From assembly GCF_016432865.1 (NCBI RefSeq), contig NC_067399.1, positions 120,404,001 through 120,468,000 on the forward strand: 64,000 nt of DNA, given 5' to 3'. Source of the stretch: Antechinus flavipes (taxonomy: Eukaryota). Under the pieces are notes generated by a model that made no database searches, had not been told where the DNA came from, and was given only the letters and a program-made list of their open reading frames with translations. Below are positions 1 to 64,000 of this stretch, one piece after another. Every line of letters begins with the position of its first letter. Within the stretch, counting starts at the first letter, position 1. The position numbers and the translations under genes are program-made.

Positions 1-125
1 TGCCACAAACATTCTTGCACATACAGGTCCCTTTCCTTTCTTTAGTATCTCTTTGGGATATAAGCCCAATAGTAACACTGCTGGGTCAAAGGGTATGCAC
101 AGTTTGATAACTTTTTGAGCACAGT
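1..125 (-). mobile_element. LINE-1 3' fragment
   Basis: Closely matches the L1 segment at about 20520-20640 (gctgggtcaaagggtatgcacagtttgataactttttgag). Confidence 0.85.
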
Positions 126-130
126 TTATG

Positions 131-270
131 GCAGTGCTTTTTAACCTCTTTGTCATAAACCCCTTGGAGAGCTTTTTGAAGCCCACAAAATCCTTCTAAG
201 AATAATGTTTTAAAATGCATAAAACTAAATGTATAGCATTACAAATTGATAATTCATGAACTCCAAGTGA
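131..270. mobile_element. Non-autonomous hAT-like DNA transposon fragment (related copies near 16945-17090 and 52335-52505)
   Basis: Shared cttaacc..tttgtcat...gaataatgtttttaa..gcataa..aaata core in three places. Subfamily not assigned. Confidence 0.55.
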
Positions 271-282
271 AATGTTGACACT

Positions 283-525
283 GGACAACTAGGTAATGCA
301 GTGGATAGAGTGCTGTGTCTGAAGTCAGCAAGACTTAACTGCCTGAATTCAAATCTTACTTCGTTCACTTACCAGCTGTGTGACTCTAGGCAAATCACTC
401 ACCTCTATGTGCTTCAGTTTTCTAATCTGTAAAATGAGCTAGAGAAGGAAATGGCAAATCACTCCCAATATCTTTACCAAGAAAACCCCAAATGGAGTCA
501 TAAAGAATTGGACATGACTAAAAAG
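283..525 (+). mobile_element. MAR1-type CORE-SINE with BovB/RTE-derived tail
   Basis: tRNA-like head, CORE (ctgtgtgactctaggcaaatcact), tail gagaaggaaatggcaaa..ccaagaaaaccccaaatgg. Confidence 0.85.
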
Positions 526-1349
526 GATCAAAAAGCAATTGAGAAACAAAATTATGTAATGTGATTTGTGAAACAATAGTTTTGACATTAAATTTGCAAA
601 TGTAACCTGAAATGAAAACACTATGCCAGTTTCTCCAGTAAATATACATGAATAAAATATGAAATACAACAGATTTTGGTACGTTTTAAGAATTGCCAAT
701 CATGAAAAAATTTAAGTTTAATCTAGGTTTACAAGGCTGGTTCAATATTAAGAAAGCTTAAGTCTGAAAAAATATCAGCCTGAAAATCTTTAAAAATGAT
801 TCAATGAGGGAATTCAATGAAGTAGATGAGGGGGAAAAGACTTTGAATTCCATCATTGATTTATGATGATCAGAAGAAAAAAAACTCCCAAGAACAGGAA
901 TAGAGGAATGTTTTTAATACAACAAAACAATATTGATTTGAAACTATGAGTTTCTTATTGTAATAAGAAGAAATACTACAAGCATTTACACTGAAAACAG
1001 ATATAAAACAGGGATAGTCACTTTTTGCCATTTTGACTTGATATAGAATAGAAAGTGTGTTTTAGTGACAAAGTTTTGGAAAGTCAGAGAAGTTAGAGTT
1101 TGAACTTATCCATTTACAGGTAAGAAACTAAGGCCTACAGATGATGGGCAAGATCATATTAGACTAGGTAATTGCTAAAACCTCTTGTAATTTTAAAATT
1201 TTATGGGTCAACAATATTAGAAATGTAGTGATTATAATTTCTTTTTTTTTTAAACTGGACCTGTAATTGAATTGGTATATGGACTTCCTGGTGAGGAATT
1301 TTTTTCTGCCAATAGGAGTTGATATCTTCTCTGAAATTCACAATCTTAG

Positions 1350-1690
1350 AGTAGTGATTCTCAAAATGTGGTTGATAAACTTTTGGAGATCCTTAAGAGT
1401 ATTTTAGGGGTTTATGAAGTCAAAAATTACATTTTCATACTAAGACATTATTTGCCCATTAAGATACTCCCTCCCTTTTCTAACTACATATTTGTGTGAG
1501 GCTAGATTTTTTTTTATATCTCTATATATTTAACAAAATAAGATCTTGACATCTTAATGAATTGAAATTTTTTATAATTATCAATGTTAATTTCTAATAT
1601 GGAAAATTCAGTAGACTATAAGCCATATGAACATAAGCTTCTTGAGATCCTCAATATTTAAAAGTGTAACGAGATCAGAAAATGGTTGAC
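1350..1690. mobile_element. hAT/Charlie-like DNA transposon fragment
   Basis: agtgattctcaaaatgtggt...actacatatttgtgtgaggctagattt...gagatcagaaaatggttga. Confidence 0.5.
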
Positions 1691-2321
1691 TTGGGCACAT
1701 AACCATTCTGCGCCAGGGGCAGAGCTTAAACTCAGGTTTTCCTGTCTCAGAGCACAGTTCTGTATTTGTTACACTCTATTTGTTATTCCTCTTAGTTGAA
1801 ATAAAAGTAGGAACAATAAATTAAAAGTATTAGCATTGGACAGAAAAAGATTAAAATAAAATTATTAGCAGTTGTCATTGTTTACCAAAAATCTATCAAC
1901 TTTCATAGAAACTAATTGAAATGGTAAGTTCAACAGCATCCTGTAGTTGAGAGAAAAAGTTTGAAATCAGAAAGACTTAACAAAAGACTATGTTAGCTGT
2001 AAATAACCTTGGATAAATCTTACTTAAACTTTTCTGCAAGCAAGTCTGTAAGACTTTTATAGACTGGTTGCTCATCTTTATCAATGGTGAGAATTTCTTT
2101 GTGAAGTCATCTTGTACCATTGAAATCTCAGATTTGGTCTAAAAAACTTAAAATATATAAGATAAACCCACAAAAATAAAACTGGAAAGATTTTAGCATT
2201 CACATGTGATTCAGATGAATGTGGTAAAAATGGCAATTTTTTCCCCCATTTTTCAGTTGTGTCTGATTCTTCATGACCACATTTGGAAACATAATGAAGT
2301 GATTTGTTTGAAGCTGATTCT

Positions 2322-2484
2322 CCAGTTTATTTTACAAATGAGTAAACTGAGGCAAATAGGGTTAAATGATTTACCCAGGGTCACACAGCTAGGAAGTATG
2401 TCTAAGGCCACTTTTGAACTCATGAAGACGAGTCTTTCTGGCTCCAGGCCCAGCTCTCTATCCACTACACCACCTATCTGCCCC
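2322..2484 (-). mobile_element. CORE-SINE (MAR1/MIR-like)
   Basis: attttacaaatgagtaaactgaggca...cacacagctag...ctatccactacaccacct. Confidence 0.8.
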
Positions 2485-4035
2485 TCCCCCCCCTCTCAAA
2501 ATAGCAATATATCCAAAATAAATTTCTTGATTTTATGTATAATGTTAATCAAAATCATTTTCTAAAACAGCTAGATAGGATCAAGAGGAAATTTATGTGG
2601 AAAAATTTATGTGGCCATTGCATCAGAGAGCACCTTGAGAAAAATAAAATTAAAAAAAAAAAACTGATACAATTAGACTTTTGGTCCTTGGTTTTTAAAA
2701 CACATAAAAAGCATTTGTCATCAAAACCATCCTATTTGGGGCAATAAATAGGAACCCAAATGAATGGAGTAGAATAGACATGTCAAGAACAGAAGCAAAT
2801 ATATGCAAAAGATTAATGTTTGAATAAACCCAAGGGAAATAAAAACTGTGGAAATTATTCATTATTTAATGATTGGTGGGAAAATTGGGTAGCAGTATGG
2901 TTAGAAATTAATTTAGCACCTCACCACACACCATATAACATAATAATTTCTAGTAATATCGTAGACTAAATCATAAAAAAGAACAACAAAAAAGACTGAA
3001 TAATAAATGTATCTTGACTATAGATGAGATATGGATGTTTATCTTTTAAATAAATTGAAATAATTATAGAGAGCAAGGTGCATGGATTAGAATTAATAAA
3101 AAAGTCTGTCCAGTAACAAAAATTACTAGGACTTTTTAAATTATGAAAAATATTCATAGTAATTTACTTTTATTATACTGAATTTAATATTCAGTAAAAC
3201 AAAGAATTTCTATATCAGAGCAAAGAGAAAAAAGGTTATGCATGAAAACATCAATTCTCACAACATAAAGGTTGCTTTTCAAAAGTAAATAATAAATTCA
3301 ATATGTTACTTTCAAAGCTGTCCTGCTTATTGAACTTCTTTCTCTTCTATGCATTTTAGAAATTGTCTTAATAACTTTTTTCTTTTTCTTAAGTAACTTT
3401 ATTGCTAGTTTCCCCATTCCCCCATTATACATAGCAATCATGTATACAGATAAAATATATTCTAACTTCCTTGTGGATCAAATATATTAAAATTTTAAAA
3501 ATCACAAAGAAATAATGGAAAAGCAGACATACTCATATTTTGGTGAAATAACAGGTAGCTGGAATCTTTTTGGAAAGCATTCTGCTTATATTATGTTGTG
3601 TTCTTAAAATATCATAGCCATTGATCCGATAATCTGATAATTGAGAATGTATCTTCAGTATTACAAAGCAGAGGAAAGGGACTATCAGCTACAATATGCT
3701 GACAGACGCATTATTTATAATTGCAATAATCAGTCTATTTTCTGATGACCAACAATGGGTTTGCAGTATATCAAGCTAATGAAATATTATAACTCTAAGA
3801 CCATAGTTGAGGAATATTAACAATGTGAAAAGGTCTGTAAAATTATTTTAAATGAAGAAATCAGAACCAGAATATCAGCTTGTTGGCCATGGTATGTGAA
3901 TAGTACATAAATATCACTGTAAATGGACAAATGAAGGCAATCTGAAATACAAGAAAAAGTCTTTCATAGGACATCAAGGACAAATAAAGTTACATTTTCC
4001 CTCCCAGGCTCCTCCTTGAGTTTTTAAAGGTCATT

Positions 4036-4268
4036 TTTCAGTTATGATGGCCTCTTTATGATTTTCTTTGAAGTTTTCTTGGCCAAAATTCTAGAATAGT
4101 TTGCCATTTCCTTCTCCAGCTCATTTTACAAATGAGGAAACTGAGGCAAACAGGATTAAATGGCTTGCTTAGGGCTACATAACTAGGAAGTGTCTGAGGC
4201 CAGATTTGAATTCATGAAGATGAGTTTTCATGATTCCAGGCCGGGCTGTCCATTCACAACACCATCTA
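4036..4268 (-). mobile_element. MAR1-type SINE
   Basis: gtttgccatttccttctccagctcattttacaaatgaggaaactgaggca. Confidence 0.8.
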
Positions 4269-5039
4269 AAAGGACTCATGTTCTCCTCTGATCTTGAACT
4301 CTTCCTTTCTCTATTTAAGAATACTTGAGAATTCAGAGTTTGAACTCAGTCCCGCTGTAGGAGATGGAACATGGAGCAGTAGAAAGAGACCTGGGGCTCT
4401 ATAGTTAGAAGACCTACATTGTGATTTTTTACCCATTGTAATCAATTAGTGAGATTAGGAGCAAGTTAATTCACTTTCCTGATCCTCAGTTTCCTAATCT
4501 ATAAAATAATGCACTGTAATACATGGTTTCTTTTTGGCTTTTAGTTCTGGTTTGATGGTCCCTTACTAGGTAAAGACCTTCCTTGATCCGTCAGCCGATT
4601 TCCGACTTTGACCTCTTGACTATATTCTTTACCAAGCTCAAGGAATTGGAGCTGACCTCACTGATGATCTCCCTAACTATATTAAATATTTTATTTTATT
4701 TATTTTTTTGATAAAATAAAGGACCCTGCTGGGGGACAGGGTATACTGGATCCTAGTCAAAAAAGACCAGTGCAGTAATTCAGTGGATCTGAAGTGAAGA
4801 CTATTGATCACAAAGGATGGTCTGATTTAACAATTTTCTACTTTATGAGAGAAGGTATTGTGAAGAATAATCAGTACATTGCCCTAAACTCAGAGGGGTT
4901 CTCTGAAAGAATATTAGCTGCTATAATTTTTGTAAAATTGCTTAGGTACAGAGAGGAATGGTTTCAATGTCCCCAGGTAGTTGTCCATTGTTGGAACCAG
5001 AGTGTAAATCTTTAAAATTGTACTCATTAACTGGTTTTC

Positions 5040-5565
5040 TTGCTTCCAGTCTCTCTCTTTCCAATCCACATTACATAGTGTCTTGTTCCACACTAATCTT
5101 CTAGAAACATTCATTTCATCCTGTCGTTTTGCTACTCAGAAAATGTAATAAAAGCCAAAGTCCAAATTACCTTCACAAGCAGACCCCATTGCAGCTAACC
5201 CCTAAACACAGGCCCTCTGTTCTTGCCAAGGCTGGTCTCTTTTTCCTGGAACACACACTATATTCCTTCCGACATAATGCAACATGTCTGGCTCACATCC
5301 CACCTTTACAAAAAGAAAGCCTTTCCCAACTATTCTCCAGCCAATTTATATTCCCTTTCTCTAAAATTCAATAGTATTTATCTTCTAAATCTCATTTCGG
5401 TATTTAGTCATATATTGTCATACATTATGATGTAACTTGCTTCATGTGCAACTCTTGACTTAATGACTAAATTGTAAGCTGGATATGTTTTACATTGTTT
5501 TTGTATACTCTCAATACCTAGCATAATGCTAAGCATCAGCAAATGTAGAACTGAACGAAATTCTA
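5040..5565 (+). mobile_element. L2 LINE 3' fragment (representative). Similar pieces near 44090-44310, 49780-50200 and 53030-53320 (+), and 13680-13930, 15870-16400, 17150-17560, 23560-23780 and 27300-27560 (-).
   Basis: L2-type 3' end (ttgtatact..cctagcataatgct..gcaaatg) and its reverse complement. Confidence 0.6.
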
Positions 5566-6381
5566 AGCCTTATCCAGTCTTGTAAGTGGATGTGTTAGAT
5601 AAAAATACATGTAGTTCTATATTACATATATTTGTAGCACATAATACAAATGTATCATATTGTAAATAAAAATATATAATTTAGTTATATGTAATTTAAA
5701 AAATGTTATACTAATGGAAAGATATTTTACAAAGGAACTATATACAGTGTGAACTTTTAAAAGCAAGACATTTACCCCTCAGGACTGAAAATAAAACATA
5801 TATTATATTACAATTTATAATTATTTGTAATTTAGTGCAAAAAATTGAAATGACTTTGAAATTTGAAATGACATGCAGTACCGAATGCATCACTGTATCA
5901 CCACATTCAGTTTAACTTTTGATATGCCTATTTAGTGCTGAAAAGAACTAGTAATAGAGGTGGGCCTGAGAGAGACATTTTATAGCTAAGTCAAGGAACA
6001 AAGAAAAAAAAAATATTTGTATTGCTCCTCACTTCATGTTTAGTTTTAGCCTCAGTTTTAGAATATACAATGTATAAGCACATAGTTGACCTAACCATTT
6101 TTCTATGTGTTTTATGGCAAAGATTCTAACCTGAACTCTTTGAACTTGATTTAAATTTTTTTATAATTGTTATTTCTATAATATATTTGGTTTCCTCTGT
6201 TAATCTAATATAATTATATAATATAATAACCATTCCCAAATAGATTGCACTGCCTTGGGATCAAATAGTTACATGCACTTAAAATCATATTCTGAGGTAG
6301 GGTACATGAAGTTCAGCAAACTGCTAAGATGGGTACATGATACCAAAAAAGACATTTTTTTTTCATATTTTTCATATTTGA

Positions 6382-6516
6382 GGGACACCTACATGATACA
6401 GTGAATAGAGCACCGGCCCTGGAGTCAGGAGGATCTGAGTTCTCCTCAGACATTCAACACTTAGCTGTGTGATCCTGGGCAAGTAACTTAACCCCGATTG
6501 CCTCACAAAAGAAAAA
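6382..6516 (+). mobile_element. WSINE1-type SINE
   Basis: gatagagcaccggccctggagtcaggaggatctgagtt...cacttaaccccgattgcctc plus A tail. Confidence 0.8.
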
Positions 6517-6969
6517 AGTTAACGTTTTTAAAAAGTCATATTTTATGATATTCTTATTGGGGTATGGGAAAGCTTTATATCTAAATAAGTATTTATAGAT
6601 TTAAGGCTAGTTAATGTTGTCCAAGAACTGGGTTCTTGAGGAATTAGGGGAAGGTCATGATTCAGAGAATCATTCTTCTGGATAGATGACAAGCCTTCTC
6701 AAGTGTGGCTATCCATCATGTTCTGTACTTGGAAACTAGTATTAAATCCTTCAAGAGCAGCCTTTTTGGTCAGGGTTTCTTGTGTCACAAAGTTGTTACT
6801 GCCCTGTAATCTGTTGAAAATAAGCCCTGGACATAAACTTCTCTTTTTGGTCAAATTTGTGAATAGCATGAAGCTGGGACTAGTAACTTACATTCTGAAT
6901 GAGAAAATTGGAGACCAAAACTTATCTGTTAAACCAGAAGGATAATTTGAAGCTTCTGGTGTCCTGTGA

Positions 6970-6971
<2 letters not shown>

Positions 6972-7016
<45 letters not shown>
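6972..7016. repeat. (TG)n microsatellite
   Basis: Direct reading. Confidence 0.97.
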
Positions 7017-7019
<3 letters not shown>

Positions 7020-8310
7020 GTGTTTAAAAAGATCCAACTTTATAAGCATAGGCTGTATAAGCAACATGGCTAGAAAGCAGGTTATGTAAAAAGCCCTGGA
7101 GATTTTCATGAACTGCAGCCTTACTGTGAGTCAACAATGTAGTATGGCAACTTTGCCCCATACCTCCCTTTCCCCCCCAAAAAAAATCCCCAAAACAACC
7201 CACTAATGAAATCTTCACTTTGTTTCAAAAAATATAGTATATAGAGTGAAGAAGATAAGTGCCTCGCTATCTTTTGCTCTGGTCACAGCTGGAGGACTGT
7301 AGCCAGGAGAAGTCAAGGGGATAGAAGATAGTCAGGGGAATATCAACTGTGTAATAGGACATTAGTTTAGAGAATGGGGGACTTCCAAGGAGTCGTGATA
7401 ACTGGTGGTCTCTTAAATTCTTGCAGAGATATCAAGTTTGTTCTGCTTTATTATAGATAGCAGAATGAGAAACAGTTTTTAGAAATTACAGAGAGGCATA
7501 TTTGGACTCAAAATAAGGAAAAACTTCTTAACAGTTGGTATCATTCTCAAATAGATTGCACTGCCTTGGGATCAAATAGTTCCTGGCCATTGGAATTCTT
7601 TAGAGCTGGATAATCACTTGTTAGACATGTAGGAAAGAATCTCTGCTAATATGATTTCTGACATCAATTTCAGTTGTACTTCCTGTTGATTTTACAATCA
7701 AGCACATATCCTTTCTAGATTTGTCAAGAAAGATCTAAAGAGATAACGTAATAAAGATGGATGAATTCTGTAGATCAGTAGAAAAATAAAATTGAGTATA
7801 TTTTGGTTAAACACAACAAATTTTATAGCTATAGTAGGGACTAACAATAACAAATTCATGAAATGGAGTTCTGGTTATGATTCTGCATAAGTTAGCCTAA
7901 GTAAAAACATACATTCTAGACCAGCAAATGAAAATGTTTGCTTAATCTGGATCTCTGCTTGGAAAGGCAAATTATGGGAAATTCTGATATCTTTGATAAA
8001 AATTTAAATATATTATCATTAGTTAATGGTCACTAGTAAATGCAAACCATCATATATGAAAAAGAAAAAATAATGAGGCTTGAAAACTGAATCCTACTGA
8101 ATGAATTTACTGTTTGAGATTTGGATTTTTTTTTCCTGTTGAGAACATGAAGTAGTGTTATATACATTTAATTAAGGACATCAATAGTTTTGCAATCTTC
8201 ATGGAGGTTTCACAAGTCTGTGAAATTATGATGCCAACTTGCCATTTGGGTATTGTTAACCTTGATGCTGGTTTTTTCAGTATTTCATATGTCCATTGAT
8301 TACTTTATAG

Positions 8311-8550
<240 letters not shown>

Positions 8551-8649
8551 TAGAGTGGGACATACTTATATCATCACATTATGTGTTTCCAAGAATACTG
8601 GGTATAGACTCTCTGAGTCCAGATCCCATCTCTGTTATTTATTATTGCT

Positions 8650-8943
8650 CTTCAGTCATTTTCAGTTGTCCCACTCTCTGTGACTCCATTTGTGGTTTTC
8701 TTGTTTAAAATACTGGAGTGGTTTGCCATTTTCTTTTCCAGCTCATTTTACATATAAGGCAAACAGGGTTAAATGATTAGCTAATAAATTTTTACAACTT
8801 ATTATTATTATTAAGTTATTAGCTAACAAGTTAGTAGCTAGTAAGTAATTACAGTGTCTCAGGCTAGATTTGAACTCATGAAGATGAGTCTGCCTGACTC
8901 CAGACTTTGTACTTTGTGCACTGTGGAACCACCTAGCTGCCCC
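8650..8943 (-). mobile_element. MAR1-type SINE just downstream of exon 9
   Basis: ggagtggtttgccattttcttttccagctcatttt...tttgaactcatgaagatgagtc...ccacctagctgcccc. Confidence 0.8.
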
Positions 8944-9289
8944 TCTTATTCACTAGCTATAAGTTTATACTATAAACTAGTCCCTTAACTTGAGGCTTAG
9001 ATTTCCTTCTATAAAATGATATTGCCTACCACAATGGGGTATTATGAGATGAGGTTGCATTGATTGACCTCCGTTATCCTGTGATCTTTTATTCTGATTA
9101 AAGCAAATGAGCCTTTGTACCTTTTAGTGTTTGTATTCTTTGTTTCAAATGTATGCAATTAAAATAAGGAATACCTATGAAAAGAACTTTGTTTATCCAC
9201 AATTATTGTTATAGTTAACTGGCTTTCACTCTGAAATCAGCTTTCATGCACACTCAGACCATTCATTTTAATGAAAAGAAATCAACATT

Positions 9290-10650
9290 AGTACAAAGCT
9301 GGTAGAAGAGTAAAAATGAGAAAAATGATATGGAAAGATAAAAAAGATGAGCCAAAACAATTTTATCCTGGCCTTTTTAAAAATTAAAAAAAAACGATTT
9401 ATTGATGATGAAAAATGGCCTATGGATAGAATACAGGACGTAATCTACAACAATTTCATGCAAAAGTATAAGCAATTTAAATTAATTGCCATAATAAGGA
9501 GACTAAAAGCATTAGTCATCAAACACTTCACTACTTTTCAAGAAGGGAGAGATAGCATCCTAGACCAACACTGGATTGTAATATAAAATCTTTTGCAAAA
9601 TTTTAAAGGAAAATTGATGGTAAATCATTCAAAATGTTTTGTCATAAAACAAGAACAATGGAGAGTAAAAATAATGTATATAAAGTCTGATAAGAAACCT
9701 AACAAGGCAGTTATCCTAAAGACATTTACGAATGAAAGGCAATAGAAAAAAAATGGAAATTATTATGACAAACTTTTTTTTTTTTTTTTTACCATGGCGC
9801 ACATTTGGATTCAGCATCACAGTGCAGATATGTTGATAGAGGAGGTAAAAATGACATTAAAGGGGCAGTAATGGGGGAAAAAAATCTGAATTAGATCAAG
9901 TGTAAATGGAAGAGATTTGTACCATAGTTGATACAGTGTTGAGGATACTGAGATTCACAAAGTAGATCTAAAGGAGAAGACACCAAAGTCATGGAAACCT
10001 TATTAATAATGAAAAAGCTGACATCCACCATTGACCTACCTCTATATCTATATATAAAATTTTTATGAGGATAGTTTGCTTAAGCACATCAAGGACATTG
10101 TTGATGAAGTAAGAGTAGGGAACATAAGTGGGTTTTGAAACATAATTTTCTATAGTCAACCATATCTTTATCCTCACATTCATAACTTCACAATCATCAT
10201 TTAATACCAATATCTTCCTGGTGATGCTGTATGTCTGCAAGTCATGGAACATTATGGTTTCCAAAGAATTCAAAATTAGTATCACATAAAGGGCACTGGA
10301 GAGATTCATAGTAATGTGAGTTGACTGGTATTACATAACAAATAAGAAATTTTTAAAAGAAATGAAAATAAAGGATGTCATCAGAGAAAAGTATAATGGA
10401 AAAAGATGACCTGCTAGAATACTAGAATGAATGATGTGTCACTAAAATAAGAACCAATCTATGTACTCTACTGGTGTTCTCACAATGTCAGGTGAAATGA
10501 AGGTATCCTCTAGCATGTTGGGTGGACCACTGTGGCAAACTTAAGACAAGAATTACACAGAATGAGAAGTCATGAATGGATTTCAGTCTACATCTGTTAG
10601 GGGGAGAATTTACATTAATGAAGGTCTAGAGCCATTCAAGCTACCAACTT
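9290..10650 (+). mobile_element. Degraded RTE-clade LINE fragments
   Basis: 3' end resembles the marsupial RTE tail (gggtggaccactgtgg...gacaagaattacacagaatgagaagtcatgaatgg). Boundaries approximate. Confidence 0.55.
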
Positions 10651-11447
10651 ATTCTTTTATTTACCAATTAATTCTCCAATTCAGACATAGACAATAATGG
10701 CAATCTCTACTTAGTCCAAAGTCATTTGCTTCTCGAATTAGATTTTGTCTCTGAACAATGTGGGGATTAAATTAATTGGCAGATGAGGTTCCTTCCAGCT
10801 CTCAAAGTCCATGAGAGAGACAGCACACTCCTGTGACCTAGTATATAAGGTATACTGGACTTGGTATCAAAAGATCTGGTTCAACTCCAGATAATAGCTC
10901 TTACTAGTTGTGTGACCATGGACAAAATCACTTTATCTTTCTAAACTCTTCAATGTTTCCATTTGCTAATGGGGACAATAAGAAAGTATATCTTACACTA
11001 GGGGCTATTGTATCAAAAGCCTTAAATATGTTTTTTTAGGAGGAGGTTGTGTTGTTGCTAGAAGAGTAAGTGTGTGCCTTTTGGTGAAGTTGAGTGGATT
11101 TTATGGATTATAAACCATTATTACATGGGTACATTGAGTGACAGCAACTAAGTCGGACTGAGCAATAGTCAGTTTAATTAGCATCATTTGTATCATGTGC
11201 TACACAGGTCACCTCCTATGCTGCCACAAGGTGTATGCTGAGTTAATGGGAGGAATGAGCATTCTTACCCCAGTCGGAGTGAGATCAGAAGAAAAACACT
11301 GGTCCATGTATTTTCCATCATCCACTAGTCATTTTGTTCTTCTCTCTGTCTTGTCCACAAAGGTGCATGGCATCTTACTGCTCTTGACTATTCCTGATGG
11401 TTTGGAGGTTAATTTTGTTTTCTTTGTTTGTTTGTTTGAATCTACAG

Positions 11448-11527
11448 AACTCTCCCATCCCTGCTAAGCTTCCAGAACCAGTGAAAGCCAGTGAGGCAGC
11501 TGCGAAAAAAACCCAGCCAAAGGCCAG
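11448..11527 (+). CDS. AAK1: AAK1 exon 10-equivalent: [26 protein letters not shown](R)
   Basis: tctacAG|AAC acceptor, CAG|GTAAAA donor, 80 nt, phase 0 to 2. Confidence 0.97.
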
Positions 11528-12107
11528 GTAAAAACTATTTGGTTAAATTCTTCATTTCTCAGTGGGAGCAGTCAGGGTGATAATCTGCCCCAGAACCAAG
11601 GGGGCACTTGCAATCTGCAGGAAACTCTTTGAGGTGATCATATCTTTGCAGTAGGTAAAAAGTCATGACCTATGATTTTATCAAGGTAAGGATACTTCCA
11701 GTGTGTACATTCTATCTACCAGTGCTGATGAGTATATGATACTTAAGAGAGTTAGCTGGGCTAATTAAATGACTTATCTGTGATCACACGTCTAGTGCAT
11801 CAAGTACATTTTCAACATAGATTTTTTCTAACTCCTAAGACCAGCCACACATAAGTCCACTCTGATACCTTCTGTCCCTTAAAGTGACCATAAAATAAAA
11901 ATGATTTTCCTAATATAGCTACCAAAACATCTCCATCTAAGAGTATTGTCCCTTGGAAGCAATCCCATTGGAATGCATATACTTAACTCCATTGAGGCTG
12001 TTGGTGGATCAGACATTCCTGAACATGACTATCCTTTGACCCTTGCTTTCAAAGGTTTTTATTAGCAGCTGAGTGTTATAGACCTGGAATCAAGAAACTT
12101 GGGTTTG

Positions 12108-12281
12108 AGGGGCAGCTAGGTGGCACATAGGATAGAGCACCAGCCTTGAAGTCAGGAGGATCTGAGTTCAAATTTGATCTCAGATACTTAACACTTCCTA
12201 GCTGTGTGATCCGGCAAGTCACTTAACCCCATTTGCTTCAGCAAAAAAAAAAAAAAAAAAGAAAGAAAGAAAGAAAAAGAA
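12108..12281 (+). mobile_element. WSINE1-type SINE with a perfect 16-bp TSD, inserted in a MIR-like element
   Basis: TSD AAGAAACTTGGGTTTG at 12092-12107 and 12282-12297. A-rich tail with (GAAA)n. Confidence 0.93.
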
Positions 12282-13199
12282 AAGAAACTTGGGTTTGTAT
12301 CATGTTTTTCTTATTTCCTAGTTGTTTGGCTCTGGGAAAAAACATCTCACTATCCTTAGTTTCCTCATCTATGACATAAGGAAGTAGGAGACTTTAATTT
12401 CTAGATTCTCTTCTAATTATGTGTCTAACAATATTAAGATTATGTGAATTTTTCCTAAGATTAGGAATCCCAGACTCCATACCTCCTAGCTGCTAGAGTT
12501 GGGATCCTTTCTTCAGTGTATCTAAATAGGAAATGAGAGTAATAATATCCATATTATCCATCTAACAGGGCTGTATATGGAAAGTATTTTGTAAACCTTG
12601 AAACCATGTAGAAACATGAGTTGCTGTACTTCAAACCTTATGAGGATAGTGCATATAAATAGTCAAACAGATAAGTCATATCCATTTCCATGCCCTCATG
12701 GAAGTTCTATTCTATATTAGGTATATAGCCCAGCAGAAAAAAATAGCAGAGGATTCTCTTCATTTCTCCGTATTAAGACCAAATAATAAAGTAACAGAAT
12801 TTTAATTGTTTGCATGAACTTGCTTTTTTCTTAGTCCCACACAGAGCCATGTGGAACCTTATATTAATGGGGCCCCAGAATTAGTTGTGGGCACATAAAG
12901 ATGTACAGTAGCCAGATGGTGTCTCCAAATGCCTCAGTGTGCTTCTGGCCCTTTGTCTAATCACGTGTGTCTTATTCTTCAATCTTAATGTGAGTGATGA
13001 GCCCTCTCCCTTATTCTCTTTACTCTCCAGTGTTCTCTTGAATAATCTGCATTCTGCTTAATGTTTTTTTGCTTTATACCATCTTATTTTCTCTCCTTTT
13101 TTTCTCTTTCTTAATTTTTCCTCCTAAAGTTTCTTTAGAGGCAGCACAATGTAAAGAAACTAGACTTGGATAGCCAAGAGAAAAAGTCTGAACTCTCCT

Positions 13200-13357
13200 T
13201 TTATTTTTTTTTAATTTTTCTTTTTTTTTTCTTTTTGTGAGGCAATTAGGGTTAACTGAATTGCCAGAGCAACACAGGAAGTGTCAAGTGTCTGAAGTCA
13301 GTTTTGAACTCAGGTTCTCCTGATTCTAGAACTGGTAGTCTATCCACTGTGCCATTT
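13200..13357 (-). mobile_element. WSINE1-type SINE
   Basis: T tail, then gaggcaattagggttaa...ttgaactcaggttctcctga...ctatccactgtgcca. Confidence 0.8.
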
Positions 13358-14883
13358 GCTCTCCTCAAAAACCCTACTTTTAACTTTTACTAGATATATA
13401 AGTATAGGCAAATCATTTTTAGCATTTTTGAGCCCTCATTTTCCCCTTTTGTAAATGAGGAGAATACTGGTATTATCTACTTTACAAGATTAATAAAGTA
13501 ACGTAGGGAAGCATTTTGCAAGCATTAAAGCAAATGCTAAATGATAGCTATGGTTATTTTTATTCTCTGAAATTTTGAGGACCAGCTCTCTACACAGCTT
13601 AAAAGCAATGAGAAATAACAGTGGGATCCCATGTATTCAGAAACAGGTCAGAAGTGGGACTCTTGGTTTGGCTGCTGTGTTAATTGAATATCTTCTGTGT
13701 GTCAGGCACTGTGGTAGGTCTAGGGATTCAAAGATAAAGGCAAGAGTCCTGCCTTCGGGAAGCTTATATTCTCTTGAAGTAAATAACATCTACCCTCAAA
13801 AGTAAATAAAACATATTGCTAAAGTAAGTACAAAGTAATTGTCAGGAAGTGGTCCCAGCAACTGGAGAAAGCAGAAAAAACATCATGTAAGACAGAGCAT
13901 TTAGACTTGAACATTGAAGAAAAAAGCAGATTGGAGGCATTCATATTATTAGCTCAGCCCACGCCCAGCTAATGATATTAAGTCAATCCATTCTGCCTTC
14001 ACCTCTCCTACATGTCTACCCAAAGGGCAGACTTGTAGTACAGCTTATGCATTAAGCATTTTTGACAAGATCCCATCTGCCCTCTGGGAGCAAAGCCATG
14101 TGGCTAGTATCAAGTTAAATGGGAGTCGTGAGCGCTGCCTTTTCCAAAAAGAGCAAGAATGCACAGAAATGCCTCAAAGCCCTTTCCCTGGACAATCCTT
14201 TATTTCTCTAGCTTCACCTGCTGATGGAGAGACCTGTTTTTCTCCAAAGAGAAGACTGATTTCCATTGCTTGTCAGCCTGACAGTAGATGTAATTAGATT
14301 GGTATTCTTTATTTTTGTGTCTGTGACTATTTATGGCAGCTGGCCTGAATAATCTCTTTGATTTCAGAAAGTTTTGGCAGGAGTTGGGATGGTCTAATTT
14401 TGTCAGAGGTTCTGAGACCTCCTAGTCACACCTGAGAAGATGGAAAAGCACTCAGAAAGTGTTGTCAGGGATGCTTTTGTCACTAGTCTTGTTGTAAGCT
14501 AGGTCTTAAAACCTAACCTCATTGGATTGCATGAGAACTACATAAAATACTGTGCCCAGGGACAGCCAGAACACTGGATTAGATCCATGGTAGCTTCATT
14601 CCTTTCTCACGTAGAGAATTTGCTTGCTTTAACTCATGTGAGCACAGCCATCTCTATATTTTAAGGGCTAGTTTAAAAATACCTAACTAGAAACCCAGAC
14701 ACAATCAGTTATTAGTTGACTGTCTACAGCCTCAAAGGGGAAGGAGTGTGGTATCTTCAATAGAATTATTGGCAAATAGCTGTTTGGACATTTTGATCAC
14801 AGGAAAAATCTTTTCTCAATACCCTTCCACAAATATGCATCTTTAATTTCTACTTCTAACTTGATTTTTTAAAACTTTCACAG

Positions 14884-15038
14884 GCTGACGGATCCTATTC
14901 CTACAACAGAGACGTCAATTGCACCTCGCCAAAGGCCAAAAGCTGGACAGACCCAACCGAACCCAGGAATTCTCCCTATCCAGCCAGCCTTGACACCTCG
15001 AAAGAGACCCACTGTTCAGCCCCCAGCTCAACCTACAG
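14884..15038 (+). CDS. AAK1: AAK1 exon 11-equivalent: [51 protein letters not shown](G)
   Basis: ttcacAG|GCTG acceptor, CAG|GTGAGG donor, 155 nt, phase 2 to 1. Confidence 0.97.
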
Positions 15039-15200
15039 GTGAGGAAATTGGTCAGCTATAGTGGCCTAATTTACCTTGTCACCATCATGGGTAGCAAAGT
15101 TTTACCAGATGAGTTTACCTAAACTGGGAGGGAGAATGGAGACTTTAAGGCTTTAAGAATAGGTCTGATGGCATCATATTGTTCCTATTGTCACTCCTTG

Positions 15201-15652
15201 TGTTGAGGTCTAGATATGGGGTACCTAAATGAAATTAGGGTTTAATTGAGGTCTAGTGGCAGGTTTGGGGTGCAGAGAGTCAAACAGAGCTCCCCTCTCG
15301 TAGCAGTGCGAGTCCCCAATAAAGGCATTTATTGGCCCGAGAGCTAGATTGATAAAAGAGGTTTGGAAGTAAGGAGATAGGTGAAGGTAGAGATAAGGAG
15401 GACACCGGACAGAGGGTCCTCACATGGCTAGCATGTTTGGGACCTCTGCAAAGAGGGGATCCCAGTGTGTCCCTTTTATAATGGGAGATTTAGCTCGAGG
15501 AGCTTTTGCATATAGCCCCAAAGTTGGCTCAGATCTGGGTGGGGCTGGGACAGGGAATACAAAGGGACCAGGATTTGTGAGTTAAAGGATAATTACCTTA
15601 AGGGGGGAGGGGGAGGGGTTGGGAGTCACAAAGAAAGGAGTCTCCCACATCA
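15201..15652 (-). mobile_element. Solo LTR, 452 bp, probably ERV1-class
   Basis: TG...CA termini, 4-bp TSD CTTG (15197-15200 and 15653-15656). On the - strand, TATAAAA (15480-15474) precedes AATAAA (15333-15328). Confidence 0.88.
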
Positions 15653-16419
15653 CTTGGAGACAAGGGGATGGGAGTGCACCCACTGGTACACTTCAAAGAG
15701 TACTAGACTGGCTTTATTTAATATCATAACTTGTCGTTTTCTCTCTGTACTCACTGAACTTACACTTACTATTTGAGTAAACTTGGGCACACCTTACTTA
15801 TCTCTTGTGTCCGGTTTCCTCATTCTAAGTCCTGGGATTCTATTAATGCTTTTTAAAAATCAAGAGGCATTTATTAAGTACTCACTGTGCACTAGGCACT
15901 GTGCTAAGCATTGAGGAAAACAAAGAAGTGGCAAAAACAAAACAAAACAAAACAAAATAATTCCTACCTTCAAGAAGCTTATATTCAAATGGGGGCACAA
16001 CATGTATTTATATAGGCAAGATCCTTAGTAACTTTAGAGAAGGCACTAGAATATATGGGGCTCAAGCTAATTAATAGTTAGCTTTCATATCACATTTTAA
16101 GATTTGCAAATCACTTTACAAATATAATCTCATTTGTTCTTTGCAGCAATTCTGGGAGGTGGGTATCATTATAACTTTCATTTTTCATAGAGAAAACTGA
16201 GACAGATTGGTAAAAGGACTTATTCGAGGGCTGAGGCTGTAATTGAATTTAAATCTTCCCGACTCCAGGTTCATTGTTCTATTCAATGAGTTGAGTCTTG
16301 AAGGAAGCCAAAGATTATAAAAGGTGGAAGTGAGGTAGGACAGCATTCCAGAAATGGAAGGTGATGAAGTACAAAAGCAAGCAGGTGGGAAATTGAGCAG
16401 CAAATGTCAGATTTGAAAG

Positions 16420-16584
16420 TATTTAGTGCTGGTTGGGTGACCCTTGACAAGTCACTTAACTCTGCCTCAGTTTCCTCACTTGAGAAACGAGCTGGAGATG
16501 GAAATGGCAAACCGCTCCGGTATCTTTGCCAAGAAAAGCAAAGTTGTGGAATCATGTTGTACATGACTGAAATGTCTCAACAAC
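16420..16584 (+). mobile_element. MAR1-type SINE fragment
   Basis: gtgacccttgacaagtcacttaactctgcctcagtttcc...ggagatggaaatggcaaacc. Confidence 0.75.
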
Positions 16585-18239
16585 ATAAGGAATAGCAGCG
16601 ATGTTGCTGAAAAAAGACTAAGGCATCTTTTGGCTATCTAAAGAGGTCAAACCTTTCTCATTATTCTTGAAGTACCTAATCTATCCAGGGCTCAATGCTA
16701 GGGCTGGAAAGATGATAAATGACAGTCTGTACCCTTAAGGATTATACTTGTAGAGGGATAGATAGTAAAGGAGGGAGGCTAAATATACAAATATAGTATG
16801 ATACAGTCTTCAGTGCAACCTAGACAAAGATGAGTGCATGTTCTGCCTGGAGAAGCCAGAATAGTGATTAAAAGAGGTAGCACCTGGGCTGGGGGAAGTG
16901 TTGAAGAGGGCAGGGATTTAAGCAGGTGGAGAGAAAGAATTCTTAACCTTCTTTATGTCATAGATCTCTTCTGAATGTTTTTAAGTGCATAACACAAAAT
17001 ACATAAGATCATAAAGGGATCTAATTATATCAAAATACAGTTATTAATTAGGAAAAAAGTGTTCATGAACAGCAAATTAAAAACCCCAGATGTAGATATA
17101 TTGCAGTCCAGGTCCAGGAGACAGCCTGCCCATATGCAGCGAGGTGGGAACAGACAGAATGAGATGAAAATTAATAATCTGATTTGGTTGGGACTTGAGA
17201 GTCCCTGAAGGGGAATAGTTCTTAAAGGAGAGATAGGTTAAGACCAGATTGTGTAGTTACTTAAATGCCTTGATAAATGACCATCTGCTTATGTAAAACA
17301 CTCATTAATCAGATACAGGGTAACTTTGGAAAGGAAAACATTAGCTGCTGTGGGAAATGGAAGAGACTTCAAGCAGAAAGAGCCAGTTGAGCTAAGTCTT
17401 TAGAGGAAACAGGGTTTCTAAGAGATGGAAATTAAAGAACCCATTCCAGGCTTGGGAGAAAGCCAATATAAAGATAAGGAATTAGGAGATGGACTGACAT
17501 ATGTAGGAATAATAAGTAGGCAAGTATGGTGGTATTTGAGGGTATACAGAACACAGTTATATAGAAAAGGATGAAGAGACCAACCATCTCACCAATTGTT
17601 TCCTTATTTATTGGTCAAAATGAGATTCAGATAATCAAGTCCCATTACTTTCTCTATGTTAAGAGGAATCATCAAGCCAGTCAGGAACTTTCAGTGGTTG
17701 TTATTATTATTTTTTTTTTAGCAGACACTTTTGCAGATGTTTTCATGGTTAAATTCACAAATATCCAGCCTCTGTATCAGTTTTGTGATCTGTACCTAAA
17801 GTTCATTATTAATTTCCTCCGTCTGGCCAAGCAGTCTGTAACACACTCTATTTATAAAATCACTTCTTTATATCATTTCTTATTTCTTCAGTCAACTATT
17901 CATCTATCCTTTCTAGCTACTTTGTACCTTTTGATCAAAGTACACATTTCTATCACTATATTTCAGGCATCATGGAATAATGCATCTCAATATAAAACCT
18001 ATTTATATTACTTCCCTCCTTATATTAAAATTTTCAATTTGATTTTATTATACCTACTGTTACTGTTGGTACACAGCAAACTCCCAATTAATATGAACAA
18101 TGAATTCCATGAAGTCATATTATTTAAATTCATATTGTATATTTCATTGGCCTGGACTTAACTACATTTTACATAATGATAATTTTAAATAGTATTAATT
18201 CAAATATATGCAATCACTTCACAGAACACTTTTACATGA

Positions 18240-19926
18240 ATTGGGACTTAGCTATGTTGACTTGAGTCCATACATATTATTTCTAATACTCTTTCTTCCT
18301 TTTCTCTAATAAAAACATTTCAAATGCTATTTTTTCTTATGTCATAACTCATGGTATTTGATTTAACAACTATATCTGGGCATTCTTTTCTTTCCCCCTT
18401 CATTTTTGGTTTCAGATGAACTGATCTCCAGAAATAAATACTTTCTTGAATAGATGTCTCAGAGACATATATTTCTATCTGTTTCTTTAAGAACCAGATT
18501 ATTTGCAACTTCATTTTGGATGTATCATTTATTACCCAAAAGAATCAATAGAAATCAGTGCTGGTCATCAGGCATATACCCCATTCACTCTCCATAGTTC
18601 TCTCTGGATGTAGATAGCATTTTCCACTCTAAAGATGTAAGAATTGTCTTGGATCACCACATTGCCGAGAAGAGCTAAGTCTATCATAGTTGATAATAAT
18701 ATAACATAATATGCTAATATGTTATAATTATGTTATAACATAATCTTGTTACTGTGTACAGTGTTATCCTGGTTATGCTCACTTTCCTTAGCATCAATTC
18801 ATGTAAATCTTTCCAGACTTTTCTGAAATGAGCCTGCTCATCATTTCTTATAAAACAATAATATTTCATTATATTCATAGACCATAACTTGTTCAGTCAT
18901 TCTTCAATTGATGGGCATCCTCTCATTTTCCAAAAAGAGCTGCTCTAAACATTTTTGACATGAGAGTCCTTTTCCCTTTTTAATGATCTTTTTGGGATAT
19001 GGACCCAGTAGTGATAATGCTGGATCAAAGGGTATGCACAATTTTAGGCATGATTCCAAATTGTTATCCAGAGTAGTTAGATCATTTCACAACTCCACCA
19101 ACAATGCATGGAGCCCCAATTTCCTTACATGGCTTTAAATATTTATCATTATTTTTTCCTATTATTTTTAGTCACTCAAATAGGTATGGAATGGTACCTC
19201 AGAGTTGTCTTAATTTTCATTTCTGAGGATGATGAGTTTCAATATTAACTTGTATATGATGAGAGATGTTTGCATCCCTAAGTCTGCTATTTTTTAAAAA
19301 TTGTTTTGTTTTATTTTTGGATCTAAATTCTCTCCTTCCTAATCCTCCCTTTGCCAACACCTCCCCATTTAGAAAGCAAGAAAAACAAAATTCATCATAC
19401 ATATAAATATATAGTCATGCAAAACAATTAGCCATATAAAAAAGCAATGTGTCTCAATCTGTATTCTGTTTATCACTCATCTATTATCATCATGTTTCAA
19501 CATTAGCCTTCCAAAATGTGATTGTTCATCAGATTTCCTAAGTATCTCAGTTATTTGTCTTTACAATATTGCTATTGTAAAAAATTGTTGTCCTTATTCT
19601 GCTCATTTCATTTTGCATCATTTTACACAAGTCTTTCCAAATTTCTTTGAAACTGTATCCTTCATAATTTGTTACACCATAGTAGTGTGCTATTATATTA
19701 CTATACTAGACAGCTTTTTAGGCCAATCCCCAACTGATGAGTATCTCTTCAGTTTTCAATTCTTTACTGTCACCAAAAAGAGCTATTAATAAATATATTC
19801 TTATACATAGAGGTCCTTTTCTTCTTTCTTTAATCTCTTTGAAGTATAGACATAGTAGCAGTATTCCTAGGAAAAGAGGTATCTATAGTTTAATAACTTT
19901 TTGGACAAAGTTCCAAATTGTTTTTC
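18240..19926 (-). mobile_element. Cluster of older LINE-1 3' fragments
   Basis: Recurrent L1 3' motifs (ggatcaaagggtatgcac, tggtacctcagagttg..ttaatt..catttct, gatgggcatcctctc). Boundaries approximate. Confidence 0.75.
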
Positions 19927-21033
19927 CTTTTTTTAAATTTTTTTTTTTTATTTATAAGCATATGCATGGGTAATGTTTCCAACATTGACCTTTGCAAAAC
20001 CTTTTGTTTCAAATTTTGCCCTTCTTCCCACCACCCCCTCCTCTACTTGGCAGATAGTCCAATACATGTTAAATCCAATATATGTATACATATTTGTACA
20101 GTTATCTTGCTGTACAAGAAAAATCTGATCAATAAGGAAGGAAAAAAAAACTGAGAAAGAAAAAAAATGCTAGCAAATTACAACAGAGAGAAAATGCTAT
20201 GTTGTGTTCCATACTGTTTCCATGGTTCTCTCTTTGGGTGTAGATGACTCTCTTCATTACTGAATAGGTGGAACTGGTTTGAATCTTTTCATTGTTGAAG
20301 AGAGCCACATTCATCAATATTGATTGTTGTATAGTCTTCTTGTTGCTTCATATAATGATCTCCTCATTTCACTTAGCATCAGTTCATGTAAGGCATTCTG
20401 CTGCTTGTTTCTTACAGAACAATAATATTCCATAGCATTCATATATCATAATTTATTCAGCCATTCTCCAGTTGATGGGCATCTACTCAGTTTCTACTTC
20501 CCTGCCACTACAAAGAGGGCTGCCACATTTTTGCACATGTGGGTCCCTTTCCCTCCTTTAAGATCTCTTTGAAATATAATCCCAATAGAAACACTGCTGG
20601 ATCAAAGGGTATGCACAGTTTGATAACTTTTTGAGGATAATTCCAAACTGCTCTCCAGTGGTTGGATCCATTCACAATTCCACTAACAATGTATCAGTGT
20701 TCCAGTTTTCCCACATCCCCTCCAACATTTGTTGTTATCTTTTCCTGTCATCTTAGCCAATCTGAAAGGTATGTAGTGGTATCTCAGAGTTCTCTTAATT
20801 TGCATTTTTCTGATCAATAACGATTTGGAACACCTTTTCATGTGACTACAAATAATTTCAATTTCTTCATCTGACAATTTTCTATTCATATCCTTTGACC
20901 ATTTATCAAGTGGAAGTGGTTTAAACTATTATAAATTTAAATCAATTCTCTATGTATTTTAGAAATGAGGGATTTATTAGAACTTTTGGATGTAAAAATG
21001 TTTTCCCAGTTTATTGCTTCCCTTCTAATCTTC
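19927..21033 (-). mobile_element. 5'-truncated LINE-1 nested in an older L1
   Basis: ORF 20683-20889 matches the L1 ORF2 C-terminus. T-tail near 19927-19949. 14-bp TSD CCAAATTGTTTTTC (19913-19926 and 21034-21047). Confidence 0.92.
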
Positions 21034-22056
21034 CCAAATTGTTTTTCAAAAAGAATAAACCAATAAAAATAAACTCTACTAACACTGCACACAGTTTTCC
21101 ATCTGTCAGTTTCCTCACCTAGCATGTTCTCTATAGTTTGGAATTCCTAGGTATTCTTTATTCTTATTTATTATTATTAATGACCAGTAGTTCAGTATAT
21201 CATACTGGAAAATGGCAAGGCATGGACTAGCATCACTTCCTGTTGCTATATTCAAGTTGCCCAAAGTTCTGGACACATATATAATCCCTGATGAGCAGAT
21301 CTATGTTGACTTTTTTCCTGGTTGTTATTAAAAACTATGTGTCTCCCTTCCCCCCCCCCAAAAAAAAAGAACCCTATGTCCCATAGTGCCCACTAAGACT
21401 ATTCTGTTTTTGAAAAGATAACATTTGCAGTGCTCATTATTGTCCATTATCCATATTTTCAGTATAACAGTGGTCTCAAACTCAGACAGAAATGAGGTCT
21501 ACTGAATTATACATAATGATCTGGCTACATATTGATTTAGAAAATCACTGCGAATAGATAGTTCTAACCCAGTTTGTATTTATAGCCTATTTATTGTCTT
21601 TTTAAATAATAATTGGAGTTAAGAGAGACCTGGTTTCAAATCCCATATCTGACCCTTACCCATTATGTCATGATGGGGGTTGCACTGAAATTCTTTGAAT
21701 CTGAGTCTCTTGATCTGAAATTTGGAGGCAATACCTTATAAGATTATTCTGAGGCTCACTTGAGATAATTTATATAAAGCATTTGCAAACCCTAAAATAT
21801 TCTTTAAATTTCAGCTTTTATTATTATCATAAAGCTTAGAGAACTTTAAAATACTTTATAAATCTCAACTCTTGTCATTGTTATTAATATTATTCAGAAT
21901 GCAGGGGCAGGGTCCTAGGTCCTTATGCATCCAGTCACAATGTGACTGGCACTTGTTATCCCTTTGTTCTGATATCTTATAAACAAGGATGGTCATTTTA
22001 TCCAGAGGAGGATTTGTGCCCTAATTTTTTATTTATTTATTTTTTTTTAGTTGCAG

Positions 22057-22254
22057 GACCAAGTGTTCCAGCTGGCCTCCCTACCAATGTCCCTCAACCA
22101 AAGCCCCAGCCTTCAATTAGTCAGCCAGTCCCACAGGCTCCAGCCAAGCAGCCACAGGCTCCACCCACTCCACAGCAGACACCTTCCACTCAGGCCCAGG
22201 TTTTACCTGCTCAAGCCCAGGCCACACCCCAGCACCAGCAGCATCTATTCCTCA

Positions 22255-22297
<43 letters not shown>

Positions 22298-22394
22298 GCA
22301 GCAGCAGCAACAAGCCACCTTTTACCAGCAGCAACAGCCACAGTCACAGCAACAGCAGCAGCAGCAGCAGCAGCAGCTGGCACCAGCTCAGCAG
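22057..22394 (+). CDS. AAK1: AAK1 exon 12-equivalent, Q/P/A-rich with polyQ: (G)[17 protein letters not shown]...LFLK-Q19[12 protein letters not shown]10-LAPAQQ
   Basis: ttgcAG|GA acceptor (alternative AG at 22049-22050), CAG|GTAAGA donor. Lies inside ORF 21942-22517. 338 nt, phase 1 to 0. Confidence 0.95.
22257..22376 (+). repeat. Coding CAG/CAA repeats: Q19 (22257-22313), Q4, Q10 (22347-22376)
   Basis: Counted directly. Longest pure run is 8 CAG (22353-22376). Confidence 0.97.
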
Positions 22395-25129
22395 GTAAGA
22401 GGAGCAGTTGTCAAATGGACCATTTGCAATGGATTCCAGAGATTTCTGGTGGCTTCTTTAGTGCAAAAAGAGATAGATTTTGGTAAGACAGACCAAATAC
22501 CTGGTTCAGTCTCGTGAAGACCCTCATCACTCCCAAGACAGGTTTGGTATAGAATCCAAGTCCAGACAGCATCCCTTGGCTCAAATGCGTTAGACTGACT
22601 TCTAGCAGTTGATGGAACCTTGCAGTAAGAAGAAAAAGTCCACTGTCTAACTTGGATAGCTACTCTCCACTCACCTCATCAGTAGCCTCTGAATTGTCCT
22701 TTTGGGGATTAACTATATCTTCTCAGTAGAGTATTCACTATATCTTCTCAATCATGTCACATTAAAAGTTAAACTTAATAAAGCATATACATAAACTTGT
22801 CCCTTGATTTCAGGCTGTCAAGACATTTTTACTGAATTGTTTTCTACTCAGTATTATATTAAACACTATAAGAAATATAGAAATATACAACTCTCCTTCT
22901 GCTCAAGGGCTTTGTAATTTCACTGAACAGATAAAACATATTTTCAATCAATCTGTAAGCATTTATTAAGCATTTAATATGGGCCAAGCATCCTGCTAAG
23001 TGCTGGGATATAAGTCTAAAGAATAAAATAATTCTTAATTGCATGTTTATATTTTAATAGAGGAGCATCTGGGTATGTACACATAAAAATACAGGATATA
23101 ATACTGTATATAAGTATATGCTTATGTATATAAGTATAAGATATCATTAGTAAATAAATACACATGTACACAAAATAGGGAAGAAGTGTATTAATAGTCT
23201 TATAGAAGATGAGCTTTTGTCTTAAAGGAAGTGAGGCAGATTGTAGAAAAATAAAGGATATTTTGACACAGAAAAATCATATGACATGGAGAGAATAATT
23301 GGAAGGGTATCCCAGGAACAAAGCAAGAGAAAATTGTGGCATATATAAGGGTTAATAGCACCATTTTGGCAAATTGTGTAAAATATCCTAGGGAAAATTT
23401 ATTCTAGGTAGTGATTACCAGTATGGACTTGATGAAGTGGAACTTGAGCTGTTCCTTGAAAGATGGGGTTGTCTTTCACAGTACTTCCATCACTTTACTT
23501 AGTTCAGAAACAACTGATTTTGGCAGATTACTGGGGTATAACGTATGTCTAAGGCCAACCTAGTGTTTCAAGTTGTTTCCCATTAACCAATAAATGTTAA
23601 ATACCTAGTATGTCCCAGCCACTGTGCTGAGTCCTAAGGTTAAAAAAAGAAGCAAAAGGCAGTCCCTGCCCTCAAGTAGCTTACAGTCTAATGGGAGAGA
23701 CAACATGTGGACAAATGTATGTAAAACCATCTATAGGATAAATACAAAGTAATTAATGGAGGAAAAACACTAGAATTACTTTCTTTTGGGGTCACCATAG
23801 TCTTCTCCCCAATCCCAGGACTGAATTTTAATTTTCACACAGTGTTTCAGAGTTAGTTATTTCTAATTAAGCCATTCATTAGAGAAGGACTGATCCATAA
23901 TGTTTCCAGTTTTAAATTTTACAATAGCATAATTCTTAGCCCATATGCTAAAGTTCTCCAATGAGTCATGATGGCTTGGGAGGCAATTTTATGCTGTATC
24001 TGGGCTATGCTAGGATAGTATAGGCTCTAACAGGCCCTACCAAGTATGGCTCAATTATATGGCTGTCACCTGAGGACCTGATTAGCTGACAGTTTCATCC
24101 TGAAGTTATCTATAGGATGATGAAGGTGGGCTAAAGGAGTTTTTGAATACTATCCATTAGATTGAAGAGAGAGTGTGTAATCATCTATCTCTATTTGGTG
24201 AAACCATGGGTGTTTAGAGAATTGAGTTATGTCATTGCCAAATGGACTGAAATATGAATATTGACTTGTTAACTTCTTCTCTTCCCAAGAAGAAAATCTG
24301 GGGTCATGACATTAACATCAGAATATTTATAATATGTATAAGTCCAAATAAAAGGTTTTGGATGGTCCTGGGAGATGCTATCAACCCAATAGATTAGCAT
24401 GGTAAATGTTGCTTCTCCAGTACAAACAGTAGATCTTCATGTCAGCTGGTCAGGACCTGCTCTCTCCTGGATAACAAAGAAGATGCATTGACTCATTCTG
24501 AGTCATCAGCCCTCCTGTTTTTAGATTTTGTGGGGATGTTCAACCTTTTATTTATGTTTTTTATTATATCCTACTGAGAAAATGTGACATGATGAAGGAA
24601 GATCTTAAGGTACAAAGCAAATCAGAGTTCTGTCTACTGTGTTCAGTGCTATAGGGGAAAATATATATATGAAATCAGAAGTGGTAGAGATCACAATGGA
24701 TTTTAGCATCCTTTTAATCTTTAAGGGAGGCAGCTTGGCCTGGGGGAAAAAAACTGATTTTGGAATTAAAATTTGGATTCATGCTTCATCTCCAGCACTT
24801 TCTAGATGTGCAGCCAGGTAAAGTCATATAACCTTTCTGTACCTCACTTTTCCCCATTGTAAATTGGGGCTTATAATACTTTATACCATTTGCTTTGTGA
24901 GCCCGTCATTACACCTGGTAATCTTCATAATTCTGTAGCAATGAGCTTTTTTTTTTTTATTTTCATAATCAGTATAAATCCCCAATTTAAAGATTATTTT
25001 CTGAGCTTCCCATTTTGAGTGGTTGATTTCCTGGTGATGGGGAAAAACAAGATATTTAATCTCATCACTAAACTGTTTTCAAATCTTCCCCAAGATGAGT
25101 TATTGTTGCGAAGGCTTCCTTTACAAACA

Positions 25130-25300
25130 GATTACCCTCCCTTGCAGTACATCCAGGGCTGTCTCCAGTCAGCCTGATCTATATCTGGCCACTGGAGCCA
25201 GATGGTTCTGGAGAAGAAAGTAAGGCAGGTGACCTTGCCCAGCCTTTCCTCACTTAAATCAAATTCACTTGTGTGTCATGGCTTCATGACACACTTCCCT
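25130..25300 (-). mobile_element. Marsupial SINE fragment (WALLSI-like; family uncertain); related piece near 37765-37835
   Basis: catccagggctgtctccagtc..ctgatctatatctggccactgga..cttaaatcaaattcactt..gtcatggc. Confidence 0.55.
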
Positions 25301-25559
25301 AATGTCCCTTCTATCCACCTCTCCATTGTGTGAGAATCCTATTGGTCCTCCAGAGGGTGGCTCTTCTTGACCTTTTTTCAAGTCTATTTTGTTCCATAAC
25401 TCACTATGTACCAACCATAATCATTTGTCTTCACAACTCATTTCTACCACTACCTTGCTTTTTAACCTTTGATTTAGGAAACTTGACTTCAAGTCCCAAC
25501 TTCTCTTATTAGCTGAGGACCTGCCAAGATTTGTTTTTTTTTCTTTCTAGTGCAAAGGA

Positions 25560-25912
25560 TATATTTTTTTAATTTTTTATTTATTTTTAACACACATTGC
25601 TCTATGAATCATGTTGGGAGAGAAAAATCACACTAAAAGGGAAAAACCATGGGAGAGAGAAAAAAAATGGGAAAAAAAAGTGAATATAGCATGTGTTGAT
25701 TTACATTGTCTCCATAGTTCTTTTTCTGAATGCAGATGGCATTTTCTGTTCAAAGTTTATTGGGATTCCTTTAGGTCACTGAACCAATAAGAAGAACCAT
25801 GCCTTTCATAGTTGATCTCATCATACATTGTTGCTGTTATTATGCATAATGTATTCCTGGTTCTGCTTGTTTCACTCAGCATCAAGTCATATAAATTTTT
25901 CCAGGCCCTACC
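25560..25912 (-). mobile_element. LINE-1 3' UTR fragment
   Basis: T-rich tail followed by an L1 3' UTR. ORF 25757-25960 (-) reads like the L1 ORF2 end (DLMLSETSRTR). Confidence 0.75.
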
Positions 25913-27838
25913 AAGATTTCTTAATTTTTCTCTTCTATGAAATTGGCATGACATTTGCACTCACTTATTCTACAGAAAATAAAAATACTTTATATTTGTT
26001 AAAGGGAGTAATTATTATTCAGTGATAAAAATTTCATCATCTTTTATCCCTCATCTCTACACCTTCATTCCCAGCTTACAATCCCAATATGTTTTCAGTG
26101 GTTGCCTAGTTCCTGGGCCCTGAGTTTGATTTAGTTTTATGTTTTAGTTTCATTTACTTAAGTTTCAGATCTCATCTGTCAAGATGATAATGATAACAGT
26201 ATTTACATAGCATTTTAAGGTTTGCAAAGTACTTTATAAATACTATCTCAGATTATCCATACACACCTCTGGGGTTTAGGTGCTATTATTACTTGCATTT
26301 TACAGAGGAGAAAACTGAGGCAGACAGAAATTAAGTTATATGTCTGGGGTTACATTTGAACTCCAGAATCCAGATCCAGCTTTCTGTCTAGTGTAACACT
26401 TGACTGATTTCAGTCATTATAATGAGGGCTGAAATGTTTATGGAATGGACTCGATAGTAAAGAAGAATCACTTTCAAGGACTAGGTTAGTTACTACATAA
26501 AGATGAGAGTGGTGAAGTGCAGTTTCCCTCATGATGGGGATGGAGATCCATAGATAGAATAATGTTCATTCTCGATTACTTTCCATAAAGTGTAGAAAGA
26601 GCTTCACACTGTGAATTCAGTGACAGGAATTCTAATCTGGCTCTGCCTTTATTTAGCTTTGTGTTCTTAGGCAGACATGTCATCGAACTTTAGTGATTCA
26701 GTTTCTTGATTTATCCCATGATAGGCAGGATGTTTAGTGTAGTTGAAATGAGGATAAATTGAAATAAGCCGTGAAAATCTTTTGAATAGCCCTCAGTATT
26801 TTCCAAGCATAAATTGCCTTTGTTGTTGTTAGTTATTTTAATATTTGAAGAAGTTGTAATTTGTGTCTCTGGGCAATCTCTGCAGGCTTTTTTGGAGTCT
26901 TCTTTGAATGTAGCTTCATAATTTATCCCTTATTGACCAACTCCTTCAGCTTGACACCACTAATCTTCAAATGGTAGACATGCAATTCATAATTGGGCCA
27001 TCCTCAGATTCTTTCCATCTTAATAAGACTTGTCAAATCTTGTGTTTTGTTACCATAAATCCCCAAGAACCCAGAATTGTTTCCATGCCCCAGAGAAGCA
27101 CCAAAGTTGCACATTAATAAGGGTTTGTGTTGTGTTGTTTTTAATAATAATTTAATATTTAATAATAATTCATTGAGGCTACCAATGCAAGCTGTGGCCT
27201 TAAGTCTGATCCATTGGACATTGGAAAAAGTATTGGACTTAGAATCAGAAATTTGAATTCTGAGTTTGAAGCCTGGTCAGTTTATTATTCCCTGGAGACA
27301 AGTCCCTTCAATTCAACAAACATTTATTAATTGCCCACCACACACAAGACACTGGGGTTAAGTGAGCCCTGGAGTGAGCCAGCACTTAAACTCTGAATAT
27401 AGGGGGGGAAATAAAGTGGAAGAAATATGAGGAAGGAGAGAACACTTAACTAGGGAGATTGAGGAAGGCTTTATGGAGAAGGTGATGTTTGTTTGGTGAA
27501 ATAGGATATGTGAAGGGGAATGATGTGAAATAAGGCTAGAAAGGTAAACTGGAATCAGATTATTCTATTTGATCTGAGTGGCAATATGGGATCAAAAGAA
27601 GTTTTTTTAGTCTGATCCTACTGTTTCCTTTTCTGTCAAATGAGAGAAATGGTCTAGATGATTGAGAAAGCTCTCTTCCTACTCTGTTTACATACTACCT
27701 CCTTAGCTGCAAGTAGATATTTTCCCAGGGCTTCAGTCTCTCTGAATTAGGGTTAGGTATGATTTAAGGCTGTCTCCTTTGGGGATACAGTCCTAGGGTC
27801 AAGCTTTTGCTCATCATCTTGTCTTGCTGGTCCCCCAG

Positions 27839-28087
27839 TTCCAGGTGATACAGCAGGGAGCCCAGCAATCAGCAATTGCTCAGTTGCTTGGGCTACCCCA
27901 AGGAGCCCCCAGCAGCTGCTGATGTCGAACTTCTATCAACAGCAGCAGCTGCTGAAAGTTCAGCAGCCGCACTACAGCAGAAGACAGTTGTGGCAGCTGG
28001 ACAGCCGAAGCAACAGGCTCCCTCCAACCCCAGCCACAGGTGCAACCGGCTGTAGCCCAACAGCCAGCCCCTGCCCAGGATCCCATG
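27839..28087 (+). pseudogene. AAK1: Degenerate AAK1 exon 13-equivalent (pseudo-exon)
   Basis: tcccccAG|TTC CAG acceptor is intact. Homology to human exon 13 (FQ..[23 protein letters not shown]...AAGQ...QPAPAQ.P) is spread over three frames. TGA at 27920-27922 in the entry frame. Donor position reads ATG|ATAAGA. Confidence 0.85.
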
Positions 28088-31000
28088 ATAAGAATCAACC
28101 TGGGCTGAGAAACAAAGGCAGAGGAGGAAGCAACGTGCAGTGAGAGTTAGGGGAAAGGCAAGAGAGGCAGAACTGTCTGCTGAGTGGGGAATGATCTGGC
28201 CTGGGAGTTGGGAGACCGGGGCTGTGGACTCTCACGCCCCCAGTGATGCTGGTTGTCCTTAAGGCTGAGGCAGGTGCCCTCCTTTAGAGAGGTAATAGTC
28301 GTTGCTCTTCTTACGGTCCCATCTGAGAAACAGAATGTTATGTAGGCTTTTGAGGTAAGGTCTTCAGGGAGTAAAGGGCTTCTAAGAGAAGACGTAAGAG
28401 AAAGGGGATGACTCGTATTTCACTCTGTAATGGCTTCCACAGCATCCCCTAGTTTGAGAGCTTTTTTCACAACCAACCAATAAGATAGGGCAAACAAGAT
28501 AAATAATCGCATCATTTCACAGGGAAGAAACTGAGGTTTGAAATCATATATGTCTTAGTGGAAGAAATGGGACTCAAGCCCAAGATTCTCTAACCCCAAA
28601 TTTAGAATCTTCCTGCACCACAGAACTCTCAAGCGAAGTAGCAAGGTGACCTTATTGCTTCTGTTACCATTTCCATTTGGAAATGAAGACTTCAGTAAAG
28701 AACGAGTATTCCTCTTCAGGAAAAATTGCCTATTGTTTTAAAAGGACCTCTTTTTTTTTTTTTTCTTGAGATACATGAGCCTTGACACTGCTGGAAATGG
28801 TTTTTCTCCTTGCCTCAACAGTTACCTGATGTCAACTTAACAAGCAGCTTCCTTGCAAGGGCTTCTGCTTGAACACAGGCTCTTTATGATCCAGACAAGA
28901 ACTTAGGGCAACTGAGCATTCAGTAGGAAACAGCATTAGAATGTTCATTCTTGGTTTTAGATGTGAGGAATATCCTTCTGACAGGAGTCAGGCTATGTCC
29001 AGTACCATTCTCTGAGACATACAGGCATGTGACCTTTCAGAATGGAGCATTTCAGTTTCTGTAGGCTCAGCTCTTTGATAGAAATCCTGTCCAAAAAAGT
29101 ATCTAAGCATCATAGTGTTGAAGAAGATAAAGGGCATAGTGCATTAGCTTTGGAGAAGACCGGGGGTTGAACACTGGATCTGATAATTTACTACTTGCAT
29201 AACCTTGGACAATCCCTTGTACACCTCTGAGTCTTACTTTCTGCCTCAGTAAATTGAGGACTTTAGCAACTACCTAATCTGAGCATTTGCAGTAAATTCT
29301 CATTTACTTACCCAGCCATCTCAAAAGAGGTCTTTTAGTGCCCTCCTTACCAAGATGTATTCTAACAAACTCCCTCCTATCCCCACAATGGTGACTCCAC
29401 ATACTTGAAAACTTTATTTTCAAAAAGAATAGGGCAGCTAATGGTGATGTGACTAGAGTGCGAGATTTGGAATCAGCAAGACTTGAAATCAAATTCTGTC
29501 TCAGAGACTTATTTCCTAGCTGTGTCATTCTGACAAGTTTTTGCCTTCCTCAACATGTTTCTTCATCTGGTAAATGATGATAATAATAGTGCCTGCCTCC
29601 TAAGCACTTATGTGAGTGAAAAAATGAGTTAGCTAACATTTGCAAATCTTAAAGTCTTATATAAAAATGCTAGGTACCATCATCATCATCATCATGGTTT
29701 AGAATTAGTAATTAAGATTGAAGTAGCTTAAATCAAGCTTTTGGTCCAGGAAAAAAGGATAAGGAGAAAATGAAGAGATAATTTAAAGGATTTTTCACTG
29801 AATTATAACTTTATAATAATTGCAAAGTATTCCCTCTCAACAACTTGATGTTCTTATTTAAGAAAATTAAGTCTCCCAGAGGTGATAAAATTTTTATGGT
29901 CACAGCTAGTAAAGAAAAATCTGGGATTTGAATCTAGGTTTCCTAATCTTCCAAACTAAAAAAGTAAGGGTTATCAGGAATGGAAGATGGAGTCATATGA
30001 CTCTAAATGATTGAGACTGAGAATTGTGGAATAAAATGGACCCCAAAACTGGGGTCAATACCAGGAATGTCTATGCTCTGTAATATGTGAAACTTAATGA
30101 GATTTCTTACTGCTGGAAAAGGTTAACTAGCTAAAGGAAGCCTTTTTAGGAATAACTCTCATAGCTAGAATGATGTGTTGACAGTTTGATTCGATGCTTT
30201 AATTCTAAAACCCCTGATATAAACTATGAAAAGCACTTTTAATATAGAACTCTATTGTCTCCCTCTTATTAAAAGTCTTAACTCATAAAAAGGAGGAGTG
30301 GTCATGAGCTAAAAGGAATACCTGTCTTTAAATTGTTTTTACTCATTCATTTATTTGAGACAATTGAGCTTAAATGATTTGCACCCTTCATATCTCCTGT
30401 TGTTTCTAAATTCTATAGAGTCCTTCTCCAGTGCCTCATTGTAGTATGTAGATGATCCTGGACTCTTACAAGATCTGCCAACAGAATTATAGATCCTCAT
30501 TGGAACAGCTTCAAGGATGGACTGTGTTTCTGTCTTCTGGAAACAAGATTCACCACATTCTGAGAGATGTATTATTAGGGTGGGCCTAGGGAGACAATTC
30601 ACAAAGGATATCTTCATAGGTGTGTGTTTGGATTCTACATAGGTGGGAGGAGTAACTATGCTGATGAAACTATGGATCTTTAAAGTACTGAACTAAATTG
30701 CTTTGAAAGAGAGTGGTGTTCAATAATATATTCATTGCCTTCACCCTTTCCTTGGCAAAGCATGTGGTCTTCCTGGAAAAGTATGGAAATGAGCAGATTT
30801 TTTTATTGATAAAGAAAATGTCTTTCTAAGAACTGATTTATAGATACAGAATCAGAAAATGGCAGATTTGTCTCACCAATTTATTGATCCTATATTGCAT
30901 GACCATGAGCTATAGAGAAAACAGTTTTTTACCTAGCAGCCAGATTACTATAGGGGGATATATATGACCAGATAGCACTATATAGGAACCTTCTCTCTGG

Positions 31001-32419
31001 ACACATAGGCCAATAATATTTAAAGCCCAACATCTTAAACTGTGATTCACAACTCCATATGGGGTCTTGTAACTTTGGGGGTAGCTAAATTATGATTTAT
31101 TACCAGTAAATGTTTTATTTGTATATTGTTTTACATACCTATACACTCAGAGTCAAGTAAAAATTTCTTGGACAAAAAGGGGTCATGAGTAGAAAAAGTT
31201 TAATCTAAAATATTTTTCTGTATACTTGCTTGGCAAACCCAGAGTCCAACCAGGTATTCTAGCACTCCTTGCAATTCCTTCATTCAATTGGCTTTCTTTG
31301 GAAATCTCATGCTATAGGTATACCTCCCAATTTAACCAATGTGGATTTCCTTGTTGATTCCTGGGATCTCTGAAAATTCTATCTCCTCAACAATGAAAGC
31401 CAGGCTCTGATAGAAGTTGATATTACAGGGGACTTTCCCCAAGAGGCTGTATCCTCTTTCCCCTTAGAATAGAATATAAGCTCCATAAGGACAGAAACGG
31501 TTTATATTTTAATTTTTTTCATTTCTTTTCCTATTCCCAGTATCTAGCACAGTGCCCTACATTTTAAAAGTGTTTATTGAATCAAACATCCCATTTACAG
31601 AAGAGACTCAGCAGGACTTTAGTCATAATAACCATTTTTTACTTTTCTGCATCCTAAATCCATTGGATACCAGAATCTATTACTGATGAATTGCTTCTCA
31701 CAGTAGGTGTGAGGGATCAGGCTAGTCCAGTTCTTTTCTTCCTGCTATGACTTGCTCAGGTTCTAAAGGAATTCATTCCCAACTTTAGCATATCTTAAAC
31801 AATGAGACACCCATCCTCTCGATCTCTTTTGTGAGTCTGGCCATCAGAACAGCTAATAAGCTCTGTAACATAGTTCTTTGTGTATAGTTGACCACCTGGC
31901 CCAATCAAGTTGCAATCAGTCTGTGGCCTTACTCCACATGGCACTTCCTTGGAAATAAAAGAAAACCTAAATTTACCTAATTTATTGGCTCATGCAGCTC
32001 TGGCTAGAATCTCTGGTGAGCAGGTTTGTAGTGCATTATAAAATGACTAAATTACAGTGCACAGCAGAACTCCATATCCGCTCCAATCCCCCGAAGTCAG
32101 GGATTTCTTGTTCACCACTAGACCCATTCCTCTTTCTTCCCCTTTCTAGGATCATAACTCTCCCATGTCCAGTCTACAGCCACCATTCAAACAGGTATTG
32201 AAAGGGCTATTTCATCTCTTTTGTCATTATTATTGTATGATATTGTACAACAATATAGTATTGTCATTATTCACATTTCCTGCCAGTTCAGGCTTTATGG
32301 AGCAGGTTCTCCTCCATCCTGACTATGGTATCATAGCACTTTCCTGATGGGTACCATTGGGTCATCTTGATTGTTTGGCATTCTTGTGGACTTCTCTGGG
32401 AGAGTGCCTCCTCACTCTG

Positions 32420-32421
<2 letters not shown>

Positions 32422-32452
<31 letters not shown>

Positions 32453-32540
32453 GCACATTCAACACATTCACATATGTATATGTTCATACTTATACATGTT
32501 AAATACGTGCATAGGCACAAGTACACACACACACACACAC
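32422..32540. repeat. (AC)n microsatellites (32422-32450, 32523-32540) in CA/TA-rich sequence
   Basis: Direct reading. Confidence 0.95.
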
Positions 32541-35306
32541 TGACATCCAGCAAGTCTTATTTACGTCTCTACTCCAAGAACTCTTTCTTCCATGTATCTT
32601 GACAGAAAATACTTGCAAAAATAATTTTGTGATTCTATTAAAAGCTAGAGTCACCATGATGAAGCTGTAAATTAAAGAGATCCTTAGACCAGCTCTTTCT
32701 CCATCGACTACTTTTAGCTTGTTTCTGGCTTGTGCTTTTTCTCTTGTATAGTTTTGTGTTTTTTTCAAATGAAATAATATTTACAACTTAGCATAATGTC
32801 TGGCAGATAGTAGGCACTTAATAAATGCTCATTCCCTTCCCTCTCTTCTCCCTACACTCCCACCTACCAATCCTTGTTGCTCATCTATTGCCATTGTTCA
32901 AATGTCTTCCTGTTCACAAATAAAAACCCTTGTCAGCTTCAACACTGTACATGTATATTAGTTCTAGCCTAAGCTAAAGCGTCCAAGACCTTATGTTGTT
33001 TTAACAACAATAATAAAATGTGTCCATAGCAATTTAAATTTTATGAGGTACTTTCTTCATATTGGCCCAGTGGTAAATATTATTATACAGATGAAGAAAC
33101 TAAAGTCTTTAGAAAAAGGAGAATCTAGCTCATGGACACATATAAGAAAAAGCTGGGGTCTCAAACTCAGTCCTCTGACTTCATGTTCCAAACTTCATGA
33201 AAATGGGCTTCCTTCCACCCCAGTCTAGCTTCATCCTCAGTGAGCCATGTCTTTGTCTTTGCCTTGGATGTCAAGTCCCTTTGGCTACATCATTGCACTC
33301 CTCTCTCAGCTTCATTTGATCACAGATCTTTATATCTTCATATGTCTGCTGCAATGATGTTAGGAATGAATTGCAAACCTCTTCCATATTTTTATTTGCT
33401 GTGGACAAGCAGGCATACTGACTTAATTTTGAGTAAGGAAGTGGAAAAGGAGGGGAGGAAGAAGGTTTTAAAAAAAAAAGGATGGTCTATGTGCAAACTT
33501 CGAGCTCCTTCCAGTTCTGGACAGTGGTTTTCTTTGTGATCCCTGAAAATCATGCCCATTACCCGTCTTCTTATGGATGCATTTAAGGAGCAAATGCATT
33601 TAAGAATATAGAAGACATTAGTACTAATCACTAATGAGATCGTCGAATCAGAACTTGGGAAACCAGGCCATAATTTTTGACTTTTGACATTTGACATTTA
33701 GTAGCCTTAATCAAATCATAGGAAGTAGATTGGAAAGAGCCTTAGTGACCCAATTCTAGGCCTGGCTCTGATACTAACTAACTATATGACCTTGGACCTA
33801 TTGTATAGTGTCACCAAACTTGAGTTTCCTTAACTATAAAATGACAATACCTGTACTATATGCTTTATAGGGTTATTTGGTAGAAAGCACTTTATTACTC
33901 TTAAAACACAACAGTATCATCATCGTCGTCATTATTCTCATTTCTTCCACTAATTAATTTTGTGATTTGGAGCAAATCACTTCACCTTTAGGTTTTCCTC
34001 ATCTGTAAGAGGCAATTTGGAACAGAGGAAAGAACGATGGAAAGAGTATCTAGTCTCAGCTGTGCTGCTAACTAGCTCTGGAATCTGGACAGAGTTATAG
34101 AGTCTCTCTAAGGCTCAGCTTCCTCCTCTCCAAAATGAGAGAGGTGAACTAGATGATCTCAAAGACCTCCTCTTCTTCTACCGTTCTTAGTACATAAAAG
34201 TAGTTATGATTTCGTTGGTGGAGTCACAATCTCCCTGTGCCTTAGGAGATGGCTCTTCAAGTTTTCATATTTAAAAAGGATCAACAGGTGGGGATAAAGG
34301 GTGGGCACAGTTTGGAGGTAAGTCTTTTCACACTTAAATTGGGGTCCTCAGAAGTTAGATACATAATCTAATATGCGAGCATCAGCCAACATTTACGTAC
34401 ACTGTGCTAGCACAATTCTTGATGATCTTATAATATGATGAGGATTTTAATGGAGGATTTTAATTCTGGGCTCTAAAATAGGATAAAAGTACTTCAAGAA
34501 ATCTCTTGTCTGGACATAACCTACCCCCTAGCTTAATTCCTTATATTAAACATGGTGAAATAGAATGGAGAAAAGCTCATGAATGATATTGGGCTCATCT
34601 AGATGACCAGTGATTCTTTTATGATTCTTTTTTTTAATCATTGATTTTATTGAACTATTTATCTCCAATGTGTAAAACAGGGAGAATAGATAAAGATAAG
34701 CTAAATAAAATTCATAAACTATTTCAAGCTACTCAAGAAAATCATAGGTTCATGAAGAAACTTAGATATAGTTTAGTTTCAGTTTTCATTGTGTAGAGGA
34801 GGAAAAATGAGATACACAGAACAAAAATGACCTTTGCCTAGCGCATAATAGGTACTTAATGAATACTTGTTGATTGAATATTTCACAATAAATATTTAAT
34901 GCTATTGAAATGAAACAGAACTTGACTTAACTTTTTTGGTTCTCAGTTTCCCTCATCACTAAAATGGGGTTGAGCTAGATGGTCTTCAAGGTCTCTCCCA
35001 GTTTTAAATTAAATTCAGTAACTACACAAATATTGATTACACATCTATTTCATGGAAGGTGATGGGGCTACAAAGAGAAAAACACAAGCCCCTATTTGTG
35101 ATATGGTCATTTGCAAGCCCGTGGCTCTAAGTTTTTATTTCTTAGTTAACCTAAATTTCTTATATTTGAGCCACAGAATGTTGTTATTCAATTGTGGCTG
35201 ATTTTTCATGACTTCATATGGTATTTCCTTGACAAGGATACTGACATAGTTCTCAGGCTCATTTTAGAGAAGAAAAACTGAGGCAAACAGGCTAAATGAT
35301 TTGTCC

Positions 35307-36118
35307 TGCACTAAGGTACTATTGGTGGAGTTGTGAACTAATCCACCAAATCTGGAGAGCAATTTGGATCTATGCCCAAAAGGCTATGCTCTTTGATTCA
35401 GCAATGTGTCTACTGGTTCTGTATTCCAAAGAACATAAAAAAGGGAAAAGGACCAACATGTGCAAAAATATTTGTTAGGAGCACTTTTTGGTGACAAGGT
35501 ATTGAAAATTGAGGAAATGCCCATCACTTGAGGAATGGCTGAATAAGTTACATTATATGAATATGAATATGAGTGAATGAATTGGAATATTATTGATCTA
35601 TAAAAAATGATGAGCAGGCTGATTTCAGAAAATCCTAGAAAGACTTACATAAACTGATGCTTTGTGAAGTGAACAGAACCAGGAGAACATTATACACAGT
35701 AACAGCAACATTGTATGATAATTGACTGTGATAGATATAGCATGTATATATCTGCCTCAGTAATACAGTGATTCCAAATAATTCCAATAAACTTGAATTG
35801 GAAAATGCCATCCACATCCAGAGAAAGAACTGTGGAGACTGAATGAAAATCAAAGCATACTATTTTTACTTTTTTGGTTGTTTTTACTTTCTTGTAGTTT
35901 TTCCATTTTGTTCTGATTTTTTTTCACAACATGACTAATATGGAAATGTGTTTAAAATGATTGTATCTGTATAACCATATCAGATTGCTTGCTGTCTTGG
36001 AGGGAGAAAGGAGGAAGGGAGAAAAAATTGAAATTCAAAGTCTTATAAAAATAAACATTGAAAACTATCTTTACAAATAACTGGAAAATTAAATTCTATT
36101 AAGTGGGAATAAATAAAT
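35307..36118 (+). mobile_element. LINE-1 3' fragment inserted in a SINE
   Basis: ttggtggagttgtgaact...ggagagcaatttgg...A-rich end. A split SINE continues on both sides, with degenerate duplication aaatgatttgtcc (35294-35306) / aagtgacttgtcc (36133-36145). Confidence 0.8.
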
Positions 36119-36474
36119 GATTTTTTTTTAAGAAGTGACTTGTCCAGGATTACACAACTAGTGTCACAAGCTGAATTTGAACTCCTGACTCAGTGTTCTG
36201 TCTACTGAGCCACTTTGCTGCCTCTTCTAGCCCATAGTAGATGCTTAATAATTGCTAATATACTAATTGATTGTTCATGGTTATTCTATGAAGGTTTCTT
36301 GAGAGAGTTCACATTTATGTGTCATCAGCTATTCTTCACATCTCACTTGATATTTTCAGAGCCCATTTATCCAGTTTGAGATGGAAAAAAGAGGGGATTT
36401 GGGTTATTCAGGTCCTTATGTAAATTTTCAAACTGTTCTTTCTTTCTTCTTTTCTTCCTCTTCTCTTTTCTTAG

Positions 36475-36707
36475 CAGAAGCAAGCACCAATAAGACAACA
36501 AGCAAAGGCTCAGACTACTCCACCCCCTGCCATCCAGGGGCAGAAGCTTGGATCTCTCACTCCTCCATCATCCCCCAAAGCCCAGCGGGCTGGACACAGG
36601 AGAATCCTCAGTGATGTAACCCACAGTGCAGTTTTTGGAGTTCCTGCCAGCCAGTCTACTCAGTTGCTTCAGGCAGCTGCAGCTGAAGCAAGCCTCAATA
36701 AGTCCAA
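36475..36707 (+). CDS. AAK1: AAK1 exon 14-equivalent: (QK)[75 protein letters not shown](K)
   Basis: Long U/C tract then TAG-CAG-AAG tandem acceptors (start 36475, 36478 or 36481), CAA|GTATGT donor. Contains the HxRxxS NDR-kinase motif HRRILS. Confidence 0.96.
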
Positions 36708-36810
36708 GTATGTGCTTCTTTTCTTTCTCTCTGCAGAGCTTGGGAGTCAGACTTTCAGCCAATTAAAATATATCTTGCATATCGTATTTCTTTACAAACA
36801 TCTTGAAAAA

Positions 36811-36811
<1 letters not shown>

Positions 36812-36850
<39 letters not shown>

Positions 36851-36880
36851 ACACACACGGGTGTGTGTATGTGTGTGTAT
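36812..36880. repeat. (CA)n followed by (TG)n compound microsatellite
   Basis: Direct reading. Confidence 0.97.
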
Positions 36881-37319
36881 TGCCTGAATGTTTATTCTTT
36901 CAGACAATATTGAATCAGTTGTGAAATACTCAGTTTACTGAATTTAAGAAATATTTATCATTCATTCTTTCAACAAATATTTTTTAAAATCTTTACTATA
37001 TAATAAAAAAATTCTATACTAAAATCGTTTTTAAAAAATGAAAAAAAAATAGTATTATCATTTTTTTCCCAACAACTAAAAAATCCTTACTATATATAGG
37101 GCACTCCATTGAGAGAGACTGTTTTTAGAGAAAACTGTAATTCCTTGCTGTCATAGACCTTACAATTTATTGGCAGAAATAAGAGATAAACAAAAATGCC
37201 TAATGCAAGATAAAAACATCAGAGAATAGTAGAACAAAGTGCTACATCAATTCCGAAGAGGAAGATTATTTAGTAACCTTAGATTTCATGTCCAAAGTGT
37301 TATTTGAGTTTGGCTTTAA

Positions 37320-37690
37320 AAATAGCAGAACAACAATGCAGTGATTCAAGGCCATTCCGATAGACTTGGAATAGAAAATGTCTCCTCATCCAGAGAAAGA
37401 ATAGTGGAAAATGACTGTGGATCAAAGCATGGTATTTTCCCTTTTTTTTTTTTTTTTTTGGTTTTTTCTCATTTAGTCTGATTTTTCTTGCATAACATGA
37501 CAAATATGGAAATGTGTTTAAAAGAATTTTGCATACTTAACCTATATCAGATTACTTGCTATCTTGGGGATAGAAGAGGTAAGGGAGAGAGGGAGAAAAA
37601 TTTGGAGCACAAAGTCTTACAAAAATGATTATTGGACTATCTCTGCATGTATTTGGAAAATGAAATACTACTGAAAAATTTTTTTAAAAT
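37320..37690 (+). mobile_element. LINE-1 3' UTR fragment
   Basis: Similar to the 3' part of the 35307-36118 element (catccagagaaagaa...acatgacaaatatggaaatgtgtt). Confidence 0.75.
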
Positions 37691-40600
37691 AGAAATTCAA
37701 GAGATGGACCATAAAAGGAGAAGGCATTCCAAGAACAATAAGTAGCCAGAATAAAGAGCATAATGCCCTTCCTTCACTTGCTCAAATCCAGCTCACTTGC
37801 CTGTCATGGCATCACCTCCTTGATGTCATGATCCAAACAATAAGAAGTTCTACTCCAGTGTGACCTCCAGGACCAAGGAAAACTGATTCCTATCCTCATT
37901 TCGATTTTATGTGACAGTCCCTCAAATACTTGCAGGCAGCTATCATTTTCCCTGCATTAGCCTTCTCTTCAATTTTAAATAAATATCATCAGTTCCTTAT
38001 TATCTTCATGAGCACTTCCAAAAGAATCATATATATATCACTCTAAATAGGCTACATTTTACTGAGGTAAAACACTAAAGTTGCTAAGTGGCCTAAGTTA
38101 GCCTAAGAAGGGTAAGTCCTGGTCCTGGGAGTCAGGAACACCTGAGTTAATATCTGGCCTTAGATACTTATCAGATGTGTGACCCTGGACAAGTCACTTA
38201 ACTCTGTTTGCCTTAATTTCTTTATCTGCAAAATAAAGATAGTATTATCCATGGATGATGGATAATAATTATTATGATCATCAAATGAAATAAAAATTTG
38301 AGGTGTTTGTCTAATATATTGTAAATGCTATATAAATGATGGTTATTTTTATTAACATAGGCATGATCATGTAGAATGTGGGAGTTGGAAAGAATCTTGG
38401 ATAAAACTATAGTTTACATAAAAAGAGGTATTTTAGCTGAATAAATGGATAGATATTATTACGGAGCATTTTGCAGAGAGAGTAGGAATTGATACTTGTT
38501 TTGGTGGAAAGCAAAACAAAAGCAGAGGTGTTTTTTGGAAGATGTGTGTGTTATGCTTTCAACAAGACTATAAATATTAAGTCATTTGACAATGGATCTT
38601 AACCTGAAAAACAGTAAATAAGATCATCCAAAATATGAGGTGAATTGGGATACATAATCAGAAAAGAAATGAGAAAATATTTATGTAGCTTAAAAATTAT
38701 CAGAGGCATAAACCTAGCACATCTGGTGGTGAATGGGTAGTGTTCCAGCAAAGGGGGGAAAAATAACGAACTGTTCTGGTCATTATAGAAGCCATGACTA
38801 GGATAAGATTCTGGTCCAGCAATAACAGGAAGATTCAATGTGAATGAAAGGTGTGTCCCTGATACATTCTCCATCTTTATCATGTGTCTAGAGACTTGCA
38901 TATAAACATCAAATTTTCCAGTGAAAGCTACCATCACCTATGAAAAGTAATTATTGACTAATTGGATATCTTTAAAAACATCCTTGGTTGCTCATGGTAG
39001 AACAATCAAGTATATTCCATTTTGTATTAGGATTCTAGCAGGAGCATCCATACGGGAGCACATGTAGCATCCCTCAGAGACAAGCTCCCTTCCTTTAGGG
39101 ATAGAGCTGCCTTTGTGAACAGGGAGCTGTGGTTAAGTATATATGACATTTTTTCCTTTTGCCTAATAAAATTAATATTACCCAGTCAAGGCTTGGTAAT
39201 TACAATGTCTTCACTCCAAAGGAGTTCTTTTGAAGGCTGATTCTTCCAGCCCTTTAATCTTTGGTTTCCAGGATAGAACATCAGTATGTTTATTCTGCCA
39301 TCTGAGGTCATGAGATAATTGAAATTAACTGGGCAGAAAAACAGCACTGACCCACTCCTAAGTTTTCCATTAAGATTAACTGTATATGTTTGAGAATGCT
39401 AAGTTTCAGTGGCACAATGATCGGGTGCTGTGGCCCTTCCAGGCATGACACCCTGACATCCGACCTCAGAGGGCATGATGGTAACTTCTCTCATCCGAAT
39501 CATATAATACTGTTCAGCTGATAAAATTTTTTTTGGGGAAAAAAGAGCAGATTTCAGAGTTATCCTGAGAAAAGATGGCTCCATTTGTCAAGTTAGGTGC
39601 ATCTGCTTCCACCACAAAGAGTTGATTGGTGAGGGTGGCAGAGTGCCAACAGACAAGCAAAGGGAACTTTTATTTAGTTTGTGGAGAGTCTTCTCTGCCA
39701 GAAGAAGAAATGTGGCTAGATTTCCATTGGGATATTGAGCAGCACTTTCAGAGATCCCAAGCCCATTGCTGCCATAAAAACCTATTTTTAAAAACATGAG
39801 GCTGATAGGCTTTGGCTATTGATCCTACAGGATCAAAAAAATCAAGTTTGAAAGGACCCAAGATGCATTAGCAAAAGACACATTTGAGGCTGGGGGGAAT
39901 AGAAGGATGTTAATATCTTTTAGTGCATCACTAGCAATGATTTACAAAGAAATATAATCACAGCTAGGTGACTAGAAAAGAAGATGAACTGGTTAAGCAT
40001 GAAGAATGAGAACAGACAGATGGATGATAAATTTTATCCATGCAATACACAGAGGAAATCCTTTAGGTATTGGGTAGCTTCTTTATTATGATTTCTAGGA
40101 GAGGCATGAACAAAAACTGTAAAGGATGAAGTGAAAAGAGATCACAAATGGAGAATACACACATACACAATATAATAGTATATTTCTCAAAAGATTAATC
40201 ATTCCACATCTTTGGAGTCATTGACAAATAGTAGGAAGTACATTAGTGGGGAAGGATGAGTTGAGAGGAAAGTACCTTGGTAAAGAACTGGAAGTGTCCA
40301 TTGAAGCCCAACAACCATTGTGGATCCATAAGCGTTATCAGAAAGTACTTGGATAAAAATGGTACCTGTCTTTCAGAAATGTTTCTTAGTTTTTTAAATA
40401 TCTGAGAAGTCTACCACATCCTCCCATTAACAAGGATATTTTTATACCTTGATGGTGGGTACTAAAAAGTTAGATGTGTTTGTGCACATGCATGATACAT
40501 GCACTGGTATTTTGAGAATAGACAAAATCTCTATTCTCTATTCTCAATTTCTATTCTCAAAATATTCTATTCAAAATATCAATTTTGAATTGATATTTCA

Positions 40601-41386
40601 AATTCTATTCAAAAGTGTATTCAAAAATATCAATATCACCACTCCATAAACAAAGGACTCATAAGGCAAGAAAATTGATAGGAATGTTTCTTAGGACAAC
40701 ATAATCCAACTTTATCTGGAAGACAGTTTGTCTTCCTTTCCAAAGAAGATCCAGTTGGAGGTCTACCTTGGTGAGCCCCATACCTCAGCCAAGCTGAGCC
40801 AGGATTGATAGTACATAGTGATTATGTTGAGAGAGAAACAGAGAGAATGAACAGGGATTAGTTTCCCCAGTAGAATGCCCTATACTTCTGAATGAAGGGT
40901 ACTGGTAGAGAGAGGGGCTTAAAAGAATCCTGTTTGAGGATGTCCTGGAATTTGTTCTACTGACTTCTAGGTTCATCAAGGAGTATAGACAGTTTTACAG
41001 GAGATGGATCTTCAATAGAAAATATATTTATTTATTAAAATAATCATAGCTGGTATTTATATAGTGCTTTAAAGTTTATAACTTAGCAATTTAAAGAAAA
41101 AGTGTTTTAAATGTATTATTTCACTTATCCTCAACAGTTCTGGGAGGTTGATGTTATTATTATTCTGTGTATAAAAAGACACTTTCTGGACAAGTAACCA
41201 TTTAATTAATTATGTTAGTGAATAATTAGAGGTCAATGATACTTTTAAATGCCAAAATCCCCACATGGAACTCAAAACTTATGTTCCCTTAGAATAATTT
41301 GTGCACCTGAGAGTGGCAATCAACTCTGATTTATAAAGAGACCACTCCCAGGCTAACCCCAGCCTTAGATAATCTAGACAAATGAT

Positions 41387-41400
41387 CAGACAGACAGACA

Positions 41401-41444
<44 letters not shown>
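41387..41444. repeat. (CAGA)n(CA)n microsatellite
   Basis: Direct reading. Confidence 0.95.
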
Positions 41445-41447
<3 letters not shown>

Positions 41448-44400
41448 CTTTCCCATTTTGGTTGGGAAATGGAAGGGGAAAGTTAATCCAGTTTCATTAT
41501 CAGCCATGTTCTTCAGATGCTAACTTTCAGTTTTTTAAGTATCTGAAAAGTCTACCACATCCTCCCATTAACAAGGATACTTTTCTTCCTTGATGGTGTG
41601 TTAGAATTCAGTAGAAAATGAGCAGATAAGAGGAAAAACATGAATCTCTTTAGTAATTGGTTATTTAATAATCATTTCTCTCAACCCTCCTTTTACAGAT
41701 GAAGAGACTAAAGGCACTAAGTATAAAGAGGATTCATAGGAAATAGGATTTTATCTGGGACTTGAAGGAAGCCAAAGATCAAAGCATAGGAAGTCTGGAG
41801 AGTAGGAGTCTGGAAATGGCATATCCTGAGCATGGAAAAAAAGTATCATTGGATAGCAGAGTACATTGTAGGATTCAGGGCAGTACCAGAAAACTGCCCA
41901 GGTAGGAAGGAGCTAGATTGTGAAGGACTTTTGATCTTGGGAGCAACAGGAAACTTATTGACTGAGGGAGACCAGCCTTTGCAGGCTAGTGAATTGGTCC
42001 AGGCATGAGTATTGCTTCAAGCAGGTAAAATAGTAAAAGCAATCTGCCACAAGCTTCCCATGAACCCAAGTTATAGCATAACTAGTGAAATACAAGGAAA
42101 TCAAGTCAGATTTTGCTGATTCATTAGGGCCTATGATATCTTCTATTTATAGGCAAAGAGAACAAATGTACCCATTTCAGGGGAATCCAATAATGGACCA
42201 TAGAATTGCTTTGAATCCAGCTGGAATTCCAGTTCTTGGAGTCATTTAACCCTATCTGAATCCAGTTAAGATTCATAAAGTTTCTAGAAGCCCAGAATTG
42301 ATGAGGATGACCTCCTAGAGTTCCATATAACTGAGAAGCTCTAGACCAACTGGAAGAACTGGATAACTAGCTGCCTATGTTCTAAAGAATAAGGATTAAA
42401 AGGAAGATAGTTCTACTATCAAAAATTCCTTTATCAGAGAATTCAGTCATTTCCCTTTACCATCCTTTGGGTAGGACAGCTGAACCAGACAAATCTGAAC
42501 ATAATACAAATGTACCATGGTCATGAGCTAGAATCAGGAATACCACATTTGTGTGGGTTTCTCAGAGTTGGCTTTGGGATTCCCAGTGAAGCTCCAACAT
42601 ATAGAATAGGTAGGTCAGACCAAGAACAATGGAGTGGATATAGTCTTCCATCTTGAGCCCTTTGATCAAGTTTCTGGATTTCCATCTAAACTAATTAGTT
42701 CATCACAGATTTTTTTTGTACCTGCTTACAACCTGATTCAAAAGCATGATTTCAGTCCAGGTTGAACCCTGGCTCCAGCCCAGAAAGCACCTGCAAAGTA
42801 TGTGACAGTTTCTGTTCTTCTACAAGTGCTGGCTCATAGACCAGTTCATAATAGCTACCCAAAGGGGTTACATGTCAGTAGGAAGGGAAATCTCAATTCT
42901 GACTTGGCCAGAATTTGTCAAGATACAAAATTATGACTTCAATGCAATCTGAAAATTTGTCTTGATTGGTGGCGAGCAGCTGAAGGTACTCTAATTGCTT
43001 TGGAAAGCAACCATTCCTTTGTTTTTTAGCATGGTCACTACCTCCTGCTATAGGAGTCCTGAAGGCCCCCAATTCTGCATTCATAGATAAAGGACAAAAC
43101 AAATGATCAAGTCTAAAGCAGATGGGAAGTCTTCGCTGTCCTCAGGAAACTGCAGCATAAGTGAGACCAATCAAGAGACTATTCCCAGTAGAACAGCTGT
43201 GGGAAGAGTTAACCTTGGAAAATATTAATGGTGGAATGGTGCTTTACATAATACTTACATAAGCTGTGCTAAAGAGGGAAAGGGACTTACCACAAAGCTT
43301 CTGATAGAACCAGGATTCAATTCTAATTTGTTGAATCTAATTCCCAGCAGTTTTTCCCCTACACTACACTATCTCCCAACTTTACCATTCTAAGGTGAAA
43401 ATTATAGTTTAGGAGAGGCAAACCCCTGTGAGGTTACAGAATTCACCTAGGCAATTGAATGAAGGGGCCAGAAAAGCCAATTCCAGTTTGTGCCATGTGA
43501 ACAGATCATAGAAATAAGGGGAAAGAACCAGCCACTTATATTTGGTGCATATCCTGTTTCTGGAACATGGTCGGTTCTTGTATATGTACTCAGGGTACAG
43601 GGTATCCTAACAAAACACAGTGTAAACTAGCCCAAGATTTTGTGGGCTACCAAGACCTTGGCTGGAGTTTGGGAGAGGGCTGGGTTGGAAGGGAAGAGCA
43701 GAGACTCAAAATTTGTGTGGAGGTTGATTTTTAAGCTACTTGAGAGTAGGGACAGTTTGGTTTTTGTTTTAATATCCTCAGTAAGATCTAAATGGAAGGG
43801 GAATGTTTTACAAAATGAAAAACCCTTAAAGAAACTTAAACCAAAGAGATATTTGGTAGAAAATGTTTATATTTTGAATAGTTGTATTGGGGATGGGAGA
43901 GGCTAGAGCAGGAACTGATTTCAAGAGAGGATCACAGGACCTATATCACAAAAACATAAGTGATCATTTAGACAATATCAAGGGAGTGGCCATTTGTCTG
44001 TAGCAAAGGTGGAATATAAAAGAGGCCATGGGAAAAGGATAGATTGAGGAATTGGGAAGTTAGTGTATAATAAATAATATATTAATATTCCTTCTAGACT
44101 CAGCTCAAATTCCATCTGAAGAAAGCCATTCCTGAACTTTCTAATTACTAGTGCCTTCCCCTCTGAGATTACCTTCCATATATACCTTATATACCATATA
44201 CCTACTTAGTTATTTGCATGCTATCTTCCTGATTAAAATGTGAGTTCCTGGAGAGTAGGGGTTGTTTTTGCCTTTATGTACCAGCACTTAGCACAGTGCT
44301 CAGTGACTGACTGATTGTCACAGACAGTGCCAAGATTCAAACCCAATCAGCTCAGGGAATATAGTTTTATTCTGAAGTTAGGAGAATGTTTATATTAAAT

Positions 44401-44587
44401 GAAATGGTGAGACTGAGTGAAAGATACCTTTCACTCTCTTCCCTTTCCAATCTGAATACCCTACTCGTCCAAAGTCTTATAGACTTCCTAAAGTTCAGCA
44501 TTGATCACATCCCTAAAGCTTAAAATCCTATATTCCTCTTGATCAGCTTTTACTCACAACTTTTGTTTTGTGTCGGGGAACTTTTAG

Positions 44588-44745
44588 GTCTGCATCCACT
44601 ACTCCATCGGGTTCTCCCCGGACCTCTCAGCAAAACGTTTACAACCCTTCTGAAGGCTCCACTTGGAATCCCTTTGATGATGACAATTTCTCCAAACTCA
44701 CAGCTGAGGAACTGTTGAACAAAGACTTTGCAAAACTTGGCGATG
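44588..44745 (+). CDS. AAK1: AAK1 exon 15-equivalent: [52 protein letters not shown](G)
   Basis: cttttAG|G acceptor, ATG|GTAAGT donor, 158 nt. WNPF / WxxF-acidic endocytic motif. Confidence 0.97.
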
Positions 44746-45625
44746 GTAAGTGGCAAATGTCCAGTTATCCATGCCAGTAAATATCCCACAAAAGAAACCA
44801 AGTAATATGTGCTCCCATATTTATTTTGTAGATGTACCTTATTTTTTATATATATACACATATATGTATATATATAATATATTGGCTATATTATATATAA
44901 TTATATATTTATATATGACATTTCTGTGTGTTTCCCTTGCCAACAAATTTTTGCAAATAAAACCTTTTAAGTTTGAGGGAAAGAAAGTATTTTTGCCTAG
45001 TACACTAAATCCACACTATTCTCAAGAAATTCTGATTACCTATGCTATCCTTTTTTTTTTTTTTTTTTTTGGTATGCTTGTGACTTTGGACAAGTTAGTT
45101 AAACTCTTTTGACCTCAATGTCTTTTTATAAAATGAAGGAATTAGAGATCACTTTCAGCTCTAGTTCTATGATCTTTTTATCCTAAGAAATGCATTTTGT
45201 AATCAGTAAACATATTTAATTGATTGAATATCTGACCTATGTTGAAAATCATTTGCAAAAGACTACTTGGTCTCTTCTCAAATTTTCATCAAGAATGACT
45301 TCAAATAATTGTAAATTATATTCAAATATGAGATTATAGGGAGAAGATAGGTATATAGATGGGTTTGTTTATATTGTCTTCTCAAATGCCCTTTTTAAAT
45401 TGTTTCTTTGGAAGGATAGAAATGACAAAGAGACAAGGTTAGGATTCACTAGAGGATTTCCAAGAAATTTTGGATAGACACTTCTTGGGAATGAAGTAAA
45501 GAGGATTCTTGTCTAGGTATGAGTTGTACTAGAGGCTTCTATATCATTTCTAGCTTTTTGATTCTGTAACTCTGTAGAGTATATCAGTAACCAGTTGTTT
45601 CATATAAGTTAAGAGGGGCATGTGT

Positions 45626-46583
45626 CATTCTCCAATTGATAAATGGTCAAAGGATATGAGCAGACAATTTTCAGATGATGAAATTGAAACTATTTCCATT
45701 CATATAAAAGAGTGTTCCAAATCACTATTGATCAGAGAAATGCAAATTAAGACAACTTTGAGATATCACTACACACCTATCAGATTGGCTAAGATGACAG
45801 GAAAAAATAATGACAAATGTTGGAGGGGATGCGGGAAAACTGGGACACTGTTGCATTTTGGTGGAGTTGTGAACGAATCCAACCATTCTGGAGAGCAATC
45901 TGGAATTATGTCCAAAAAATTATCAAATTGTGCATACCCTCTGATCTAGCAGTGTTTCTACTGGACTTATATCCCAAAGAGATCTTAAAGAAGGGAAAGG
46001 GACCTGTATGTGCCACAATGTTTGTGGCAGTCCTCTTTGTAGTGGCCAGAAATTGGAAACTGAATGGATGCCTGTCAATTGGAGAATGGCTGGGTAATTT
46101 GTGGTATATGAATGTTATGGAATATTATTGTTCTGTAAGAAATGACCAGCGGGATGAATACAGAGAGGCTTGGAGAGACTTACATGAACTGATGCTAAGT
46201 GAAATGAGCAGAACCAGGAGATCATTATATACTTCAACAACGATACTGTATGAGGATGTATTCTGATGGAAGTGGATTTCTTTGACAAAGAGACTTAACT
46301 GAGTTTCAATTGATCAATGATGGACAGAAGCAGCTACACCCAAAGAAAGGACACTAGGAAATGAATGTAAACTGTTTGCATTTTTGTTTTTCTTCCCAAG
46401 TTATTTCTATCTTCTGTATCTAGGATATACTATGACATATTTAACATGCATAGGACTGCTTGCCATTTGGGAGAGGGGATGGAGGGAGGGAGGGGAAATG
46501 GAACAGAAGTGAGTGCAAGGGATAATGTTGTAAAAAATTACCTTGTCATGGGTTCTGTCAATAAAAAGTTATTTAAAAAAAAA
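45626..46583 (+). mobile_element. 5'-truncated LINE-1 (ORF2 C-terminus, 3' UTR, A tail)
   Basis: ORFs 45620/45817 encode SPIDKWSKDM..REMQIKTTLRYHYTP..KCWRGCGKTGTL. AATAAA at 46560-46565. Perfect 15-bp TSD AAGAGGGGCATGTGT (45611-45625 and 46584-46598). Confidence 0.95.
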
Positions 46584-47560
46584 AAGAGGGGCATGTGTGT
46601 GTGTATGTGATATTTGTTAGTTTGCCATATCTTCTGTCTTTTTTCTTGAAGAAAGTAATGATGATATACAATTGTAAAAACTTCTTAGTATCTTACAAAT
46701 CTTAGACTTTTTCATATTTCTCCACTCAATTTCCTTATTTTTTTATTGCCTTCCCCTATGCCCACAGTTTCACTGAAATCACCAAGTACTGAAGTATATG
46801 TTATCGGGGTTTGGAGGATCTTGTGAAATTCTTAGTATATTTTCTTCTGTCTGTTGCAATAAAGTGCTGAAGTTATCTTTAGGATGGTCTTTTTGCTCAC
46901 GCTTATCATAAGAACATCAAGACAGGATAATCAAATGCCCCATGAAATTGTTTCTTGTTGCCTTTGGGTATCCAGTAAAACCAATCCTTTTATTTATCTC
47001 TTTAAGGAGAACCTATGGGCCATTATTGCATTACATATATTTTGGTTTCATGTATAGAAAGAATGACCACTGTTCATAGTCCACTTTTTATCAATATACT
47101 GGTAAATGAACAAAAATTAAGCACTTAGCACATCAACAGTTAAGTTGATTTTGATGGATATTCTAAAAAATGTGTATCCTCTATTTCATTTTCTCACTAC
47201 TTTGCCATATCACTTCAGATATAGCATCCCATAACATGGAGATCCCTTTTGCATTTTTCTTTGTCTCTTGAGTTGCCATGGCCAAAGAATTCATTACATA
47301 AAGATTTGTTTAGGTGGCTATTGCCAATGAACCTTTTCTTACTTCGCTAAGCTGGTGTTCAAATCAGAGAGTCTATGTTTGGGTCCGTGCTTAAAGTTTC
47401 TCTAATTTTGTAGAATGGTTCAGAGATTGTGTTCCATGGGAATAACCTTTAAGAACCTAGTGTCACTTCCATACCCCACTGAAACATAAGAAAGAGTTAG
47501 ACTTTGTCAAGATTCTGTGCCCTCTTACCCATTTTCATTTGTTGTTTCTAATATACATTG

Positions 47561-47790
47561 AGGACAACTAGGTGGTGCAATGGATAGAGCAATAAGCTTG
47601 GAATCAGGAAAATATTTTAACTTTAAGTCCAGCCTCATATGAGACTTACTGTCACTTAACCAATTTGCTTCAGTTTCTCATCTGTAAAATGAACTGGAGA
47701 AGGAAATGGCAAACTACTCCAGTTTCTTTTCAAAGAAAACCCCAAATGGGGTAACCAAGAATCAGACATGATTAAAATGACTGAACAATA
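47561..47790 (+). mobile_element. MAR1-type SINE
   Basis: ggacaactaggtggtgcaatggatagagc...gagaaggaaatggcaaactactccag...gactgaacaa. Confidence 0.85.
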
Positions 47791-48254
47791 ACCATATAAA
47801 ATGGGTTAGGAATTAAGAACTTTTAGAATTCCATTTAAAATGGAAAATATGTTCTGTATAAGAACTTGATGCCTTTTTCACTGTACAGATAATAACAATA
47901 ACATATTTAAATATCCCCTAAAAATTTATAAAGTGATTGTCTTATAACAATCTTGTGAGTTAGATAGTACAATTATCATTCTCCTCATTAATAGATGAGG
48001 AAGCTGAAGCTTATTGTTGAAACTGGAACTAAAGTTACTTGACTTTTGCCACACAAACTTTTCTAATTTCTGTTATTTTGCCTGCTTAGAGATTTTCCTC
48101 CCATTGCTTCTGACTTCTGAATTGTATTCCTCAAATTTGAGCTTGCCAGATGAGTTATATTGTCATAACATCTGAGAATCAAACAGGAACATCTAGAAGA
48201 TCTAGAATATTGGATGTGTACACTCATAGCTATTTGTATGTTTTGCTACTCTAG

Positions 48255-48377
48255 GCAAACCTCCTGAGAAACTTGGTGGTTCAGCAGAGAGTTTGATCCC
48301 AGGCTTTCAACCAGGTACAGCCACTACTCAAGCAGATGCTTTTGGCTCCTCCTCCTTTTCTTCTGGAACTGGAACAG
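48255..48377 (+). CDS. AAK1: AAK1 exon 16-equivalent: [40 protein letters not shown](A)
   Basis: ctactctAG|GC acceptor, CAG|GTAAGG donor, 123 nt, phase 1 to 1. Confidence 0.95.
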
Positions 48378-48618
48378 GTAAGGGTGATTAATCCTTAAAG
48401 GAAAAGTAGTTTTCCTGTTATTGGTATTATATACATTGCTTGCCAGCAAGCCCTATACATTTTTGGTGATTCATGTTTCTGAACTCAAGCTGTATGGGAG
48501 GTGGGAGGTAGTCAGAGATCGCCAGAGAATTTGTGAGTGAGTAACAGAGAAGCATCTCCATTGAGTGAATTCCTTGCATACATGAATTTGATGGATGAAT
48601 ATTTTAGAGGACTAGGTG

Positions 48619-48910
48619 GCTGGATATGGTGGCACAAGCTGTGATTCCAGTGATCAGGGAGTCTCAAGCTGGTGACTCTTTTAGTCTACAGAGTTCTTAG
48701 GTGCAGTGGGCTGTGCTGATTGAGTGTCTGGACAAATTAAATATGGTGAGTCCCCAGGAATGAGTAACCATCAAGTTTCCTAAGGAGGAGTCAATCAACT
48801 TGTATCAAAAACAGAGCAATTCAAAATTCCCATGTGGATCAGTAATGGGAATCAGTAATTCCTTAGATCCTGAACTTGTAGTCTAAGCAAAATGGTGAGA
48901 CCTGACCTTT
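48619..48910 (+). pseudogene. RN7SL: 7SL (SRP) RNA retrocopy, near full length, degraded
   Basis: Collinear with recalled 7SL: gctggatatggtggcaca...gagttct...aatatggtga...cctaaggagg...aaac.gagca.ttcaaaa.tccc..tgatcagta.tggga...gagacc. Heavy CpG-to-TpG decay. Confidence 0.88.
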
Positions 48911-51080
48911 TTCTTTACCTACAAGGATTTGATAGAAACATAAAATAGTATATGAGTAATGTGTTGCCATTTAAAGGAATGAGGTGATGCAACAAGACAG
49001 ACAGGTGTTCTCATAAAATACTTAAACTTTCTCTGTCATAGGCAAAGACTTAAACAGATATTTTAGATCTTTGCTAGCATAAAATGTCTAACATGTTAAC
49101 AAAAGAAATTTTTCCTTCCTAGAGAAGGTTCACTATATTTAGTTAATCACTTGCTTTTCCTTAATCTCTCTAGGCTGAATTTAGGAACCCTTAAGTGTTA
49201 GATATTTACCTCTAATCCAAAGACTATTCATTCACATCTAGAAGCTACATGTTGAATCTAGATTCCAGTGCTTACTCCTGGACTTTGCTTCTTAGAGACA
49301 GTGTTCTCATCTAGTCAGAAAGAAATTAATATCCTCCCCATCCACTTTCTACTTGAAATGGAGGTGAAGCAGGTGAAGTGTAGGGAAGAGTGAGTGAGAA
49401 GTAGTGTTTTCTAGCTGTGACTTCCCTTCCCCCACCCTTTCCCTATAAAATCCTCTACCTTTCTCCTAAACTCTTAAGAATCAATCTTAGTGCTTCAACT
49501 GTGAGCATAGACCACAAAAATATTGGGGATACTCTTGTTCCAGACCATGCTTATGATGAGGAGAACAGGATTAGGGTATTTGAGCTAAATAATAAATTAG
49601 AAAATGAGAGGATAAGATATTTTTGCTAAATAAATGTCTTTTTCAAAATTCTAAAAGAATTAAAGCCAATTTAAAGAATAGAAGCATAAGCAATATAGTA
49701 TAACACTAATGGAATTTAGAATAAATGCTTTTTTCTTTGTACAGTAAAGTACTCATATATTGACTCCTTAATTCACTCCAGTCTTATTGTGTGCTCCCAA
49801 CTCACTTTATTTTAAAAACAAAAGAGTGAAATTGGTCTGCTGGCAGCATTCCATTTCCTGCCTCCATGATTGTGCAAAGCTATGCCCCTGCTTCTGTATA
49901 TTCCCTCCTCACTGCCATCTTTTATAATCCCCAGGTTTCCTTTAAGACTCAATTAAGTGCCATCTCCTATATTACGCCTTTCTTGATCCCTAACCCCCTT
50001 GCCAGTTGTTATTATTTTTCCCTTCTTGAAATATATTTCTGTAACTTTGTAGAGCTTATATTTACATTTTTGTTTACATTGTACTTCCCCAATAGAACAT
50101 AAATTCTTTCAGAACAATTTTGTTTCTGTATCTCTCCTGCTTACTATTCTGCCTTGAACATGGTAGGCACCTAAATATTGACTTGAGCTGAATCAGATTG
50201 AATTAAATTGAAAAGCAAACTGATTCAAAGAATACCAAGTAAAATAAAAACCAAAAGAAAATGAGTTGAGACATTTCAGATGCCATCATCAACAAATATT
50301 TTTTGATACCTGCCTACTAGGTATATGGATAAAATTTGGAGTAACTTGTAGGGAGGTATAAAGACAAGTCCTGCCCTTGAGATGATGACATTTTCTCATG
50401 GGATCCCATTCACTGATTTTGTTTTCTATCTGGAAGAAAATATATTTCAAGATCTAAAATATGAGTAGCTAAAACTAAACAAGGCTAAGTAACAAGATTT
50501 TTCTAGTCTTGACAAAGACCCTTAGTCATTTTTTTCCTCCAGGTTACTAATTCATTTAATTCTGCTGAGTAGAAATGATATTATCCATATGTTCATTTTA
50601 GGTATAATTTTTGATATCTCACTATGCTTTTTTTAATGTTTTATTTCTCTGCACTTGCTTTAAGGGCTGTGCATGAAATTCAGAAGAAACCCCAGAATCT
50701 CTAGAGCTGTACGTTGACCAACATTCTCCCAAAAACTCTTGGCTTCCTCAGAAGCCAACATGTTATTTGAGGGCGTAGAAAGTGTTGGTCCAATGGATCT
50801 CCTTTTCTTACCCAAGAAACCCAGAATACAGATTTCAAAGACTGACTTCAGAAGAGCAGAAGGAGAAAGGTCAACCCAGTTCTTTTTATATCTTCATTTA
50901 ACGTACCTTCAAGCCTTCATATTTCTTGTATTTTACCATTACAAAGACACCAAAAATTCAAGAAGTTTTCAAAAATCAGCAATGGAGTTAATTAAATGGT
51001 TGAACCCAGAATCTATCCCAAGTGGTTTTTTTTCATTTTAGGTTTAATTCCAGTTATTTAATATCTAAATATCTATTAAG

Positions 51081-51115
<35 letters not shown>
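51081..51115. repeat. (AT)n(AC)n microsatellite
   Basis: Direct reading. Confidence 0.95.
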
Positions 51116-52608
51116 TAGAGTCCCATAACACAAGAGTTAGAAGGGATCTTACATAGCTGTCTAAGATAGCCCTACCCATATCTGAACTAAAATCCCCTCT
51201 ACAATGTGGCCCCTAAATGGATAAAACTATGCTATCTATAAGATGGAGGGAATAATAGCACCTCCCTCCCAGGACTTAAATGAGATAATATAGTACTTAA
51301 CATATGATAAGTGCTTTGGAAATTTCACTATCATTATCGTTCTTGCAGACTTCCAGAAAAGTGAAACCCACTATTTACTGAAGCAGGCCATCTATTTCCA
51401 GAGAGGCAGATAGAAAATTCAACAAATATTTTTTAAGCAGTTAGCATGTGAAAAGCCTTGTTGGGGATACCATGATAAATAATATGTAATGGTTGCTTTC
51501 CAGAAAAGGCATTACCAATTAATGTAGTTCAGTTACATAACAAAGTTGCAACAAAAAGTTGCATAACTAAGTTTGAAACTTTTTGAAGGACTTTCATTTT
51601 TACATTAGTTTTTCTGTGATCTTTATTTAGGACATTCCCTAATTTTTTTGTCACAAAATAATTCTAGATTGTTATGTCCTTCGTCCTTTGGCCAAGGAAA
51701 ATGCTCATTTGCCTTCAAAAAAAGGAAAGGAGGCTGTGAAAATCGCACAGGCACAGACCTTTATTAAGCCCAGATCATCTGCCAAGGAAGCTAATAAGCA
51801 CAATCTTTGGGCAAGGGTTTCTTTTAAACACCTTTTCTGGTGCAAATATCAAAGGAAATGGAGCTGTGGATTCTCAGATTTTTAGCAGATTGGGAATGGT
51901 GATTAAAACAAGTCCTGCCTTTTGACAACTCAACTCCCCAGTTTCATTTTTAAATTAGTAAAAGTCTTGTTCTTTTCTAGTAAACACACAGAGAGAAGCT
52001 GTGGCTGGAGGAAGCAGTATGGTATAGGAGGGAAAAGCCCTGGGTTTAGAATTAGAAGATTGATTTCAGCTATTATGTTTAGCCACATGACTCCCTATAT
52101 GACTTTTAAGTCACCTAAAGGCTCCATTTCTTGTCTATAAATAAGGAGGTTGGACTAGAAGACCCTCTAGAATCTCTTCAAGCTTGTTCCTGTGAAAGTC
52201 AAAAATGCAGTGTTAAAGCACCCTGAGAGTCTAGGTTCTGCTCTTCATACTGTGACAAATAACCTGGATGACCTTGGGTGAGTAACAACTTCTTGGTCAT
52301 TTCATATCTGCAGACATGGACAAGTTGCACTAAGAAGTCTTGACCTTTTTTATGTCTTGGGCCCCTTTTGGCAGCCCATGGACTCCTTAGAATAATTTCT
52401 TTTTCTGTTATAGAATAAAATATACAAAATCACCAAGGACATCATTTATGTAGAAATAAAATGATAAAAACATTAAAAAAAACAAACAAACAAGTGTTGG
52501 ATCCTAACATATGGAACTCTTATGATTAGATGGATAAGGTGGTTAAGAAACTCCCATGTTTAGATCATGGATTAAGGCAGAAGTGTGAAACAGTTATGGC
52601 TTAAGTAC

Positions 52609-52772
52609 AGAGGCTCAAACTAGATGAAAATATTATTGGAAATATTTTACAAAATAAAAATTATTAAAATATAGATAATGTTACATCTTAAAACTAAGTT
52701 AATAAACGATTCATCAAGATCTTTATGTAGAGATTAATGGAGCCTGTTTCTATTTGAGGTTGACACCACTGA
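52609..52772. mobile_element. MER45-like hAT MITE (oppositely oriented partial copy near 21467-21600)
   Basis: Ends in ...ctatttgaggttgacaccactg. The 21467 copy starts cagtggtctcaaactc..agaaa. Confidence 0.45.
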
Positions 52773-54009
52773 TGTAAGACATATAATCCCAATAAGTCTT
52801 CCTTTATATGGAGCAGAGGTCATGAGGGACCTCAGAGATCATCTAGTCAGATAGAATCCTAATGAGTTAAGTGCTAAAAATCACACAGGTAATTACCATC
52901 AAAGGCAATATTTGAACCAAGGATTTCTTGACTGCAATGCCAGTGTCCTTTGTATTATATCATTTTGGTTTCGAGATCTCTATGTTTGTCTCGTTTGAAA
53001 CATACACACACTCTGCTTTAAATACTGATTCCTCTAAGTATTTTCATTATCCCCCATGCCTCGAATTTTCTCCCTTCATCTCTATTTCCTGATTCCTTTA
53101 AGTCTCAACTAAAATCCCACTGTCTATCCTTTCTTGATTCTCTGTTATGTAGTCCTTTCCCTCTGTTGGTTATCTCCAATTTATCTTGTACACATCTTAA
53201 TTGTTTACAGTTGTTTGTGTGCTGCTGTCTCTCCAGAAAGCATGGGCGGGCTGACTTTTGCCTTCCTTTACATCCTCAGAACATAGTAGGTGATTAACAA
53301 ATGCTTGTTTGCTGACTTACATTTTAATACGATTATAAACAATATGCCAGGAATATCCTACTGATTTGAGAGAAATCATACCCCTATCTCAGTTCATTCA
53401 GCAAGTATTTTTCCCTTCTGATGTGATTCAACCTAGTCTAGTTGGGAAAATACTCCACACTCAGAATGCAGATAATCATAGGAAACAATATATGATTAGA
53501 TGTGATCACATCAATAAAGGAAGTGCCTAGGCCAGTGAAAATCAAGCTCTGTAAAATGTAGAAAAAAGGATATAGTTAAGTACCAAAACACCTGATCCAG
53601 ACAGTAAGTCTATGGGAGTTCCAAGAAGGGGGAGAGAGATGGATTAATAGTCCTTCCTTCTGGAAGAGGTGAAATTCAAGGATTCATGTAAATATTCTGC
53701 TAGTATCACTATGGTGACGAGATGTCTGCCTACAGAAGTGTTCTATGATCCAGTTGTAAACACTGAAGGACCACTGCAGTAAGACTGGTTTAAATCTAAA
53801 CAGATTGTCCCTTTTGTCCTCTGTTCGTCTCTCCTTCTCTCCTTCCCTTCCCTCCAATACTATTGCTCCTGCTTAGACCACAGGAAGCCTTGTTGGCTCT
53901 TAGGTAAAATAATTATCTGGGCAGGAAAAACCTTACATAGCTTCTTGATGTTTTCTGCTTTTCTCTTTCTTTTTCTCTCTTTATCTTTGGCCACTACTCA
54001 ACCTTCCAG

Positions 54010-54105
54010 CTGAAAAAACGAAAGATGTGCTTGGTCTGGATGCTAGCCCTCCTCTTCTGAATGTGTCTGATCCTTTCATCCCTCTCCCAGTACCTGATGC
54101 ACCAG
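54010..54105 (+). CDS. AAK1: AAK1 exon 17-equivalent: EKTKDVLGLDASPPLLNVSDPFIPLPVPDAP(E)
   Basis: Long pyrimidine tract, ttccAG|CT acceptor, CAG|GTAAAG donor, 96 nt, DPF motif. Confidence 0.95.
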
Positions 54106-55955
54106 GTAAAGGAAACTGTGACAGGACATCGGGGTGAAATGGGCATAAATACCCATTTCCACATTGTTTTCCAAAAGCTTAATTTTTAAGGTCTCAAGAA
54201 GAGAATTTGGATTTGTGAAAGGGCTGGGGAGAAAGAGAAAAAGGATGAAAGCCAATGTGAGACTGTACTGCTTCCAGAACATTGCTTCAAGGGTGTGTAA
54301 GAAATGACTTTGTGGCATCTGCAGAGGAATAAGGTCACACTAAATTAATGACATACCTCACGTATGCACATTCACTCATTGCCTTACCCAACCCTATCCC
54401 CCCCACCAATTTTGAAAACAATACCAAACGGGACAGAAGAAAATACTGACTTCTGGAAATCGGAGACTTTGGCTTTAGACTCATCTCAGCCTCTCAGCTA
54501 GCTGTGTAATTCTTGGATAATTCACTAAACTCCTTTGGGCTTCAAAAAAATGCAGAATTCCAATATTGAAAGGAAAGGTTTTCCAAACCACACATGCAAA
54601 TTAATTTCTTCTGCAACATACCTCACAAGTAGTCCTCTAACCTAAGTTTGAAAACCCCCCAGGAAAAAGAACTCACTACTTCTCAAGGTAGCCCATTCCA
54701 TTTAGAAACGGTTCCTCAAAGGCAGAAACAGTTCCTCATTTTTGTCTTCATATCCTGGAGTGCCTAGCACAGTGATGGGCACATCAAGTCTCAGTTTGCC
54801 TTTTGGTGTCTTTCAGCCCTTGCTCTTAATTATCTGTTCTGGGGTCAAGCAGCTTCTTCATTTTCTTCAACTAGGAAACAAAAGGGCTATGTTATAAATG
54901 CTGTATGTCCACAATCAGGTATTGGTCTGTAGGGACAGGATAACAAGGCTGATATTGTGTCTCTGACCTGCCTGTTCTACTCTTTCTAATGTGTGCAGTA
55001 CCCCCTTCCTGTCAGCTCACATGTTTGCTGACATGTTGGACTACAAGACAAACCTTCCTCTCAAGTCTAAGAGGAATGACTGAACCATAAATATACTTGG
55101 CTGCTAAGTGGCCTTACAGAAACTGCTTTCCCCCCTCACTCTCAAGATCATCTATTAATTTATAGAAGTGTTGCAGGTGGTTCTATTGGAGAGGACCCCC
55201 TACATGAACTATATCATAGATATTTTAATTATTGAAGTGTTATTATTTGTGAGTGCTGCACATTATTTGTCTCAGTCCCTAACTTGGAAACTAAGAGACG
55301 ATCTCTGCGTTTGGAAGGATTTTGGCTGAAACCCAACATTTCCATTTGCAAGCAGGCTGTCTACAATGTCTCAAAAGACAGTTTTATTGGAAAGAAAGAA
55401 AAATGAACTATTCTGCCTATTCTGCAACAAATAAATTATAGGCCTAGTGTGGGGGACCCTTTCACATAGGGCCTTCCCTGCACTGCTTTCAGAATTATCC
55501 TCCTGAGACTTGTTAAATAAATTCCCAGTCATGTAGCACCTGAAGGATTAGAGAACTTTCTTCAAAGCAAGCCTGTGAGATTGATAATGCAAATATTACT
55601 TCTCCTACTTTACAGACAAGGAAACCAAGTCCCAGGAGTTTAAGTGACAAGAACAAGACTTAGAACTTGGAGGGTCCTTAAAGATTATTTCATTCCCTTG
55701 ATTTTATAGAGTAGAAGAAAGAGAGGAGCAGGGTCAGAAAAGGGAAATGATTTGCCCAAAGTTATACAAAACAAGGTTGGGATTAAAATCCTCCGACTCT
55801 TAATTTGTCTTTCTACTAGAGTCACATAGCTTAGAAGCATCAGAACTTCGATTCACACTTGAAACTCCTGATTCAGCACTCTCTCTACTATATTGCATAA
55901 CTTGGACTTCTCTTGACCAGTGTCTTCTTTAGGCTAACACAGTTGAATTCAGAGA

Positions 55956-56190
55956 TTCTCTTTCTTCCCCTGTTCATCCCAGTCTTTCCCTCTCTCCCTT
56001 CCCCCCTCTGGCTCTTCTATCTCCTTACATTATTCTCTCTTTTATTCCCTCATCACCATTCCTGCCTTCCTTCTCTTTACTTCCCCCATATTCTCTCTGT
56101 CTCTGTCTGCCTCTTCCTATCTTTCTTCCCCCCCACCATCTTCTCCCCTCTTCTTCTCCCTCTCTTTCCTTCCATCTCTCTCCTTTCTGC
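55956..56190. repeat. CT-rich low-complexity (polypyrimidine) tract
   Basis: About 235 nt, predominantly C/T on the + strand. Confidence 0.9.
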
Positions 56191-56496
56191 CATTACGTAA
56201 AACTTGAGTTGTTAGAACTCTCCTTTATGGAGCTCATAACTTAAATAATGAAGTACAAGTACAAGGGACTTCTCCCTGTCAAGCCATATCCCTTTGCCAT
56301 AAACCCATATGAGAATGTGATTATTCCCCTAAAGTGACACAGACTCTGTCCACTAGAGCTCCCCTTTCTACTCCCTCTTGCAATACAATAGCTCCATGTT
56401 CAGTTAAGGTGACTCAAGCATTTAGTGGATAGAGTATTGGATCTGCAATCTGTGAGATAGGAGTTTGAATTCTGTTTCCAATACTATTAACTGTGT

Positions 56497-56665
56497 AGGA
56501 GCAGCTAGATAGTATGGTGGATAGAGTACCAGTCCTGGAATCAGGAGGATCTGAATTCAAATGTGGACTCAGACATTTACCACTTAACTAGTTATAATCC
56601 TGGGCAAGTCACTTAACCTCGGTTGCCTCACCAAAAATAAAAATAAAAAAATACAATTAAAAACA
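56497..56665 (+). mobile_element. WSINE1-type SINE with a degenerate 17-bp TSD
   Basis: aatactattaactgtgt (56480-56496) / aatactattagctttgt (56666-56682). A-rich tail. Confidence 0.82.
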
Positions 56666-58870
56666 AATACTATTAGCTTTGTGATCCCAAGTAAGTTGAT
56701 CCTCCTGGCCTCCTTTATCTTTAAATTGGGTATAGTAATAGCATCATCTCACAGAATTGTTGTGAGAATCAAATGAGATAAATGAAGAAAAGTGCTTTTT
56801 AAACTTTAAAGCACTATATAAACATCAACTATTATTGTATATGAAAGCATCATAACCTTGATACACGTTAGAGATTTCTCCAAGCTATACTGCTTACTCT
56901 ATATGATCTTTTTCAAACCATATATCTTTCCCCAATGTTCAGTTTCCCACAGGAACTTTGGGACTTTGGACTGAATGATTTCTAAAGTTCCTGCAAATAA
57001 GCCAAATTTCTCTGGATGATAATCTTTACTCTGAAAACTTGTAGTCTCAAGAGGCCTAGTATCAAATCCTGGCCATACCAGGCCATGTGACTGAGCAAGA
57101 TGATGATGATGATGATAACAACAATAGTAATACTGACTTCTCCTTTGGCAACCTAGTAGCCCACCATTTTCAGTCACTCACCATATTAGAGCTGGACCTA
57201 ATACATTTATACTTGATAAGTCAATCTACTGTAGGTTAGAATTCCTCAAGCAATCCACCAACTTCAGCCTCCTCCATTAACAGCATCACTAGCATGTACC
57301 ACCATGCCCAGTCTCCTTAAAGGTTTCTAGATTAATTTGCTCACAACCTTGTGAGTAACTAATATAAATATTCTTCTCCATTTTTATGGATGAAAAACCA
57401 ATAGCAGATTGAAGTGACATGGCTTGTCCACAATCATACAGAGGGGATTTGAACACAGGTCTCCTAACCTCAGATACTCTTGCCATACCCTCTAGACCAT
57501 TTTGGAAAGAAAAATATTTTGTAAACTTTGCTTCTGATGATGCTGTTTCTACATTCACAAATTGACTGAGGTGTCATAGTCTTGTAAAAGATAATAAGTC
57601 ACATTTCAAGGTTTACAAAAGGTTTTCATTAGGACAGCAACCCTGTGAGGTAGCAAATACAAAGATTTCCCCTCTACCCACCTTCATTTTACTGACTTAA
57701 CAACTTTAAGCAGTTTTGTTCATGATCATCCAGCTAGCATATGCTTAGTGCAGTATATGAATCAAGGTCTTTTGACTCCCAAATCCAGCATCCTGTTCAA
57801 AGCTATATTTCCTATTTCTGTTCTTATCACTCTAGCACAAGAATAGCACAAATAATTAAGCACCTGATATAAAATACTTCACAACTATAAACACTTGCAT
57901 AGGTGTCAATGATGTTTTAATTGTATCTTAATTAAATTTTGCAAAATGCTGAGTTTGGAGGTTATGGGGAAAAAATATTGCTGTGCCAATATTGCCTTTG
58001 TAGTTAGGTTGAAAATGAAGTATTTCTGATGGACATTTGGAAAGTTTTAAAATTATGGAATCCAAGAACTGGGTGTGACTAGTTCGATCAATCTCTTATC
58101 ATGACACAGACATCCTCTCTATAGCAGCCCTGATAATGAGTACTGATCCTTCTTCTGCTTCCATGTTCCCTAATAAGGAATAGTCTGCTCCACTGTTGAA
58201 TCTTTCTGATTGTTTAGGGAGTTCTTTCTATAATGAGCCAAAATTTGCCACCTTTAAATGATTGGCCCAAATTCTGTCTTTTGGAACAACACAGAATAAG
58301 TATATTCCTTCTTCCACATGACGGGCAACCTAAAAGAAAAGCTTTTCTGTAGCTAACATTTAGCATCTACTTGATGCTAGGTACTGTGATAAAGTGCTGC
58401 GGTGATGATGATAATGATAATAATAATTATATAATTAATAACTGATGCATTAGTTATATTACCTCCCTCAGCCAAGTCTTTTGTTCTCCAGACTAAATGA
58501 TCTTTTCCACTATGATTTGTTCTCCATTCAAGATCTTTGTTACCTCTCACTTTTCAGTGTTTCTTTCCCCTGAATTTTTTTGCCTTCTAAAATATAGCTT
58601 CTCAGCTCTTTAGAATATTCACATAACTTGATCCTAGTTCTCAAAACCAGAGAAACATGTGGCTTTTATTTTCTCTTTTTCAAACTGTACTTTTTTGATT
58701 CACTGATTTCTGCTCGTGGTTACTCTGTTATTAGTGATGTTCCCATGTGCTAGGATTCCCCCTCAGTTTGAAGAAACCTTGATGTATCTTTTAAAGTTGA
58801 GAAATGACAAGTTTTACTTTTGTTGTTTCATTGATTTTTCTCCTTTCTCCTTCCTTTCTCTCTAACCCAG

Positions 58871-58972
58871 AAAAGCTTATCGAGGGGCTCAAATCTCCCA
58901 GTACTTCACTTCTCCTTCCTGATCTCTTACCTCTGGCAGATCCCTTTGGTAGCACTTCAGATGCTGTGAATG
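58871..58972 (+). CDS. AAK1: AAK1 exon 18-equivalent: [33 protein letters not shown](G)
   Basis: aacccAG|AA acceptor, ATG|GTAATA donor, 102 nt, DLL and DPF motifs. Confidence 0.96.
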
Positions 58973-59025
58973 GTAATAATAATAATAAATCCTTCCCTTT
59001 CTGTCACTGTTGTGTCACTGTGGGT

Positions 59026-59031
59026 TGCATG
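59026..59031 (+). promoter_or_regulatory. RBFOX-type UGCAUG element 54 nt downstream of the exon-18 donor
   Basis: TGCATG seen directly; function inferred. Confidence 0.45.
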
Positions 59032-59379
59032 CTTTTGTGTTTCAAGAGTTTTATGTAAAAAAATTAGGAAGCTGTTTAGGAAACCCAGTGTTTTATTGAG
59101 CTATGGCAAAATCTAACAAAGCATGGAAGGCCACTGTAGCATATGGAAAGCTGTGTTATCTTAGCAAATCTCTGAACTTCAGTTTCTCTATCCACGAAAT
59201 GAAATTGCTGTACTACAGTCTTTTAAACACACTGTTACAAGCAAAAGCATTGTAAAAATGCTTTTACATGTGAAATATTTTTTAGGTAAGAAATTTTTAA
59301 TGTTATGATTTTAATCAAACACTTATTTAATATTTAATATTTACTCAATGTAAAATTAGTATATCCCCCACCCCCAAAC

Positions 59380-60110
59380 TTTTTCTTCATTGAGATCAAC
59401 ATCCTTCATCTATTCTGAACTTCACATGGCCTGATCACAAGGTCATTTTAATACTGTTTGATCTTCTAGATATTCTTCAACTGATCAATGGTCTTCCTAA
59501 AAATATTACCCATGGATCAAAAATCAGTCATAAACATACATAGAGTGTGGACCAATCTCTGTGCACATCTGTAAACACATGTACTATAAAGTGTGGTCTG
59601 ATCAAGGTATAATCCATTTGGACTATCTGTCACATCCTTCTTTTTGAATACCATACTTTTATTACTGAAGCCTTATTACTTTTTGTTATTACTTTTCTTG
59701 GCTGCTATATGACACTGTTGATTGATGTTATGTTTGCAGTCTATTAAACCTCCATATCCTTTTCAGTGAAACTACTGTCTAGCCATGTTTCCCCTTTAAG
59801 ACTTTATATTTATCCCTGTTACATTTCATCTTATTAGATTCCATCAACATTTTAGCTTAAAAATTTTGTAATCCTCACCTATAAGCCTGGTTCTTATATT
59901 AAGACATAAATATAGTTTGCTCCTAGGTAAAGTAATTTCTCTATATGATAGTACTTAGTCAAGATAGCTAAGTGTTTATGGATTTTCATTATTCTTTCTG
60001 ACTCCTTGACTATATTCCATTTAAATGAAAAGTATTTCATGTTATAGGTAAATGGGGCAAATTGTGTGTGATCATCAGATAGTGCTGTATCACTGTGCAT
60101 ACAGGTCAAG
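59380..60110 (-). mobile_element. CR1/L3 LINE fragments (others near 7330-7640 +, 40200-40370 +, 60690-61300 -)
   Basis: CR1-type motifs (tgtggtctgatcaagg, gcagtctattaaacctcc, atccctgttacatttcatcttattagatt). Very degraded. Confidence 0.55.
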
Positions 60111-62125
60111 GGGACACCTATTTGTTGTCTCATTTTCACCAATTTGTCCTCACCCTGGCAGTTTGGGTTTCCACAGAAGAGACCCCCTACCCCTACAAAC
60201 TCTCAGAGTCCTAGGAATGACCTTGTTGTGGGGGAATATACTCTCTATACTTAATCATTTTAGTTCTTGAGCCTCTACCTATATGTTTTAGGTAAGGCAA
60301 AATGTGTATGTGTATGTATACATATCAGATACTCATATTAATTTAAATTCAGGAATTAGAAACATATTGCAATTCACACATTAACTAGGGTCACACCTAA
60401 CTTTTGGAGACAGTAGTCACAGACTTACAGAAACCTAGCAGGTAAGCACATGAGGAGGAAATCCAATTCTCTGGACGGCAGGCTTTGATAATTTTCCATT
60501 CAGGAGCAGCTATACTGCATGAATTGCATATACTATTCTTTTATTTCATCCCACTCTCCAGCTCAGCAACTCCACTTTTCTCCTATTCTTGAACCAGTAG
60601 AGCATTTATAAGTTTTTTTCAGTTCAAGATTCTTCTTTAAAAAGTTCTGAGAAAGTATGATACTCTTAATTTAGCTAGCAGTTCCCTTTAAGCTAGAAAA
60701 ATACGTAATTCCTTAAACTGGCTCTCTTTGGGCAATACAGATAAGCCCAAACAGCCATTTACTCACCAGGATGCTCCATTGACCAAACATCTCTCAGCAG
60801 ATCAACTACCAACCCTCTCTTTTTCCATGGTGGTAGAAAACTGCATGCACTTTTAGAAGGACTCACCACTCTCAAAATTTAGGTGGCACAGAAGAGCAAT
60901 AGCTCCTGTCCAATGAGCTCTAATTTTTCCTCAGCCTATCTAGAATGTCTTATCTGAAGTCTTCTGTCAGTCAGTTGCTTCAGCTGCCACTTCTCAGAGC
61001 ACCAAGAGAAAGAGCTGACTTTTTCCACTCTCTTCCCTTCCCTATTATTTCTTCAATCTTTGCTTCAGTGTATTTTTTTACCCTCTACTTACTCTTCACT
61101 TCTTTCAGTAGCTTTAAGAAGAGCAAACTGTTATTCAGTAACTCACCTTTGACTTTTGAGGTAAAAACTTATCAATTCCCCATTCTTATATTTAATGATC
61201 TCATAATGTCTAAATAGATTTTTTTTTTCACTATGCAAGTTTTTGACCTCTTAAATCTTGAGTTCCATGCAAATGAGTTTAAAAACTGCTGCATCTAGAG
61301 CTTCAGCAATTCATAATCTCCAAAACTGTGCCTCTGGCAACTGTGTTTTTATACTCAGTTTTTAATAAAAAAATTTTTTTCTTCCTTTTGAATCATCAAA
61401 CAGACATGTTTTGATTCTGAACATGTCATGATTCTGCATCCTTCATAGGATTATTTAAGTCCTTATAATTATGCTACAGTTTATTCTCTGTCCATTTTGC
61501 AACCAATCTACTCATAGCTTAGATGAAAACTCTATTTTTATGCACAAATTATAATTATTTTTATTAAACCAAAATTATTTTCTTATCCCTTTCAGACACT
61601 AAACTACTTAACTATAAAAAGACAATAACTTACATACTTAACTAATAGAATTCTTTTGCCTTTATACAAAAGTAATGTTTCTGGCACTTTCAGCACCAAA
61701 CTATTCCAGATGAAAACTTTAAAGGAGGAATGATACTTTAGAATAATATACCTACCTATTAGAAGATGAATATGTACAATATGCAAAGCACTATTTTAGA
61801 TGCTGTGAGGGAGACAATTATAAAAGACATGAAATTTCAGTGAAGGATATTATGATCTAGTTGGAGAGATTGACATAAAAATTAAATAACAACCAAAGAT
61901 CTGTCATAAGGCAATATACATAAATGAAAACATAAAGTAGTGAAGACCTCAAAAAAGAGTGAAGATTGCTATCAATTCCTACTTCTTTTTAAACTTAAAT
62001 ATTTCCAAATATCCTTAAGCTTTTCTTCCTGTGATATAGTACTTGGCCCCGCTGACTAAAACTTCTGAGCATAGTGATTAACAGTCCTGGTTTCTCATAA
62101 GATTATAGGATTCATACCTGAGAAG

Positions 62126-62235
62126 GACCTTGGAGACCATCTAATCTATCTCCTCATTTTATATATGAGGAAACTGAGATGACCTTGGAGACCGTCTAAT
62201 CTATCTCCTCATTTTATATATGGGGAAACTGAGAT
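62126..62235. repeat. 55-bp tandem duplication within a MIR-like SINE
   Basis: Units 62126-62180 and 62181-62235 differ at 2 positions. Confidence 0.95.
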
Positions 62236-62392
62236 CTAAAGAGGAAAATGAGTTACAATTACACAGCTAATAAATAGCAAAACTGGAATTTGAATTTCAA
62301 TCCTTTGTAATTCCAGTTCTTTTCAGTCTCCCTCTGGCTCCCTATAATGTTTCCCCCTTCCTTGATTTTTTTTTTTAACACTGCTGCCAAAG

Positions 62393-62494
62393 GAAAAGTT
62401 GATGTTGCTGTTGAAAGTCTCATACCAGGACTGGAGCCCCCAATGCCCCAGCGCCTCCCATCTCAGACTGACTCTGTCACTTCCAACAGAACAG
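62393..62494 (+). CDS. AAK1: AAK1 exon 19-equivalent (long isoform): [33 protein letters not shown](D)
   Basis: gccaaAG|GA acceptor, CAG|GTTAGT donor, 102 nt, phase 1 to 1. Confidence 0.95.
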
Positions 62495-63895
62495 GTTAGT
62501 AAAGTTTCTCCTCAAATCAGAGTATTTGGTCATGAAGATAAGATTAGTCAGCTTGGGGGTTTTGTCCTGTCTATAAACCCAAGCTCCTTCTAATGAGGAG
62601 AGCTAGTCTGTCTCCTACCCACATTAAATCGAATTAAGGATGTGATTTTTGTGCAAACTGGTTCCTTTTACTGTCCACAAGATTAGCTGCTATTAATTAT
62701 GCTCTCATTTACAGCTTATGGTTGTTCAGTAACTTGCTTGCTATATGAAGTATAAATTTTGTTTATTGTAGTGATTCTATACCACTGTTTCCCTCAGCTT
62801 TCTTATGAAACTTATAAAACAGCTCTCTTTTTTCCTAGTTAATTAAGTAGCCAAACTATTCTTTTCTCTTCAGACATAGCCTGTTTTAACTTTATTAATT
62901 AGGTTCACAAAAACATGAGTAAGTGAATCAGCATTGTAAAAGGCAATTAACACAAACCGCCTTATAAATGAATGAGTGACTGGCCTAGCAACATTACTTC
63001 AGGTTTTTACAATCTTATAGGAGTTTGGTTATGATGTGGTGATTTTTGTATGGAACACCATTGGTTGGTACAACCTTATGAGGAAAAAAGCAAACCTTTG
63101 TCACTGTGAATATATTAGACCAATTTTATTTGCTCTTAAAGTAGATATAACTAGAAGTATACATCTGAATTGTGTTCCTTAGACACAACTTTAATCACAT
63201 ACATTTTTTTAAAAATTGATTTTGAATGTAATTTTTTTTGGGGGGTGGGGGTGGTGAGGAATTAGAATTTGTTTAAATACTCAATACAATTGTGCCCTTG
63301 ATACAAAGTTGAGAAATCTTGCAGGAAAAGCACTGAATTTGTCACCTAATATAGAGCAATGGAAAATGCCTGATTAAATTAGAAATTTGTTTTGTGGAGA
63401 GGATAGAGACAGAAATTGATCTACATTCAATCTAGGTATAAATGTTGGGTTTGATACTCTAATGTTACGCCTTTTCACAGCCTTTAAAAACGGGCTTGAG
63501 AGAAGCTTTGATGAGCAGCATTCCTGATAAAGGGATGACAATTATGGATGGGTTAGGACTTCAGTTCATGTTCTATAGAAAGTAATAGCCCTGGGAGAAA
63601 AAGTCTTATATATTTATCCACTAATGAATGATAAGGCATTTATTAAACAACTGCTTAAAACTGCACTAAGACTTTTAGGACACTAGGCAAAATTCTTTGT
63701 AGAATTTTAAAGTTTTATATAAATGTTGTTTGCTGTTGTTGTTAAGACCTTGGATTTTGTTGTTGTAGTTGTTGTTGCTGTTGTCAATTGTATCAGTGAG
63801 TGTAAAGCCAGTAACCTAAAGGTTGACAGTCTAATCCCATTCTCCTGTTATATATGCCATTTCATGCTCCCGGCATTCCTTTCTTCTGGACTCAG

Positions 63896-64000
63896 ATTCT
63901 CTCCCTGGGGAAGATTCCCTTCTTGATTCCTCTCTGCTTTCTAACCCAGCTACTGACCTTCTAGATGAGTTCACTCCCATGGCAATTTCTGCTCCAGCTC
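63896..64000 (+). CDS. AAK1: AAK1 exon 20-equivalent, cut by the window edge: [34 protein letters not shown]
   Basis: ggactcAG|AT acceptor, open to the window end, DLL motif. Confidence 0.95.

What the first reader, a model, noticed from the sequence alone, without database searches (positions are those of the whole stretch)
27839..28087. AAK1 exon-13 homologue is frameshifted three times and carries a premature stop: an apparently dead cassette exon
Seen: from the intact acceptor the frame reads [27 protein letters not shown] (TGA 27920-27922). Homology to human exon 13 continues only by adding one base at each of three places: the C5 run 27906-27910, about 27966 (cagcag[g]ccgca), and the C3 run 28020-28022. 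The restored peptide is [84 protein letters not shown]. The other 11 exons (1596 nt) have no indel. Exon 12 ends and exon 14 starts in phase 0, so skipping gives an intact protein (...LAPAQQ|QKQAPIR...). Amino-acid divergence is also high (LLGLP vs recalled human FPVVS). Knowledge: I recall a rodent Aak1 isoform lacking an in-frame exon in this region. Inference: an alternatively spliced exon became constitutively lost in this lineage, removing about 84 aa of the Q/P/A linker. All three lesions are -1 in or next to homopolymers, so long-read assembly error is a real alternative.
Basis: partly seen in the sequence, partly recalled or inferred. Interest (0 to 1): 0.85.

Follow-up and report, generated by a model that had tools for sequence, protein, structure and literature searches.

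The report
Broken AAK1 linker exon, possibly dead
One in-frame exon of the endocytosis kinase gene AAK1 reads as unusable in this assembly (three one-base frameshifts, two stop codons and a destroyed splice donor), so the animal probably makes a slightly shorter but intact protein; sequencing error could not be excluded here.

Summary
Homology to AAK1 exon 13 runs through frame 1, then 3, then 2, then 1 (27839-28087). That is three -1 shifts, with TGA at 27920 and 27953 in the entry frame. There is a fourth lesion that this finding omits. The same scan logged it separately as s1-209027. The 5' splice site reads ATG|ATAAGA where a eutherian genomic contig has GCG|GTGAGA, a G>A at donor +1. The other 11 AAK1 exons in the window (about 1,596 nt) are open and have AG/GT sites. 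Exon 12 to exon 14 splicing is in frame.

My best reading (about 0.5) is a truly dead exon. The donor loss forces skipping, and about 84 residues of the Q/P/A-rich linker are lost.

The main rival (about 0.35) is assembly error. All three indels are one-base deletions in or beside C/G runs. No nonsense change has arisen in the restored frame, and I found no excess amino-acid change. Unchecked notes on this genome also report many one-base frameshifts in conserved genes.

No marsupial orthologue, reads or RNA-seq could be reached. The scan has not noted this on other DNA. Interest is low to moderate.

The parts
22057..22394 (+). AAK1 exon 12 homologue (Q/P-rich, Q19 and Q10 runs). It ends on a codon boundary with the donor CAG|gtaaga.
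27776..27838 (+). Upstream intron flank still alignable to a eutherian contig. It holds the pyrimidine tract and an intact acceptor, cccccag.
27839..28087 (+). Exon 13 homologue, 249 nt. Homology runs frame 1 > 3 > 2 > 1.
27902..27910 (+). First net -1 shift. It lies in the C5 run 27906-27910 or in GGA[A]GC.
27920..27922 (+). First in-frame TGA of the entry frame.
27953..27955 (+). Second in-frame TGA of the entry frame.
27964..27968 (+). Second net -1 shift: CAGCAG|CCGCA, where the eutherian contig has CAGCAGGCTGCC.
28017..28025 (+). Third net -1 shift, in or near the C3 run 28020-28022. The position is only known to within about 28008-28035.
28088..28089 (+). Destroyed 5' splice site: AT where the conserved donor GT should be (ATG|ATAAGAATC versus eutherian GCG|GTGAGAATC).
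36472..36477 (+). Tandem acceptor tag|cag| of exon 14. Both choices are in phase 0.
36475..36707 (+). AAK1 exon 14 homologue. It is intact and 90-93% identical to eutherians.

Best explanation
The exon 13 homologue is a truly dead exon in this animal's AAK1 gene.

Proposed mechanism:
1. The G>A change at donor +1 (28088) removes the site that U1 snRNA pairs with.
2. The exon can then no longer be defined, so exon 12 is spliced directly to exon 14.
3. Both junctions lie on codon boundaries, so the product is an otherwise complete kinase (...LAPAQQ|QKQAPIR...). It lacks about 84 residues of the disordered glutamine/proline/alanine-rich linker between the kinase domain and the C-terminal adaptor-binding part.
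4. Once skipped, the exon is invisible to selection and picked up three one-base deletions.

Shown here: the lesions as assembled, the conserved position of the donor, the in-frame bypass, and the intactness of all neighbouring exons.

Inferred: that the lesions are real in the animal, that skipping happens, the order of events, and that the shorter protein works.
For: - Four independent lesions fall in one 249-nt exon.
- None fall in the other 11 exons, about 1,596 nt. If three indels fell evenly over the 1,845 coding nt, all three would land here with P = 0.0025.
- The donor lesion is a substitution at the exact conserved position, so it is not a one-base deletion like the other three. The eutherian open reading frame P0149 reads ...AQEPA|VRISRRG (GTG AGA ATC), and the window reads ...AQDPM|IRINLG (ATA AGA ATC).
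- No other in-phase, open donor exists apart from a 6-nt TTCCAG|GTGATA.
- Third codon positions differ twice as often as first and second positions in each piece's own frame. The exon was therefore coding for most of its history, and the breaks came late.
- The exon is of the kind most easily lost. It is phase 0-0 and lies inside the Q/P/A-rich middle region (PMC2173317; PMC10653628).
- Its length varies among amniotes, and it is absent from two fish AAK1 proteins.
- Nothing repetitive or extreme in composition surrounds it that would explain local misassembly. GC is 59% in the exon, there are no N runs, and there are no tandem or dispersed repeats.
Against: - All three indels are one-base deletions in or beside C/G runs. 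That is the usual spectrum of long-read consensus error. From general knowledge of pseudogene indels, a run of three such events is only a few per cent likely among natural frameshifting indels.
- At the usual neutral ratio of substitutions to indels, three indels imply about 10% divergence. That predicts about 1.65 nonsense changes among the 27 Gln codons and others. None is seen, P about 0.19.
- There is no excess of amino-acid change on this lineage.
- Unchecked first-reader notes on the same genome list one-base frameshifts in many otherwise intact conserved genes. Some are clustered.
- No reads, transcripts or marsupial orthologues could be examined.
Confidence: 0.5

Rival explanations
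1. Assembly artefact. The exon is intact in the animal. The three one-base deletions are consensus errors of a poorly polished stretch, and the donor A is a further consensus error.
For: - All three indels are -1 and lie in or next to C5, GG and C3/C4 runs.
- The restored frame has no stop in 84 codons and keeps the conserved motifs AIAQ, [14 protein letters not shown] and PAPAQDP.
- No nonsense change is seen where about 1.65 are expected.
- There is no lineage-specific excess of amino-acid change.
- Unchecked notes on the same genome report one-base frameshifts in PIAS3, FGGY, CRYBG1, ACP7 and omega-globin. They also report three in TTC31, two in one ICAM1 exon, and a 6.2-kb segment holding all the frameshifts of its window.
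Against: - It needs about 1% local error while 1,596 nt of neighbouring exons show none (P = 0.0025 if errors are spread evenly).
- The window has no gap, and there is no repeat or extreme composition at the site.
- The far more repetitive CAG-rich exon 12 is clean.
- A substitution must also have hit one of the two donor bases. Substitutions are the rarer kind of long-read consensus error (general knowledge).
Confidence: 0.35
2. Hybrid. The donor G>A is a real and perhaps young or heterozygous allele that already causes skipping. Some or all of the three frameshifts are consensus errors.
For: - The substitution and the deletions are different classes of change.
- The absence of nonsense changes and of excess amino-acid change fits a very young loss.
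Against: It requires two rare things at the same exon, a real splice-site variant and a local cluster of errors. Nothing ties them together.
Confidence: 0.08
3. The exon is still used. This could be as a stop-containing 'poison' cassette that lowers AAK1 output through nonsense-mediated decay, or through a non-canonical or edited donor.
For: - The acceptor and pyrimidine tract are intact.
- About 60 nt of upstream intron is still alignable to a eutherian contig.
Against: - There is no GT at the conserved donor. ATAAGA does not match the U12 AT-AC consensus, and exon 14 has AG acceptors, not AC.
- Every other GT gives a stop-containing or out-of-phase product, except a 6-nt exon.
Confidence: 0.03

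Closest known systems
Eutherian AAK1 exon 13 (residues about 506-594 of dugong P0081; genomic copy in contig L001, open reading frame P0149)
   Same: - It sits in the same position between the exon 12 and exon 14 homologues.
- It has the same acceptor and donor positions.
- Amino-acid identity over 81 aligned codons is 63%.
- The motifs FQ..., AIAQ, [14 protein letters not shown] and PAPAQ(D/E)P are shared.
   Different: - The eutherian copies are open, 88-90 codons long, and flanked by AG and GT.
- The window copy has three -1 shifts, two stops and an AT donor.
- It also lacks the eutherian QQQQLATALHQQQLMTQQ stretch and has about 9 extra codons near the 3' end. Both are in-frame differences, and the first is shared with a sauropsid-like protein.
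Fish AAK1 proteins (P0013, P0018)
   Same: They join the ...FFNPQQQ region directly to the exon 14 homologue with no exon 13 sequence. This is the architecture that skipping would give here.
   Different: In fish the exon may never have existed, or the gene models may omit it. Here a recognisable remnant is present.
Known AAK1 splice forms AAK1L and AAK1S
   Same: They are alternative forms of the same gene that change the non-kinase part (PMC10653628; PMC3327670, which cites Henderson and Conner 2007).
   Different: They differ by an alternative C-terminal end with a second clathrin-binding domain, not by this linker exon. I found no paper describing skipping of exon 13.
Lineage-specific loss of an in-frame coding exon through a splice-site mutation (general class)
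   Same: There is a donor +1 G>A, the neighbouring exons are phase-compatible, and secondary frameshifts lie in the bypassed exon.
   Different: Membership needs proof that the lesions exist in the animal and that transcripts skip the exon. Neither could be tested here.

Membership tests
Orthologue of AAK1 exon 13 | It lies between the exon 12 and exon 14 homologues on the same strand, with no second copy. | tested here: met
   tblastn with P0081, P0120, P0040 and P0059 gives one hit only, at 27832-28123.
Orthologue of AAK1 exon 13 | Sequence similarity beyond composition, with a coding pattern of change. | tested here: met
   63% identity over 81 codons. Codon-position differences are 22%, 23.5% and 47%. 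The DNA alignment spans the exon plus about 60 nt of intron.
Functional coding exon | Open reading frame from acceptor to donor in the phase set by exon 12. | tested here: not met
   TGA at 27920 and 27953, and three frame changes.
Functional coding exon | Canonical AG acceptor and GT donor. | tested here: not met
   The AG acceptor is present. The donor is AT at 28088-28089, whereas all ten other donors in the window are GT.
Truly lost (dead) exon | Skipping keeps the reading frame. | tested here: met
   Exon 12 ends ...GCT CAG CAG| and exon 14 starts |CAG AAG or |AAG.
Truly lost (dead) exon | The lesions are present in accurate reads or an independent assembly. | not testable with these tools
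   Exact look-ups of 14 window open reading frames, two metagenome scans and three protein searches found nothing from this or any marsupial species.
Truly lost (dead) exon | Transcripts join exon 12 to exon 14. | not testable with these tools
   No transcript data could be reached.
Truly lost (dead) exon | Signs of relaxed constraint beyond the disabling lesions. | tested here: not met
   No excess lineage-specific amino-acid change. No nonsense changes where about 1.65 are expected.
Long-read consensus error | The indels are one-base deletions at homopolymers. | tested here: met
   The contexts are C5 (or AA), GG and C3/C4.
Long-read consensus error | Errors are also seen in neighbouring sequence of known content. 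| tested here: not met
   The 11 other exons have no indel. The introns cannot be judged without a close relative.
Long-read consensus error | It explains every lesion. | tested here: inconclusive
   The donor G>A is a substitution, not an indel. It could be a rarer kind of error.
Poison (NMD-inducing) cassette exon | Both splice sites are functional around a stop-containing exon. | tested here: not met
   No usable donor.

The most novel reading that the evidence does not exclude
A marsupial lineage has fixed the loss of a linker exon of AAK1 that is kept in the sampled eutherians and in a sauropsid-like protein. That would be a natural 84-residue deletion in the Q/P/A-rich region between the kinase domain and the adaptor and clathrin-binding tail. 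It would show that this segment is dispensable in a mammal and give a dated example of exon death started by a donor +1 mutation.
Probability: 0.45. Interest if true: 0.35.

Novelty: new member of a known kind. Interest (0 to 1): 0.28.

Why it matters
If real, it is a clean natural deletion in the disordered linker of a kinase that is a drug target for pain and viral entry. It would say that about 84 residues of that linker are not needed in a mammal. It would also be a tidy case of exon loss through a splice-donor mutation followed by decay. If it is an artefact, it matters only as a warning that this assembly carries clustered one-base deletions that mimic gene and exon loss. That would bear on the other frameshift notes made on this genome.

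Tried and rejected
Attempts to get marsupial AAK1 proteins:
- A full-length search with dog AAK1, scored on residues 440-660, listed only eutherians among its best 120 of 2,744 hits.
- A profile of exon 13 found a single eutherian genomic open reading frame.
- A search with the exon 14 open stretch found only non-marsupial fragments.
- An attempt to build a scaffold-plus-window-exons profile gave a scrambled alignment and was dropped.

Attempts to get independent DNA of this species:
- Exact look-ups of 14 window open reading frames found none in the collection. The blank for the exon 13 frames therefore says nothing.
- Two exact-pattern scans of metagenome contigs were blank.

Alternative explanations tested and rejected:
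- A recent non-3n tandem duplication does not explain the third shift. There is no self-similarity above shuffles.
- Alternative donors do not rescue the exon. Only a 6-nt exon is open and in phase.
- An AT-AC intron is ruled out because exon 14 has AG acceptors.
- Local repeats or low complexity are not a cause of misassembly, since none were found.
- Further alternative exons in the window were sought with 1,275-1,313-residue isoforms, and none were found.

Literature: searches for skipping of this exon, or for any marsupial AAK1 report, found nothing relevant. The Henderson and Conner 2007 paper is not held.

I did not compute dN/dS against the eutherian. Synonymous sites are saturated at that distance, and the value would not date a recent loss.

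Full report
**What is there.** The window carries the middle and C-terminal part of AAK1 on the + strand. tblastn with dugong AAK1 (P0081) finds twelve exon homologues: 8416-8517, 11439-11528, 14882-15040, 22053-22394, 27836-28123, 36481-36708, 44586-44750, 48254-48370, 54009-54110, 58867-58968 and 62395-62493, plus one that runs off the window end at 63895. Longer isoforms add no further exon. There are no N runs in the window.

**The observation.**
- From the acceptor cccccag|TTCCAG at 27839, frame 1 reads 27 codons and stops at TGA 27920. A second TGA follows at 27953.
- The similarity to AAK1 continues in frame 3 (27910-27966), then frame 2 (27966-28022), then frame 1 again (28022-28087).
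- Each junction shares one base, which gives three net -1 shifts in 249 nt.
- The first deletion could equally lie in GGA[A]GC. The third is only located to about 28008-28035.
- I tested whether a non-3n tandem duplication could explain the third shift and found no self-similarity above shuffled controls.

**A fourth lesion.** The exon is followed by ATAAGA, not GTAAGA. To be sure that this is the ancestral donor position, I needed a genomic copy from another mammal.
- A profile search for exon 13-sized open reading frames returned one hit, P0149. It is encoded on two host-DNA contigs in ENA metagenome assemblies.
- P0149 reads ...LSPAQ|FQAVHP...PPPAQEPA|VRISRRG.
- The DNA alignment puts eutherian GCG|GTGAGAATCAGC against window ATG|ATAAGAATCAAC with no gap. 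The conserved donor G at +1 is therefore an A here.
- All ten other donors in the window are GT, and all acceptors are AG.
- Another first-reader note on this window, s1-209027, made the same point. I confirm it.
- Scanning every GT from 27839 to 28300 gives no other donor that is both in phase and free of stops. The only exception is a 6-nt exon, TTCCAG|GTGATA.
- An AT-AC intron is excluded because exon 14 has tag|cag| acceptors.

**Is the homology real, and when did the breaks occur?**
- Each of the four pieces aligns to the eutherian exon. Identity is 63% over 81 codons.
- The differences fall 22%, 23.5% and 47% on codon positions 1, 2 and 3. This is the pattern of a sequence that evolved as coding in the frame of each piece.
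- The shifts are therefore late relative to the marsupial-eutherian split.
- The short middle part ([19 protein letters not shown]) resembles a sauropsid-like protein, P0007 (NFMQQLLVQKAASGQQK). The longer eutherian poly-Q/LATALHQQQ stretch is therefore not something lost here.

**Does the protein survive?**
- Exon 12 ends ...GCT CAG CAG|gtaaga. Exon 14 starts after a tandem acceptor, tag|CAG|AAG. Both choices are in phase, so skipping gives ...LAPAQQ(Q)KQAPIR....
- Eutherian isoforms with and without the extra Q (AQEPAQIQAPV versus AQEPAIQAPV) show that the tandem acceptor is used elsewhere.
- The lost segment lies wholly in the glutamine/proline/alanine-rich middle region of AAK1 (PMC2173317; residues 312-630 in PMC10653628).
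- Two fish AAK1 proteins join the flanking regions with no such exon.

**Real or artefact?**

*For a real dead exon:*
- Four lesions sit in this exon and none in 1,596 nt of neighbours. If three indels were spread evenly over the coding sequence, all three would land here with P = 0.0025.
- One lesion is a substitution at a splice-critical base, which is not the usual long-read error.
- The exon is phase 0-0, disordered and variable in length, which is the kind most easily lost.
- Nothing around it (no gap, no repeat, 59% GC) suggests a hard-to-assemble spot.
- The far more repetitive CAG-rich exon 12 is clean.

*For an artefact:*
- All three indels are one-base deletions in or beside C/G runs. 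That is typical of consensus error. From general knowledge of pseudogene indel spectra, it is only a few per cent likely for three natural frameshifting indels.
- At the usual ratio of substitutions to indels, three indels go with about 10% neutral divergence. That predicts about 1.65 new stop codons in the restored frame. None is seen, P about 0.19.
- Counts against the sauropsid outgroup show no excess change on this lineage. Window-unique versus eutherian-unique changes are 3-4 versus 2-4.
- Exon 13 identity to eutherians (61%) is like that of the other low-complexity exons (66% and 65%).
- First-reader notes on the same genome list one-base frameshifts in many conserved genes, some of them clustered (PIAS3, FGGY, CRYBG1, ACP7, omega-globin, TTC31 x3, ICAM1 x2, and one 6.2-kb segment). 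These notes are unchecked, and I could not test them. They do raise the prior for local consensus error.

*Weighing.* The outcome depends mostly on how strongly errors cluster in this assembly, which I cannot measure. I put a real dead exon at about 0.5 and a pure artefact at about 0.35. A real donor variant combined with artefactual frameshifts gets about 0.08. Continued use of the exon gets about 0.03.

**What could not be done.**
- No marsupial AAK1 sequence, no reads and no transcripts were reachable.
- Exact look-ups of 14 window open reading frames were all absent from the collection. The blank for the exon 13 frames therefore carries no weight.
- Two metagenome scans were blank.
- The literature held nothing on skipping of this exon or on marsupial AAK1.
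- Whether the exon is alternatively spliced in other mammals remains open. All 119 amniote proteins that passed my motif test contain it, but they were selected by a query that included the exon.

**Verdict.**
- If real, this is an ordinary kind of event, lineage-specific loss of an in-frame linker exon, in an interesting gene.
- If not real, it is one more sign that this assembly carries clustered one-base deletions.
- A read pile-up over 300 bases would settle it.

Noticed in passing
window 36472-36477: Exon 14 has a tandem (NAGNAG-type) acceptor, ttag|cag|AAG. Eutherian AAK1 isoforms with and without one extra Gln at this junction (AQEPAQIQAPV versus AQEPAIQAPV) show that both sites are used elsewhere.
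   Followed up: partly
window 27839-27850: The first six bases of the dead exon are followed by a fair donor, TTCCAG|GTGATA (7 of 9 consensus positions). With the intact acceptor this could in principle give a 6-nt in-frame micro-exon (Phe-Gln). The eutherian contig has no GT there.
   Followed up: partly
window 22254-22379: Exon 12 encodes uninterrupted runs of 19 and 10 glutamines in mixed CAG/CAA codons. These are longer and purer than in the eutherian proteins compared, where prolines interrupt the runs.
   Followed up: no
window 48254-48377: This exon carries an in-frame insertion of four residues (PGTA) relative to eutherian AAK1. It is only about 74% identical, and the next exon (54010-54105) is about 65% identical. 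The C-terminal linker exons evolve fast here without any frame damage.
   Followed up: partly
window 45608-46263: Long open stretches in two frames look like remains of a LINE-type retroelement reverse-transcriptase region inside an AAK1 intron.
   Followed up: no
same genome, other windows (notes s1-189055, s1-200959, s1-204782, s1-198845, s1-200963, s1-184946, s1-184872, s1-204759): Many first-reader notes report one-base frameshifts in otherwise intact conserved genes of this assembly, some of them clustered. Taken together they suggest a genome-wide check of consensus quality before any of them is read as gene loss.
   Followed up: no
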